A stretch of DNA of 46,229 nt from a virus (IMGVR_UViG_3300027908_000001:151167-197395), one strand, 5' to 3'; counted from the first letter of the stretch, positions 1 through 46,229 are shown. The notes: generated by a model not told the origin, from the letters alone. Translations and numbers: made by a program.

Positions 1-167
1 TGGTCGACACGGTCAGGGAGCAAAATCGGGCAAAGACTGAACCGCTTCTCAACCTTGTCGGACTTGAGCAGTTCGGCGGTAACGACAAAATCCTGTGCGG
101 CGGTATCGGCAGTGTGTTCCATCTACCATTCGCCTTGGAGGGTCAAAACGGCAGCGAAAAATACCAC

Positions 168-196
168 TTGACTCGATTCGAGTTATATGGTTGAGT
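168..196 (+). promoter_or_regulatory. sigma70-type promoter with operator CTCGATTCGAG (172-182)
   Basis: TTGACT overlapping the palindrome; weak -10. Confidence 0.6.
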
Positions 197-202
197 GAGG
201 AC

Positions 203-2158
203 ATGAAGTTCACCAAGGTCAACGAAGATGGTCATATTCAGACGTTCTATTTCGGCGACAGCATCCATGACGCATGGGAAACGCAGGCCACCACGCTGGA
301 GTCCGCCATCCGCAAGTTCCGGGTCGGTTGCGCGCAGCCATACAAGTATGTGCCCGAGAACCAGCAGGTGACCGAACGCATCACCGAGGGCCAGTTCCAC
401 GAAGATGTCGTGATTGGTGCCAAGCCCAAGGCGCGCATCCCGGTTTTCATTTCGGGCGACCGTGGCCGCAAACAGGTCGCCAGCATCCCCGTGGAAGAAC
501 CGGCAACCGTGCCGCTATTGACAGGGGAAATCTCCACGGAAGTCTCGCAGGCCATGCAGATTGATTTATCCGGCAAGAATCTGGTCGGCAATCGCCAACT
601 GGTCGATGCCGGGATGCGGGAACTGGACCGGCAAAAGGCCCGGCTCGAACTCCAGAAAGCCATTATGGAAGAGAAGCTGGAGAAACTTCGGGCGCAAGTG
701 GCGCTCGGGATGAAGTCCATCTGGATGGTCGAACTCTATCTCGGTAGCAAACAGGAATTGAAGGTGTTACGGGAGGGCCAACCGGCGGATGTCAAGGAGC
801 CTATCACCGTCATGCAGCGAGTGCTCTGCATGGACGAGGAACTGGTGGTGTGGGCGTGGTTCAATCGGCCGGAAATGCTGACCAACAATAAGGAAGCCTT
901 CGATTACAAAAACCTCGGTGATTTCGACCGCTGGCTCTTGGAATCCGAATCCCACCTTGACCAGATTATCCCGGCCAAGAAAGGCATTGCGGCGTTGCGG
1001 GTCCGGCGCGAAAAGAAAGACCGGGGCGAATGTCAGAGTCTCGCCGAAGCCTTCGCGCAGATAGAAGAAGAAGCCTGCGACAAGCAGACCTACATCCTGA
1101 TTCGGAACGGTGAGAACCTGTACCGACTCTGGGCGGATACCTCCCTCTGGCCGCGGATGTTTCCGCGTCGGACGGAATTTGATGTGGAAGCGTGGAAGAA
1201 AGAGCGCGACCGCGATTGGATTAGCTCGCTGGACAAGGAAGAATGGGCCGAAGCCAAGGAAGGGTATCTGCGCGGGTTGATTGTCATTCAGGGGTTGCTT
1301 GACCACACGCCGGTATTTCATCCGTTGCCGGAACGCATCGTGGTATTCGACACGGCCTGCGTGGAACGCACCATGCGCCTGATTCGGGACGACGAACCCG
1401 CGCTCGTGGCGGATACCTCGTTGATGGACTGGTACGGCTACGAGAAATGGCTGCAAGAACAGGTACGGGTAGGCGCGCGCGTGCTTTGGATTAAACAGCC
1501 CTATTACGGCAGCAAGGGCGAGAACCCGCTCTACGAGGCTACGGGCATCAAGTCGGTTTGCTCTTGGCCCGACCCCTCGGAAATATTCACTATCGACGAA
1601 GCCATCGAAACCAAATGGGGGCGTGGCAACTGGAAATTCAAGTACAACCCCGGCGACACCATCTATCCAAAAGACCGCTGGTCGAACGAGGAACCGCACG
1701 AGCGCACCCGCCGTGTCTCCTTCCGGGCCTATTCCGATGAAGTGATTTCATTCGACGCCATTAGCTTGCGATACCTGAAACATCTCTTGCTGGACCGGTC
1801 GCAACGCGCCCACTACATGAGCGCCCTGCCCATGCTCTATCGCTGGTGGAACAAGGCCAAGGCGGAATTCCAGCATGAAGAACCGTTCATCAAACTGGTG
1901 CTGGCACAGGCCGGTATCGCCCACGATGACCCGGCCCGGCAGAACGAAGTCGCCCGCTGCCGTCGGCTGGTTCGCTGGTGGAAGTTGCGCACCAAAGAGG
2001 CTCGAACACTCCAAAAGGATGAGCCCAAAGCGTTGCGGATGATTCTCAAGGCATTCCAGAAGGGCGAGGATTACGAAGCCGACCCCGAACGCGGGCTACC
2101 TGAACCACAATTTATCCGCAGCCAGCCCGAACCGGTCGCGGAAGAATTCGCAGAATAG
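203..2158 (+). CDS. hypothetical phage protein with coiled coil
   Basis: Long ORF; ATG at 203 follows GAGG RBS and a promoter motif. Confidence 0.8.
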   Translation: MKFTKVNEDGHIQTFYFGDSIHDAWETQATTLESAIRKFRVGCAQPYKYVPENQQVTERITEGQFHEDVVIGAKPKARIPVFISGDRGRKQVASIPVEEPATVPLLTGEISTEVSQAMQIDLSGKNLVGNRQLVDAGMRELDRQKARLELQKAIMEEKLEKLRAQVALGMKSIWMVELYLGSKQELKVLREGQPADVKEPITVMQRVLCMDEELVVWAWFNRPEMLTNNKEAFDYKNLGDFDRWLLESESHLDQIIPAKKGIAALRVRREKKDRGECQSLAEAFAQIEEEACDKQTYILIRNGENLYRLWADTSLWPRMFPRRTEFDVEAWKKERDRDWISSLDKEEWAEAKEGYLRGLIVIQGLLDHTPVFHPLPERIVVFDTACVERTMRLIRDDEPALVADTSLMDWYGYEKWLQEQVRVGARVLWIKQPYYGSKGENPLYEATGIKSVCSWPDPSEIFTIDEAIETKWGRGNWKFKYNPGDTIYPKDRWSNEEPHERTRRVSFRAYSDEVISFDAISLRYLKHLLLDRSQRAHYMSALPMLYRWWNKAKAEFQHEEPFIKLVLAQAGIAHDDPARQNEVARCRRLVRWWKLRTKEARTLQKDEPKALRMILKAFQKGEDYEADPERGLPEPQFIRSQPEPVAEEFAE

Positions 2159-2161
2159 TAG

Positions 2162-2190
2162 TTGACTCGATTCGAGTAATGCGCTACCGT
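2162..2190 (+). promoter_or_regulatory. promoter with operator (2166-2176)
   Basis: TTGACT-17-TACCGT. Confidence 0.75.
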
Positions 2191-2234
2191 GCTGTCGTAA
2201 CGCGAAACCAGAACCATCAACCGACAGGAAGAAC

Positions 2235-3278
2235 ATGACCTATACAATTGACAAGCAAACCCTGCAATCCATCGCCCGGCTCCGGGACTTGCAGGTCGCC
2301 CGCATCCAAATTGCCGAACTCAAGGAGTATGGATTCCCGCTCACCAAGTCCGAGGAAGCCAATACCGCCGCCGTGGAGTTCCGCAACGGGTCCAGCGAAC
2401 TGGTGGTACTTCCGTTCAAGCGTGTTGCCGCGTGGGCCGCGCTATTGCCTGCGGGCGCTATCAACGTTGTAGTTGATGAGCACGCCGTGCGGTTCTCCAA
2501 GGGCGGTTCGGAAGTCAAGTTCTGGCGCAGCACCACGCCGCAATCAGAGGCGCTCGTGGTCGATGCCGGTACCGGTTCTGAATTCAAGCTGGTCGGCGCT
2601 ACCGCCGATGAGACCGAACTGGCGGCCATCAAACAGAAACTGGCGGCGGTTCGCAAATCGGCCAAGCACTCGAAGGAACTCGGGAACGCCAAGGCCAATG
2701 AGCGCGAAGCGTTTGGGGAATTGCGACAGTTGACCAACCGGGCACGGGCCAATCGCCAGACCATCGCCGAGAAGCCGCTGGCTCAAGCCATCGCCGATGC
2801 GCGAACGGAGCGCACCATCCGCAATCAGGTCCGCTCCCTGAACCAGTCCATTGAAGCCTACTGGTCGCGCAAGGTAAACCTGCCGATTTTGGACGGGCTA
2901 CCGACCGACGCCGTGGCCCGGCTCACCGACCTGCACGACCGGCGCGCCGCGTCCGAAAAGAAACAGCACGTGCGTAAGGCCGAGGGGTTTCTGGTCGCGC
3001 TGGGCAACGATTGGGTCGATTCATGGAAGTCAGCACTGGCGCTCCGGAGTCCCGAGGTGCAGTTCTACGCGGGCCGCGCCGCTCCGTACCGGAACTACAG
3101 CCAGCGCTGCCGCCACATGGGCCGCCAATCCAGCACGCCAAGCCTGAGTGCCCACAGCTTCCCGAATGACGGCTACACGCGGGCGCGCAAACAACTGCGG
3201 GGACAACCGGCCGAACTGGCGCGGCGGACCGAGACTTATTTGTTGGCCTTGGGCCGGTTGCGGAAACTGAAAAAATAG
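2235..3278 (+). CDS. hypothetical protein
   Basis: 347-aa ORF with AGGA RBS and its own promoter. Confidence 0.8.
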   Translation: MTYTIDKQTLQSIARLRDLQVARIQIAELKEYGFPLTKSEEANTAAVEFRNGSSELVVLPFKRVAAWAALLPAGAINVVVDEHAVRFSKGGSEVKFWRSTTPQSEALVVDAGTGSEFKLVGATADETELAAIKQKLAAVRKSAKHSKELGNAKANEREAFGELRQLTNRARANRQTIAEKPLAQAIADARTERTIRNQVRSLNQSIEAYWSRKVNLPILDGLPTDAVARLTDLHDRRAASEKKQHVRKAEGFLVALGNDWVDSWKSALALRSPEVQFYAGRAAPYRNYSQRCRHMGRQSSTPSLSAHSFPNDGYTRARKQLRGQPAELARRTETYLLALGRLRKLKK

Positions 3279-3281
3279 GTG

Positions 3282-3310
3282 TTGACACCATAACTCGATT
3301 CGAGTAATGT
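3282..3310 (+). promoter_or_regulatory. promoter with operator (3294-3304)
   Basis: TTGACA-17-TAATGT. Confidence 0.8.
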
Positions 3311-3350
3311 ATAGACGTAATCAGAAACCACGAACCGATAGGAGAACGAT

Positions 3351-4283
3351 ATGCGATTCCGATTCACCGAGCCAGCGCCAGCCGATGCCGAGGTCTTTGC
3401 CGACCTGAAAATCGTCCGACTCACCGAGAACGAACGGCCGTGCCTCAAGATTTGGATTGGCCGGTCCACCCGACCATCCTCGTACATCCAATTCAAGAGC
3501 CCGGAACGCCGCGAGGAATACATCGCCGAACAGAAGGCCGCCGCCACGCGCCGGACCGCGTACAAGGCCGAGCGTAACGCGCAGCTTGCCGAGTCCCGCA
3601 AACGTCTATCCGACCCGGCCGCGCTCATCGACGGTGCCAAAGACGGCCAGCGGTTCAGTGGAGCCGAAACGGCGGCCTTGATTCGCTATCGTCTCGCCAA
3701 GGTGTTCCCTGATGTGAAATTCAAGGTCCACACCGAGGACAGTTCGACCATCAACGTGTATTGGACGCTCGGCCCGACCGATGAAGCGGTCAAGCGCGAG
3801 GTGGGTTCGTTCGCGGGGCAGGGGTTCGACGGGATGATTGATATGCGCTACAGCTATACGGCTTGGTTGTCGCCGGACGGCTCCGCCAAAATCGCCCACA
3901 GCGAAGGCACACAGGGCTCCGCCGGTGTGATGCCGGAAATCAATACGGACGCACCCGACCCGAAGGCGGTCCACGTCCATTTTGGGACGGATTTCGTGTT
4001 CACCCATCGCGAGATACCGGACGACTTGCGCGAACGCGTGGCGCGCGACCTGTGCGCGTTGCAGCATGTCGAGTACACCAACCAGTTTCACCAGCGGAAC
4101 CTGCTCGGGGAACACGACACGGAATACCTCAGCACCCATGTCGGGAGACTTTTGAGCGAGACAGCTTTCCCGACCGGCGCGGAATATGCCGGGGTGGAGT
4201 ATTCCAAGGCCGAAGGATATTCGCGGCAATGGGCGAGGGCGGTGCTCAAAGGCGAAGCGGTCGCAGCCGGGAAGGAATCCTAA
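3351..4283 (+). CDS. LPD29-like (large polyvalent protein domain) protein
   Basis: ETAALIR..LAKVFPDVKFKV..INVYWTLGPT..FAGQGFDGMIDM pattern; AGGAG RBS. Confidence 0.7.
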   Translation: MRFRFTEPAPADAEVFADLKIVRLTENERPCLKIWIGRSTRPSSYIQFKSPERREEYIAEQKAAATRRTAYKAERNAQLAESRKRLSDPAALIDGAKDGQRFSGAETAALIRYRLAKVFPDVKFKVHTEDSSTINVYWTLGPTDEAVKREVGSFAGQGFDGMIDMRYSYTAWLSPDGSAKIAHSEGTQGSAGVMPEINTDAPDPKAVHVHFGTDFVFTHREIPDDLRERVARDLCALQHVEYTNQFHQRNLLGEHDTEYLSTHVGRLLSETAFPTGAEYAGVEYSKAEGYSRQWARAVLKGEAVAAGKES

Positions 4284-4286
4284 CCC

Positions 4287-4547
4287 ATGATACAGATAAA
4301 ATTCCAAGCTCACTACCTGCCGAATCATCGGCAATTCAACGTGCTGGTCAAATCGGACAAATTCCGGCTGTTTGAAAAAATGACCATCAGCAAATTCATG
4401 CGTTTCGCTAGAGCAACGGATAAGCCGCTGGTCGTGGATGGCACTACCATCAACTTCGAGGACGGAAAAGAGGCCGAACAGGCAGTGCGGGACTACCTAA
4501 AACAGGTGGCTGATTCCTATCTGGCCTACAAGCGGTCATTGAACTGA
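4287..4547 (+). CDS. hypothetical protein
   Basis: ORF closely follows the upstream gene. Confidence 0.7.
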   Translation: MIQIKFQAHYLPNHRQFNVLVKSDKFRLFEKMTISKFMRFARATDKPLVVDGTTINFEDGKEAEQAVRDYLKQVADSYLAYKRSLN

Positions 4548-4556
4548 AAATAGTAT

Positions 4557-4585
4557 TTGACAACCATACCAGATTCGAGTACATT
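4557..4585 (+). promoter_or_regulatory. promoter with operator (4569-4579)
   Basis: TTGACA-17-TACATT. Confidence 0.8.
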
Positions 4586-4626
4586 CACCACAGATGAAAC
4601 CAAACACTCAACCGACAGGACAGAAC

Positions 4627-4977
4627 ATGAAAGACCAATTCCTTACCATCCTCACCGACGGCGAGAACTACATCGCGCCGTCCATTGGCGACCAGTCCGA
4701 AGTGGACGCCCGCCAGCGCAAGGCCAAGGAATCGACCGATGGCGAGTACGGCGTGGTGGCGATTCCGCTGGCCGATGTATTCACGGGCGCTCATTTCAAG
4801 GTCTGCGCCTACCGGCCAGAAGGCGAGCAGACAGTTCTCAGTCTGGAATGCGATGGCATACCCATTGGAGGCGTTCATCGCCGTGGAGAAACCGGCTACA
4901 TTCGGCTACTCATGGCATCCAACAAAGGCCAAAATGTTAAGTGGCTCTACGGCCAAGAACCGCAAGCACTCGAATAA
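4627..4977 (+). CDS. hypothetical protein
   Basis: ATG after the shared AACCGACAGGA leader. Confidence 0.7.
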   Translation: MKDQFLTILTDGENYIAPSIGDQSEVDARQRKAKESTDGEYGVVAIPLADVFTGAHFKVCAYRPEGEQTVLSLECDGIPIGGVHRRGETGYIRLLMASNKGQNVKWLYGQEPQALE

Positions 4978-5008
4978 CACAACAACAAACCGATAGGAGA
5001 AATCAACC

Positions 5009-5701
5009 ATGAGTATTTCGATTCAAACTGTTCACGAAGGCAAACGCGGTTGCGGGTACCGGAAGGCTGGGGGCATCTATCTCCGCAGCGACGGCGCGGG
5101 CATGGATTGCGGCAAGATGCCCATCCCGCTCGATGTCTGTCCCTGCTGTCATGCCGGGGTGAAACAGGGCCGGGGGTGGACGTGGATAAATGGGAAACTG
5201 ATTGTCGGCGACCGCGAATGCTCCAAGCGAGGCAAGTGCCACGCGGTTTGCCCGCTGAATGATGTCAATCTCGCCAGTCAGGAGCGGGTCGGCCTGCTCT
5301 GGATTGGAGCGGCCTACTACAAGACGCCCGAGGAATTCTCGAACGAAGCCGCGCGGATGGGATTGTCTCGCCGCATCGCCGCCGTGCCGAAAGGGTTCAA
5401 GCTGGGCGAGTCGTGGGTCTGGCTGGCGCACCCGGCAGTTATCGGGGCGGATTGCCCGGAGTGTTCGGACCGCGAAGAAGGCGACCCGCGCCGTGGCACG
5501 TGCAAGAAGTGCAACAACACCGGCCGCATCAAGAAGCCGGGCGTGTTCCGCGTGTTCCGACCCGAGCGCATCGAGTACGTGGTCAAGGACACGGACACCG
5601 AGGAGAAGCTGGCGAAGCTCGTGGCGCGTGGTATCACGCCTATCCGCGTCGAACTCATCGGAACTGAATCGCTCTCGTTGCAGGAAGTTGGCGCGTCATG
5701 A
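5009..5701 (+). CDS. Cys-rich phage hypothetical protein
   Basis: RGCGYRK motif, several CxxC, AGGAG RBS. Confidence 0.75.
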   Translation: MSISIQTVHEGKRGCGYRKAGGIYLRSDGAGMDCGKMPIPLDVCPCCHAGVKQGRGWTWINGKLIVGDRECSKRGKCHAVCPLNDVNLASQERVGLLWIGAAYYKTPEEFSNEAARMGLSRRIAAVPKGFKLGESWVWLAHPAVIGADCPECSDREEGDPRRGTCKKCNNTGRIKKPGVFRVFRPERIEYVVKDTDTEEKLAKLVARGITPIRVELIGTESLSLQEVGAS

Positions 5702-6189
5702 GTACCTTGTTTCTTATGCTCTGCATCTCTGTGGCCGTACTGATTGTGTATGGCTGGGTGAAATCCGGCATCGGCAAACATCTGCCGGACGCATTCCAGC
5801 CTGAGTGGTGGGAGACTGCGCCTACCGAGAATATGTTCACAACGAACACCATCTGCCTGAATGGAGGCAATACTCTCCTGTACGCGCCCTGTCACCGGAC
5901 AATACTGGTAAAATGGAATGGAGCATTCTACGGCGGCGAGTATGACCGTGGCACGCCGGGCGTCACGGTCTGGCGGTTGACGCATGGGGATTTCGTGGGA
6001 GGGACCGAAGACCGTAATTGGGTGAGCGACCATCCGAGGATTGAACTGGTCGCAAAGCTTCGCGGACACCGCGCCGAAGCATACCGTGAAGCGGCATTCC
6101 AGTTTGCAGCCGCCGAAGGTTCGTCCACGATGGGCGCAGCCAAGAAGTGGGCACAGGAAGCTTACGCCGCAACGCAGAAGGAGAAATAA
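5698..6189 (+). CDS. hypothetical protein with N-terminal TM helix
   Basis: ATGA coupling, hydrophobic N-terminus. Confidence 0.7.
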   Translation: MSTLFLMLCISVAVLIVYGWVKSGIGKHLPDAFQPEWWETAPTENMFTTNTICLNGGNTLLYAPCHRTILVKWNGAFYGGEYDRGTPGVTVWRLTHGDFVGGTEDRNWVSDHPRIELVAKLRGHRAEAYREAAFQFAAAEGSSTMGAAKKWAQEAYAATQKEK

Positions 6190-6190
6190 C

Positions 6191-6970
6191 ATGTCCGCAA
6201 CCATCACCGTATCCGAAGAAGTCCGCGACATCCTGAAACGCTCCACCATCACCGACACCACGCTCACGCTGCCGGGCCAGCTTTCCCGTCCGCAGTACGA
6301 CGCCGCGATGAAAGTCATTGGCGGCGCTGGCGGGAAGTGGAACCGCAGCGCCAAATGCCACGTGTTCACTCGCGACCCGCGCGAGGCGCTAGGTATGGCG
6401 GTCGAGACCGGCAAGGCCGTGAATATCCAGCAAACTTTGCAGGCGTTTTATACCCCAGCGGCATTGGCAGCCCGTATGGCAAATTTGCTTTGCCTGAACA
6501 GGAACATGCGCGTGTTGGAGCCATCGGCCGGGGAAGGCGCGTTGGTTGAAGCGATTGCGGTCTACGACGCACAGATTGACTGCTACGAAATCGATGACCA
6601 TGCAATCAAGGTGTTGAAAGAAATGGCGGAGCAAGGCATGTATGTCATGCGCGCAACCAAGCAGGATTTTTTGAATGTGGACCCGAAGCAGGTTGGTCTT
6701 TATGACGCCATTTGCATGAATCCTCCATTCACACGCGGCGCGGCAATCAAGCACACGCTGCACGCTCTGAAATTCCTCAAGCCCAGCGGTCGGCTGGTCG
6801 GCATCCTCGACGCTGGTGTCCTGTTCCGCACCGACAAAGCCACTACAGGGTTCCGGGAGAAAATCGAATCACTCGGCGGTACCTTCCAGAAGTTACCGGC
6901 TGGCAGCTTCAGCGAATCCAGCACCGAGGTCGCCACGGTGTTGTTACAGGTCACGATGCCCGCATGTTAA
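6191..6970 (+). CDS. class I SAM-dependent DNA amino (probably N6-adenine) methyltransferase
   Basis: Motif I VLEPSAGEG, motif IV NPPF; AGGAG RBS. Confidence 0.85.
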   Translation: MSATITVSEEVRDILKRSTITDTTLTLPGQLSRPQYDAAMKVIGGAGGKWNRSAKCHVFTRDPREALGMAVETGKAVNIQQTLQAFYTPAALAARMANLLCLNRNMRVLEPSAGEGALVEAIAVYDAQIDCYEIDDHAIKVLKEMAEQGMYVMRATKQDFLNVDPKQVGLYDAICMNPPFTRGAAIKHTLHALKFLKPSGRLVGILDAGVLFRTDKATTGFREKIESLGGTFQKLPAGSFSESSTEVATVLLQVTMPAC

Positions 6971-7082
6971 TCACCGGCTTCCACTACTGGAAAACTGCCA
7001 TCCATTTGGCCGCGCATCACGCGGCCGGGGGCTGGTGGTTTGAGGCTTACGTGCTGGTGCGGTATCAGCGGGGATTTCTGCA

Positions 7083-7304
7083 ATGAATCGAATGAGTCTA
7101 ACGGAGCTTCGGGAGCACTTGTCGGCACTGGTGGCGGAAAGACCCACGGCGAGGGTTGCTGATGAATTTCAGCGCCACCGAAACGGTGACATCAGTGGTG
7201 TGGCGGAGGTAAAAACAGGCGGAGTGCCGGGCATATACGCGCTATGGGTTGCCGAAAGAATGATTGATACGCGGGCTGGATTCCCGGTAATATTAACATC
7301 ATGA
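7083..7304 (+). CDS. hypothetical protein
   Basis: Short ORF in a coupled run. Confidence 0.55.
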   Translation: MNRMSLTELREHLSALVAERPTARVADEFQRHRNGDISGVAEVKTGGVPGIYALWVAERMIDTRAGFPVILTS

Positions 7305-7649
7305 GCGCTAAACTATCCAAGAGAATCAATTCGGCCATCGATGATTTGGAGCGCATCCCGGCTACCGCGTTCAGCATTCACAAGCATCGGCTTTTGAGCC
7401 GTAAGTTGATATCCATACTCGAACAGTCGAAGCGGCTGGAGAATCGGAAACGGCGATGACCGTCCAAATCTACTACCTTGACCCGCACAAGAAGTTCAAG
7501 CGCCCGTTGCCCGAGCGCAAGCCGAGACAAGCCGTGCCACCACGATTCATCCAGAGACAGCCCACTCAGGATGTTCCATTGGATGATAAACCAGCGCCTC
7601 CCATTGCCGAACCGAAACAGGCCGAACTGTTTTAGGCCGAAAAATGATA

Positions 7650-7678
7650 TTGACAGCGTAACGCGATTCGAGTATATT
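7650..7678 (+). promoter_or_regulatory. promoter with operator (7662-7672)
   Basis: TTGACA-17-TATATT. Confidence 0.8.
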
Positions 7679-7684
7679 TCCATC

Positions 7685-8224
7685 ATGACAACGCGCACCA
7701 AGAAATCCATCATGGCCGACATCAAGGCGACCGCCGGGGAGATTAAACGGACCCTCAATAGTTCGTCGGATGAGATGAGTCGCTTGCGCGTCCAACTCAA
7801 CGAGGCGACGGTGGCACATCGCAGGAGCATCCAGCCGAAGGTCGCTGAACTGAATGCCAAGCGCGATGGCCTGCTGGCCGAACTCAAGGCCACGGAGAAG
7901 CCAGCGCCGGTCGTTCATCCCGAAGTGGCATATATCATCAAAGCGCTTTGTGCTGGAGTGGACTGGTCTGGCAAATGGCAACAGACGTGGGCGCGCGAGG
8001 ATGGGGCCTATGCCATCATTTCCAAAAGCAGCGGTACGTGTTGGGCCGGAATGGGCATGAAGGCGAGATATGTTCCCACGCAGCACGTTCTCATCTGCAC
8101 GGAAAAGGGCAAGGGATTGCGCGGCACAACTCTGATGGATGCCATTAAGATTGCCGAGGTCGAAGGCCGCCTCACCGAAGAGAAACGCAACCAATGGCAG
8201 CACGACGTGGTCAAGCTTATATGA
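7685..8224 (+). CDS. hypothetical protein, probably leaderless
   Basis: ATG lies 6 nt after the -10 box TATATT. Confidence 0.7.
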   Translation: MTTRTKKSIMADIKATAGEIKRTLNSSSDEMSRLRVQLNEATVAHRRSIQPKVAELNAKRDGLLAELKATEKPAPVVHPEVAYIIKALCAGVDWSGKWQQTWAREDGAYAIISKSSGTCWAGMGMKARYVPTQHVLICTEKGKGLRGTTLMDAIKIAEVEGRLTEEKRNQWQHDVVKLI

Positions 8225-8631
8225 CACTCAAAGAACTCCAAACGCTAGTCACCGACATGTTCCGCACCCTCGGCGTACTGGTCACCATCGAGTACGACGC
8301 CGAGCCCTACATCGGCGACGAGACGCTCGAACCCGGCTCGTTCACCATCGACGGCTGGCTGGCGGTGTATCCCTCGCGCGATGAGGCCAGTCAACCGGGC
8401 TTCGCGCTGGACCGAATCGTTGTGACGCCGGGTATGCGAACCCTCCGCAATGGTGACCCGGGCTATCCTGATGAGACGGATGCCCTAAATATTTATCCAT
8501 GCATGTCCCCAAATTGCGAACTGATGAACAACATCGTATTGGAGCGCGTCGCCGAGCAAGTTGTCCGACGAAGGGTCGTTGACTGGCAAGAATGGCGCAA
8601 GGAAGAAGCGATGCTGTCGGGACATCCATGA
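8221..8631 (+). CDS. hypothetical protein
   Basis: ATGA coupling. Confidence 0.7.
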   Translation: MTLKELQTLVTDMFRTLGVLVTIEYDAEPYIGDETLEPGSFTIDGWLAVYPSRDEASQPGFALDRIVVTPGMRTLRNGDPGYPDETDALNIYPCMSPNCELMNNIVLERVAEQVVRRRVVDWQEWRKEEAMLSGHP

Positions 8632-9323
8632 GCACCACCGTCTGTCATTGCCGCTATCTTAGCCTGAATTCCACCTGTGGCACTGAGGCGATGTATTCCT
8701 GCAAATGTCGCCAGACAAAACGCGTGGTCAAGCTCCGGCCGGACCAGCGCCAGACTTTCCGCCAATTGATGAGTGAATCCGGAGACATGCACAAGCTCTA
8801 TCACAAGTATTGCCGGGAAGTAGGGCGGCTCAAGGAATCTGACCGTACCGGCTATGAGTTCATGGAATGGATGCAGTGTTTCTCAAAGCGCAACCCGGCT
8901 GTCCTACGTGTCGGCGTTGACGATGATTGTCATGCGGGTTCGGATGTCTATCTCATCCCACACGAAAGCCGGTACGAACTATGGGGCGTGACGGTGCTTT
9001 ATATCCCGCAATGCACCGGTGAGAAGCCTATTCGGTTTTTTCTCTATCCGAACCATCTACGCGCGATGATGAAGGCGCTGGAAGTCATGGCGAAAACATG
9101 CCGGAGCCATGGCAATCGGACGCTCTCCGGATGCTGGGAAAATGAATCCAAGCCAAACGCACACGACGGCATACCCAAATCAATCACCTTGAAAAGTGTC
9201 CGTGATAACCCATCGAACTGGTCGCCTCCGAAACCGATTTCCAAGGCCAAGAAGAAAAAACTGGCGGCTCTCCGAAGGCGCATGAAGCGTCAGGCGGCTC
9301 AACTGCGAAAGAAAAAATCTTGA
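8628..9323 (+). CDS. hypothetical protein
   Basis: ATGA coupling. Confidence 0.65.
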   Translation: MSTTVCHCRYLSLNSTCGTEAMYSCKCRQTKRVVKLRPDQRQTFRQLMSESGDMHKLYHKYCREVGRLKESDRTGYEFMEWMQCFSKRNPAVLRVGVDDDCHAGSDVYLIPHESRYELWGVTVLYIPQCTGEKPIRFFLYPNHLRAMMKALEVMAKTCRSHGNRTLSGCWENESKPNAHDGIPKSITLKSVRDNPSNWSPPKPISKAKKKKLAALRRRMKRQAAQLRKKKS

Positions 9324-9883
9324 ACACGCCCAAGACCTTCTACATCTCCAACGACATCCGCTGGCTGGATTACAAGGAACATACGGTCATCGGTTTCGCC
9401 AATCCATTGCCGGTCGAAGGCGACCTGCTGGAATCCCACATGGCATCCGGTCGCGTGGCGGTGTTTGAGTTTGAGTTCGTCGTGCCGGGCGAGCCGACAG
9501 GTTCATTCCGCGCCGATATGCGCGACCGCGGGTACAAGGATGCGCTGGTCAAATCACACGCCATTCTCGAAGGCAAAAAGGTGGTCGGTGCCGTCGTTGG
9601 AGCCGTGTTCACCAAACGCGTGCATTCGAGCGAGCACTTCCTAAAAAAACCACCGGCCATCGCCTGCGGTGTCGCCAGCTTGACACAGGTCAAGGGACTC
9701 GGAGCCAACACCGTGGAAATCATCGACCTCGATAATAACAATCGGCGTTACTATGCGAGCATCGCCAAGATTGAAGCCGAAGGCATTCACATGGACCGGG
9801 GACACGGTCACCAAATCTTCTTGCCGCTTGACAAGTGGTCTAGCACCAATCAGAGTCAGCGCACCTTGGACTTGGTAACATGA
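9320..9883 (+). CDS. hypothetical protein
   Basis: TTG start overlapping the upstream stop. Confidence 0.65.
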   Translation: MNTPKTFYISNDIRWLDYKEHTVIGFANPLPVEGDLLESHMASGRVAVFEFEFVVPGEPTGSFRADMRDRGYKDALVKSHAILEGKKVVGAVVGAVFTKRVHSSEHFLKKPPAIACGVASLTQVKGLGANTVEIIDLDNNNRRYYASIAKIEAEGIHMDRGHGHQIFLPLDKWSSTNQSQRTLDLVT

Positions 9884-10815
9884 GCAATAGGAAATGCAAC
9901 GATTGCGGCACCCAGCTTCGTGAGGATGAAGGCTACTGGGCCGAAGGTCGCAAGAAAGATGTATGCAGCGAATGCTACCGAGACATCGTTTCCGATTGCA
10001 CCATCTGCGGTGATGAAGATGTCATGCCGAGCGATGTCAGTGATTACATTCTCTGCAAGGCCGAACTCAGCACCACGGCAAGACGGCCGCCGGGCATCTA
10101 TCTGGTGATTGACCGTCCGTTCCTTTCCATCCCCCTTGTTGGCACCGGTTCGCTTCACGCCAGTGACGTGCTCTTTATTGACAAGCTCCCAAAGCGTGAC
10201 GACCAGTATGACATCAGCGGCCATATCTGCAAGGCATGCTCCAAGCCATTCGCGCGAACTTACCGGGCCGCCTACGGTGGATTTCACGCGAGCGGTGAAT
10301 ACCGCCGGTACAAGCATCCCAAGATGAGCGCGCTACGATTCAGCAAGGCTGGCTGGGAATTCATGCGCGATTACACGCGGTCAGTCATCCTTGCCAATCC
10401 GGACATGCTGCGCGATTTGGAGTGCGATTCGGTTGACGAGGACGCCGATGGGCACCATTTGAGTTACGCCAACGCCAATGACTGGAATGAAATCAAGGAA
10501 CTCTACAAACTTCCAGACCTGCCAACTTACTACGAGTGGGTGGCCGTGAATCGAAAAGGCGTGAAAGTGTATCACACCATCCCCGGTAGCTGGTACTGGA
10601 TGTCTCTGCGGCCAGAGCCCATGTTCCGCAATGCTGCAGGCCGCTCCAAGGAAACCTTCGGGCCAAGCAGTTTGCCGACCTACGATTCCGGCGGGGTGTA
10701 TGATTATTGTTCAACGGGACAGTTTTGCAAACCGGCCATCATTAAGGCCATCGACCAAGGTATTCTAACGCAGCAAGGTATATTCGTGAATGGAAAGGAA
10801 CTGGTGTGTCATTGA
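9880..10815 (+). CDS. Zn-finger-containing hypothetical protein
   Basis: Multiple CxxC; ATGA coupling. Confidence 0.7.
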   Translation: MSNRKCNDCGTQLREDEGYWAEGRKKDVCSECYRDIVSDCTICGDEDVMPSDVSDYILCKAELSTTARRPPGIYLVIDRPFLSIPLVGTGSLHASDVLFIDKLPKRDDQYDISGHICKACSKPFARTYRAAYGGFHASGEYRRYKHPKMSALRFSKAGWEFMRDYTRSVILANPDMLRDLECDSVDEDADGHHLSYANANDWNEIKELYKLPDLPTYYEWVAVNRKGVKVYHTIPGSWYWMSLRPEPMFRNAAGRSKETFGPSSLPTYDSGGVYDYCSTGQFCKPAIIKAIDQGILTQQGIFVNGKELVCH

Positions 10816-11213
10816 AAACCGTTATCGTCTACCAATTTGAACCGACAGACCCGCCGCTGGATGCCATCAAGGAGTCCAGCAGCGTGCTCTATCCGTTCAT
10901 CCAGAACCTCGACAGCTACAAGACTATGATGGCCGGTCCGGATGGCGCTGCCATCAAATCCTATCTTCGGATAACCAATGGCGAGACCTTCAAAGAGGAA
11001 GATGTACGGGCCGTGGCGGACTTCCTGAAAGCCCTCGCAGCACGAGCCGTGGCCGATTGCGACCGCCCCGAGATGGCCGACAATCCGTGGAAAGAACGAA
11101 CCCGAAAGAACGCAGCCGATGCCATACTGGCCGCCGACAATCTGCTGGCCATGTTTTACGAGCGCGCGCCGAATTTGAAACCTATTGCGACTACGACCAA
11201 CACGCCCGCCTAA
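10806..11213 (+). CDS. hypothetical protein
   Basis: GTG start overlapping the upstream gene. Confidence 0.65.
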   Translation: MSLKTVIVYQFEPTDPPLDAIKESSSVLYPFIQNLDSYKTMMAGPDGAAIKSYLRITNGETFKEEDVRAVADFLKALAARAVADCDRPEMADNPWKERTRKNAADAILAADNLLAMFYERAPNLKPIATTTNTPA

Positions 11214-11254
11214 AACCGCCTTGATTCATTGCCAATTCAGGCTATTTTTTCCTG

Positions 11255-11283
11255 TTGACATGTTTACCAGAATCTAGTAATGT
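11255..11283 (+). promoter_or_regulatory. promoter with operator (11267-11277)
   Basis: TTGACA-17-TAATGT. Confidence 0.8.
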
Positions 11284-11292
11284 AGCGGTGTC

Positions 11293-11652
11293 ATGGAAAA
11301 CAACTCATTCAGCAAGCCCTATCACAAGGAAGTGTTCTGGCCCAAGGGCAAGTTCGCCGCGCTCCAAGGCCGCACCCTGCCGTTGCGTTACGGCACCCAT
11401 GCCCTGCGCGCTGCCGTGACCGACCGTTACGGCGTGGTCCAATTGCCGAAGGAAATCACCTTTGACGAGGCCAACGAGTTCGAGATGGAACTGGACGGCC
11501 CGTGGGTCTCCAAGGTCGTGCTCCGCCAGCCGTACAACGAGGCATATGACTTGGTGCTGGTCGTCATCCCGTCTATCGGTACTACAACGTGCCGGAGGAC
11601 TTGTTCAAAGAGTTTCGCAGGGCCGTCAATCCGGGAAAGTTCTTCACCATGA
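11293..11652 (+). CDS. hypothetical protein, C-terminus probably disrupted
   Basis: Own promoter; 3' part overlaps an out-of-frame KTSC-like remnant. Confidence 0.6.
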   Translation: MENNSFSKPYHKEVFWPKGKFAALQGRTLPLRYGTHALRAAVTDRYGVVQLPKEITFDEANEFEMELDGPWVSKVVLRQPYNEAYDLVLVVIPSIGTTTCRRTCSKSFAGPSIRESSSP

Positions 11653-11711
11653 TGATTAAGGGAAAATTCTCATGGCAGAAATTGCCATCCGAACCCAAGG
11701 AGACCAAATGA
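11571..11711 (+). pseudogene. KTSC domain C-terminal fragment
   Basis: Frame reads VYRYYNVPEDLFKEFRRAVNPGKFFTMMIKGKF; no start; in-frame TGA at 11547; its stop is coupled to ATG 11708. Confidence 0.6.
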
Positions 11712-12277
11712 CCACCGAAAACCTCGACATTCCACCGACCAACTACCGAGGATTACTCGGCCTATCGCCCGATGGCGTTCGACCAATGACCCTTGACGAG
11801 AGCAAGGTACTGATTTCCCTCACGATGATGACCGAGGAAGATGCCGCGCCGATTGAGGCCGAGCTTGCCGAGGACATCGGCTATCAGATACTCAACAAAC
11901 GGCTGGAATACTATGGCGTCAAAGTCGAAGTGCGCGCCAAGCTCTGGGTGTCCAGCCTCTGCGACCGGCCCGGCACCGTCGTCATGTGGGCCTACACGCT
12001 GATGCTCCTGTCTCGGGTTCATACGCCAGTCTCGCTCACCGACTTGACCAGTCCAAATACATTCGGGTTTGGCATCCCCACCGAGGAAAGCTATCACGCC
12101 CGCTGGGACTCACAGAAGAGGCTTCATGCGCCACGCGGATTCAACGACAACTGGCTCGATGCCGACGATTTCTGGAAGGAGAGTGCCTCATCACCATCAC
12201 CCGAACCGCCACCGGTTACACTGGCCGAATCAACGGAGCCACCTTCTACGTCACCTGCGCCAACGGCAAGCACGTAG
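11708..12277 (+). CDS. hypothetical protein
   Basis: AGGAG RBS before ATG 11708. Confidence 0.7.
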   Translation: MTTENLDIPPTNYRGLLGLSPDGVRPMTLDESKVLISLTMMTEEDAAPIEAELAEDIGYQILNKRLEYYGVKVEVRAKLWVSSLCDRPGTVVMWAYTLMLLSRVHTPVSLTDLTSPNTFGFGIPTEESYHARWDSQKRLHAPRGFNDNWLDADDFWKESASSPSPEPPPVTLAESTEPPSTSPAPTAST

Positions 12278-12556
12278 TCGAAGGCAAGCCCGGTCATTAC
12301 CTGAACGCGGGCGAAGCAGCCCAGATACTCCGCGAGGTGCGCAAACGCGAGACCGAGCCGCTCCTGAATCAGAAGGAAGACACTAAGGCATGAGCATCGA
12401 TATCCAGAACGAAGTGGAACGCTGGGACCTGTCAATTCTGCACGCCTTGAGGATTCCTTCGCACCTTTTGGAACGCGAACACTCATCCGTGAGACTGGCA
12501 ACCGAATCTGCCGAACGATTTCAGGAACGTTTCTGGCGGGCACGAAAGGCGCTTGA

Positions 12557-13051
12557 ATGAATAGCATGAAAGGAATATCAATTATGACAATCGCCGCAAC
12601 GTTCATCGCCACCAACGTACTGGCGGCGCGTCGCCAGTATTCCACGACCGAACTCCGCATCATGGCCGCTGGTGTCATCGCCACCAACGGCAATCCCGAA
12701 TCCATCCCGCCATCGGTGCTGGCCGGATTCGCCCTTGTCGAAAGCTCCGGCATCAATTGCGGTCCCTATCCGGACGGAAACACAAAGGCATTTGGGTTAT
12801 TCGGCTTCCACCTGAGTCGCTGGCTGGAGTGTGGGGGACTGCCCGAAGAATGGGGGCGAGCCACCGAGATGCGGCAGATGGAAGTGATGTATGTCGCCCT
12901 GCAGCGCTACGCGGCTGCCGCCCGTCGTCATCATTCCACCGAACGGATACGCTTCGCCGCCAACGCGCACCACTACGGGCACGGGTCGGATTTCAATACT
13001 GAGTACGCCAAGAAGATAGAGGCCGCCATCGAACGCGCGCAGGCCGATTAA
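12557..13051 (+). CDS. putative SLT/lysozyme-fold lytic transglycosylase-like protein
   Basis: Signal-like N-terminus, ALVESSG (catalytic Glu motif) and AFGLFG motifs. Confidence 0.5.
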   Translation: MNSMKGISIMTIAATFIATNVLAARRQYSTTELRIMAAGVIATNGNPESIPPSVLAGFALVESSGINCGPYPDGNTKAFGLFGFHLSRWLECGGLPEEWGRATEMRQMEVMYVALQRYAAAARRHHSTERIRFAANAHHYGHGSDFNTEYAKKIEAAIERAQAD

Positions 13052-13059
13052 GCCGCCTT

Positions 13060-14085
13060 TTACTTGGCGCTCGCGCTCCTCGGGGGTCGCAACATCGGCA
13101 CCAGCCCTAGATTCTCGCCGAACAGGGCTTTCAACACATCCTGTTTGACATTGAGCGGGTAGAACGGCCACTCGTCCCGCATGAGTTTCCGCATCCGTTT
13201 GACGGCCAGTACCTCGACCTGTCGAATCCGTTCACGGGTCAGACCGAGAATGGTGGCTATCTCCGATAATTCGTGCGGCTCGATGCCATTCAACCCGAAC
13301 CGCAGCCGGAGCACTATGCGGTATTGCTCCGGCAACTTGGCGATGCATTCTTCCATCCACTCGACTTTCAACTTGGCGTCGACGACCTCGCTAACGGGCG
13401 CGGCATCTTCATCGGCGAAGTAGTCCCCCATTGTCTCCAGCTTGCCATCGCCCGGAAGGCGTTTGTCCAAAGGTAATGGCGGCTTGTTCAAGGCCAGTAA
13501 ACGTTCCAGCCGCTCCACAGACATGCCGGTTTCTACGGAGAGTTCATCGACGGTCGGTTGACGGCCCAACGAGTCAGCCAGCTTGGTGCGGACCCTATTG
13601 ACCCGACCGAGCCGACCGGCCACCTTGACCGTCAGGCGCACGCACCGGGCGTTGCCGCTCATGTAAATCTTGATGTTCTTGCGTATCCACCAACCGGCAT
13701 ACGTGGAAAACTTAGCGACACGCCCCAACTCGAACCGGTCGACGGCCTCCATGAGCCCGAGGTTTCCTTCCTGTATCAGGTCCAACACGGATACGCCGCA
13801 GTTCTCGAAGTCTCGGGCAATCGTCACGACCAGCCGGAGGTTCCGCTCAATCATCTCGCGTTTGGCCGCTCGACTGCCGTGACACATCTTTTCCGCCAGC
13901 GCCAGTTCTTCGGCATCCGTGAGGCGCGGGAATTTACCGATGTGATTCAGGTAGGCTTCGAGGGTGTCCGCGACAAAGACAGCGGGATGAACCGGGGTCT
14001 CGACCGGTTCATCCCGAACTTCGTTTGTCTTTACTACACCGTTCGGTGCTGTACTACGGCACCCACGGTTCTTACTTTTCCCCAC
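13060..14085 (-). CDS. sigma70-family RNA polymerase sigma factor (RpoD/RpoS-like, regions 1.2-4)
   Basis: NLRLVVTIA, DLIQEGNLGL, KFSTYAGWWIR, LTRERIRQVE; GTG start after GGAGG. Confidence 0.93.
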   Translation of the reverse strand: MGKSKNRGCRSTAPNGVVKTNEVRDEPVETPVHPAVFVADTLEAYLNHIGKFPRLTDAEELALAEKMCHGSRAAKREMIERNLRLVVTIARDFENCGVSVLDLIQEGNLGLMEAVDRFELGRVAKFSTYAGWWIRKNIKIYMSGNARCVRLTVKVAGRLGRVNRVRTKLADSLGRQPTVDELSVETGMSVERLERLLALNKPPLPLDKRLPGDGKLETMGDYFADEDAAPVSEVVDAKLKVEWMEECIAKLPEQYRIVLRLRFGLNGIEPHELSEIATILGLTRERIRQVEVLAVKRMRKLMRDEWPFYPLNVKQDVLKALFGENLGLVPMLRPPRSASAK

Positions 14086-14216
14086 CCAACCCTCCTTGTG
14101 ATTGCAAGGTAGCGAGCGCAATAAATCGATGCAACAAAAAACGCACGTCGCGAGCGATTTATTTGCAGACGCCGAAACATCTTGACCGGTTAGGTCCGTA
14201 GCGCCAATATGTACAC

Positions 14217-15413
14217 ATGAAATCTGTTCGGCGCATGAAAATAAAGCTCGGCGGAAACGGCAGATTTGATGAAGTCGTAATATCATATTTGGCAGCCGCA
14301 AACTGGCTTTCAGCCATCGTGTTTGAATCCAAAGAGATGAATCCCAACAGACTGCAACGAGCGCATTACGCAACAATTCGCAGAAATTTTGGTTTAATGG
14401 CCCAGCTTACCTGCTCCGTCATCAGTCAAGTGGCATCCATATATAAAAGCGGCAAGGCACTCGGAAGGTGGAAGAAGGCAAAATTCCAAAAACCAACGTT
14501 TCCGATTAGGTATGGAGGAAAAGGGAAGGATTTTTCAAGAAAAGGAAACGGCATCCGAATCTGGAAGCAATTCATTCCTATGCAACATCCACATATTCCG
14601 GAAGCCGGATGGAAGGGTTCAATCCTAAAACGAGTAGGCAAAATCTGGTACCTCCTGCTCGCCTATGAAGTCGATATTCCCGACCACAAAACCACCGGCA
14701 GCATCATTGGAGTGGACTTCGGAATCAATCGGCTCATGGTCGCGACCAACTCGGCGAACTCCAACACTTTCTATTTCAAGGGCGGGATGCTCAATCATCG
14801 TCGCTGTTGTATCCGCCAAACCCGCAGTGCCGTCCAAGCCGTTGGCTCCCGGTCCAGCCGTCGTTTGCTCAAGCGACTCTCTGGCCACGAGGCTGCCGTA
14901 ACGGGACATCTGTTGCATGTCGCATCCAAAGCCTTGGTTCGGTACGCGGTCGAAAACGGAGCGCAGCGTATCGTCCTTGAAGACCTGACGAACATACGAG
15001 ACCGTTCGCTCAAAAGAGGGAAAGACCACCGTTCTAAAATAGGCCGTTGGCCGTTCTGGGACGGGCAATTCAAGATTGCCTACAAGGCACAGGCCGTAGG
15101 CATTGACAGCGAGAAGGTCAGCCCGCGCAATACAAGCTGTGGCTGTCCTAGATGTGGTCATGTCTCGGCGTCGAACCGGAGAGGCTTGCGCTTCGCCTGT
15201 GTGAAGTGCGGCTACCGGGGCGATGCGGACCGTGTAGCATCGGAAAATATCCGGCTGCGGTCAGTCGTGGCGGCGCAACGCGCTTCTACGACGGGGAATC
15301 ATAATCTCCCTGAAAGCTCGGAACCGTCTGAGATTGGTTCTGGACATATCAATTCAAGACTGTCCGGTGCTGATGTAGGTTCACGGCTAAAACCTGTCAG
15401 TATCGGCGGGTAG
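14217..15413 (+). mobile_element. tnpB: TnpB of an IS200/IS605-family non-autonomous element
   Basis: RuvC motifs GVDFG, VLEDL, DADRVAS; zinc ribbon CPRC..CVKC; no adjacent tnpA. Confidence 0.88.
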
Positions 15414-15450
15414 ATTATTCCCATCTCCTTGTGTAAACAACGGAGTCGAT

Positions 15451-16005
15451 TTATTGCGGACGAGAAATCTTGACTGGAAATCCGCGGCGCATGCCCTTTT
15501 TTAGACGACGGCCGTCCTGCAGCCATGCGAAGTATCCGCCGAGCATCACGCCGCCGAATATGACGATGCGCTCCCACCTTGCGGTGTTGGTAATCTTCAT
15601 CGCGCGCCAGAGCACCATGTTGGCCGTCCAGAACGACGTGGTCTGCGAAGCGAACAATGCGTCGTGTATGATTGCAGCCGGTCCGTAACGGCCCCATGGC
15701 CTTAAATCGCTGGCAATCCAGATAACCCAGACCCCGAACGCGGCCAGCAGATGACCACTCCAATGGAATCGAGATGCGATATGCGCAAGAACCATGATGG
15801 TCATGCCGATGCGGTTCAGGGCCGGTATGCTGGCGAAATCCGTCACCAGCCCGGCCGGTGCCGTGTAGAGTGTGCCGTCCCCGTCACAGAACGTGAAATC
15901 GGTGATGAGTTGCCAGTGAACGCCGTCAGGATACGGCTTGAGATTGAGTTCGCCGACGAATTGAAGCGGTGTCATGAAATTGTCCACGGTCTGAAGTGCG
16001 GTCAT
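15451..16005 (-). CDS. DUF1353-like protein
   Basis: PAGLVTDFASIP and AAIIHDALF motifs. Confidence 0.75.
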   Translation of the reverse strand: MTALQTVDNFMTPLQFVGELNLKPYPDGVHWQLITDFTFCDGDGTLYTAPAGLVTDFASIPALNRIGMTIMVLAHIASRFHWSGHLLAAFGVWVIWIASDLRPWGRYGPAAIIHDALFASQTTSFWTANMVLWRAMKITNTARWERIVIFGGVMLGGYFAWLQDGRRLKKGMRRGFPVKISRPQ

Positions 16006-16223
16006 CCGTGGCTCTTGGTCATGGACACCAACGGCAGTCCACTATCCCGACCTAGCAGCGCGGTGACAACCACCTGCAAGCACTCCGCACAACACTTGCA
16101 ACCGGCATCCACCGATGCGTTGGGATGGCAATCGATAAAAACAACTGCTTGGGGCTGGCGGTCCAACTTACCCAACCCCAAACAGGACTATCCGCGCGGT
16201 ATTACCCGCTTCGGAATTCAAAA

Positions 16224-16642
16224 TGGTGGAGACGGTGGGAGTTGAACCCACGTCCATTGCGTATTCCGCTGACCATTTACATGCTTATCCGAGCTTTTGC
16301 TTGACCGTGTCCGCGCTCGACGTGCGGCGTTACCACGGCTGCATCCCTGACTGGTTTATCGGCCCTGTGGAACCCGGGATGGACCCCACTCGCTCATCCT
16401 GCTATCGTCGTTCGCATCCCGTAGCAGGCGTCCGGGAGAGAACGGCTTGGTGCTTAGACCAAGACGGCGTCGGCATCGACGTAACCGTGGGTCGCGAGGA
16501 CCGCATCGGCTTCGGCAACACTCATCGCCATGTCATCAGTGCTGTTAGCAGTTGATGTTGTGTGACGTTTTTTACGTGGACTCGCCACCACCACGGCATG
16601 CAGGTTTCACAGTCAACACTATGTCGATTCCGTTTCGCCCCC
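16224..16642 (-). ncRNA. ssrA: tmRNA
   Basis: 5' GGGGGCGAAACGGAATCGAC; 3' GGTTCAACTCCCACCGTCTCCACCA; G3.U pair; internal tag ORF 16549-16454. Confidence 0.93.
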
Positions 16643-16669
16643 ATCAAAGAACAAAAAATCCTGCGCATT

Positions 16670-17083
16670 CTATACGGCCAGCGGCTCGGCTTTGCAAGTT
16701 AAATCTGGTTTCTCATCCAACCAGCCGCCGACCACCTTCACCGAATCCCGGACGAACTTGGCATAATGGAACCTCTGAAACCCCTTCATCTTCACCGGCT
16801 CAATCCAGCACCACGACGACGCCAGCATGACGACGCTCCACTTGCCGGTCCACATTCGCCCGGTGGTCTTACATACGGCACCGGCTGGCTCGACGATATG
16901 CACCAGCGCGAATCCGCGGATGTAGCCATCCTCGACGTAGTAGACGCGGTCGCCCGGCTCTACCTTGGGGCGGTGTGGAAGCACGCGGAAGTAGTATCCA
17001 CCGCCTTCCGCCCGGCACTCGGCGGCCTCGCGCGCGGCCGTAGCCATTTCGGATTTTGGAGTCGTACAAATTATATCGCTCAT
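16670..17083 (-). CDS. ASCH/PUA-like domain protein (tentative)
   Basis: PGDRVYYVEDGYIRGF and EPVKMKGFQRF patterns. Confidence 0.5.
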   Translation of the reverse strand: MSDIICTTPKSEMATAAREAAECRAEGGGYYFRVLPHRPKVEPGDRVYYVEDGYIRGFALVHIVEPAGAVCKTTGRMWTGKWSVVMLASSWCWIEPVKMKGFQRFHYAKFVRDSVKVVGGWLDEKPDLTCKAEPLAV

Positions 17084-17850
17084 TTTAGCCATCCCCACAG
17101 AGTTCCCTTGTCAATCCGATAAATCGTATCCGGGCTTACATTGAATTTATTGGCCACAATTTTCCTCTTAATTCCACTGACGCGAAGCCTTCTAATCTCT
17201 AGAACATTGGCTTCTGTCAATTTGGATAATTTGTGGGCCTCGCCCCTTGGCAGATATGACGAGTCTATTACGGCTGGATGCGATTCCCCGCGTTTTAAGT
17301 TTTCAGGATGGAGCCTTGTCCAGTGTTTGTCTCCAGAGCAATCTCTGCCCTTCCTATGCCGGTCAAACGTGTTCTCCGCGGATGTTCCAAGAAATAAATG
17401 TTTTGGATTTACGCAGGCTGGTGTGTCGCACGTATGGCAAACGCATAATCCTTCAGGGATTTCTCCATAATGTATCAACCAAGAAAATCTGTGAGCACCA
17501 TGCCAACCGAATTTTCCATACCCTCCACGACCGAGTCCAGCTTTCCACATCCAACATTCCTCTGGACCGGCTTTATCCACATAATTCCAAAAGTTTTGAA
17601 TCCTTCTTTCCGTAGCAACGAATTTACCACTTATAGGGTTATCCGTGCGACGGCTCCTTTTTATTTCAGTAGATAGACAGCCGCAGGAACGGACCGCACC
17701 TCGCACTAAATGTGTGCCCCTTATTTCCTTCGTATTTCCGCAGTCGCAAATGCACATCCATACAGCACACCCAGACACATGTACGTGAGAAAATCCTAAA
17801 ACAGTAAGCCTGCCAAATCTTCTACCCGACAACTCAAGTCTATTCGACAT
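17080..17850 (-). CDS. HNH homing endonuclease
   Basis: GRRFGRLTVL N-domain; VCHTCDTPACVNPKHL; C-terminal HTH; lower GC. Confidence 0.88.
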   Translation of the reverse strand: MSNRLELSGRRFGRLTVLGFSHVHVSGCAVWMCICDCGNTKEIRGTHLVRGAVRSCGCLSTEIKRSRRTDNPISGKFVATERRIQNFWNYVDKAGPEECWMWKAGLGRGGYGKFGWHGAHRFSWLIHYGEIPEGLCVCHTCDTPACVNPKHLFLGTSAENTFDRHRKGRDCSGDKHWTRLHPENLKRGESHPAVIDSSYLPRGEAHKLSKLTEANVLEIRRLRVSGIKRKIVANKFNVSPDTIYRIDKGTLWGWLK

Positions 17851-18025
17851 GTTTCAACACCAAAACGTAGAACAGCCATACACAAGGAATACTGAACAGC
17901 CAGAACAGTGAGCGCACCAGCGGCGTCATAATCCAAGGACTGCCGTCGTTGCTCCAGAGTAGCCATATTTCCCAAAGGCAAAGAGCCGTCGCCAGCAATG
18001 TCGACACCAAAAATAAAGTGCTCAT
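17840..18025 (-). CDS. small 2-TM membrane protein
   Basis: Hydrophobic, coupled ORF. Confidence 0.55.
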   Translation of the reverse strand: MSTLFLVSTLLATALCLWEIWLLWSNDGSPWIMTPLVRSLFWLFSIPCVWLFYVLVLKHVE

Positions 18026-18319
18026 GATTTCAATCGTTCCTCCAGATAGCGTTTGATGGTATCGCAGTGGCACCTAGCGGGCATACAAAAGCACAAAAGA
18101 GTGACATCTCCTTTTTCTTGCCAGCGCTTCGAGCCGCTCCAGTTCTCTCATGAACTTTACGCGCTCATCGAACCATGCCTGATAATCGTCGCACACGGCA
18201 TCTCGGTCGCCACCATGCATTACAAAGGGATTAGCCAGCGGTGAGCCCGGCAGCGACCGGTGCGGCCTGCCGCAGTATTCGCCCTTGTCTCCGTTCTTGA
18301 TGTTGCCGATGCGAATCAT
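18022..18319 (-). pseudogene. DUF4326-like gene with a frameshift
   Basis: YCGRP..GSPLANPF N-terminus; C-terminal LLCFCMPARCHCDTIK lies in another frame after the A-run near 18115. Confidence 0.65.
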
Positions 18320-18519
18320 ATTGGACGCGCCTTCGGTAGCGCCTCACAGCACCGCCGTAGTTCCTTGGTGTAGACTTCCTCGCCTCGGTTGCCCTGTTCG
18401 TTCGGAGCGCCGTACACTGCGCAGTTGGCCACGCGCACCTCGAAGTCCAAAGTAAACTCCGTGCGAGTCACCTTCCCGTCTCTATCCGTACTGATTATCC
18501 AAGCGCGTTCAGTGCTCAT
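18316..18519 (-). CDS. hypothetical protein
   Basis: Coupled ORF. Confidence 0.55.
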   Translation of the reverse strand: MSTERAWIISTDRDGKVTRTEFTLDFEVRVANCAVYGAPNEQGNRGEEVYTKELRRCCEALPKARPI

Positions 18520-18818
18520 GGCTTACCCTTCCGCAACGCATTCAAGGCTTGGTCGGTGGAGAGGAACCGCCGACCGCCGCGCGGGCCGGGTCTGCGCCAG
18601 TACCAACTCATCATCTGCGCCGCCTGACCACGGTGCGGCGTCTCGGATGTCCAGCCCGCCGTCCAGAGTTCAATCGCCTTGCCGAGGTATTCATCTTCGT
18701 GTTCTTCCCGGTAATGCGCGCAGAGCTTGGCGAACGCTTCCCGGTCGAACACACCGCACGCGCCATCGACCCCGAGGGCTTGGCGTTTCAGGTGCTCGAT
18801 TTGAGTGGGCGTCAACAT
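18516..18818 (-). CDS. hypothetical protein
   Basis: Coupled ORF. Confidence 0.65.
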   Translation of the reverse strand: MLTPTQIEHLKRQALGVDGACGVFDREAFAKLCAHYREEHEDEYLGKAIELWTAGWTSETPHRGQAAQMMSWYWRRPGPRGGRRFLSTDQALNALRKGKP

Positions 18819-19004
18819 GGGTCACGTTTCGATTTTGACCGGCTCAACGACCACGCCGGACCGAGTATCCTTGGGCACCCACTCATACCCGGCGGGTGGA
18901 CTGCCCTTGGTTTCTTTGTGGTGGGCTAGGACGATTTTGAGCACGTCCTCGGTCTCGTAAATAGACTTCACCAAATCTTGCACGTTGGTCTCCTTGTTGC
19001 GGTC

Positions 19005-19034
19005 ACACTATGCGAATCACGGCAGCGCTGTCAA
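19005..19034 (-). promoter_or_regulatory. promoter with operator (19011-19021)
   Basis: TTGACA-18-TAGTGT. Confidence 0.65.
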
Positions 19035-19273
19035 GCCGGGATTACCGTGTCGTACTTGACCCGACCGAACATCGTGATGCGCGTCAGACTGAGTTTACCG
19101 GCGCAATTCATATCTGTAATAATCCACTTTCGACCCTTGTGACGATAAACCTTCCCGCGCCAATGAAACCCGCTATCCGATACCACCAGCATGGGGATGT
19201 CGTCATATACAGCCACGTAGCCGTTCTCGGTCGTGTAGCGTTTATTGGTTGATTGGAATTCAGCGTAGAACAC
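19031..19273 (-). CDS. hypothetical protein
   Basis: ORF with AAAGG RBS and GTG start. Confidence 0.55.
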   Translation of the reverse strand: MFYAEFQSTNKRYTTENGYVAVYDDIPMLVVSDSGFHWRGKVYRHKGRKWIITDMNCAGKLSLTRITMFGRVKYDTVIPA

Positions 19274-19322
19274 GGGTCACCTTTCGGCAAATCCATTACC
19301 AGTATATCGGTCCGAACCCAAG

Positions 19323-20554
19323 TTGACATCCACACGCCGTGAGGCGAGCTTCCGGGTTATGACATGAAGAGCACATCACAGAGCCGGTTGGTTGACGCTT
19401 CGACGGGAACTGCGCTTGGTGGCCGAAGCCGCCGAGCGTCTGACATTCCCTCCACGTCCAGTCACCGCGTGTCCCGCGGCCAAAATGTTGTGAGAAGAAT
19501 TTTCATCGCGGTCATGGTGTGCGCCACACTCGTGGCAATCCCACTCGCGGATACTCAGGGGCAGCTTGTCCAAGATAAAGCCGCACGAGTGGCACCGCTT
19601 GCTGGAAGGGAAGAACCGGTCAACAACCTTGAGTTCCTTGCCATATCGCTGCGTCTTGTAATCGACCATGGAGCGGAACTGGTACAGGCCGAGGTCGCCA
19701 ATGGAGCGCGACAGCGTTCTATTGGCCAACATTCCACGCACATTCAAATCTTCGACGGCGATGACATCGAATCTTTGTACCAAGTCCGTAGTGAACTTGT
19801 CGAGGTGGTCTTTGCGGCTGTCGGCGATGCGGGCGTGAAGTCTGGCCACCTTTATGCGTTGGCAATTCCACCTACCGCTGCCTTTCTTTCTTCGCGAGAG
19901 AACCCGCTGCGCTCGCGCCAGCTTCTTGGCATACTTCGCCGTATGCCTCGGGTTGGCAATTCGCTCTCCATTCGAGAGCGTCGCCAACCGATTTATCCCC
20001 AAGTCAACGCCGACCGCCTTGCCGGTCTTGGGCAAGGAGTTGACTTTCTCGTCGAGGCACAGCGTCACGAAATATCGCCCGGCACAGTCCTTGGTTATCG
20101 TGACTGTGCTGGGCTGACTCGTGAACGCGCGCGACCAGTGGATGTCCATTCTTCCTATTCCTGCTAGATGCAAATTCAGATTTACAGTGTCCCATTTGAA
20201 TCCGTGACCACTAAATTCAGCGGACTGTTTGCCTCGTTTAGATTTGAAGCGAGGGTACATGTTTCGTTTTGTAAAAAAATTGTTGAACGCGGACTGCAAA
20301 TGTCGCAAAGCTTGCTGCTGTGGGATGCTGGATGATTTCCATAGCCACTCAAACCCGCAGGAATGCCTATGCTTCGTCCATTCGGCGCTGGATTGATGGT
20401 AACTAATTCTGGTTTTATTTTCCCGGTACGAATCCGTCCGGAGCCGCAGCGCCCAATTGTAGGCGTGGCGAACGCAGCCGAATACCCGAGCCAACTCGCG
20501 TCGCTGCGGAGGCGTTGGATAGCAACGAAACCTATAACGAATCTTCACACGCAC
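19323..20554 (-). mobile_element. tnpB: IS605-type TnpB element (CDS 19376-20554) with right end TCAA at 19323-19326
   Basis: YRFRCYPT/FGCVRHAYN N-terminus; GVDLG, AVEDL, HDRDEN RuvC motifs; zinc ribbon; 3' ...GTGGATGTCAA. Confidence 0.9.
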
Positions 20555-20596
20555 ACTATACGCCGTGTAAGCTTGTATTGCAAGAAGAATTTTATA

Positions 20597-21115
20597 TCAG
20601 CCAGCCGAATCTGGCGCATCTACCTTGTGGATGTATTGCTCGGGATGAGTGAGACGGAAGAGTCCGGGAATCATCTTACTGTGGAAATCCAAGAACCAAT
20701 GGGCGGCATCAGAGATACCGAGCCCCATCGACCAAAAGAAGAAAATCCCCCAACCTATTACCGGAAATTTGAATCCCCAGAAGTGCGCCGCCAACAGTGC
20801 CCCGCCCATATACATCAGGCGGAAGATGGTGCTGATTATCGGGAAGTGCGACCACCAGCACCGATGATGACAGCATTTGGCGTAGGGATACCAGAGCATC
20901 GACCAGAGATAACCGAGGCCGAAAGTGTATTTGATGATGAGCCACTTGGAACTGTTGATTCCGGGTTGGTCTAAATCGGGCGTAAGGAATATACCTGCCA
21001 GACAACCCGCTCCCGCCGCTGCGCCAGCGCGTGGACCGCCGAGAAACCACCCGGCCGCCAGCACTGGCGCAGTCAGTAGCATACTACAGGCGGAATGTAC
21101 TCTCCCGCACGGCAT
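20597..21115 (-). CDS. DUF2227-like membrane metal-binding protein
   Basis: PxGRVH, LTPDLD, HRCWWSH, H..LD motifs and TM segments. Confidence 0.75.
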   Translation of the reverse strand: MPCGRVHSACSMLLTAPVLAAGWFLGGPRAGAAAGAGCLAGIFLTPDLDQPGINSSKWLIIKYTFGLGYLWSMLWYPYAKCCHHRCWWSHFPIISTIFRLMYMGGALLAAHFWGFKFPVIGWGIFFFWSMGLGISDAAHWFLDFHSKMIPGLFRLTHPEQYIHKVDAPDSAG

Positions 21116-21117
21116 GG

Positions 21118-21888
21118 CTAGAACAAGTACGTCACGCCGCCGTTAAACACACTCACGTTGGACTGGCCGTTGTCCGTGATGGCATCCAAGGCAATCGACC
21201 CTTGGTATCCGCCATGTACCGACAGATGGTCGTTCACGTTGTAGGACACCAGCACGCCGAGCAGTACATCGTTGAACTCCGCATTTTTCGTCGTGCTGCG
21301 GTCGTTGTACCCGAGGTCGTACCCGAGCGCCGCCGATGGTGTCAACGTCAACTTCCCGTCCGGCAGACCCGCCAGCTTCGAGAGGTCGTACTGATGGCTG
21401 ATGGAAGCCTGCGCGTACCCGCCACGAATCCGGTCCACGTCCCAGTTAATCGCCAGCTTCGGGTTCAGGTAATCCTTCCACGTCGCCGAGGCGTACACTT
21501 CCCACGTCGCCGTGCCCGACCGGCCATTCAAGTAGGTATACCCGACCGCGCCGCCCGTGAGCGACAGCTTGTCGTTGAATACCGATTGCGTCCAGTCCGC
21601 GCCGTAATCGTTCTCGGCATACGTGCCAGAACCGTGGTTCTGTTCCGCATAATACCCGTAGTAATAGGCCGTGAGCCCCTTGTACGTGCCGACCAGTGAC
21701 GGTACAGCGACCGGGCTGTGGGTGATGTCCACGCCACGGAACAGGTAGGTGCTGAAGTAATCCGCCGATGCCGTGACGCTCCAGTCTTTCTCCGGTGCCG
21801 CTGCTTGAACGGCCACATTGGTATCCGCGAACGAACTACGTGCCGCCAACAGGGCGACGGACAACACTAACCATTTCAATACTCTCAT
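21118..21888 (-). CDS. outer-membrane beta-barrel protein (TIGR02001/TorF-like)
   Basis: Signal peptide, STYLFRG motif, aromatic strands, C-terminal Phe. Confidence 0.75.
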   Translation of the reverse strand: MRVLKWLVLSVALLAARSSFADTNVAVQAAAPEKDWSVTASADYFSTYLFRGVDITHSPVAVPSLVGTYKGLTAYYYGYYAEQNHGSGTYAENDYGADWTQSVFNDKLSLTGGAVGYTYLNGRSGTATWEVYASATWKDYLNPKLAINWDVDRIRGGYAQASISHQYDLSKLAGLPDGKLTLTPSAALGYDLGYNDRSTTKNAEFNDVLLGVLVSYNVNDHLSVHGGYQGSIALDAITDNGQSNVSVFNGGVTYLF

Positions 21889-21971
21889 GATTCTCCTTGG
21901 GTTAAACGGGGGAAGGCCGTTGTGACCCTCCCCCGCAGGTTTGTACTACATTCGCCGAACCGGGTCAATCC

Positions 21972-23111
21972 CTAGTCGGAGTTCATCTGCACTACGCCGA
22001 CGAACCCAATCAGCTTGGCAAGATTGACCGTCTGCACCTTGGTCAACTTATTGCCTACCATGTCAATCTTGACATTCGAGGCCGTGGTGATTTGCTTGTC
22101 ATCGTCGTTCTTTGAGTTCGGATTGTTCACCAGCGTGTCTTTGTACGTCCATGTGCCGTTTAACGCTTGAAGGTTAGCATCCGACTCGAAGAAGGTTGCT
22201 TCGTTATCAGCCGGAGCGAACGCCGCCGATTCGGTCACGGTTGCCTCTGGCTCATTGACCCGCACGTCGAACTCATAATGACCATCACCAGATGTAGCGT
22301 AATCCTCTGCCTGCACCCACTTGATGTTGCCCGTGAGCTTGTCCGTGAAGGTTTGGCCGTCTTTGGTGTAACTCATGGTCACACCGCGGAAGTACCATGC
22401 AAAACGCTCATAATCATAGAGCATCTGACCGCTGACGTGCGTGTCCGGATAGGCAGACACCGGGCCGCCAGCCATGACCATGTCTAGGCTTATCTGGTCG
22501 TACTTGGTGACGGCAATCGTGGCCGTCTTGCCATTGACCGACTTCGTCAGCGTGATGGCCTGCTTTTTGGCTTTGGCCAGCGCGCTATCGTTATCAGGTG
22601 GCCTGCCAGCCGATGTGCCGAGGAACTTTGCTTCATGCTCGGGTACTTTCCCAGTCGCATCCACCGCCAACCGCAATGTGCCCTTGTCGTAGTGATATAC
22701 GCCCTTCTTGTCAATCGGCACCTTGCCGACCAATCGACCAATGCGCGCCTTCTGGGTTAAATTGGACGGGTTGGCAATCGTCAAGTCAATGCCGTAATCG
22801 AGTTCGGCAGACTGCTTCTCGCGTCCAATCATGCTGGAAAACAGGGTCGGCTTGTATTTGATTTGACCCCCGAACATCAACGTCTTGTCGATGGTCATGT
22901 TCATAGTGTACGTGTCCCAGACATCTGCCGCGGGCTGGCCCTTGTCATCGGTCGCGGTGCGGCTGGCGAACACGATGTCCATGTTGCCTTTGATGGTGGG
23001 ATTGAGCGGTGGAATATCTGCCTTGACATCCTGCGCGGCACGCGCCGTCCATGGTGCCATCAGGCACAACACGGCCAGTAACAGTACGGTTTGCATAACA
23101 CTTCGCTTCAT
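21972..23111 (-). CDS. secreted/periplasmic beta-rich protein
   Basis: Signal peptide ending ARA; AGGAG RBS. Confidence 0.75.
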   Translation of the reverse strand: MKRSVMQTVLLLAVLCLMAPWTARAAQDVKADIPPLNPTIKGNMDIVFASRTATDDKGQPAADVWDTYTMNMTIDKTLMFGGQIKYKPTLFSSMIGREKQSAELDYGIDLTIANPSNLTQKARIGRLVGKVPIDKKGVYHYDKGTLRLAVDATGKVPEHEAKFLGTSAGRPPDNDSALAKAKKQAITLTKSVNGKTATIAVTKYDQISLDMVMAGGPVSAYPDTHVSGQMLYDYERFAWYFRGVTMSYTKDGQTFTDKLTGNIKWVQAEDYATSGDGHYEFDVRVNEPEATVTESAAFAPADNEATFFESDANLQALNGTWTYKDTLVNNPNSKNDDDKQITTASNVKIDMVGNKLTKVQTVNLAKLIGFVGVVQMNSD

Positions 23112-23121
23112 GACTCTCTCC

Positions 23122-23565
23122 TTAGTGGGGTTGGGGTTGACTTACGACCGGCACGGCATGTGCCGATGCGAAAGATGTTGGGGAATTGGTGGTGAAACTG
23201 CGCAAGGCGATGCGGAAAGAATTGAAGGGACAAAACATGGCATCGCCGATAACCACGGCTGCAATGAACAGGTCGGTCAGGCTGAAAACGTACTTCCCAT
23301 CGGCGATGGTGCCGAACAAGAACGCCGACCACGTGACCGCAGCCAGCACCGAGCAAAATGTATCGGTGAAAAACATCGGGGCGGTGATGTTGCCGGACTT
23401 GATAAACTCGAACATCATGGCGGCGAATGCGAGCATCATGAAGATGACGCCCCACCCGGTCTTGGAAGACACGTCGACACCTCCCTGCTTGAACAGGCCC
23501 CATATCAGCACCAGTACAAACGAGGACGGCAACAGAATGAATCGGCGGATAATGTTAGTCAGCAT
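23122..23565 (-). CDS. 4-TM membrane protein
   Basis: Four hydrophobic segments; AGGAG RBS. Confidence 0.7.
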   Translation of the reverse strand: MLTNIIRRFILLPSSFVLVLIWGLFKQGGVDVSSKTGWGVIFMMLAFAAMMFEFIKSGNITAPMFFTDTFCSVLAAVTWSAFLFGTIADGKYVFSLTDLFIAAVVIGDAMFCPFNSFRIALRSFTTNSPTSFASAHAVPVVSQPQPH

Positions 23566-23592
23566 AATCGGATGGCTCCTTGTTGGTGTGGC

Positions 23593-23621
23593 ATGTTGCG
23601 TGAATCGCGCATGGTTGTCAA
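23593..23621 (-). promoter_or_regulatory. promoter with operator (23599-23609)
   Basis: TTGACA-17-CAACAT. Confidence 0.65.
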
Positions 23622-23881
23622 GTGAGAATTTCGGATTTCTTCACGGTGCATCTGGCACATTGGTCGTCATCCCATTCATGGCCTTCGCGCTCACATATCG
23701 CTCGATGTCTTTTGAGCATTTCTTCAGTGGCTGAAAGTCCGGTCGTTCGGAACTGATTACAGTTACATTCATGCGGGCTGCCACCAAAGCACAGTCCCCG
23801 ACCGCTTCGGTGGAAATGTCTCGGGTGACCGCAATAATTGCATGGCTGCTTCTCCTTCTGGGTTAATGTTCCATCACTCAC
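23618..23881 (-). CDS. Cys/His-rich hypothetical protein
   Basis: Coupled ORF. Confidence 0.55.
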   Translation of the reverse strand: MSDGTLTQKEKQPCNYCGHPRHFHRSGRGLCFGGSPHECNCNQFRTTGLSATEEMLKRHRAICEREGHEWDDDQCARCTVKKSEILT

Positions 23882-24096
23882 GCCTCCACCCCCGCCGCGA
23901 CACGGTACCAGAAGTTGACGCCTTCCTGACCGAACGTCTGGCTGGCCACCACCTCCGCGCCGTCCGGTAAGTCATGATTAAGTTCGTCCCACTGGTCGAC
24001 GAGCATGGTCGCGCACAGGAACACCCAGCCGTCCCGTTTCATTTCGTCCGGGGTATTCTTGAGAATGGCCGGTTGCGGCAGGTCTTGGGTGTTCAT
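23878..24096 (-). CDS. hypothetical protein
   Basis: Coupled ORF. Confidence 0.55.
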   Translation of the reverse strand: MNTQDLPQPAILKNTPDEMKRDGWVFLCATMLVDQWDELNHDLPDGAEVVASQTFGQEGVNFWYRVAAGVEA

Positions 24097-24302
24097 AGCG
24101 CTGCACCGGGGAACGCATCGATGGATTTCAGGAACTCGCAGGCGCTCTTCAGCATCACGGCGCATCCGGCCGGTCCGAAGTCCACAGCCACGGCCGTATC
24201 GCCGTCAATGCCCTCCGCGTTGGCGGACTTGGCTTCGGCTTCGGCCTGTTCCTTGGTGCCGGAGAACTCGTGGTAGCGGTGAGCGAATTCGTCTTGGGTC
24301 AT
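24093..24302 (-). CDS. hypothetical protein
   Basis: GAGG RBS. Confidence 0.6.
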   Translation of the reverse strand: MTQDEFAHRYHEFSGTKEQAEAEAKSANAEGIDGDTAVAVDFGPAGCAVMLKSACEFLKSIDAFPGAAL

Positions 24303-24312
24303 ATCAGTATCC

Positions 24313-24810
24313 TCATATCACTGGAAAACTCCATCCCCGCGCCGGGTTCTCGTTCCATCCCACCCGCTTGCCGTTCTCCAGCGTCCACCAGTAGTGAACG
24401 TTCTTATGTGGACCGGGCCATGGCGATTTGTGGGACTCGTGCTTTGAAACCACTTTAACATCCTTGTACCTGCGGGCATCCGCATTGCAATATTCTGATG
24501 TACGAAATTCCTTGGGCAACGTTTCCCAAAGCGTTTCCCGATTGATATACGCGAATCCTTCCTTGACCAGCTTGTCCACTGCTTCTGGCACCGCCGGTCC
24601 GTTCTCGCAAAGCTGGATGGCGATGTCCTCCTCCTTCACCTTGTCGCCGATGGTGAGGGAAACATCACCAGTTGTCAACTCCTCAACCTCGAACACCATC
24701 CCCTTGGCGATAATCGCCTGCGCCATCTTCTCGATGTCCGGCGGCCGGTCAATCTTCATCGGACGCGGGATGCCGAACGGGCGGAGGTACTGAGTGAAGA
24801 GGATACTCAT
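24313..24810 (-). CDS. hypothetical protein
   Basis: Coupled ORF. Confidence 0.7.
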   Translation of the reverse strand: MSILFTQYLRPFGIPRPMKIDRPPDIEKMAQAIIAKGMVFEVEELTTGDVSLTIGDKVKEEDIAIQLCENGPAVPEAVDKLVKEGFAYINRETLWETLPKEFRTSEYCNADARRYKDVKVVSKHESHKSPWPGPHKNVHYWWTLENGKRVGWNENPARGWSFPVI

Positions 24811-25283
24811 GAAGCGCGCCCCAACAGGTTGATGTCCTCGAACGCTTCTTCCTCGTGATTGTAATCAATCTCCTCGCCATCCAGAACGGTCATGATGCGG
24901 TAGTGCATCGTCTCGGCATTCAGATGGCGACTATCCGAGCAGGAAGCCACGCTGTGCAAGCTGTCGGGATGATTGACCCACTCGACGTTCACTTCCCCGC
25001 CGTTGTCGCAGAGCGAGAGAATGCGATACTGATATTTGAATGGTGCCCGGAGCAGGATGGTATTGGACGCCGTCCGCGCCTCGAACTGAAAGTCATTGCC
25101 GCGGATGAACAGCTTCAAGAGCCGACTGGTTTCCTCAAGGCCCTTGGGATTCCAGCCGAAAAGGTTGACGGATTTCGACGGGGGATGGAGAGCTTCGTGC
25201 CGCTTGACGAACTCCCGCTCCTGCATGGCTCGGCTCCGTCGTGAATGACCGCGTCTGCAATTTTTGCCGCTGATTGCGCTCAT
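24807..25283 (-). CDS. hypothetical protein
   Basis: AACCGACAGGA leader and own promoter. Confidence 0.7.
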   Translation of the reverse strand: MSAISGKNCRRGHSRRSRAMQEREFVKRHEALHPPSKSVNLFGWNPKGLEETSRLLKLFIRGNDFQFEARTASNTILLRAPFKYQYRILSLCDNGGEVNVEWVNHPDSLHSVASCSDSRHLNAETMHYRIMTVLDGEEIDYNHEEEAFEDINLLGRAS

Positions 25284-25324
25284 GATTTTCCTGTCGGTTG
25301 ATGGTTGTTGTTGGACATGGCGTG

Positions 25325-25353
25325 AATCTACTAGATTCGAGTTGTGGTGTCAA
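25325..25353 (-). promoter_or_regulatory. promoter with operator (25331-25341)
   Basis: TTGACA-17-TAGATT. Confidence 0.8.
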
Positions 25354-25357
25354 TGGA

Positions 25358-26932
25358 TTATTTCGGAAACAGTTCAGCGGCCTTGGTGCGGACGGCGGTT
25401 TCGTATACGACCTTGGCGTCCTGCAACTTGCCATAGGCCGCTTGGTGCGCCGCCCGCGCCACTTCGTACTTCGCCTGCCAGTCGGGAACGTTACTGTAGG
25501 CATTCGGCGCTGCATTCAACGCTTGCTGCGCGACTTCCAGCGCGGCCTCGGCGTCCACCACGGCCTTGCGCTCGGCCTTGACCTCCTTCTTGATAGCCGC
25601 ATCGCGCTTCTTGGCTGCCGCACGTTCGGCCAATTCTTCCGCCGTCGGATTGACCTTGGCTCTCGAAATCTGGGTGGTCTTGGTTCCCTTGTACTCCTCG
25701 TGGCGTTCGACCCGGGCGTTGAGCGAGTAGGTGGTGCCGATGTCCAAGCTGCCCGCGCCATTGCCGCTGGCAAACCACTTGATGGCATTACCCTTGTCAT
25801 CAACGAACACATACAAGGTCTTGGGGCCGTAGTCGGATTCGAGAGCGATGGCCTTGATAACCGTAGCAAGAAAATCCTGACGTTGGCCGATTGCGCCGAC
25901 GTACTGGCTATTGGCGGTGAGGTCGGAGAGATGCTTGCGTTCGGCAACGATTCCTAGTTCTCGACGATACGAATTGACAATGGAGGCCGCCAATCCGGTA
26001 TGACGCCAAGTGACCAAGCCGCTCCGAGCCAGAATATTGATGTTGTGCTGATAATCATTCAATTCCGCATTGCCTTCATGCTGAGATTTGGCCCACTCCG
26101 CCGCGTCTTGCGCGAATGCCTCATCCTCGATGGTGAAATGAATCAGCTTGGAGCGGTCGCAATCCTTGGGCGGGTCGAGTTGATAGGCAACGTCGCTTGC
26201 GGTGGAGGAACGTCCGCCTTCATTTTCGGTCTTGCGTGATGTCCAGCCAAACTCACGGATGCAGGCGTTGGTCATGGCCAAGAAACGAATGAGCCCGTAG
26301 CCATCCCGGCCCACGCTGATGCCGCCCTCCTCGAATTCGCTGCACAATCCAGCCGCCGAGAAAATGATTTCCGCGCCATTGGCCAGCGCATCAGGATTGA
26401 CGCCCCCAAGAAAATCCACCAAGCATTGACGCCCAATTTGTTTCGTGGTGCCGTCATCATGCCGCACGATGAAGGTTTCTTTCCGGTTCCGAACGAAACC
26501 GCAATGCTCGCAGACATTGCTGGCCTCGCGATATTGTGGCGGAAGCTCCTCGGTGATGGTCGGAACCTTGCGGATAATATTGCCCTCGCCGGGCAGGTGC
26601 TCGATAACGGCCAACAGTGACCAGCCCGCCAACTTCGGCGTTTCGCCAGTCACAGTGACGTACACAAACAACCGGCGGCTGCCGGTGTCGAGGTATTCAT
26701 CGGCGCTGCCATTCAGGACGGGCTTCACAACAGACCATGTCGGCAACGTGACGTTGACGTGACTCCAAAGCGTCTCGATTTCGTGCTCGCCTTCCACGAG
26801 AACCGGAGCCGCCACATTCAACTTGGCCGCGCGTTTGGCAAGCTTGAAAAATCCGTCGCGCAGCTTGGAAAGATTGCGCTCTGGAATTCTGTACTTCTGG
26901 ACTTCGACTGTCGGTTGAGTGTTGGTTTCCAT
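25358..26932 (-). CDS. phage protein with Zn ribbon and OB-fold-like C-terminal domain
   Basis: CEHC..GRQC; YVGAIGQR..YG..FVDDKGN..KWF..HEEYKG..TQI pattern; GGAGG RBS. Confidence 0.75.
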   Translation of the reverse strand: METNTQPTVEVQKYRIPERNLSKLRDGFFKLAKRAAKLNVAAPVLVEGEHEIETLWSHVNVTLPTWSVVKPVLNGSADEYLDTGSRRLFVYVTVTGETPKLAGWSLLAVIEHLPGEGNIIRKVPTITEELPPQYREASNVCEHCGFVRNRKETFIVRHDDGTTKQIGRQCLVDFLGGVNPDALANGAEIIFSAAGLCSEFEEGGISVGRDGYGLIRFLAMTNACIREFGWTSRKTENEGGRSSTASDVAYQLDPPKDCDRSKLIHFTIEDEAFAQDAAEWAKSQHEGNAELNDYQHNINILARSGLVTWRHTGLAASIVNSYRRELGIVAERKHLSDLTANSQYVGAIGQRQDFLATVIKAIALESDYGPKTLYVFVDDKGNAIKWFASGNGAGSLDIGTTYSLNARVERHEEYKGTKTTQISRAKVNPTAEELAERAAAKKRDAAIKKEVKAERKAVVDAEAALEVAQQALNAAPNAYSNVPDWQAKYEVARAAHQAAYGKLQDAKVVYETAVRTKAAELFPK

Positions 26933-26938
26933 GCCTCC

Positions 26939-26967
26939 AATGTACTCGAATCTAGTCATGGCGTCAA
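26939..26967 (-). promoter_or_regulatory. promoter with operator (26945-26955)
   Basis: TTGACG-17-TACATT. Confidence 0.8.
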
Positions 26968-27041
26968 CAACTATTTTTGGGGTGTTTTCCCCTGTAAAAT
27001 CAGGGGTTTGGCGCAAGAGGAGCGCCGAGAGATACGAGAAA

Positions 27042-27115
27042 TGGCTGTCCCCGCTGGAATCGAACCAGCCTTGCCGGATTCAGAGTCCGGTGCATAACCG
27101 ATTTGCTAGAGGACA
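27042..27115 (-). tRNA. tRNA-Gln(CTG)
   Basis: Cloverleaf, loop CTCTGAA, CCA. Confidence 0.9.
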
Positions 27116-27122
27116 ATGGAAA

Positions 27123-27197
27123 TGGTGGTAGCTGAGAATTTTGAAATCTCGCCCTGCCGGTTATCGACCGGCTGCTCTGCCTCTGAGCTAAGCTACC
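27123..27197 (-). tRNA. tRNA-Ile(GAT), C33
   Basis: Loop TCGATAA, CCA. Confidence 0.88.
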
Positions 27198-27206
27198 GCT
27201 AAAAAT

Positions 27207-27461
27207 TTATGCAAGGCCGGTTTCTTGCTGGACGTACTTGACGGCGTCGCCGACCGTCTTGAACTTGTCGGATTCTTCGTCCGGTATTTCGATGCCAAAT
27301 TCTTCCTCCGTCCGTTCGAGCAACTCGACGTAATCGAGGCTGTCGGCCCCGAGGTCGTCCACGAAATCCGCTTCGGGCACTACGCTGTCCGCGTCCACGG
27401 GCATCTGTTCGGTGATAATGTCTTTCAAGCGTTCCAGCACGCTCTTTTCGGTCTCGGCCAT
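27207..27461 (-). CDS. acpP: acyl carrier protein
   Basis: DDLGADSLD phosphopantetheine site; [19 protein letters not shown]. Confidence 0.95.
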
Positions 27462-27523
27462 AATCGGTCTCCTTGGTTGCGCGCGTTGTACGGCATCCGC
27501 GCGGAGTTGTCAAGGGCAAAGCC

Positions 27524-27595
27524 AGCCATCAGAGGCGGTCGAATCCTCATCTCAAGTTTACCAAACTTGTGCTCTACCACTTGAGCTATGACGGC
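27524..27595 (-). tRNA. tRNA-Thr(GGT), no encoded CCA
   Basis: Loop TTGGTAA. Confidence 0.8.
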
Positions 27596-27604
27596 ATTTT
27601 AAGC

Positions 27605-27681
27605 TGGAGCCGGAAACGGATTGGGTGCCCGTAACATCCGTGCTACAAACACGGCGCTCTACCCATTTGAGCTATTCCGGC
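27605..27681 (-). tRNA. tRNA-Thr(TGT), aberrant T-loop
   Basis: Loop TTTGTAG, CCA. Confidence 0.78.
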
Positions 27682-28159
27682 GTTGATAAAATTCATAAAG
27701 GTCACGGCATGAAAGGCCATTCTGCTTGTTGGCAATAAGCGTTTTGCATTGCCTGCAATATTTCTGGACGCCGTGGCGTCCGTTAGTATGGCCACGATGA
27801 ACGGAAAAATCATCCAATGGCAGGAAATCCCTGTGGCCGCTACACCATGATTTTCCAGACGGAGGCACCATTCTATTTGGCCGCTCATAAAGATGAGCCT
27901 CACTGGCTGTCTTTTCCTTGTGGCAACGGTGGCACAATACTTGACATTTTAGCAATTCAGCATCCCGAACCTCCTTTTTTCTTCCCCATATTTGGGCGAC
28001 TCCAACCGATTTGGTTGTTGGGTCTATGTGGTCAACCTCAAGACGGTGACGACTGCCGCATTTTATGCAGGGGCCATTTTCCTTTATCCATTTTCTGCGT
28101 CTTTTGCGCACCCATTTATTTTGAAAATCTGATTGCTGTTGCTTGTCTTTGTATGGCAC
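27659..28159 (-). CDS. HNH endonuclease
   Basis: CIKCG..LEVDHIDP..KCQVLCHRCH. Confidence 0.85.
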   Translation of the reverse strand: MPYKDKQQQSDFQNKWVRKRRRKWIKENGPCIKCGSRHRLEVDHIDPTTKSVGVAQIWGRKKEVRDAELLKCQVLCHRCHKEKTASEAHLYERPNRMVPPSGKSWCSGHRDFLPLDDFSVHRGHTNGRHGVQKYCRQCKTLIANKQNGLSCRDLYEFYQRRNSSNG

Positions 28160-28233
28160 GTAAACACTATACTACCCAACGATACGCCCAAACAAGAACA
28201 AAATGGAGCCTAATTGATATTGAACCTTAAAAT

Positions 28234-28310
28234 TGGTGCGCCCGGTCGGAATCTAACCGACGACCTACGGGGTAAAAACCCGCTGCTCTGTCCACCTGAG
28301 CTACGAGCGC
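28234..28310 (-). tRNA. tRNA-Lys(TTT)
   Basis: Loop TTTTTAC, CCA. Confidence 0.88.
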
Positions 28311-28316
28311 ATGAAA

Positions 28317-28391
28317 TGGAGCCCAATGACGAACTTGCATCGTCCTCTCCGCATTACGAGTGCGGTGCGTCGCTGTCTCCGCTTATCGGGC
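28317..28391 (-). tRNA. tRNA-Thr(CGT)
   Basis: Loop CTCGTAA, CCA. Confidence 0.82.
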
Positions 28392-28450
28392 ATTGAAAAA
28401 TTGAAGGAGTCGCCAGCTTGTGACCGGCGACCCCGTGACTCGTTTCCGAG

Positions 28451-29062
28451 TTAGACCGCGGCCTTGTGGCCGCTGACTTCGACGGCGGGCCATGAGGCGA
28501 TGTTTAGGAAAGGACCCCAATCAGGCTTCATGACGCTTGAAAAACGCATGTTGCAGAGCGTTCTCCAGCTTGGCTTGCGTGGCACCGATATGAGTTTCAT
28601 CCCGGCCTGTTCCGGCGTGCGGTTCGATTTGAAACTATTGCAGGCAACGCAACTGGTTGCAATATTTTCCCACGTAGTCTCGCCGCCATGTTCGCGAGGA
28701 ACAATATGGTCGAGATTGAGCAGATGCTTCTCGAACCTTTGCCCGCAGTAGAGGCACGTGAATCTGTCTCGCTCGTAGACACTCTCCCTGACGAACCTCA
28801 CCTCTTTTTTTGGAAGGCGGTCGTAGAGCACGAGGATGGCTACGCTCGGTACGCGCAACTGATACTTGGGCGTCCTTACCACGTCCTCTCCCGTATAGCC
28901 GTAGCTGAGTTCACGCCACTCGTTGAACTTGTGCGGATTCATATCGTGCAGAATCCGGCAGTGGTCATTGAACAACCGTCCGAAGATGTCCCGGGCGGGT
29001 GCCACGTTGACAGCGACCCAATTTTTGTTGAGCACTAACACTGAATCGTTGACGTGCGACAC
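28451..29062 (-). CDS. HNH endonuclease (VLVLN family)
   Basis: VLVLN; RDRFTCLYCG; LDHIVPR..GG..WENI..CVACN. Confidence 0.9.
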   Translation of the reverse strand: MSHVNDSVLVLNKNWVAVNVAPARDIFGRLFNDHCRILHDMNPHKFNEWRELSYGYTGEDVVRTPKYQLRVPSVAILVLYDRLPKKEVRFVRESVYERDRFTCLYCGQRFEKHLLNLDHIVPREHGGETTWENIATSCVACNSFKSNRTPEQAGMKLISVPRKPSWRTLCNMRFSSVMKPDWGPFLNIASWPAVEVSGHKAAV

Positions 29063-29113
29063 GGAACACCTCCTTTCGTGAGGCTGACTGACTTGGTTGT
29101 TTGCGGCGACCGA

Positions 29114-29482
29114 CTACAGGTCCACCTTGCGCGGCGGCTTGTCGGAATAGATTTGTTGCAGCTTGACCGTGTGGCCGAACACGCCGATGGCCGGTACATT
29201 GGACAGCGTATCCAGAAACGACTTGGCGACGGATTGCGCCGCGGCGTCATCGATGGCCTTGGCCGGGTCCAGCTTGATGTCCACCCGCAGGACGTACTCG
29301 GGCGGCGCGACCGGCTTATCGGCCAGCGCGGCGTTCAGGTTCTCGACAATCGGCTTGGCGGATTCGAGTCCCTTGTTGATGGCTTCGGCCACACCGGTCG
29401 GCGGCGTGTCACACACGTCAATGGTGATTGGCGGCGCGGCGATACCGGCGGTTGTGGCTTGGTCGTCTTGCGATGCTCCCAT
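29114..29482 (-). CDS. hypothetical protein
   Basis: GAGG RBS and own promoter. Confidence 0.65.
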   Translation of the reverse strand: MGASQDDQATTAGIAAPPITIDVCDTPPTGVAEAINKGLESAKPIVENLNAALADKPVAPPEYVLRVDIKLDPAKAIDDAAAQSVAKSFLDTLSNVPAIGVFGHTVKLQQIYSDKPPRKVDL

Positions 29483-29516
29483 GGCGGCAATTCCTCTCTT
29501 GGTTAAGTTGTTGGTG

Positions 29517-29545
29517 CTTGTACGCGATTCACGATATCCTGTCAA
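29517..29545 (-). promoter_or_regulatory. promoter with operator (29523-29533)
   Basis: TTGACA-17-TACAAG. Confidence 0.7.
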
Positions 29546-29554
29546 CAGGAAAGT

Positions 29555-29632
29555 TGGTCGAGACGGTGGGATTTCAACCCACGACTTCTGCAACCCCATT
29601 GCAGCGTTCTAGGCAAGCTGAACTACGTCTCG
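29555..29632 (-). tRNA. tRNA-Pro(GGG)
   Basis: Loop ATGGGGT, CCA. Confidence 0.88.
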
Positions 29633-29636
29633 AAAG

Positions 29637-29710
29637 TGGTCGGGATGCCGGAAGTCGAATCCGGACTGCTCCGTTCCGAACGGAGAGGGCTACCATTACC
29701 GCACATCCCG
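29637..29710 (-). tRNA. tRNA-Pro(CGG)
   Basis: Loop TTCGGAA, CCA. Confidence 0.88.
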
Positions 29711-29713
29711 AAA

Positions 29714-29788
29714 TGGTGCGAGCGGTGGGATTTTGACCCACCTGATTCCGCTTGGAAGGCGGATGCATAGTCACTCTGCCACGCTCGC
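29714..29788 (-). tRNA. tRNA-Gly(TCC)
   Basis: Loop CTTCCAA, CCA. Confidence 0.88.
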
Positions 29789-29795
29789 TTCAAAA

Positions 29796-30167
29796 TTAGT
29801 TTCGTTTCGCCGCCTCTGCCTGTTCTTTCTCCATGAACTGATTCAGATTCAGGTAAAACAAATCCTTGTCTCGCGGCTCCTTGCTCTCGTACAGCTTCAG
29901 CATCTTCGCGCCAAGCTGATTGCCTTCGATGGCGCAGGAGGCGAACGATTCAATGTAAATCATCAACTGAGAAAAAGTGAGGTTGTCCACCGGACGGACC
30001 GGCACTGCAAACTTTCGTCGCTTGGCCTCGGCCACCAATGCCGGATGTCGGTAGCCGTCCTTGATGATATTCTTGAGGTGGTCATCGGTGATTTCGGACG
30101 GCTTCAATCGCCGACCGTCCCGCGTGCCCCACGTGAACTCCTTGGCCTTGGCTTTCATCCGGGTCAT
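29796..30167 (-). CDS. hypothetical protein
   Basis: WGTRDG..SEITDDHLKNII motif common in phage ORFs. Confidence 0.7.
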   Translation of the reverse strand: MTRMKAKAKEFTWGTRDGRRLKPSEITDDHLKNIIKDGYRHPALVAEAKRRKFAVPVRPVDNLTFSQLMIYIESFASCAIEGNQLGAKMLKLYESKEPRDKDLFYLNLNQFMEKEQAEAAKRN

Positions 30168-30205
30168 ACATACGGCCAGCCGCGATTCCGGTCAAGAGCA
30201 AAGAT

Positions 30206-30295
30206 TGGCGGAGCGGGCGAGAGTTTAACTCGCAGGCCGCTTGCGCGGACCACCGGGTTCAGGCCGGTTTGACTTGACAATGTGCGAACCGCTCC
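30206..30295 (-). tRNA. tRNA-Ser(TGA), C33
   Basis: Loop CCTGAAC, long variable arm, G73, CCA. Confidence 0.8.
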
Positions 30296-30296
30296 A

Positions 30297-30390
30297 TGGC
30301 GGAAGGTGCGCGATTTGAATGCGCGTGACCCGTTTATCACGGGCCTCTCCGTTTCCAGCGGAGTGCAATAGGCCGCTCTGCCAACCTTCC
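30297..30390 (-). tRNA. tRNA-Ser(GGA)
   Basis: Loop CTGGAAA, long variable arm, CCA. Confidence 0.9.
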
Positions 30391-30402
30391 AGAAAATAGT
30401 AT

Positions 30403-30431
30403 TTGACTCGAATCGCGAACCGTGCTTTATT
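30403..30431 (+). promoter_or_regulatory. promoter with operator (30407-30417)
   Basis: TTGACT-17-TTTATT. Confidence 0.65.
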
Positions 30432-30484
30432 GGTGCCAGCGCAGAGAGCCATCGAGCACCCGACGCCACGAAAGGATACGCTCG

Positions 30485-30853
30485 ATGAAAAAGTCCGCTC
30501 TGCAACAAGCCGCCGAGTTATACCAGACCGAACGCCGTCACATGGCCTCCCTTGGCTGGACCGAGGCCGCCTACATCCAGCGCTACGGCACCACCGAGAA
30601 TCCCATCATGGGCGATGGCGGGTCGCTGATTTGGGAAGCTGACCTTGGCGCTCTATTCCGCGCTCGTGACCACTTCTTGGCCGTGCTGCAAAAGGAGATG
30701 TTCGCCCAAAGGGATTGGGAAAAACGATGCCCGCTGGCCAAGGAATTGTGGGACGACCAGTTCATGGGAATTCCCGCGCATCTCGACACGATTCACAGTC
30801 GACGGGCTTATGCGCGCGGATTGGTTGAGTCGATACAGACTTCGTTGACTTGA
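30485..30853 (+). CDS. hypothetical protein opposite to the tRNA array
   Basis: Own + strand promoter at 30403; AAGGA RBS. Confidence 0.65.
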   Translation: MKKSALQQAAELYQTERRHMASLGWTEAAYIQRYGTTENPIMGDGGSLIWEADLGALFRARDHFLAVLQKEMFAQRDWEKRCPLAKELWDDQFMGIPAHLDTIHSRRAYARGLVESIQTSLT

Positions 30854-30855
30854 AA

Positions 30856-30931
30856 TGGTACTCGCGACAGGACTCAAACCTGTATCACACGGTTTAGAGG
30901 ACCGCGACTTTGTTCATTAAGCTACGCGAGC
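30856..30931 (-). tRNA. tRNA-Arg(TCT), C33
   Basis: Loop CCTCTAA, CCA. Confidence 0.85.
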
Positions 30932-30936
30932 AGAAA

Positions 30937-31012
30937 TGGTGGGGTCACTCGGAATCGAACCGAGGGCCGCTCTTTAGGGGAGAGCTATCCTATCCATCTG
31001 GACGATGACCCC
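30937..31012 (-). tRNA. tRNA-Arg(CCT), C33
   Basis: Loop CCCCTAA, CCA. Confidence 0.85.
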
Positions 31013-31017
31013 GAAAT

Positions 31018-31102
31018 TGGTGGCGGCTCCCGGACTTGAACCGGGAAAGGTCAGGGATTTTAAGTCCCCGCGCTGTGCCGTTCGACATTAACCCAAGCCG
31101 CC
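31018..31102 (-). tRNA. tRNA-Leu(TAA), atypical
   Basis: Loop CTTAAAA, expanded D region, short variable loop. Confidence 0.78.
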
Positions 31103-31107
31103 GGAAA

Positions 31108-31185
31108 TGGTAGGCGCGAGTGGATTTGAACCACTAGGCCGCTCATTTTGAGTGAGCGAGGTATGCCAGTTCCCTTCACGCGCCC
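31108..31185 (-). tRNA. tRNA-Leu(CAA), short variable loop
   Basis: Loop CTCAAAA, CCA. Confidence 0.85.
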
Positions 31186-31191
31186 GAAAAA

Positions 31192-31267
31192 TGGTATCCC
31201 CGGCTGGAGTTCAACCAGCGTCCACGGCTTCGGAGGCCGTTACTCTATGCGTCTGAGCTACGGGGAT
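31192..31267 (-). tRNA. tRNA-Arg(CCG)
   Basis: Loop CTCCGAA, CCA. Confidence 0.85.
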
Positions 31268-31756
31268 GTCTTTACTGAAATCTGTCTTGAGCCATTTCCA
31301 TGTTCTGCGACACAATCGGTAAACACCGAAACGGCTTATCCCATAATCTGCGCCTATGGATTTCGGAGACTCACCTGTCGCGGCTCGTCTACGAACCTCG
31401 ATTACATCTTCTGCAGAAAACTTAGCGCTCCCATTTCGAGTTCCGATGACTCTAGTCCATGGCTTGGTTTTAGTGCCATTACGGTCCCCAGTACACCCTC
31501 TGCCCTTGGCGAACATGTCCCGATTGTTCTCTAAACGAGTACCAAGAAAAAGATGGGATGGATTTACACATAGAGGAATATCGCATTTGTGGCAGACGCA
31601 CATCCCGTCCGGTATTTCACCATTGGTCAGGCACCATGCCATCCGGTGGGCATCAATCTTCTTCCCATTAAATCGGAACGCACCGTAGGGCGCTCCTCCT
31701 CCTTGCCAAATCCAACAATCGCTAGACTTGTCTACTTTGCTCCAAAATCTATCCAC
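31211..31756 (-). CDS. HNH homing endonuclease
   Basis: RFWSKVDK..CWIW..AHR..VCHKCDIPLCVNPSHL. Confidence 0.88.
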   Translation of the reverse strand: MDRFWSKVDKSSDCWIWQGGGAPYGAFRFNGKKIDAHRMAWCLTNGEIPDGMCVCHKCDIPLCVNPSHLFLGTRLENNRDMFAKGRGCTGDRNGTKTKPWTRVIGTRNGSAKFSAEDVIEVRRRAATGESPKSIGADYGISRFGVYRLCRRTWKWLKTDFSKDIPVAQTHRVTASEAVDAG

Positions 31757-31802
31757 GCCGCCAATAGTAATAGCCCTGACTGTGATTTTACAATGAAAAA
31801 AG

Positions 31803-31876
31803 TACGTCGGGAGAGATTTGAACTCATCACTTTCCGCGCCCTAAACGCGGTGCCTCTGCCGTTGGGCTACCGACGC
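31803..31876 (-). tRNA. tRNA-Leu(TAG), no encoded CCA
   Basis: Loop TTTAGGG. Confidence 0.8.
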
Positions 31877-31883
31877 ATCAAAT

Positions 31884-31961
31884 TGGTACGCAGGGTGGAA
31901 GTCGAATCCACAGGCCATGGCTTCTGAGGCCATGAGGTATGCCAATTCCCGTCACCTGCGC
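31884..31961 (-). tRNA. tRNA-Leu(CAG), short variable loop
   Basis: Loop CTCAGAA, CCA. Confidence 0.85.
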
Positions 31962-31968
31962 GTCAAAC

Positions 31969-32053
31969 TGGTCCGGTCGGGGAGAATTGAACTCCCAAGG
32001 CTCACAGGCTCTCGACCTGTACCCTCTGCCAGTTCGGGCTTAACCACGACCGG
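31969..32053 (-). tRNA. tRNA-Leu(GAG), atypical, C33
   Basis: Loop TCGAGAG, insertion before the D stem, CCA. Confidence 0.75.
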
Positions 32054-32057
32054 AAAT

Positions 32058-32132
32058 TGGTGGGCTGTCGGGGAATCGGACCCCGGTCTGACGATTAAGA
32101 GTCGCCTGCTTCGCCATCAAAGCTTACAGCCC
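32058..32132 (-). tRNA. tRNA-Lys(CTT)
   Basis: Loop CTCTTAA, CCA. Confidence 0.88.
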
Positions 32133-32137
32133 AAAAT

Positions 32138-32212
32138 TGGTGGGAGAGGCCGGACTCGAACCGGCAGCCGACCGCGTATGAAACGGTTGCACCGCCATTG
32201 TGCTACACTCCC
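32138..32212 (-). tRNA. tRNA-Met or Ile2 (CAT)
   Basis: Loop TTCATAC, CCA. Confidence 0.85.
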
Positions 32213-32216
32213 GAAA

Positions 32217-32293
32217 TGGTGCGAGCGCCGGAATTTGAATCCGGGTATCCCGATTGGCAACCGGGCGCACTAGCCAGACTGTGCTACACTCGC
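32217..32293 (-). tRNA. tRNA-Gly(GCC)
   Basis: Loop TTGCCAA, CCA. Confidence 0.88.
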
Positions 32294-32302
32294 AAAAATT
32301 AT

Positions 32303-32665
32303 CTACCAAGCCGTGCAACACCGTCGAAGCCCGCGGCGCGCGTTCTCAAGTTCTGTGTCCACCGAATCCAGATTCTCCGAAACGCTCTGGAACTTCTTGG
32401 CATTGAAATCTTCGGCCAGCACGCATTCAGTGAGTTTCTGCAATAGCGCCCATGACCGGCGATAAAGCTTATTGGCTGTCTTCTTGGCGTCCTGATGTTG
32501 TGGGCAACTGAGAATGTCTGTCAGACCATAAAGTATCGGCGACGGGCCGGTTACTGATTCTGCATATCTGACATCACTGCGATGGTCCTGCTCCTTGGAA
32601 ACGGTACGAATGACCAAGCGAATCTCATCGTCGGAAACTGCATTTAGTTGTGACTGGGTAATCAT
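32303..32665 (-). CDS. hypothetical protein
   Basis: ATGA coupling. Confidence 0.55.
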   Translation of the reverse strand: MITQSQLNAVSDDEIRLVIRTVSKEQDHRSDVRYAESVTGPSPILYGLTDILSCPQHQDAKKTANKLYRRSWALLQKLTECVLAEDFNAKKFQSVSENLDSVDTELENARRGLRRCCTAW

Positions 32666-33033
32666 CGGCTCCAACTCCACAGCCGCTTGATGTCCTGCCA
32701 CCACGTCAGCCGCGCTGGCGCGTTCGGGGCGGTCGGTGTGGCAAACGTCTTGGCGGCGCTGCGAGCACGGGCGGCGGCGATGGCTTTCAGGTCCTCGCTC
32801 TTGATGGAGTCGGCCAGCGATAACAATGTCCTCGCCACCTCGTCCAGTGCCGGTCTGTTTTCCGGCTTCTGCATTCCCCACACTGACAGGGCGACGCAAA
32901 GCTGTTCGATGTCTACGAATATTTGATAATCCGTACCTCCGCCGATGCGGGCAATTGTCCTTACATACGTTCCAAGCTCGGGAACGATGTCGTCGGCTTC
33001 CTTTGACTCCACTCGTGTGCTTTCTTGTTCCAT
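32662..33033 (-). CDS. hypothetical protein
   Basis: ORF directly after tRNA-Arg. Confidence 0.55.
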   Translation of the reverse strand: MEQESTRVESKEADDIVPELGTYVRTIARIGGGTDYQIFVDIEQLCVALSVWGMQKPENRPALDEVARTLLSLADSIKSEDLKAIAAARARSAAKTFATPTAPNAPARLTWWQDIKRLWSWSR

Positions 33034-33037
33034 AAAA

Positions 33038-33114
33038 TGGTACGCCCGGAGGGAGTTAAACCCACAACCTTGAGTTCCGTAGACTCACGCTCTATTCAGT
33101 TGAGCTACGGGCGC
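33038..33114 (-). tRNA. tRNA-Arg(ACG)
   Basis: Loop CTACGGA, CCA. Confidence 0.88.
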
Positions 33115-33126
33115 ATCCGTAAAATT

Positions 33127-33208
33127 TGAATTCGTGGATGGGTCCAACCGCGGGGAACCGGTTACAGTTGGCGCTACCCGGCAGTCCCGACTTTTCCCAT
33201 CCACGAAA
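33127..33208 (-). ncRNA. stem-closed small RNA, AAUUCA 3' end
   Basis: 12-bp terminal stem between two tRNAs. Confidence 0.5.
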
Positions 33209-33209
33209 T

Positions 33210-33285
33210 TGGTGGAGGTGGCCGGACTTGAACCGCGCAGCCTACGCTTTGCAAAAGCGCCGCTCTACCTTGGAGCTACACCCCC
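33210..33285 (-). tRNA. tRNA-Ala(TGC)
   Basis: G3.U70, loop TTTGCAA, CCA. Confidence 0.88.
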
Positions 33286-33292
33286 GAAATTG

Positions 33293-33565
33293 TTACACTT
33301 TATCCGGCTTGCCGACCCGGTATTCGCCGAGGCAGTTATCCACGTCGTCCCGGTCTTTGTCGAGTTCTTCCAGCGGCACGCCATTGGCGAGCAGGAATCC
33401 ACCAAATTGCGTCCGCGTGACCATCGCGGCGTCCCGTCGCTCCTTAATTACTGCGAGCTTCTTTTCTACCCGCGCAATTTCTCGGTCGCCCTCAGCCACC
33501 CAGACGCAGGCATACCGGTGCTTTTCGCGAATCGCATCCATTACGGTCTTGGAAATATCTGTCAT
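33293..33565 (-). CDS. hypothetical protein
   Basis: GAGG RBS. Confidence 0.6.
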   Translation of the reverse strand: MTDISKTVMDAIREKHRYACVWVAEGDREIARVEKKLAVIKERRDAAMVTRTQFGGFLLANGVPLEELDKDRDDVDNCLGEYRVGKPDKV

Positions 33566-33707
33566 GTCATCCTCTCTTGGTCTTTTTCTTGCGACCATAC
33601 CGCCGAGGCTTACCATCTAGCCCAAAGCCGAATTGCTTGCGGTAGGCAGCCGCCGCGCGAAGAGCCGAAGCCTTGTTGGGGAACCTGCAATGCGTCGGCG
33701 AAGCCAT

Positions 33708-34319
33708 TCAGTATGTCCTCAACACCGGCCGCGTATCGTAGTACACGTTCCGTTTCTTCCCGGTCTCGATGAACTCGGAGGCCACCAGCGCCGCGTTGGC
33801 CGTGAGTCCCATGATGAAGCTGCGGGCGCGCGGCAACTGACAGACATCGATGGCGGCGTCGCTGGCGTGCTCCTTCATCGGCGTGAACACGGCATCCCAG
33901 ACCGCCTCGCCGGTCAACTGGCCGGAGAACCCGACGTGGAGGACAGAGCATCCCTTGCACAGGTCGATGAATAAATTCCGGCTCCGCGCATTGTCGAACG
34001 CATCTATCAAGACCGCGGTTTCGTCATAACCGGGTCCGTGGATGATGTCGTACAAGTTGCCTGATACAAGAATGCGCTTGTTGACCGCCTCAATCCGTTT
34101 CCCGAACTGCTGCTGGATAATGCGCTGGATGGCCTGCACTTTCGGTCGGCCCACATCAGCCTTGGTGTACGGCTGCGTACCGGCCTGATAGTTGCGCGGC
34201 TCGACCACGTCGCTGTCGACGCAGGTGTAACTCAGGTCCGGGTACGTGGCGACCAGATTCAGGAACACGTTGCTCCCGGCGGCTCCGACTCCAAAGATGA
34301 TGACGTGGTCGATGGTCAT
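33708..34319 (-). CDS. ThiF/E1-like adenylyltransferase
   Basis: GVGAAG; D.DVVEPRN; DVGRPKV; DAFDN..SR; candidate catalytic Cys in IDVCQLP. Confidence 0.88.
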   Translation of the reverse strand: MTIDHVIIFGVGAAGSNVFLNLVATYPDLSYTCVDSDVVEPRNYQAGTQPYTKADVGRPKVQAIQRIIQQQFGKRIEAVNKRILVSGNLYDIIHGPGYDETAVLIDAFDNARSRNLFIDLCKGCSVLHVGFSGQLTGEAVWDAVFTPMKEHASDAAIDVCQLPRARSFIMGLTANAALVASEFIETGKKRNVYYDTRPVLRTY

Positions 34320-34549
34320 CGCAAGCTCTTTGGATATTCGCCGGTGACCACCATCCGCGCGATGGACATTCTCCATTCCTCGTTGATGTCGGCGGATTGC
34401 AGTCCCCACATCGTGGCGATACTGGCCTCTTCGTGGCCTTCTCGGAACGCGCGCTCAATCAAGGTGCAAACAACATCCGCTGGCATATTGTCGGTAACGA
34501 CGATGTTTTTGGTGAGCGGCGCTTTGAATTCCAAGTCAGCGTGTTGCAT
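34316..34549 (-). CDS. hypothetical protein
   Basis: Coupled to the E1 gene; promoter directly upstream. Confidence 0.6.
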   Translation of the reverse strand: MQHADLEFKAPLTKNIVVTDNMPADVVCTLIERAFREGHEEASIATMWGLQSADINEEWRMSIARMVVTGEYPKSLR

Positions 34550-34556
34550 GCCGCGC

Positions 34557-34586
34557 ACGGTATCGCGATTCGCGCAGTGTTGTCAA
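34557..34586 (-). promoter_or_regulatory. promoter with operator (34564-34574), drives the E1 unit
   Basis: TTGACA-18-TACCGT. Confidence 0.7.
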
Positions 34587-34589
34587 CGG

Positions 34590-34625
34590 AAAAAGAAAGA
34601 GCCGGGCGATTGTTCCCGGCTCTCT
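34590..34625 (-). terminator. intrinsic terminator of the fMet/Y-like RNA operon
   Basis: AGAGCCGGG/CCCGGCTCT hairpin followed by TTCTTTTT. Confidence 0.8.
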
Positions 34626-34630
34626 CGAAA

Positions 34631-34767
34631 TGAATTAGCAGTCGAATATGAAACGAGTTTTACCGTTGCAGCAGCGGGATTTGACTCCCGCAACCTTTGG
34701 ATTAGTATTCCAATGCTCTACCATTGAGCTATGTTGCGTGTACCTCGATTCGGGTGGCGACCGCTAA
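34631..34767 (-). ncRNA. Y-RNA-like RNA 3: tRNA cloverleaf enclosed by a long terminal stem
   Basis: 5' TTAGCGGTCG pairs with 3' CGACTGCTAA; D, anticodon and T arms inside; no CCA. Confidence 0.7.
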
Positions 34768-34769
34768 AT

Positions 34770-34899
34770 TGGCGGCCCGTGGTACGTGTCAAGTACCAAC
34801 TGCGAGTTCCGATTACTCGTGCTTGTAAATGATGTTCATGAGGCGACCGATTGCTCAGTCGAAGGCGAACCCATTGTGTTGACTTTTAGCTTACGGGCC
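34770..34899 (-). ncRNA. tRNA-like RNA 2 (Y-RNA-like candidate)
   Basis: Acceptor GGCCCGT/ACGGGCC, T arm, GCCA end, helix TTCGACTGA-GCAA-TCGGTCGCC. Confidence 0.65.
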
Positions 34900-34904
34900 G
34901 AAAT

Positions 34905-35014
34905 TGGTGGAGGGGAGTCTTATGAGGACTGTCCGCTTGCGCGGGGCATGTATGCAAAAACCGCGGCGACCGCTCACGCAGTCGAATGTGTATCTGCCTA
35001 TTGCACTTCCCCCC
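34905..35014 (-). ncRNA. tRNA-like RNA 1 (Y-RNA-like candidate)
   Basis: G-rich acceptor with G3.U, ACCA end, internal helix TTCGACTGC-GTGA-GCGGTCGCC. Confidence 0.65.
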
Positions 35015-35021
35015 ACTAGAT

Positions 35022-35101
35022 TGGTCGCAGGAGCGCGGATTTGAACCACGCGGTCTCCGGGTTATGAGCCCAGTGTAGAACGACCTCTCTACTGTCCTGC
35101 A
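35022..35101 (-). tRNA. tRNA-fMet(CAT), atypical
   Basis: Three G-C pairs closing the CTCATAA loop; weak 1-72 pair; CCA. Confidence 0.8.
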
Positions 35102-35116
35102 ATCTCTAAAAATGTC

Positions 35117-35179
35117 CAAAGAACAAACTGCCAAATCGTGTAACGCGCTACCTATACGGCCTGTGCGCGCCGGAGTCAA
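35117..35179 (-). promoter_or_regulatory. promoter without operator, plus boxA-like element, for the RNA operon
   Basis: TTGACT-17-TATAGG; TTGTTCTTTG at 35117-35126. Confidence 0.7.
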
Positions 35180-35199
35180 CAACTATTTCAGAAATATTT

Positions 35200-35955
35200 T
35201 CATTGCCGTGTCCGGTGAATGTAACTGCCTTCCTCGACGTAGGTCTTGAGCAGGTTCGGTAAGCTGCGCGCCGATTGGCTCCGGTCCCCGCCCGAGGTGC
35301 AGAACCCGGCTTCCATCACCCTAAAATCCTTGGAGAGCACCGTGTTGATGGTGTGCCCCGATAACTTCCAGACCACTTCGTACCCGTCGTGGCGCGGCGT
35401 GATGCGCGTCACCATGGCTCCCGAGGCGGCCATGCTGGACTTGATGACCGCGACCGGTTCTTCGGCCAGTTTCTTGCGGCGTTCGATAAGGTGGAAGCCT
35501 ATGGCCACACGAATCGCTGGCGTGGCACCCTTCCATTCGATGACGCGCGTGCCCGGTCTGACATTCGCCATGGCAGCGGCAACATCGGTCAGCACGTAAT
35601 CCGTAGCATCGTGAATCGTTTGCAGGTAGTACAGAAACTTCCCGCGCACGGCGACCACCTCGATATACTCGAACTCACCGAATTGGCCGTCCACGACTTC
35701 CAGCGGGAGATTCGGGTACTTCACCGGCTGGTCCGGCACTATGCCGCTGTGGAAGCTGACGCCGCGAATCACCTGCATGGTGGAATACTTCCGGAACGCG
35801 GCGATGGCGTCGGTCAGATTGGCCGGTTCAAATGTAGCCAGCGGATTGGTAGCGCTCGGGTCCATTGAGTACACGCCATTGCCCGCGACATCCAGCGCCT
35901 TGCATTCAGCCCGCTCGCCGTAGAATACGCCGTCTTTGACGATGCCGAAAATCAC
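35200..35955 (-). CDS. uncharacterised protein, candidate E2-equivalent thioester carrier
   Basis: Coupled to JAB; C-terminal EAGFCTSGGD Cys motif; function is inferred. Confidence 0.6.
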   Translation of the reverse strand: MIFGIVKDGVFYGERAECKALDVAGNGVYSMDPSATNPLATFEPANLTDAIAAFRKYSTMQVIRGVSFHSGIVPDQPVKYPNLPLEVVDGQFGEFEYIEVVAVRGKFLYYLQTIHDATDYVLTDVAAAMANVRPGTRVIEWKGATPAIRVAIGFHLIERRKKLAEEPVAVIKSSMAASGAMVTRITPRHDGYEVVWKLSGHTINTVLSKDFRVMEAGFCTSGGDRSQSARSLPNLLKTYVEEGSYIHRTRQ

Positions 35956-36368
35956 GGAATGACCTCATCGTTGTAACTGTACCGAATCACCTCTTTCATG
36001 TCTGACATGAAATCCGAATCCCCTATGCCGCACCAGTCGCCGAATCCTACTTCCAAAATCATCCGCGAGACGCACAAGTAATCGCAGTATTCGCCGTTGC
36101 AGTACACCGTGAACCAGACCGGCATGCCGAGCGCCAGTGACCAGCCGAACAGCATATTGCGGTCGGTCGAGGACATTCGTTCCACGCCATGCGGATGCGT
36201 ATGAAACATGAACGCCATTGTGGGCCGAGGCTTGGAATCCCGCACGACCGGCCAGATGGCGTCCCAATCGAAATTCACCGAGCCGGTGCTATCGTCCGAG
36301 CCGAGCCAGATGCGGCCAGTCTCGGGCGTCCAGAAAGCTGCGACCTCGCGCTGGAAGATGTCGCCCAT
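35952..36368 (-). CDS. JAB/MPN+ metallopeptidase
   Basis: E..HTHPHGVERMSSTD matches HxHx7SxxD. Confidence 0.82.
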   Translation of the reverse strand: MGDIFQREVAAFWTPETGRIWLGSDDSTGSVNFDWDAIWPVVRDSKPRPTMAFMFHTHPHGVERMSSTDRNMLFGWSLALGMPVWFTVYCNGEYCDYLCVSRMILEVGFGDWCGIGDSDFMSDMKEVIRYSYNDEVIP

Positions 36369-36369
36369 G

Positions 36370-36513
36370 CTACAGGCTCGCCAGCACCAAGAATATGAAT
36401 ACCACGGCGGCACCGATAGTAGCTACCGCTATGATGGTGAAGCAGACCGGATGGGCCATGAACGAAACTTCAAACCCATAGTCAGCCGTTACAGCCAAAA
36501 GCAACGCCTTCAT
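36370..36513 (-). CDS. small TM protein (47 aa)
   Basis: ATGA-coupled to the vWA gene; hydrophobic C-terminus. Confidence 0.5.
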   Translation of the reverse strand: MKALLLAVTADYGFEVSFMAHPVCFTIIAVATIGAAVVFIFLVLASL

Positions 36514-38129
36514 TTCGCCTCCACCTCACCCCACCACCGGGGCAACGGCGGCAATGGCGTATCGAGAATATCCTCGATGATAGCCAACTCGCCGACGACC
36601 GCGTTGCGGACGCTCTGAGCGACAAGCGCGGATTCGGACAGAGATTCCGGCGTCATCACGGCGACTGGAATGCTCAGCGCCCGGAGCATGTTCGCCAGTA
36701 CGTCCGACTTGCAGCCCATGTGGACAATGATGGCGGCGCGCGGCTTCGGCAAATGACCGACCCGACCCACAATCGTGTGCTCGTTGCCAGCCGTGTTCTG
36801 GCCGTCGGTCACGTAGACATCGATGTCTGCGCCGAACTTCCGCGCGTCCTCGTAGAGCGCGAAGCAGTCCGTGCCGCCACCAGCCACGACCCCGAACAGC
36901 TTCTGGTGGAATCCGTCCTTGGTGAACTTGGTCGGCACCTCCAGCTTGCGCGCGCGGTCCGAGAACGTCCCCCAGCGGAAGTTTACCGCCGGGTCATCCA
37001 CGCACTCGGCGAAGATAGCGCCCCGGTCTTTGGCGACTTCCAGCGCGCCTTGCATCGAACCAGAGACATCGATGTGCATATAAATCTTGCCAATCTTGGA
37101 CAGGTTGGCCTGCCGCTTGCGCTTGGTGCTCCGAACGTCCGCCATGGCAGTCTTGTCGCTCGCCGTGGCGTCGGCGGTCAACGTATCGAGCCGGTCCACC
37201 GCGGTCGTGGCGTCTTGCACCTTGTCCTTAAACAATTCCAGTATCTCCGGCACGTCCAGATAACCGTTACGCGCGAACCAGCGGTAAACAATGATGGCTT
37301 GGTTGCCGGTAGAAATATCGAGTAGCGCCTTGGCGACTTTCGGCGTCATCTTCTTGCGCGGGATGATGGACATGGCCATCGGTGCCGACATCTTACCTTT
37401 GCCGAGTTCCTCGATGATTTCGGATGGACTCATTTTCTCGAAGTCCGGCAGCTTGAAATACTTGATATCGCGCTTCACCTTCGTGCCATCGGCCAGCTTG
37501 GTGCTGAGCGCGCGCCAGTTCAGTATGGCTGCGGCATCGTCCGAAGGATTGACGTGGCAGAGCAGATAAATCTTCTTCATCTTCTCGGACAACCCGTTCA
37601 GCCGGATTCCCATGAGCATGTCCGGATGCGCCTCGCGGTAACGGAGATACTTCACCATCGCGCGCCTCAGACCGGGCGAGAAATGACGGGCTTCGTCGAG
37701 CAGACCGGGCACGCCGAACTTCATTCGGGCAAAACTTCCGACGCGGAGCGCCAGATGTGGGTCGAGTTCCTGCAGGAGTATGGCGCTGACTTGCCGGAGG
37801 TTCGGCTTCGTCAACTTCGACCCCTTGAAAAACACCTGTCCATCGCCGTCGTTGAGCGAGTTGAAATAGACCGCCAACACCTTCAAATCTTTCGAGTCAC
37901 CCTTGAACGACCACGCACAGAGATGTGCCATGAAAATCGGGTCGTGCTTGGCCAAGTCGGTGAACAGCGCGCAGGCTTCGAGCCACTTGTCCATCTGCAA
38001 CTTGCCCTTGGAATACAAATGCCCACAAGCAGCGGTCAACAGTTTGAATATGGCCAGACGCTTGTCGTCACTGTACTCCGGCAAAATGGTTGGTTGCGTG
38101 GTTCGGCGTGTCGCGATTCGAGTTGTCAT
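36510..38129 (-). CDS. Ro60/TROVE-like helical domain plus vWA domain protein
   Basis: C-terminal vWA with MIDAS DVSGS, GGTD, VTDG (firm); basic helical N-domain with DPIF motif (TROVE call is inferred). Confidence 0.75.
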   Translation of the reverse strand: MTTRIATRRTTQPTILPEYSDDKRLAIFKLLTAACGHLYSKGKLQMDKWLEACALFTDLAKHDPIFMAHLCAWSFKGDSKDLKVLAVYFNSLNDGDGQVFFKGSKLTKPNLRQVSAILLQELDPHLALRVGSFARMKFGVPGLLDEARHFSPGLRRAMVKYLRYREAHPDMLMGIRLNGLSEKMKKIYLLCHVNPSDDAAAILNWRALSTKLADGTKVKRDIKYFKLPDFEKMSPSEIIEELGKGKMSAPMAMSIIPRKKMTPKVAKALLDISTGNQAIIVYRWFARNGYLDVPEILELFKDKVQDATTAVDRLDTLTADATASDKTAMADVRSTKRKRQANLSKIGKIYMHIDVSGSMQGALEVAKDRGAIFAECVDDPAVNFRWGTFSDRARKLEVPTKFTKDGFHQKLFGVVAGGGTDCFALYEDARKFGADIDVYVTDGQNTAGNEHTIVGRVGHLPKPRAAIIVHMGCKSDVLANMLRALSIPVAVMTPESLSESALVAQSVRNAVVGELAIIEDILDTPLPPLPRWWGEVEAK

Positions 38130-38158
38130 ATCCTTGGCTCCTTGGTGCCGCGAATCTC

Positions 38159-38572
38159 TCACTTCAATGATGCGATGTCAAACACTATTCCACGACAATA
38201 CGGTTTTCCGTCCTCGACAATCTCGAAGTTGTCGTGTGGTATGGCCGTCTTATACGTCCACGAGTAATCGCCTTCCTTGCACCACAGCGCTTCAATCTTC
38301 TTGGCCTTCTTCTTGGCCTCGGCGAACCCGCACCACTTGCATTCGCAATCCTCGTGCCCTTCCAGCGGACCTTCCGCCGTGACAAACACGTCTCCACCAT
38401 CGTTCGGGGGATAGCATTCATCGTTGATAGCGCCCTCGAACTCCATGAGGTCATCCGATGCGCCGTACACGACCACCAGTCCGGCAGCCTTGGCCTCGGC
38501 AATTTCGGCCTTGGTCATCTCGAATGGATACTCGCGGCCAGTAAGTTTTGCGGCAAGCTGTTCTTTATTCAT
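38159..38572 (-). CDS. conserved phage hypothetical protein
   Basis: GLVVVYGASDDLMEFEGA..YCRGIVF. Confidence 0.8.
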   Translation of the reverse strand: MNKEQLAAKLTGREYPFEMTKAEIAEAKAAGLVVVYGASDDLMEFEGAINDECYPPNDGGDVFVTAEGPLEGHEDCECKWCGFAEAKKKAKKIEALWCKEGDYSWTYKTAIPHDNFEIVEDGKPYCRGIVFDIASLK

Positions 38573-38573
38573 A

Positions 38574-38858
38574 TTATTTCCACCATGTCACGATTACACC
38601 ACCGGTTACATACTGCCCGGAAGCCTTCATGGACGTACCTCCAGCGGTGAAACGAACCATCCATTCGCAAGGCACGCCCATTTCTTGGAAAGATATTTTG
38701 GCAACCTTCCCCCACCCGAGCGTTTTGCCCAGTTCTTTCAAGGCAGCTTCGACTGTCCTGCCTACAGCGTAAATCTCCAGCACAAAGCTGCGGCGAAAAT
38801 CATCTTGTTTTCGCTTCTGGAATCGCCTGCCCATGATGTCGTAGACCTTGTCGCTCAC
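38574..38858 (-). CDS. hypothetical protein
   Basis: GTG start, GGAGG RBS. Confidence 0.6.
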   Translation of the reverse strand: MSDKVYDIMGRRFQKRKQDDFRRSFVLEIYAVGRTVEAALKELGKTLGWGKVAKISFQEMGVPCEWMVRFTAGGTSMKASGQYVTGGVIVTWWK

Positions 38859-45857: not shown

Positions 45858-45933
45858 TGGCACCCGTGGCCGGGCTTAAACCGGCTATGACACGCTTGAA
45901 GGGCGCGGTGCTCGACTCTTTGCATTCACGGGC
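45858..45933 (-). tRNA. tRNA-Glu(TTC), C33
   Basis: Loop CCTTCAA, CCA. Confidence 0.78.
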
Positions 45934-46193
45934 GTGAAAGTAACTTCGTGAGCACCGCTACGGACACACCGAACATCGCCGTTGGGCTGTTGGTCGCTCG
46001 ACGGATAGGAAGGGTGCTCACGGGAAAGACCGCCCTTACCCGAGCGATGACTCGCTCTGTTTCGACACGTGGTCGCGCCAAGGGCTTGACGCTTCGCATC
46101 CACATCGTTGTGAATGCCGAAATCGCGGCCGCCCGCTTACCGTCCATCTCTGCGACTTACGTCGCCAGCATTTGGTCGGTGCGCTGCGGCAAA

Positions 46194-46229
46194 TGGCGGA
46201 AGGGGTGAGAGTCGAACTCACAGCCCGCT
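46194..46229 (-). tRNA. 3' part of a tRNA (probably Ser), cut by the window edge
   Basis: T arm, CCCTTCC-G-CCA end. Confidence 0.7.

What the first reader, a model, noticed from the sequence alone, without database searches (positions are those of the whole stretch)
34631..35014. Three tandem tRNA-like RNAs share one helix (UUCGACUG/CGGUCGCC), circularly permuted in the third
Seen: RNA1 has TTCGACTGC-GTGA-GCGGTCGCC (34965-34986) and RNA2 has TTCGACTGA-GCAA-TCGGTCGCC (34842-34863). Both are GNRA-capped, differ by a compensatory C-G/A-U pair, and sit inside acceptor+T-arm+CCA shells. RNA3 forms the same helix from its 5' end (GCGGTCGCC) and 3' end (TTCGACTGC) around an unpermuted cloverleaf. 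All follow tRNA-fMet in one promoter-boxA-terminator unit. Established: the Ro-binding stem of Y RNAs contains GGUC/GACU. Inference: this is a shared protein-binding site, probably for the neighbouring Ro-like protein. RNA1 has G3.U and A73 and so might be alanylated.
Basis: partly seen in the sequence, partly recalled or inferred. Interest (0 to 1): 0.88.

Follow-up and report, generated by a model that had tools for sequence, protein, structure and literature searches.

The report
Phage Ro60-like protein's partner RNAs
A 197-kb phage encodes three small tRNA-shaped RNAs that all carry the same short helix, next to a very diverged relative of the RNA-binding ring protein Ro60; the same RNA-protein pairing recurs in related phages, so this is probably an undescribed branch of the known Ro60/Y-RNA particle, though binding is untested.

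Summary
On the minus strand, three adjacent RNAs (35014-34905, 34899-34770, 34767-34635) each carry UU-CGACUG / CGGUCG-CC. It forms a GNRA-capped hairpin in the first two and a closing stem around a tRNA cloverleaf in the third. This pairing occurs nowhere else in the 197-kb genome.

The 550-aa gene 1.5 kb upstream has no Pfam TROVE match. It folds as Ro60, and its N-domain alone matches only Ro60 structures at Z of 8 or more among 48,161 chains.

Related phage contigs keep the order Ro60-like, JAB-like, ~250-aa gene, RNA cluster, ThiF. Their RNAs carry the same module: stem 2, (A)CUU, helix, C-Y, stem 2', then a YUYACAAGC box. The helix sequence varies with compensatory changes, while the flanks and box are conserved. 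A strict pattern finds 30 modules in 157 kb of such loci, 1 in 259 kb of control loci.

Best reading (0.6): Y-RNA-like partners of a remote Ro60, matured like tRNAs. Binding is untested. Rfam YrlA does not match, the third RNA is not a strict circular permutation, and alanylation of RNA1 is only possible. I found no paper or Rfam family for it. Earlier notes of this scan report the same kind of system on other DNA.

The parts
36510..38162 (-). Ro60-like protein (550 aa, P0001): helical-repeat N-domain plus C-terminal vWA domain with a DVSGS MIDAS motif
   Evidence: No Pfam or PHROG match. AF2 model pLDDT 82. The top 13 Foldseek PDB hits are all Ro60. VIA Z 13.5-15.6 over 411-436 residues. For the N-domain alone, only the three Ro60 representatives reach Z>=8.
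35952..36413 (-). JAB/MPN-like protein (153 aa), conserved between the Ro60-like gene and the RNA cluster
   Evidence: Weak Pfam Prok-JAB match, E 0.0056. Atlas feature and structure neighbours are Prok-JAB clusters. Same position in L008, L010, L036, L038 and L039.
35200..35955 (-). Conserved 251-aa protein of unknown family, directly upstream of the RNA operon
   Evidence: No Pfam, PHROG or Atlas match. A 241-263-aa gene holds the same place in the relatives.
35151..35179 (-). Promoter-like TTGACT (35179-35174), 17-nt spacer, TATAGG (35156-35151)
   Evidence: Read from the sequence. Not called by the consensus scanner because the -10 hexamer lacks the final T. This part is inference.
35115..35125 (-). 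boxA-like leader element UGUUCUUUGGA
   Evidence: Pattern search. The same element sits just upstream of the tmRNA (16653-16643) and of another structured-RNA stretch (44184-44174). Similar UGUUCUUU/UGAUCUUUGA elements open the RNA clusters of L010, L036, L038 and L039.
35022..35101 (-). tRNA(CAU), initiator-like: GGG/CCC in the anticodon stem, U1.G72, encoded CCA
   Evidence: Rfam tRNA 28.1 bits against a cut-off of 29. Not found by ARAGORN. Sequence.
34905..35014 (-). RNA1, 110 nt: acceptor stem G1-G6 with G3.U70, A73, CCA. A long arm carries stem 2, an internal loop and the helix CGACUGC-GUGA-GCGGUCG (34984-34967), followed by the box AUACAUGC.
   Evidence: Aligns with hairpin-type RNAs of relatives. 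L039 5689-5791 has the same acceptor stem.
34770..34899 (-). RNA2, 130 nt: 7-bp acceptor stem, G73, CCA. The helix CGACUGA-GCAA-UCGGUCG (34861-34844) sits on a 10-bp stem 2, followed by the box UUUACAAGC.
34635..34767 (-). RNA3, 133 nt: 5' UUAGCGGUCG-CC and 3' UU-CGACUGCUAA form a 10-bp closing helix. Stem 2 is GAAUCGAG/CUCGUUUC and the box is GUACACGC. Inside is a tRNA-like cloverleaf (34738-34666; anticodon loop AUACUAA; mismatches C1xA72 and A5xC68).
   Evidence: Aligns with nine closing-type units of L010, L036, L038 and L039, with covariation.
34586..34626 (-). Intrinsic terminator: 12-bp stem with 8 G-C pairs, then a T-run
33708..34409 (-). ThiF/E1-like protein downstream of the RNA operon
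   Evidence: Pfam ThiF, E 6e-12. ThiF also follows the RNA cluster in L010, L036, L038 and L039.

Best explanation
The locus is a phage version of the Ro60/Y-RNA ribonucleoprotein.

One transcription unit runs from a promoter-like site and a boxA-like leader to an intrinsic terminator. It yields a tRNA(CAU) and three stable non-coding RNAs of 110-133 nt. RNA1 and RNA2 have tRNA-type ends: a 6-7-bp acceptor stem, a discriminator base and an encoded CCA followed by AUUU. They are therefore probably cut out by the host's tRNA-processing enzymes (inferred).

Each RNA displays one module: a proximal stem, an asymmetric internal loop ((A/C)UU on one strand, CC on the other), and a 7-10-bp distal helix. 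The distal helix is either capped by a GNRA tetraloop (RNA1, RNA2) or left open as the RNA's own paired termini, as in Y RNAs (RNA3).

I infer that this module is the docking site for the divergent Ro60-like ring encoded 1.5 kb upstream on the same strand. The variable tRNA-like parts would be what the particle presents to other factors, such as tRNA-binding enzymes, nucleases or the ribosome.

Shown here: the helix, its conservation and covariation, its exclusive association with this gene family, and the Ro60 fold of the protein. Inferred: the processing, the binding and the downstream role.
For: - The protein is Ro60-like. Full-length Foldseek hits ranked 1-13 are all Ro60, with E down to 3.5e-8. 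VIA Z is 13.5-15.6 over 411-436 residues spanning both domains. For the N-domain alone against 48,161 chains, only the three Ro60 representatives reach Z>=8 (11.3, 11.2, 10.2; next best 7.5). The MIDAS motif DVSGS is present.
- Synteny is conserved. The order Ro60-like, JAB-like, ~250-aa gene, gene-free RNA cluster of 0.6-1.2 kb, ThiF is kept in five other distinct contigs whose Ro60-like protein is 53-58% identical to this one.
- The module recurs. Twenty-three instances from seven contigs have the 5' flank ACUU in 17 and C-U or C-C on the 3' side in 22, with helix pairs that vary by compensatory change.
- Covariation in the ten closing-type units: 90% of cells are paired, 25 of 27 pairs change on both sides, and 0 of 500 shuffles reach this. 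Slid controls give 27-44% paired. Stem 2 was not used to pick the units, yet it is 88% paired with 8 of 9 pairs covarying.
- Twelve hairpin-type modules fold into the same two-stem shape when folded alone.
- Specificity: a strict pattern finds 30 modules in 157 kb of Ro60-like loci, 1 in 259 kb of unrelated phage loci, and 0 in the other 194 kb of this genome.
- A distant relative (L005) has a YrlA-type permuted RNA carrying the same ACUU/box module directly upstream of its Ro60-like gene. It scores 29.1 bits against Rfam YrlA, with E 1.2e-4 within that stretch.
- Y RNAs are known to lie within 4 kb of Ro60 on the same strand, and Ro60 mainly contacts the 5' strand GGUCCGA / GNCGAA (PMC4201824). 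The corresponding strand here reads GGUCGCC.
Against: - No binding or expression data exist.
- Rfam YrlA and Y_RNA give no match in the window at E<=10.
- Pfam TROVE matches none of 36 family members at E<=1, and sequence searches of the PDB find no Ro60. Homology of the protein therefore rests on predicted structure. With Foldseek alone the N-domain match is weak (E 0.05).
- The helix sequence is not conserved among relatives, so the GGUC/GACU likeness to metazoan Y RNAs may be chance.
- Helix 1 of the closing units was selected for complementarity, so its 100% pairing is partly by construction.
- Other conserved neighbours (the 251-aa protein, JAB, ThiF) could be the real RNA partners.
Confidence: 0.6

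Rival explanations
1. The module is a processing or stability element: a clamp that protects the ends or guides an endonuclease such as RNase III or RNase E. On this view it is common to stable RNAs of these phages and is not a specific Ro60-like binding site.
For: Other non-tRNA RNAs of this window are also closed by terminal stems and share the AUUU ... AAUUCA(U/A)UUU junctions of RNA3. CCA-AUUU junctions are frequent on this strand: 17 on the minus strand against 3 on the plus strand. The distal end of the helix tolerates any loop or an open end.
Against: The other stem-closed RNAs lack the UU/CC flanks and the box. The module occurs only in the RNA cluster beside the Ro60-like gene, and nowhere else in the tRNA array or the genome. 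The conserved unpaired flanks and the box point to specific recognition.
Confidence: 0.15
2. The module is recognised by a different conserved neighbour, not by the Ro60-like ring. Candidates are the 251-aa protein or the JAB / ThiF / ubiquitin-like set.
For: The 251-aa gene and the JAB-like gene always lie between the Ro60-like gene and the RNAs, and ThiF lies just after them.
Against: None of these has a recognisable RNA-binding fold in the searches made. In more distant loci (L002, L003, L005) the RNAs sit upstream of the Ro60-like gene, away from that gene order. Ro60 is the one family here with a known habit of binding adjacent tRNA-like RNAs (PMC4201824, PMC12135203).
Confidence: 0.15
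3. The RNAs are working tRNAs or tRNA precursors used in translation. The module would then be an expendable insertion or a leader-trailer duplex removed during maturation.
For: The inner part of RNA3 scores 54 bits as tRNA. The inner tRNAs of L036 and L038 units are called by ARAGORN as Ile-GAU and Glu-UUC. Relatives have full cloverleaves with the module in the variable-arm position.
Against: RNA1 and RNA2 have no D arm or anticodon arm and do not match Rfam tRNA at E<=10. The RNA3 cloverleaf has two acceptor mismatches and an ACU anticodon without the long arm of serine tRNAs. Anticodon loops of relatives often lack U33. The phage already carries a full tRNA set of 32 or more.
Confidence: 0.07
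4. The three identical helices are a leftover of recent local duplication and have no function.
For: The helix is identical in all three RNAs of this phage, whereas relatives have different helices in each unit.
Against: Identity is confined to 8+8 nt. The adjoining stems and the rest of the RNAs are unrelated in sequence. The one difference is compensatory. The same module with covariation is kept across contigs whose proteins are only 35-58% identical.
Confidence: 0.02

Closest known systems
Bacterial and phage Rsr (Ro60) with YrlA/YrlB Y RNAs (Chen et al. 2014, PMC4201824; Rfam RF02553)
   Same: A Ro60-type protein with several small RNAs encoded within a few kb on the same strand. The RNAs combine a stem that carries the presumed Ro site with a tRNA-like domain. 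M. smegmatis YrlA is even cut by RNase P and receives CCA. One distant relative of this locus (L005) has a weak YrlA match that carries the same module.
   Different: The protein is not detected by Pfam TROVE. The RNAs do not match RF02553. The tRNA-like part is in native rather than permuted order. In RNA1/2 the acceptor end is open and genome-encoded with CCA, while the Ro-type helix is a capped hairpin. In RNA3 the helix closes a complete cloverleaf. The conserved motif is (A)CUU / C-Y plus YUYACAAGC rather than GNCGAA. The genome has no RtcB.
Thermus phage phiLo Ro60 with Yrl1/Yrl2 (PMC12135203; PDB 9KOP, 9L5Y)
   Same: A phage-encoded Ro60 with two adjacent Y-RNA-like partners. It is the best structural match of the protein here, with Z 15.6 for the full length and 11.3 for the N-domain.
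   Different: Only 12-16% identity. As that paper describes them, the phiLo Yrls are plain stem-bulge-stem RNAs with a CGAA motif, with no tRNA-like shells or CCA ends mentioned.
Metazoan and Deinococcus Y RNAs (Ro-binding helix, 5' strand GGUCCGA)
   Same: RNA3 pairs its 5' and 3' ends. The helix reads CGGUC/GACUG with a G.U wobble followed by G-C, U-A and C-G, as in the vertebrate helix. The vertebrate 3' strand is quoted from my own knowledge; the 5' strand is from PMC4201824.
   Different: There is no bulged C. Relatives of this phage use quite different helix sequences, so the sequence likeness may be accidental.
tmRNA (alanine-accepting tRNA mimic)
   Same: RNA1 has G1-C72, G2-C71, G3.U70, G4-C69, A73 and CCA. 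This is the AlaRS identity set, which is established knowledge. The phage's own tmRNA lies in the same window.
   Different: There is no mRNA-like reading frame or pseudoknots, and no Rfam tmRNA match at this site. G3.U70 occurs in only 4 of 13 related shells.
Dictyostelid Class I RNAs (PMC7919456)
   Same: A short covarying stem joins the 5' and 3' ends, with a conserved box rich in UACA..GCAA after the 5' strand. This lead came from earlier notes of this scan.
   Different: Class I RNAs are 42-65 nt with the 11-nt motif directly next to the stem. Here a second stem strand of about 10 nt intervenes, the box has an extra A, and the RNAs are 103-142 nt with tRNA-like parts. No Rfam match in the window. 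I checked only the paper's description.

Membership tests
Ro60 / TROVE protein family (for ORF 36510-38162) | Sequence match to Pfam TROVE (PF05731) | tested here: not met
   No match for P0001, none in the whole genome in six frames, and none in 36 family members at E<=1. PDB sequence and profile searches find no Ro60.
Ro60 / TROVE protein family (for ORF 36510-38162) | Helical-repeat (HEAT) N-domain of the Ro60 type, followed by a C-terminal vWA domain with a MIDAS motif | tested here: met
   On predicted models only. Foldseek ranks 1-13 are all Ro60 over 534-609 alignment columns. VIA Z 13.5-15.6. For the N-domain alone, only Ro60 chains reach Z>=8 among 48,161. DVSGS motif at residues 365-369.
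Ro60 / TROVE protein family (for ORF 36510-38162) | Binds Y RNAs or misfolded RNAs | not testable with these tools
   Needs EMSA or pull-down. The complex predictor offered here takes no RNA.
YrlA / Y RNA (Rfam RF02553, RF00019) | Match to the covariance model | tested here: not met
   No YrlA or Y_RNA match at 34400-35300 at E<=10. Only the distant relative L005 gives 29.1 bits against a gathering score of 69.
YrlA / Y RNA (Rfam RF02553, RF00019) | Encoded within about 4 kb of the Ro60 gene on the same strand | tested here: met
   The RNAs lie 1.5-1.9 kb downstream of ORF 36510-38162 on the minus strand. The same holds in L006, L008, L010, L036, L038 and L039.
YrlA / Y RNA (Rfam RF02553, RF00019) | 5' and 3' ends pair into a stem that carries the Ro motif (GNCGAA / GGUCCGA) | tested here: inconclusive
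   RNA3 has the terminal stem, and its 5' strand reads GGUCGCC. RNA1/2 carry the helix as an internal hairpin. The motif matches only in part.
YrlA / Y RNA (Rfam RF02553, RF00019) | tRNA-like domain in permuted order (T arm, closed acceptor hairpin, D arm) | tested here: not met
   RNA3 holds a cloverleaf in native order. RNA1/2 have open acceptor ends with CCA.
tRNA (RF00005) | Covariance-model match, canonical acceptor stem and usable anticodon | tested here: inconclusive
   The RNA3 core scores 54.1 bits. However, ARAGORN misses it, it has mismatches C1xA72 and A5xC68, and its anticodon is ACU. RNA1 and RNA2 have no match at E<=10.
Alanine-accepting tRNA mimics (tmRNA-type acceptor) | G3.U70 in a 7-bp acceptor helix with A73 and a CCA end | tested here: met
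   In sequence only. RNA1 has pairs GC GC GU GC GC GC (AC), then A73 and CCA. L039 5689-5791 is the same. Charging itself cannot be tested here.

The most novel reading that the evidence does not exclude
This would be an undescribed branch of the Ro60/Y-RNA system in which the Ro handle is grafted onto chargeable tRNA shells (RNA1: G3.U70, A73, CCA). The particle would work together with the conserved flanking JAB / E1-like (ThiF) / ubiquitin-like cassette. That would link tRNA mimicry or aminoacylation to protein tagging during infection, for example as bait or decoy against host tRNA-targeting defences.
Probability: 0.08. Interest if true: 0.9.

Novelty: new variant of a known kind. Interest (0 to 1): 0.6.

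Why it matters
Ro60 and its Y RNAs are conserved from bacteria to humans, yet the function of the tRNA-like part of bacterial Y RNAs is still unknown.

This locus belongs to a large protein family: more than 160 metagenomic clusters at 90% identity, and 461 representatives at E<=0.001. Standard annotation misses both the protein (no TROVE match) and the RNAs (no Rfam family).

The same handle appears on three different RNA topologies. That makes a natural experiment showing which part is the docking site and which part is cargo.

The fixed neighbourhood, with a JAB peptidase and an E1-like enzyme inside large phage tRNA arrays, gives testable hints about what the particle is for.

Earlier notes of this scan report the same kind of system on other DNA, so the value of this window is as a clean, compact example with identical helices.

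Tried and rejected
- blastn of the RNA operon against 50,697 phage records found no match.
- An exact-pattern scan of IMG/VR for TTCGACTG-N6-CGGTCGCC gave 25 hits. All lie in unrelated, mostly coding contexts, none has a Ro60-like gene, and the number is about what chance predicts.
- One of those hits (L020) forms a similar hairpin in a 195.6-kb phage. That record has no homologue of the protein and the site looks coding, so I treat it as chance.
- A search for short GACT..GGTC hairpins in the first seven loci found nothing useful, because the relatives use other helix sequences.
- Sequence routes to Ro60 all failed: Pfam TROVE in the protein, the genome and 36 family members, and PDB phmmer and profile searches. 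Second-tier relatives from the exhaustive profile search carry only vWA domains, two of them with sub-threshold vWA_Ro60 matches.
- Foldseek with the N-domain alone gave no hit at E<=0.001. The Ro60 rows were nevertheless the only ones with probability of 0.8 or more, and the exhaustive aligner settled the question.
- RtcB is absent from the genome, so this is not the Salmonella-type rsr-yrlBA-rtcBA arrangement.
- The protein Atlas gave nothing for the 251-aa neighbour.
- A covariance model of the hairpin module was not built, because the MAFFT alignment (A4) misplaces the 3' strand. I used anchor-based counts in Python instead.
- No complex prediction was run, because the tool does not take RNA.

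Full report
**Setting.** The window is the last 46 kb of a complete 197,395-bp virus record with direct terminal repeats. It carries 32 tRNA genes by ARAGORN, a few more by Rfam, and a tmRNA, all on the minus strand. It also carries a sigma-70-type factor and two TnpB-like genes. The finding lies on the minus strand between 35014 and 34631.

Reading the minus strand gives the following order:
- a promoter-like TTGACT-17-TATAGG at 35179-35151;
- a boxA-like UGUUCUUUGGA at 35125-35115;
- a tRNA(CAU) at 35101-35022;
- three RNAs;
- an intrinsic terminator at 34626-34595 followed by a T-run.

RNA1 (35014-34905) and RNA2 (34899-34770) each contain the hairpin UU-CGACUG(C/A)-GNRA-(G/U)CGGUCG-CC, with a compensatory C-G/A-U change next to the loop. 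RNA3 (34767-34635) begins with UUAGCGGUCG-CC and ends with UU-CGACUGCUAA. These ends enclose an Rfam tRNA match of 54.1 bits at 34738-34666.

Both 8-mers are over-represented in the window: 6 against 1.46 expected, and 13 against 3.47. The paired arrangement is found only here in the whole genome.

**Corrections to the observation.**
- RNA1 and RNA2 have good acceptor stems with an encoded NCCA followed by AUUU. RNA1's pairs are GC GC GU GC GC GC followed by an A.C mismatch at 7:66, then A73. RNA2 has seven Watson-Crick pairs and G73.
- The hairpins at their T-arm position have non-canonical loops, and neither RNA matches Rfam tRNA even at E<=10.
- The leading tRNA(CAU) is just under Rfam's cut-off (28.1 against 29 bits) and ARAGORN misses it.
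- The -10 hexamer of the promoter fails the scanner's rule.

**The neighbouring protein.** ORF 36510-38162 (550 aa) has no Pfam or PHROG match. The genome has no TROVE match in six frames. It has more than 160 homologues of similar length in metagenomes, none with a precomputed Pfam domain, and none of 36 representatives matches TROVE at E<=1.

An AlphaFold2 model built with this alignment (pLDDT 82) shows a helical N-domain and a C-terminal alpha/beta domain with a DVSGS MIDAS motif.
- The first 13 Foldseek ranks against the PDB are all Ro60 structures aligned over the full length, with E down to 3.5e-8. They include phage phiLo Ro60, D. radiodurans Rsr, and Xenopus and human Ro60.
- The second aligner gives Z 13.5-15.6 over 411-436 residues.
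- The vWA domain alone already gives Z of about 13-14, so I folded the N-domain by itself (pLDDT 88). Foldseek was weak on it.
- An exhaustive alignment of the N-domain against 48,161 representative chains found exactly three chains with Z>=8. These are the three Ro60 representatives (11.3, 11.2, 10.2), aligned over 260-284 of 331 residues. The next hit is 7.5 over one third of the domain.

I therefore accept the protein as a remote Ro60 homologue on the basis of predicted structure.

**Relatives and synteny.** Seven IMG/VR loci and six further contigs carrying homologues were fetched. L008/L009, L010, L036, L038 and L039 carry homologues 53-58% identical to this protein. In these the gene order is the same as here: Ro60-like, a 150-230-aa gene (JAB-like here), a 241-263-aa gene, a gene-free stretch of 0.7-1.2 kb, and further on a ThiF-like gene. 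Those gene-free stretches, and tRNA-rich stretches next to the gene in the more distant loci, contain Rfam tRNA matches interrupted by 60-80-nt insertions.

**The shared module.** Inspection and a simple search showed one recurring module, in this order:
1. a proximal stem strand;
2. (A)CUU;
3. helix strand A;
4. helix strand B;
5. C followed by U or C;
6. the other proximal stem strand;
7. a box YUYACAAGC.

The module occurs in two arrangements:
- Hairpin type: strands A and B are joined by a short loop, and the whole module sits inside a shell with an acceptor stem and CCA. RNA1 and RNA2 belong here (alignment A3).
- Closing type: strand B is at the 5' end and strand A at the 3' end, 91-115 nt apart, around a tRNA-like cloverleaf. 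RNA3 belongs here (alignment A2).

A third arrangement, the permuted order of YrlA (T arm, closed acceptor hairpin, D arm), occurs in L005 directly upstream of its Ro60-like gene. It gives a weak Rfam YrlA match of 29.1 bits and carries the same ACUU and box.

The closest GC-rich relative, L036, has the same operon layout as this window: two hairpin-type RNAs, one closing-type RNA, then a terminator.

**Statistics.**
- Over 23 instances from seven contigs, the 5' flank is ACUU in 17 and the 3' flank is C-U or C-C in 22. Helix pairs 1, 2, 4, 5 and 6 show three to five pair types each, while pair 3 is A-U or G-C.
- On the ten closing units, RNAalifold and pair counting give 90% paired cells and 25 of 27 pairs with changes on both sides. 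The covariation score is 0.78 against 0.24 in shuffles (0 of 500 reach it), and slid controls give 27-44% paired.
- Caveat: the units were picked by complementarity of helix 1, so only stem 2 (88% paired, 8 of 9 pairs covarying) and the cloverleaf arms are unbiased.
- In L010, neighbouring units differ at one helix position in both strands (CGCAAUUC/GAAUUGCG against CGCAAUCC/GGAUUGCG). This supports pairing within a unit rather than between adjacent units.
- Twelve hairpin modules folded separately all give the same two-stem shape.
- A strict pattern finds 30 modules in 157 kb of Ro60-like loci, 1 in 259 kb of unrelated phage loci, and 0 in the other 194 kb of this genome.

- The helix is real, conserved as structure and tied to the Ro60-like gene, as a protein-binding site would be.
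- The relatives use quite different helix sequences. What is conserved is the internal loop ((A)CUU opposite C-Y), the two or three proximal pairs and the box.
- The distal end can be any stable tetraloop or an open end. If the Ro60-like protein binds, it most likely reads the loop-proximal part.
- The identity of the three helices in this phage, and their GGUC/GACU likeness to metazoan Y RNAs, may reflect local homogenisation or chance. The Ro-contacted 5' strand is GGUCCGA / GNCGAA according to PMC4201824. The corresponding strand here is GGUCGCC, and RUCCCU in most relatives, which is a partial likeness.

**Alanylation.** RNA1 carries the full AlaRS identity set (G3.U70, A73, CCA; established knowledge). 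Its counterpart in L039 has the same acceptor stem although the rest has diverged. However, G3.U70 occurs in only 4 of 13 shells, so charging is a possibility for RNA1 and not a property of the family.

**Comparison with the known.** Ro60 orthologues with adjacent tRNA-like Y RNAs are known in bacteria and phages (PMC4201824, PMC7824862). A phage Ro60 with two Yrl RNAs has been solved (PMC12135203). M. smegmatis YrlA is even cut by RNase P and receives CCA.

What differs here:
- the protein family escapes TROVE detection;
- the RNAs escape RF02553;
- the tRNA-like parts are in native order with encoded CCA;
- the handle sits either in the variable-arm region or around a whole cloverleaf;
- several such RNAs are made from one operon;
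- the fixed neighbours are a JAB-like and an E1-like gene, and RtcB is absent.

My literature searches found no description of this arrangement. Earlier AI notes of this scan describe the same kind of system on other genomes. I used them only as leads.

**Verdict.** The locus is best read as a new variant of the Ro60/Y-RNA particle. Binding, processing and function remain to be shown.

Noticed in passing
window 33708-36413 (- strand), and L010, L036, L038, L039: The Ro60-like gene is always followed by a JAB/MPN-like gene and a ~250-aa gene, and a ThiF/E1-like gene follows the RNA cluster. I confirmed only the JAB-like and ThiF assignments and the synteny.
   Followed up: partly
window 16643-16653, 35115-35125, 44174-44184 (- strand): A boxA-like element UGUUCUUUGR sits just upstream of the tmRNA, of this RNA operon and of another structured-RNA stretch. 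Similar elements open the RNA clusters of related contigs. This suggests antitermination on the phage's stable-RNA operons.
   Followed up: partly
window 33127-33208, 44528-44702, 45367-45524 (- strand): Three other non-tRNA RNAs in the tRNA array are closed by terminal stems. They share RNA3's junctions (AUUU before the stem, AAUUCA(A/U)UUU after it), but they lack the UU/CC-flanked helix and the box.
   Followed up: partly
window 34666-34738 and L010 9602-9671: The cloverleaf inside RNA3 and the one inside an L010 closing unit share the anticodon loop YUACUAA (anticodon ACU). This anticodon is not expected in a normal bacterial tRNA set. Other units carry other anticodons.
   Followed up: no
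window 35022-35101 and L005 2304-2379: The tRNA(CAU) at the head of the operon has the acceptor 5' strand UGCAGGA. A tRNA-Met(CAU) with the same acceptor strand lies near the Ro60-like gene of the distant relative L005.
   Followed up: no
L008 ~10008-10110 and L038 ~8786-8890: A third kind of unit has the closing helix and the UUACAAGC box but no tRNA-like core. Its 3' strand runs into a U-tract, so it also serves as the terminator of the RNA cluster. The two examples share an internal UUUUUCUACCAA(U/A)UAAGGAAAAAG stretch.
   Followed up: no
window 27608-27681 and 28320-28391 (- strand): Two further tRNA matches found by Rfam (43.5 and 44.1 bits) are missed by ARAGORN.
   Followed up: no
window 14217-15413 (+) and 19376-20554 (-); 13060-14376 (-): Two TnpB/IS605 OrfB-like genes and a full-length sigma-70-type factor lie in the phage's RNA-gene-rich arm.
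   Followed up: no
relatives' boxes, e.g. L038 8669-8679, L010 9593-9603: The box CUUACAAGCAA resembles the 11-nt motif of dictyostelid Class I RNAs, which also follows the 5' strand of a covarying terminal stem (PMC7919456). Here an extra stem strand intervenes and the box has one more A.
   Followed up: partly
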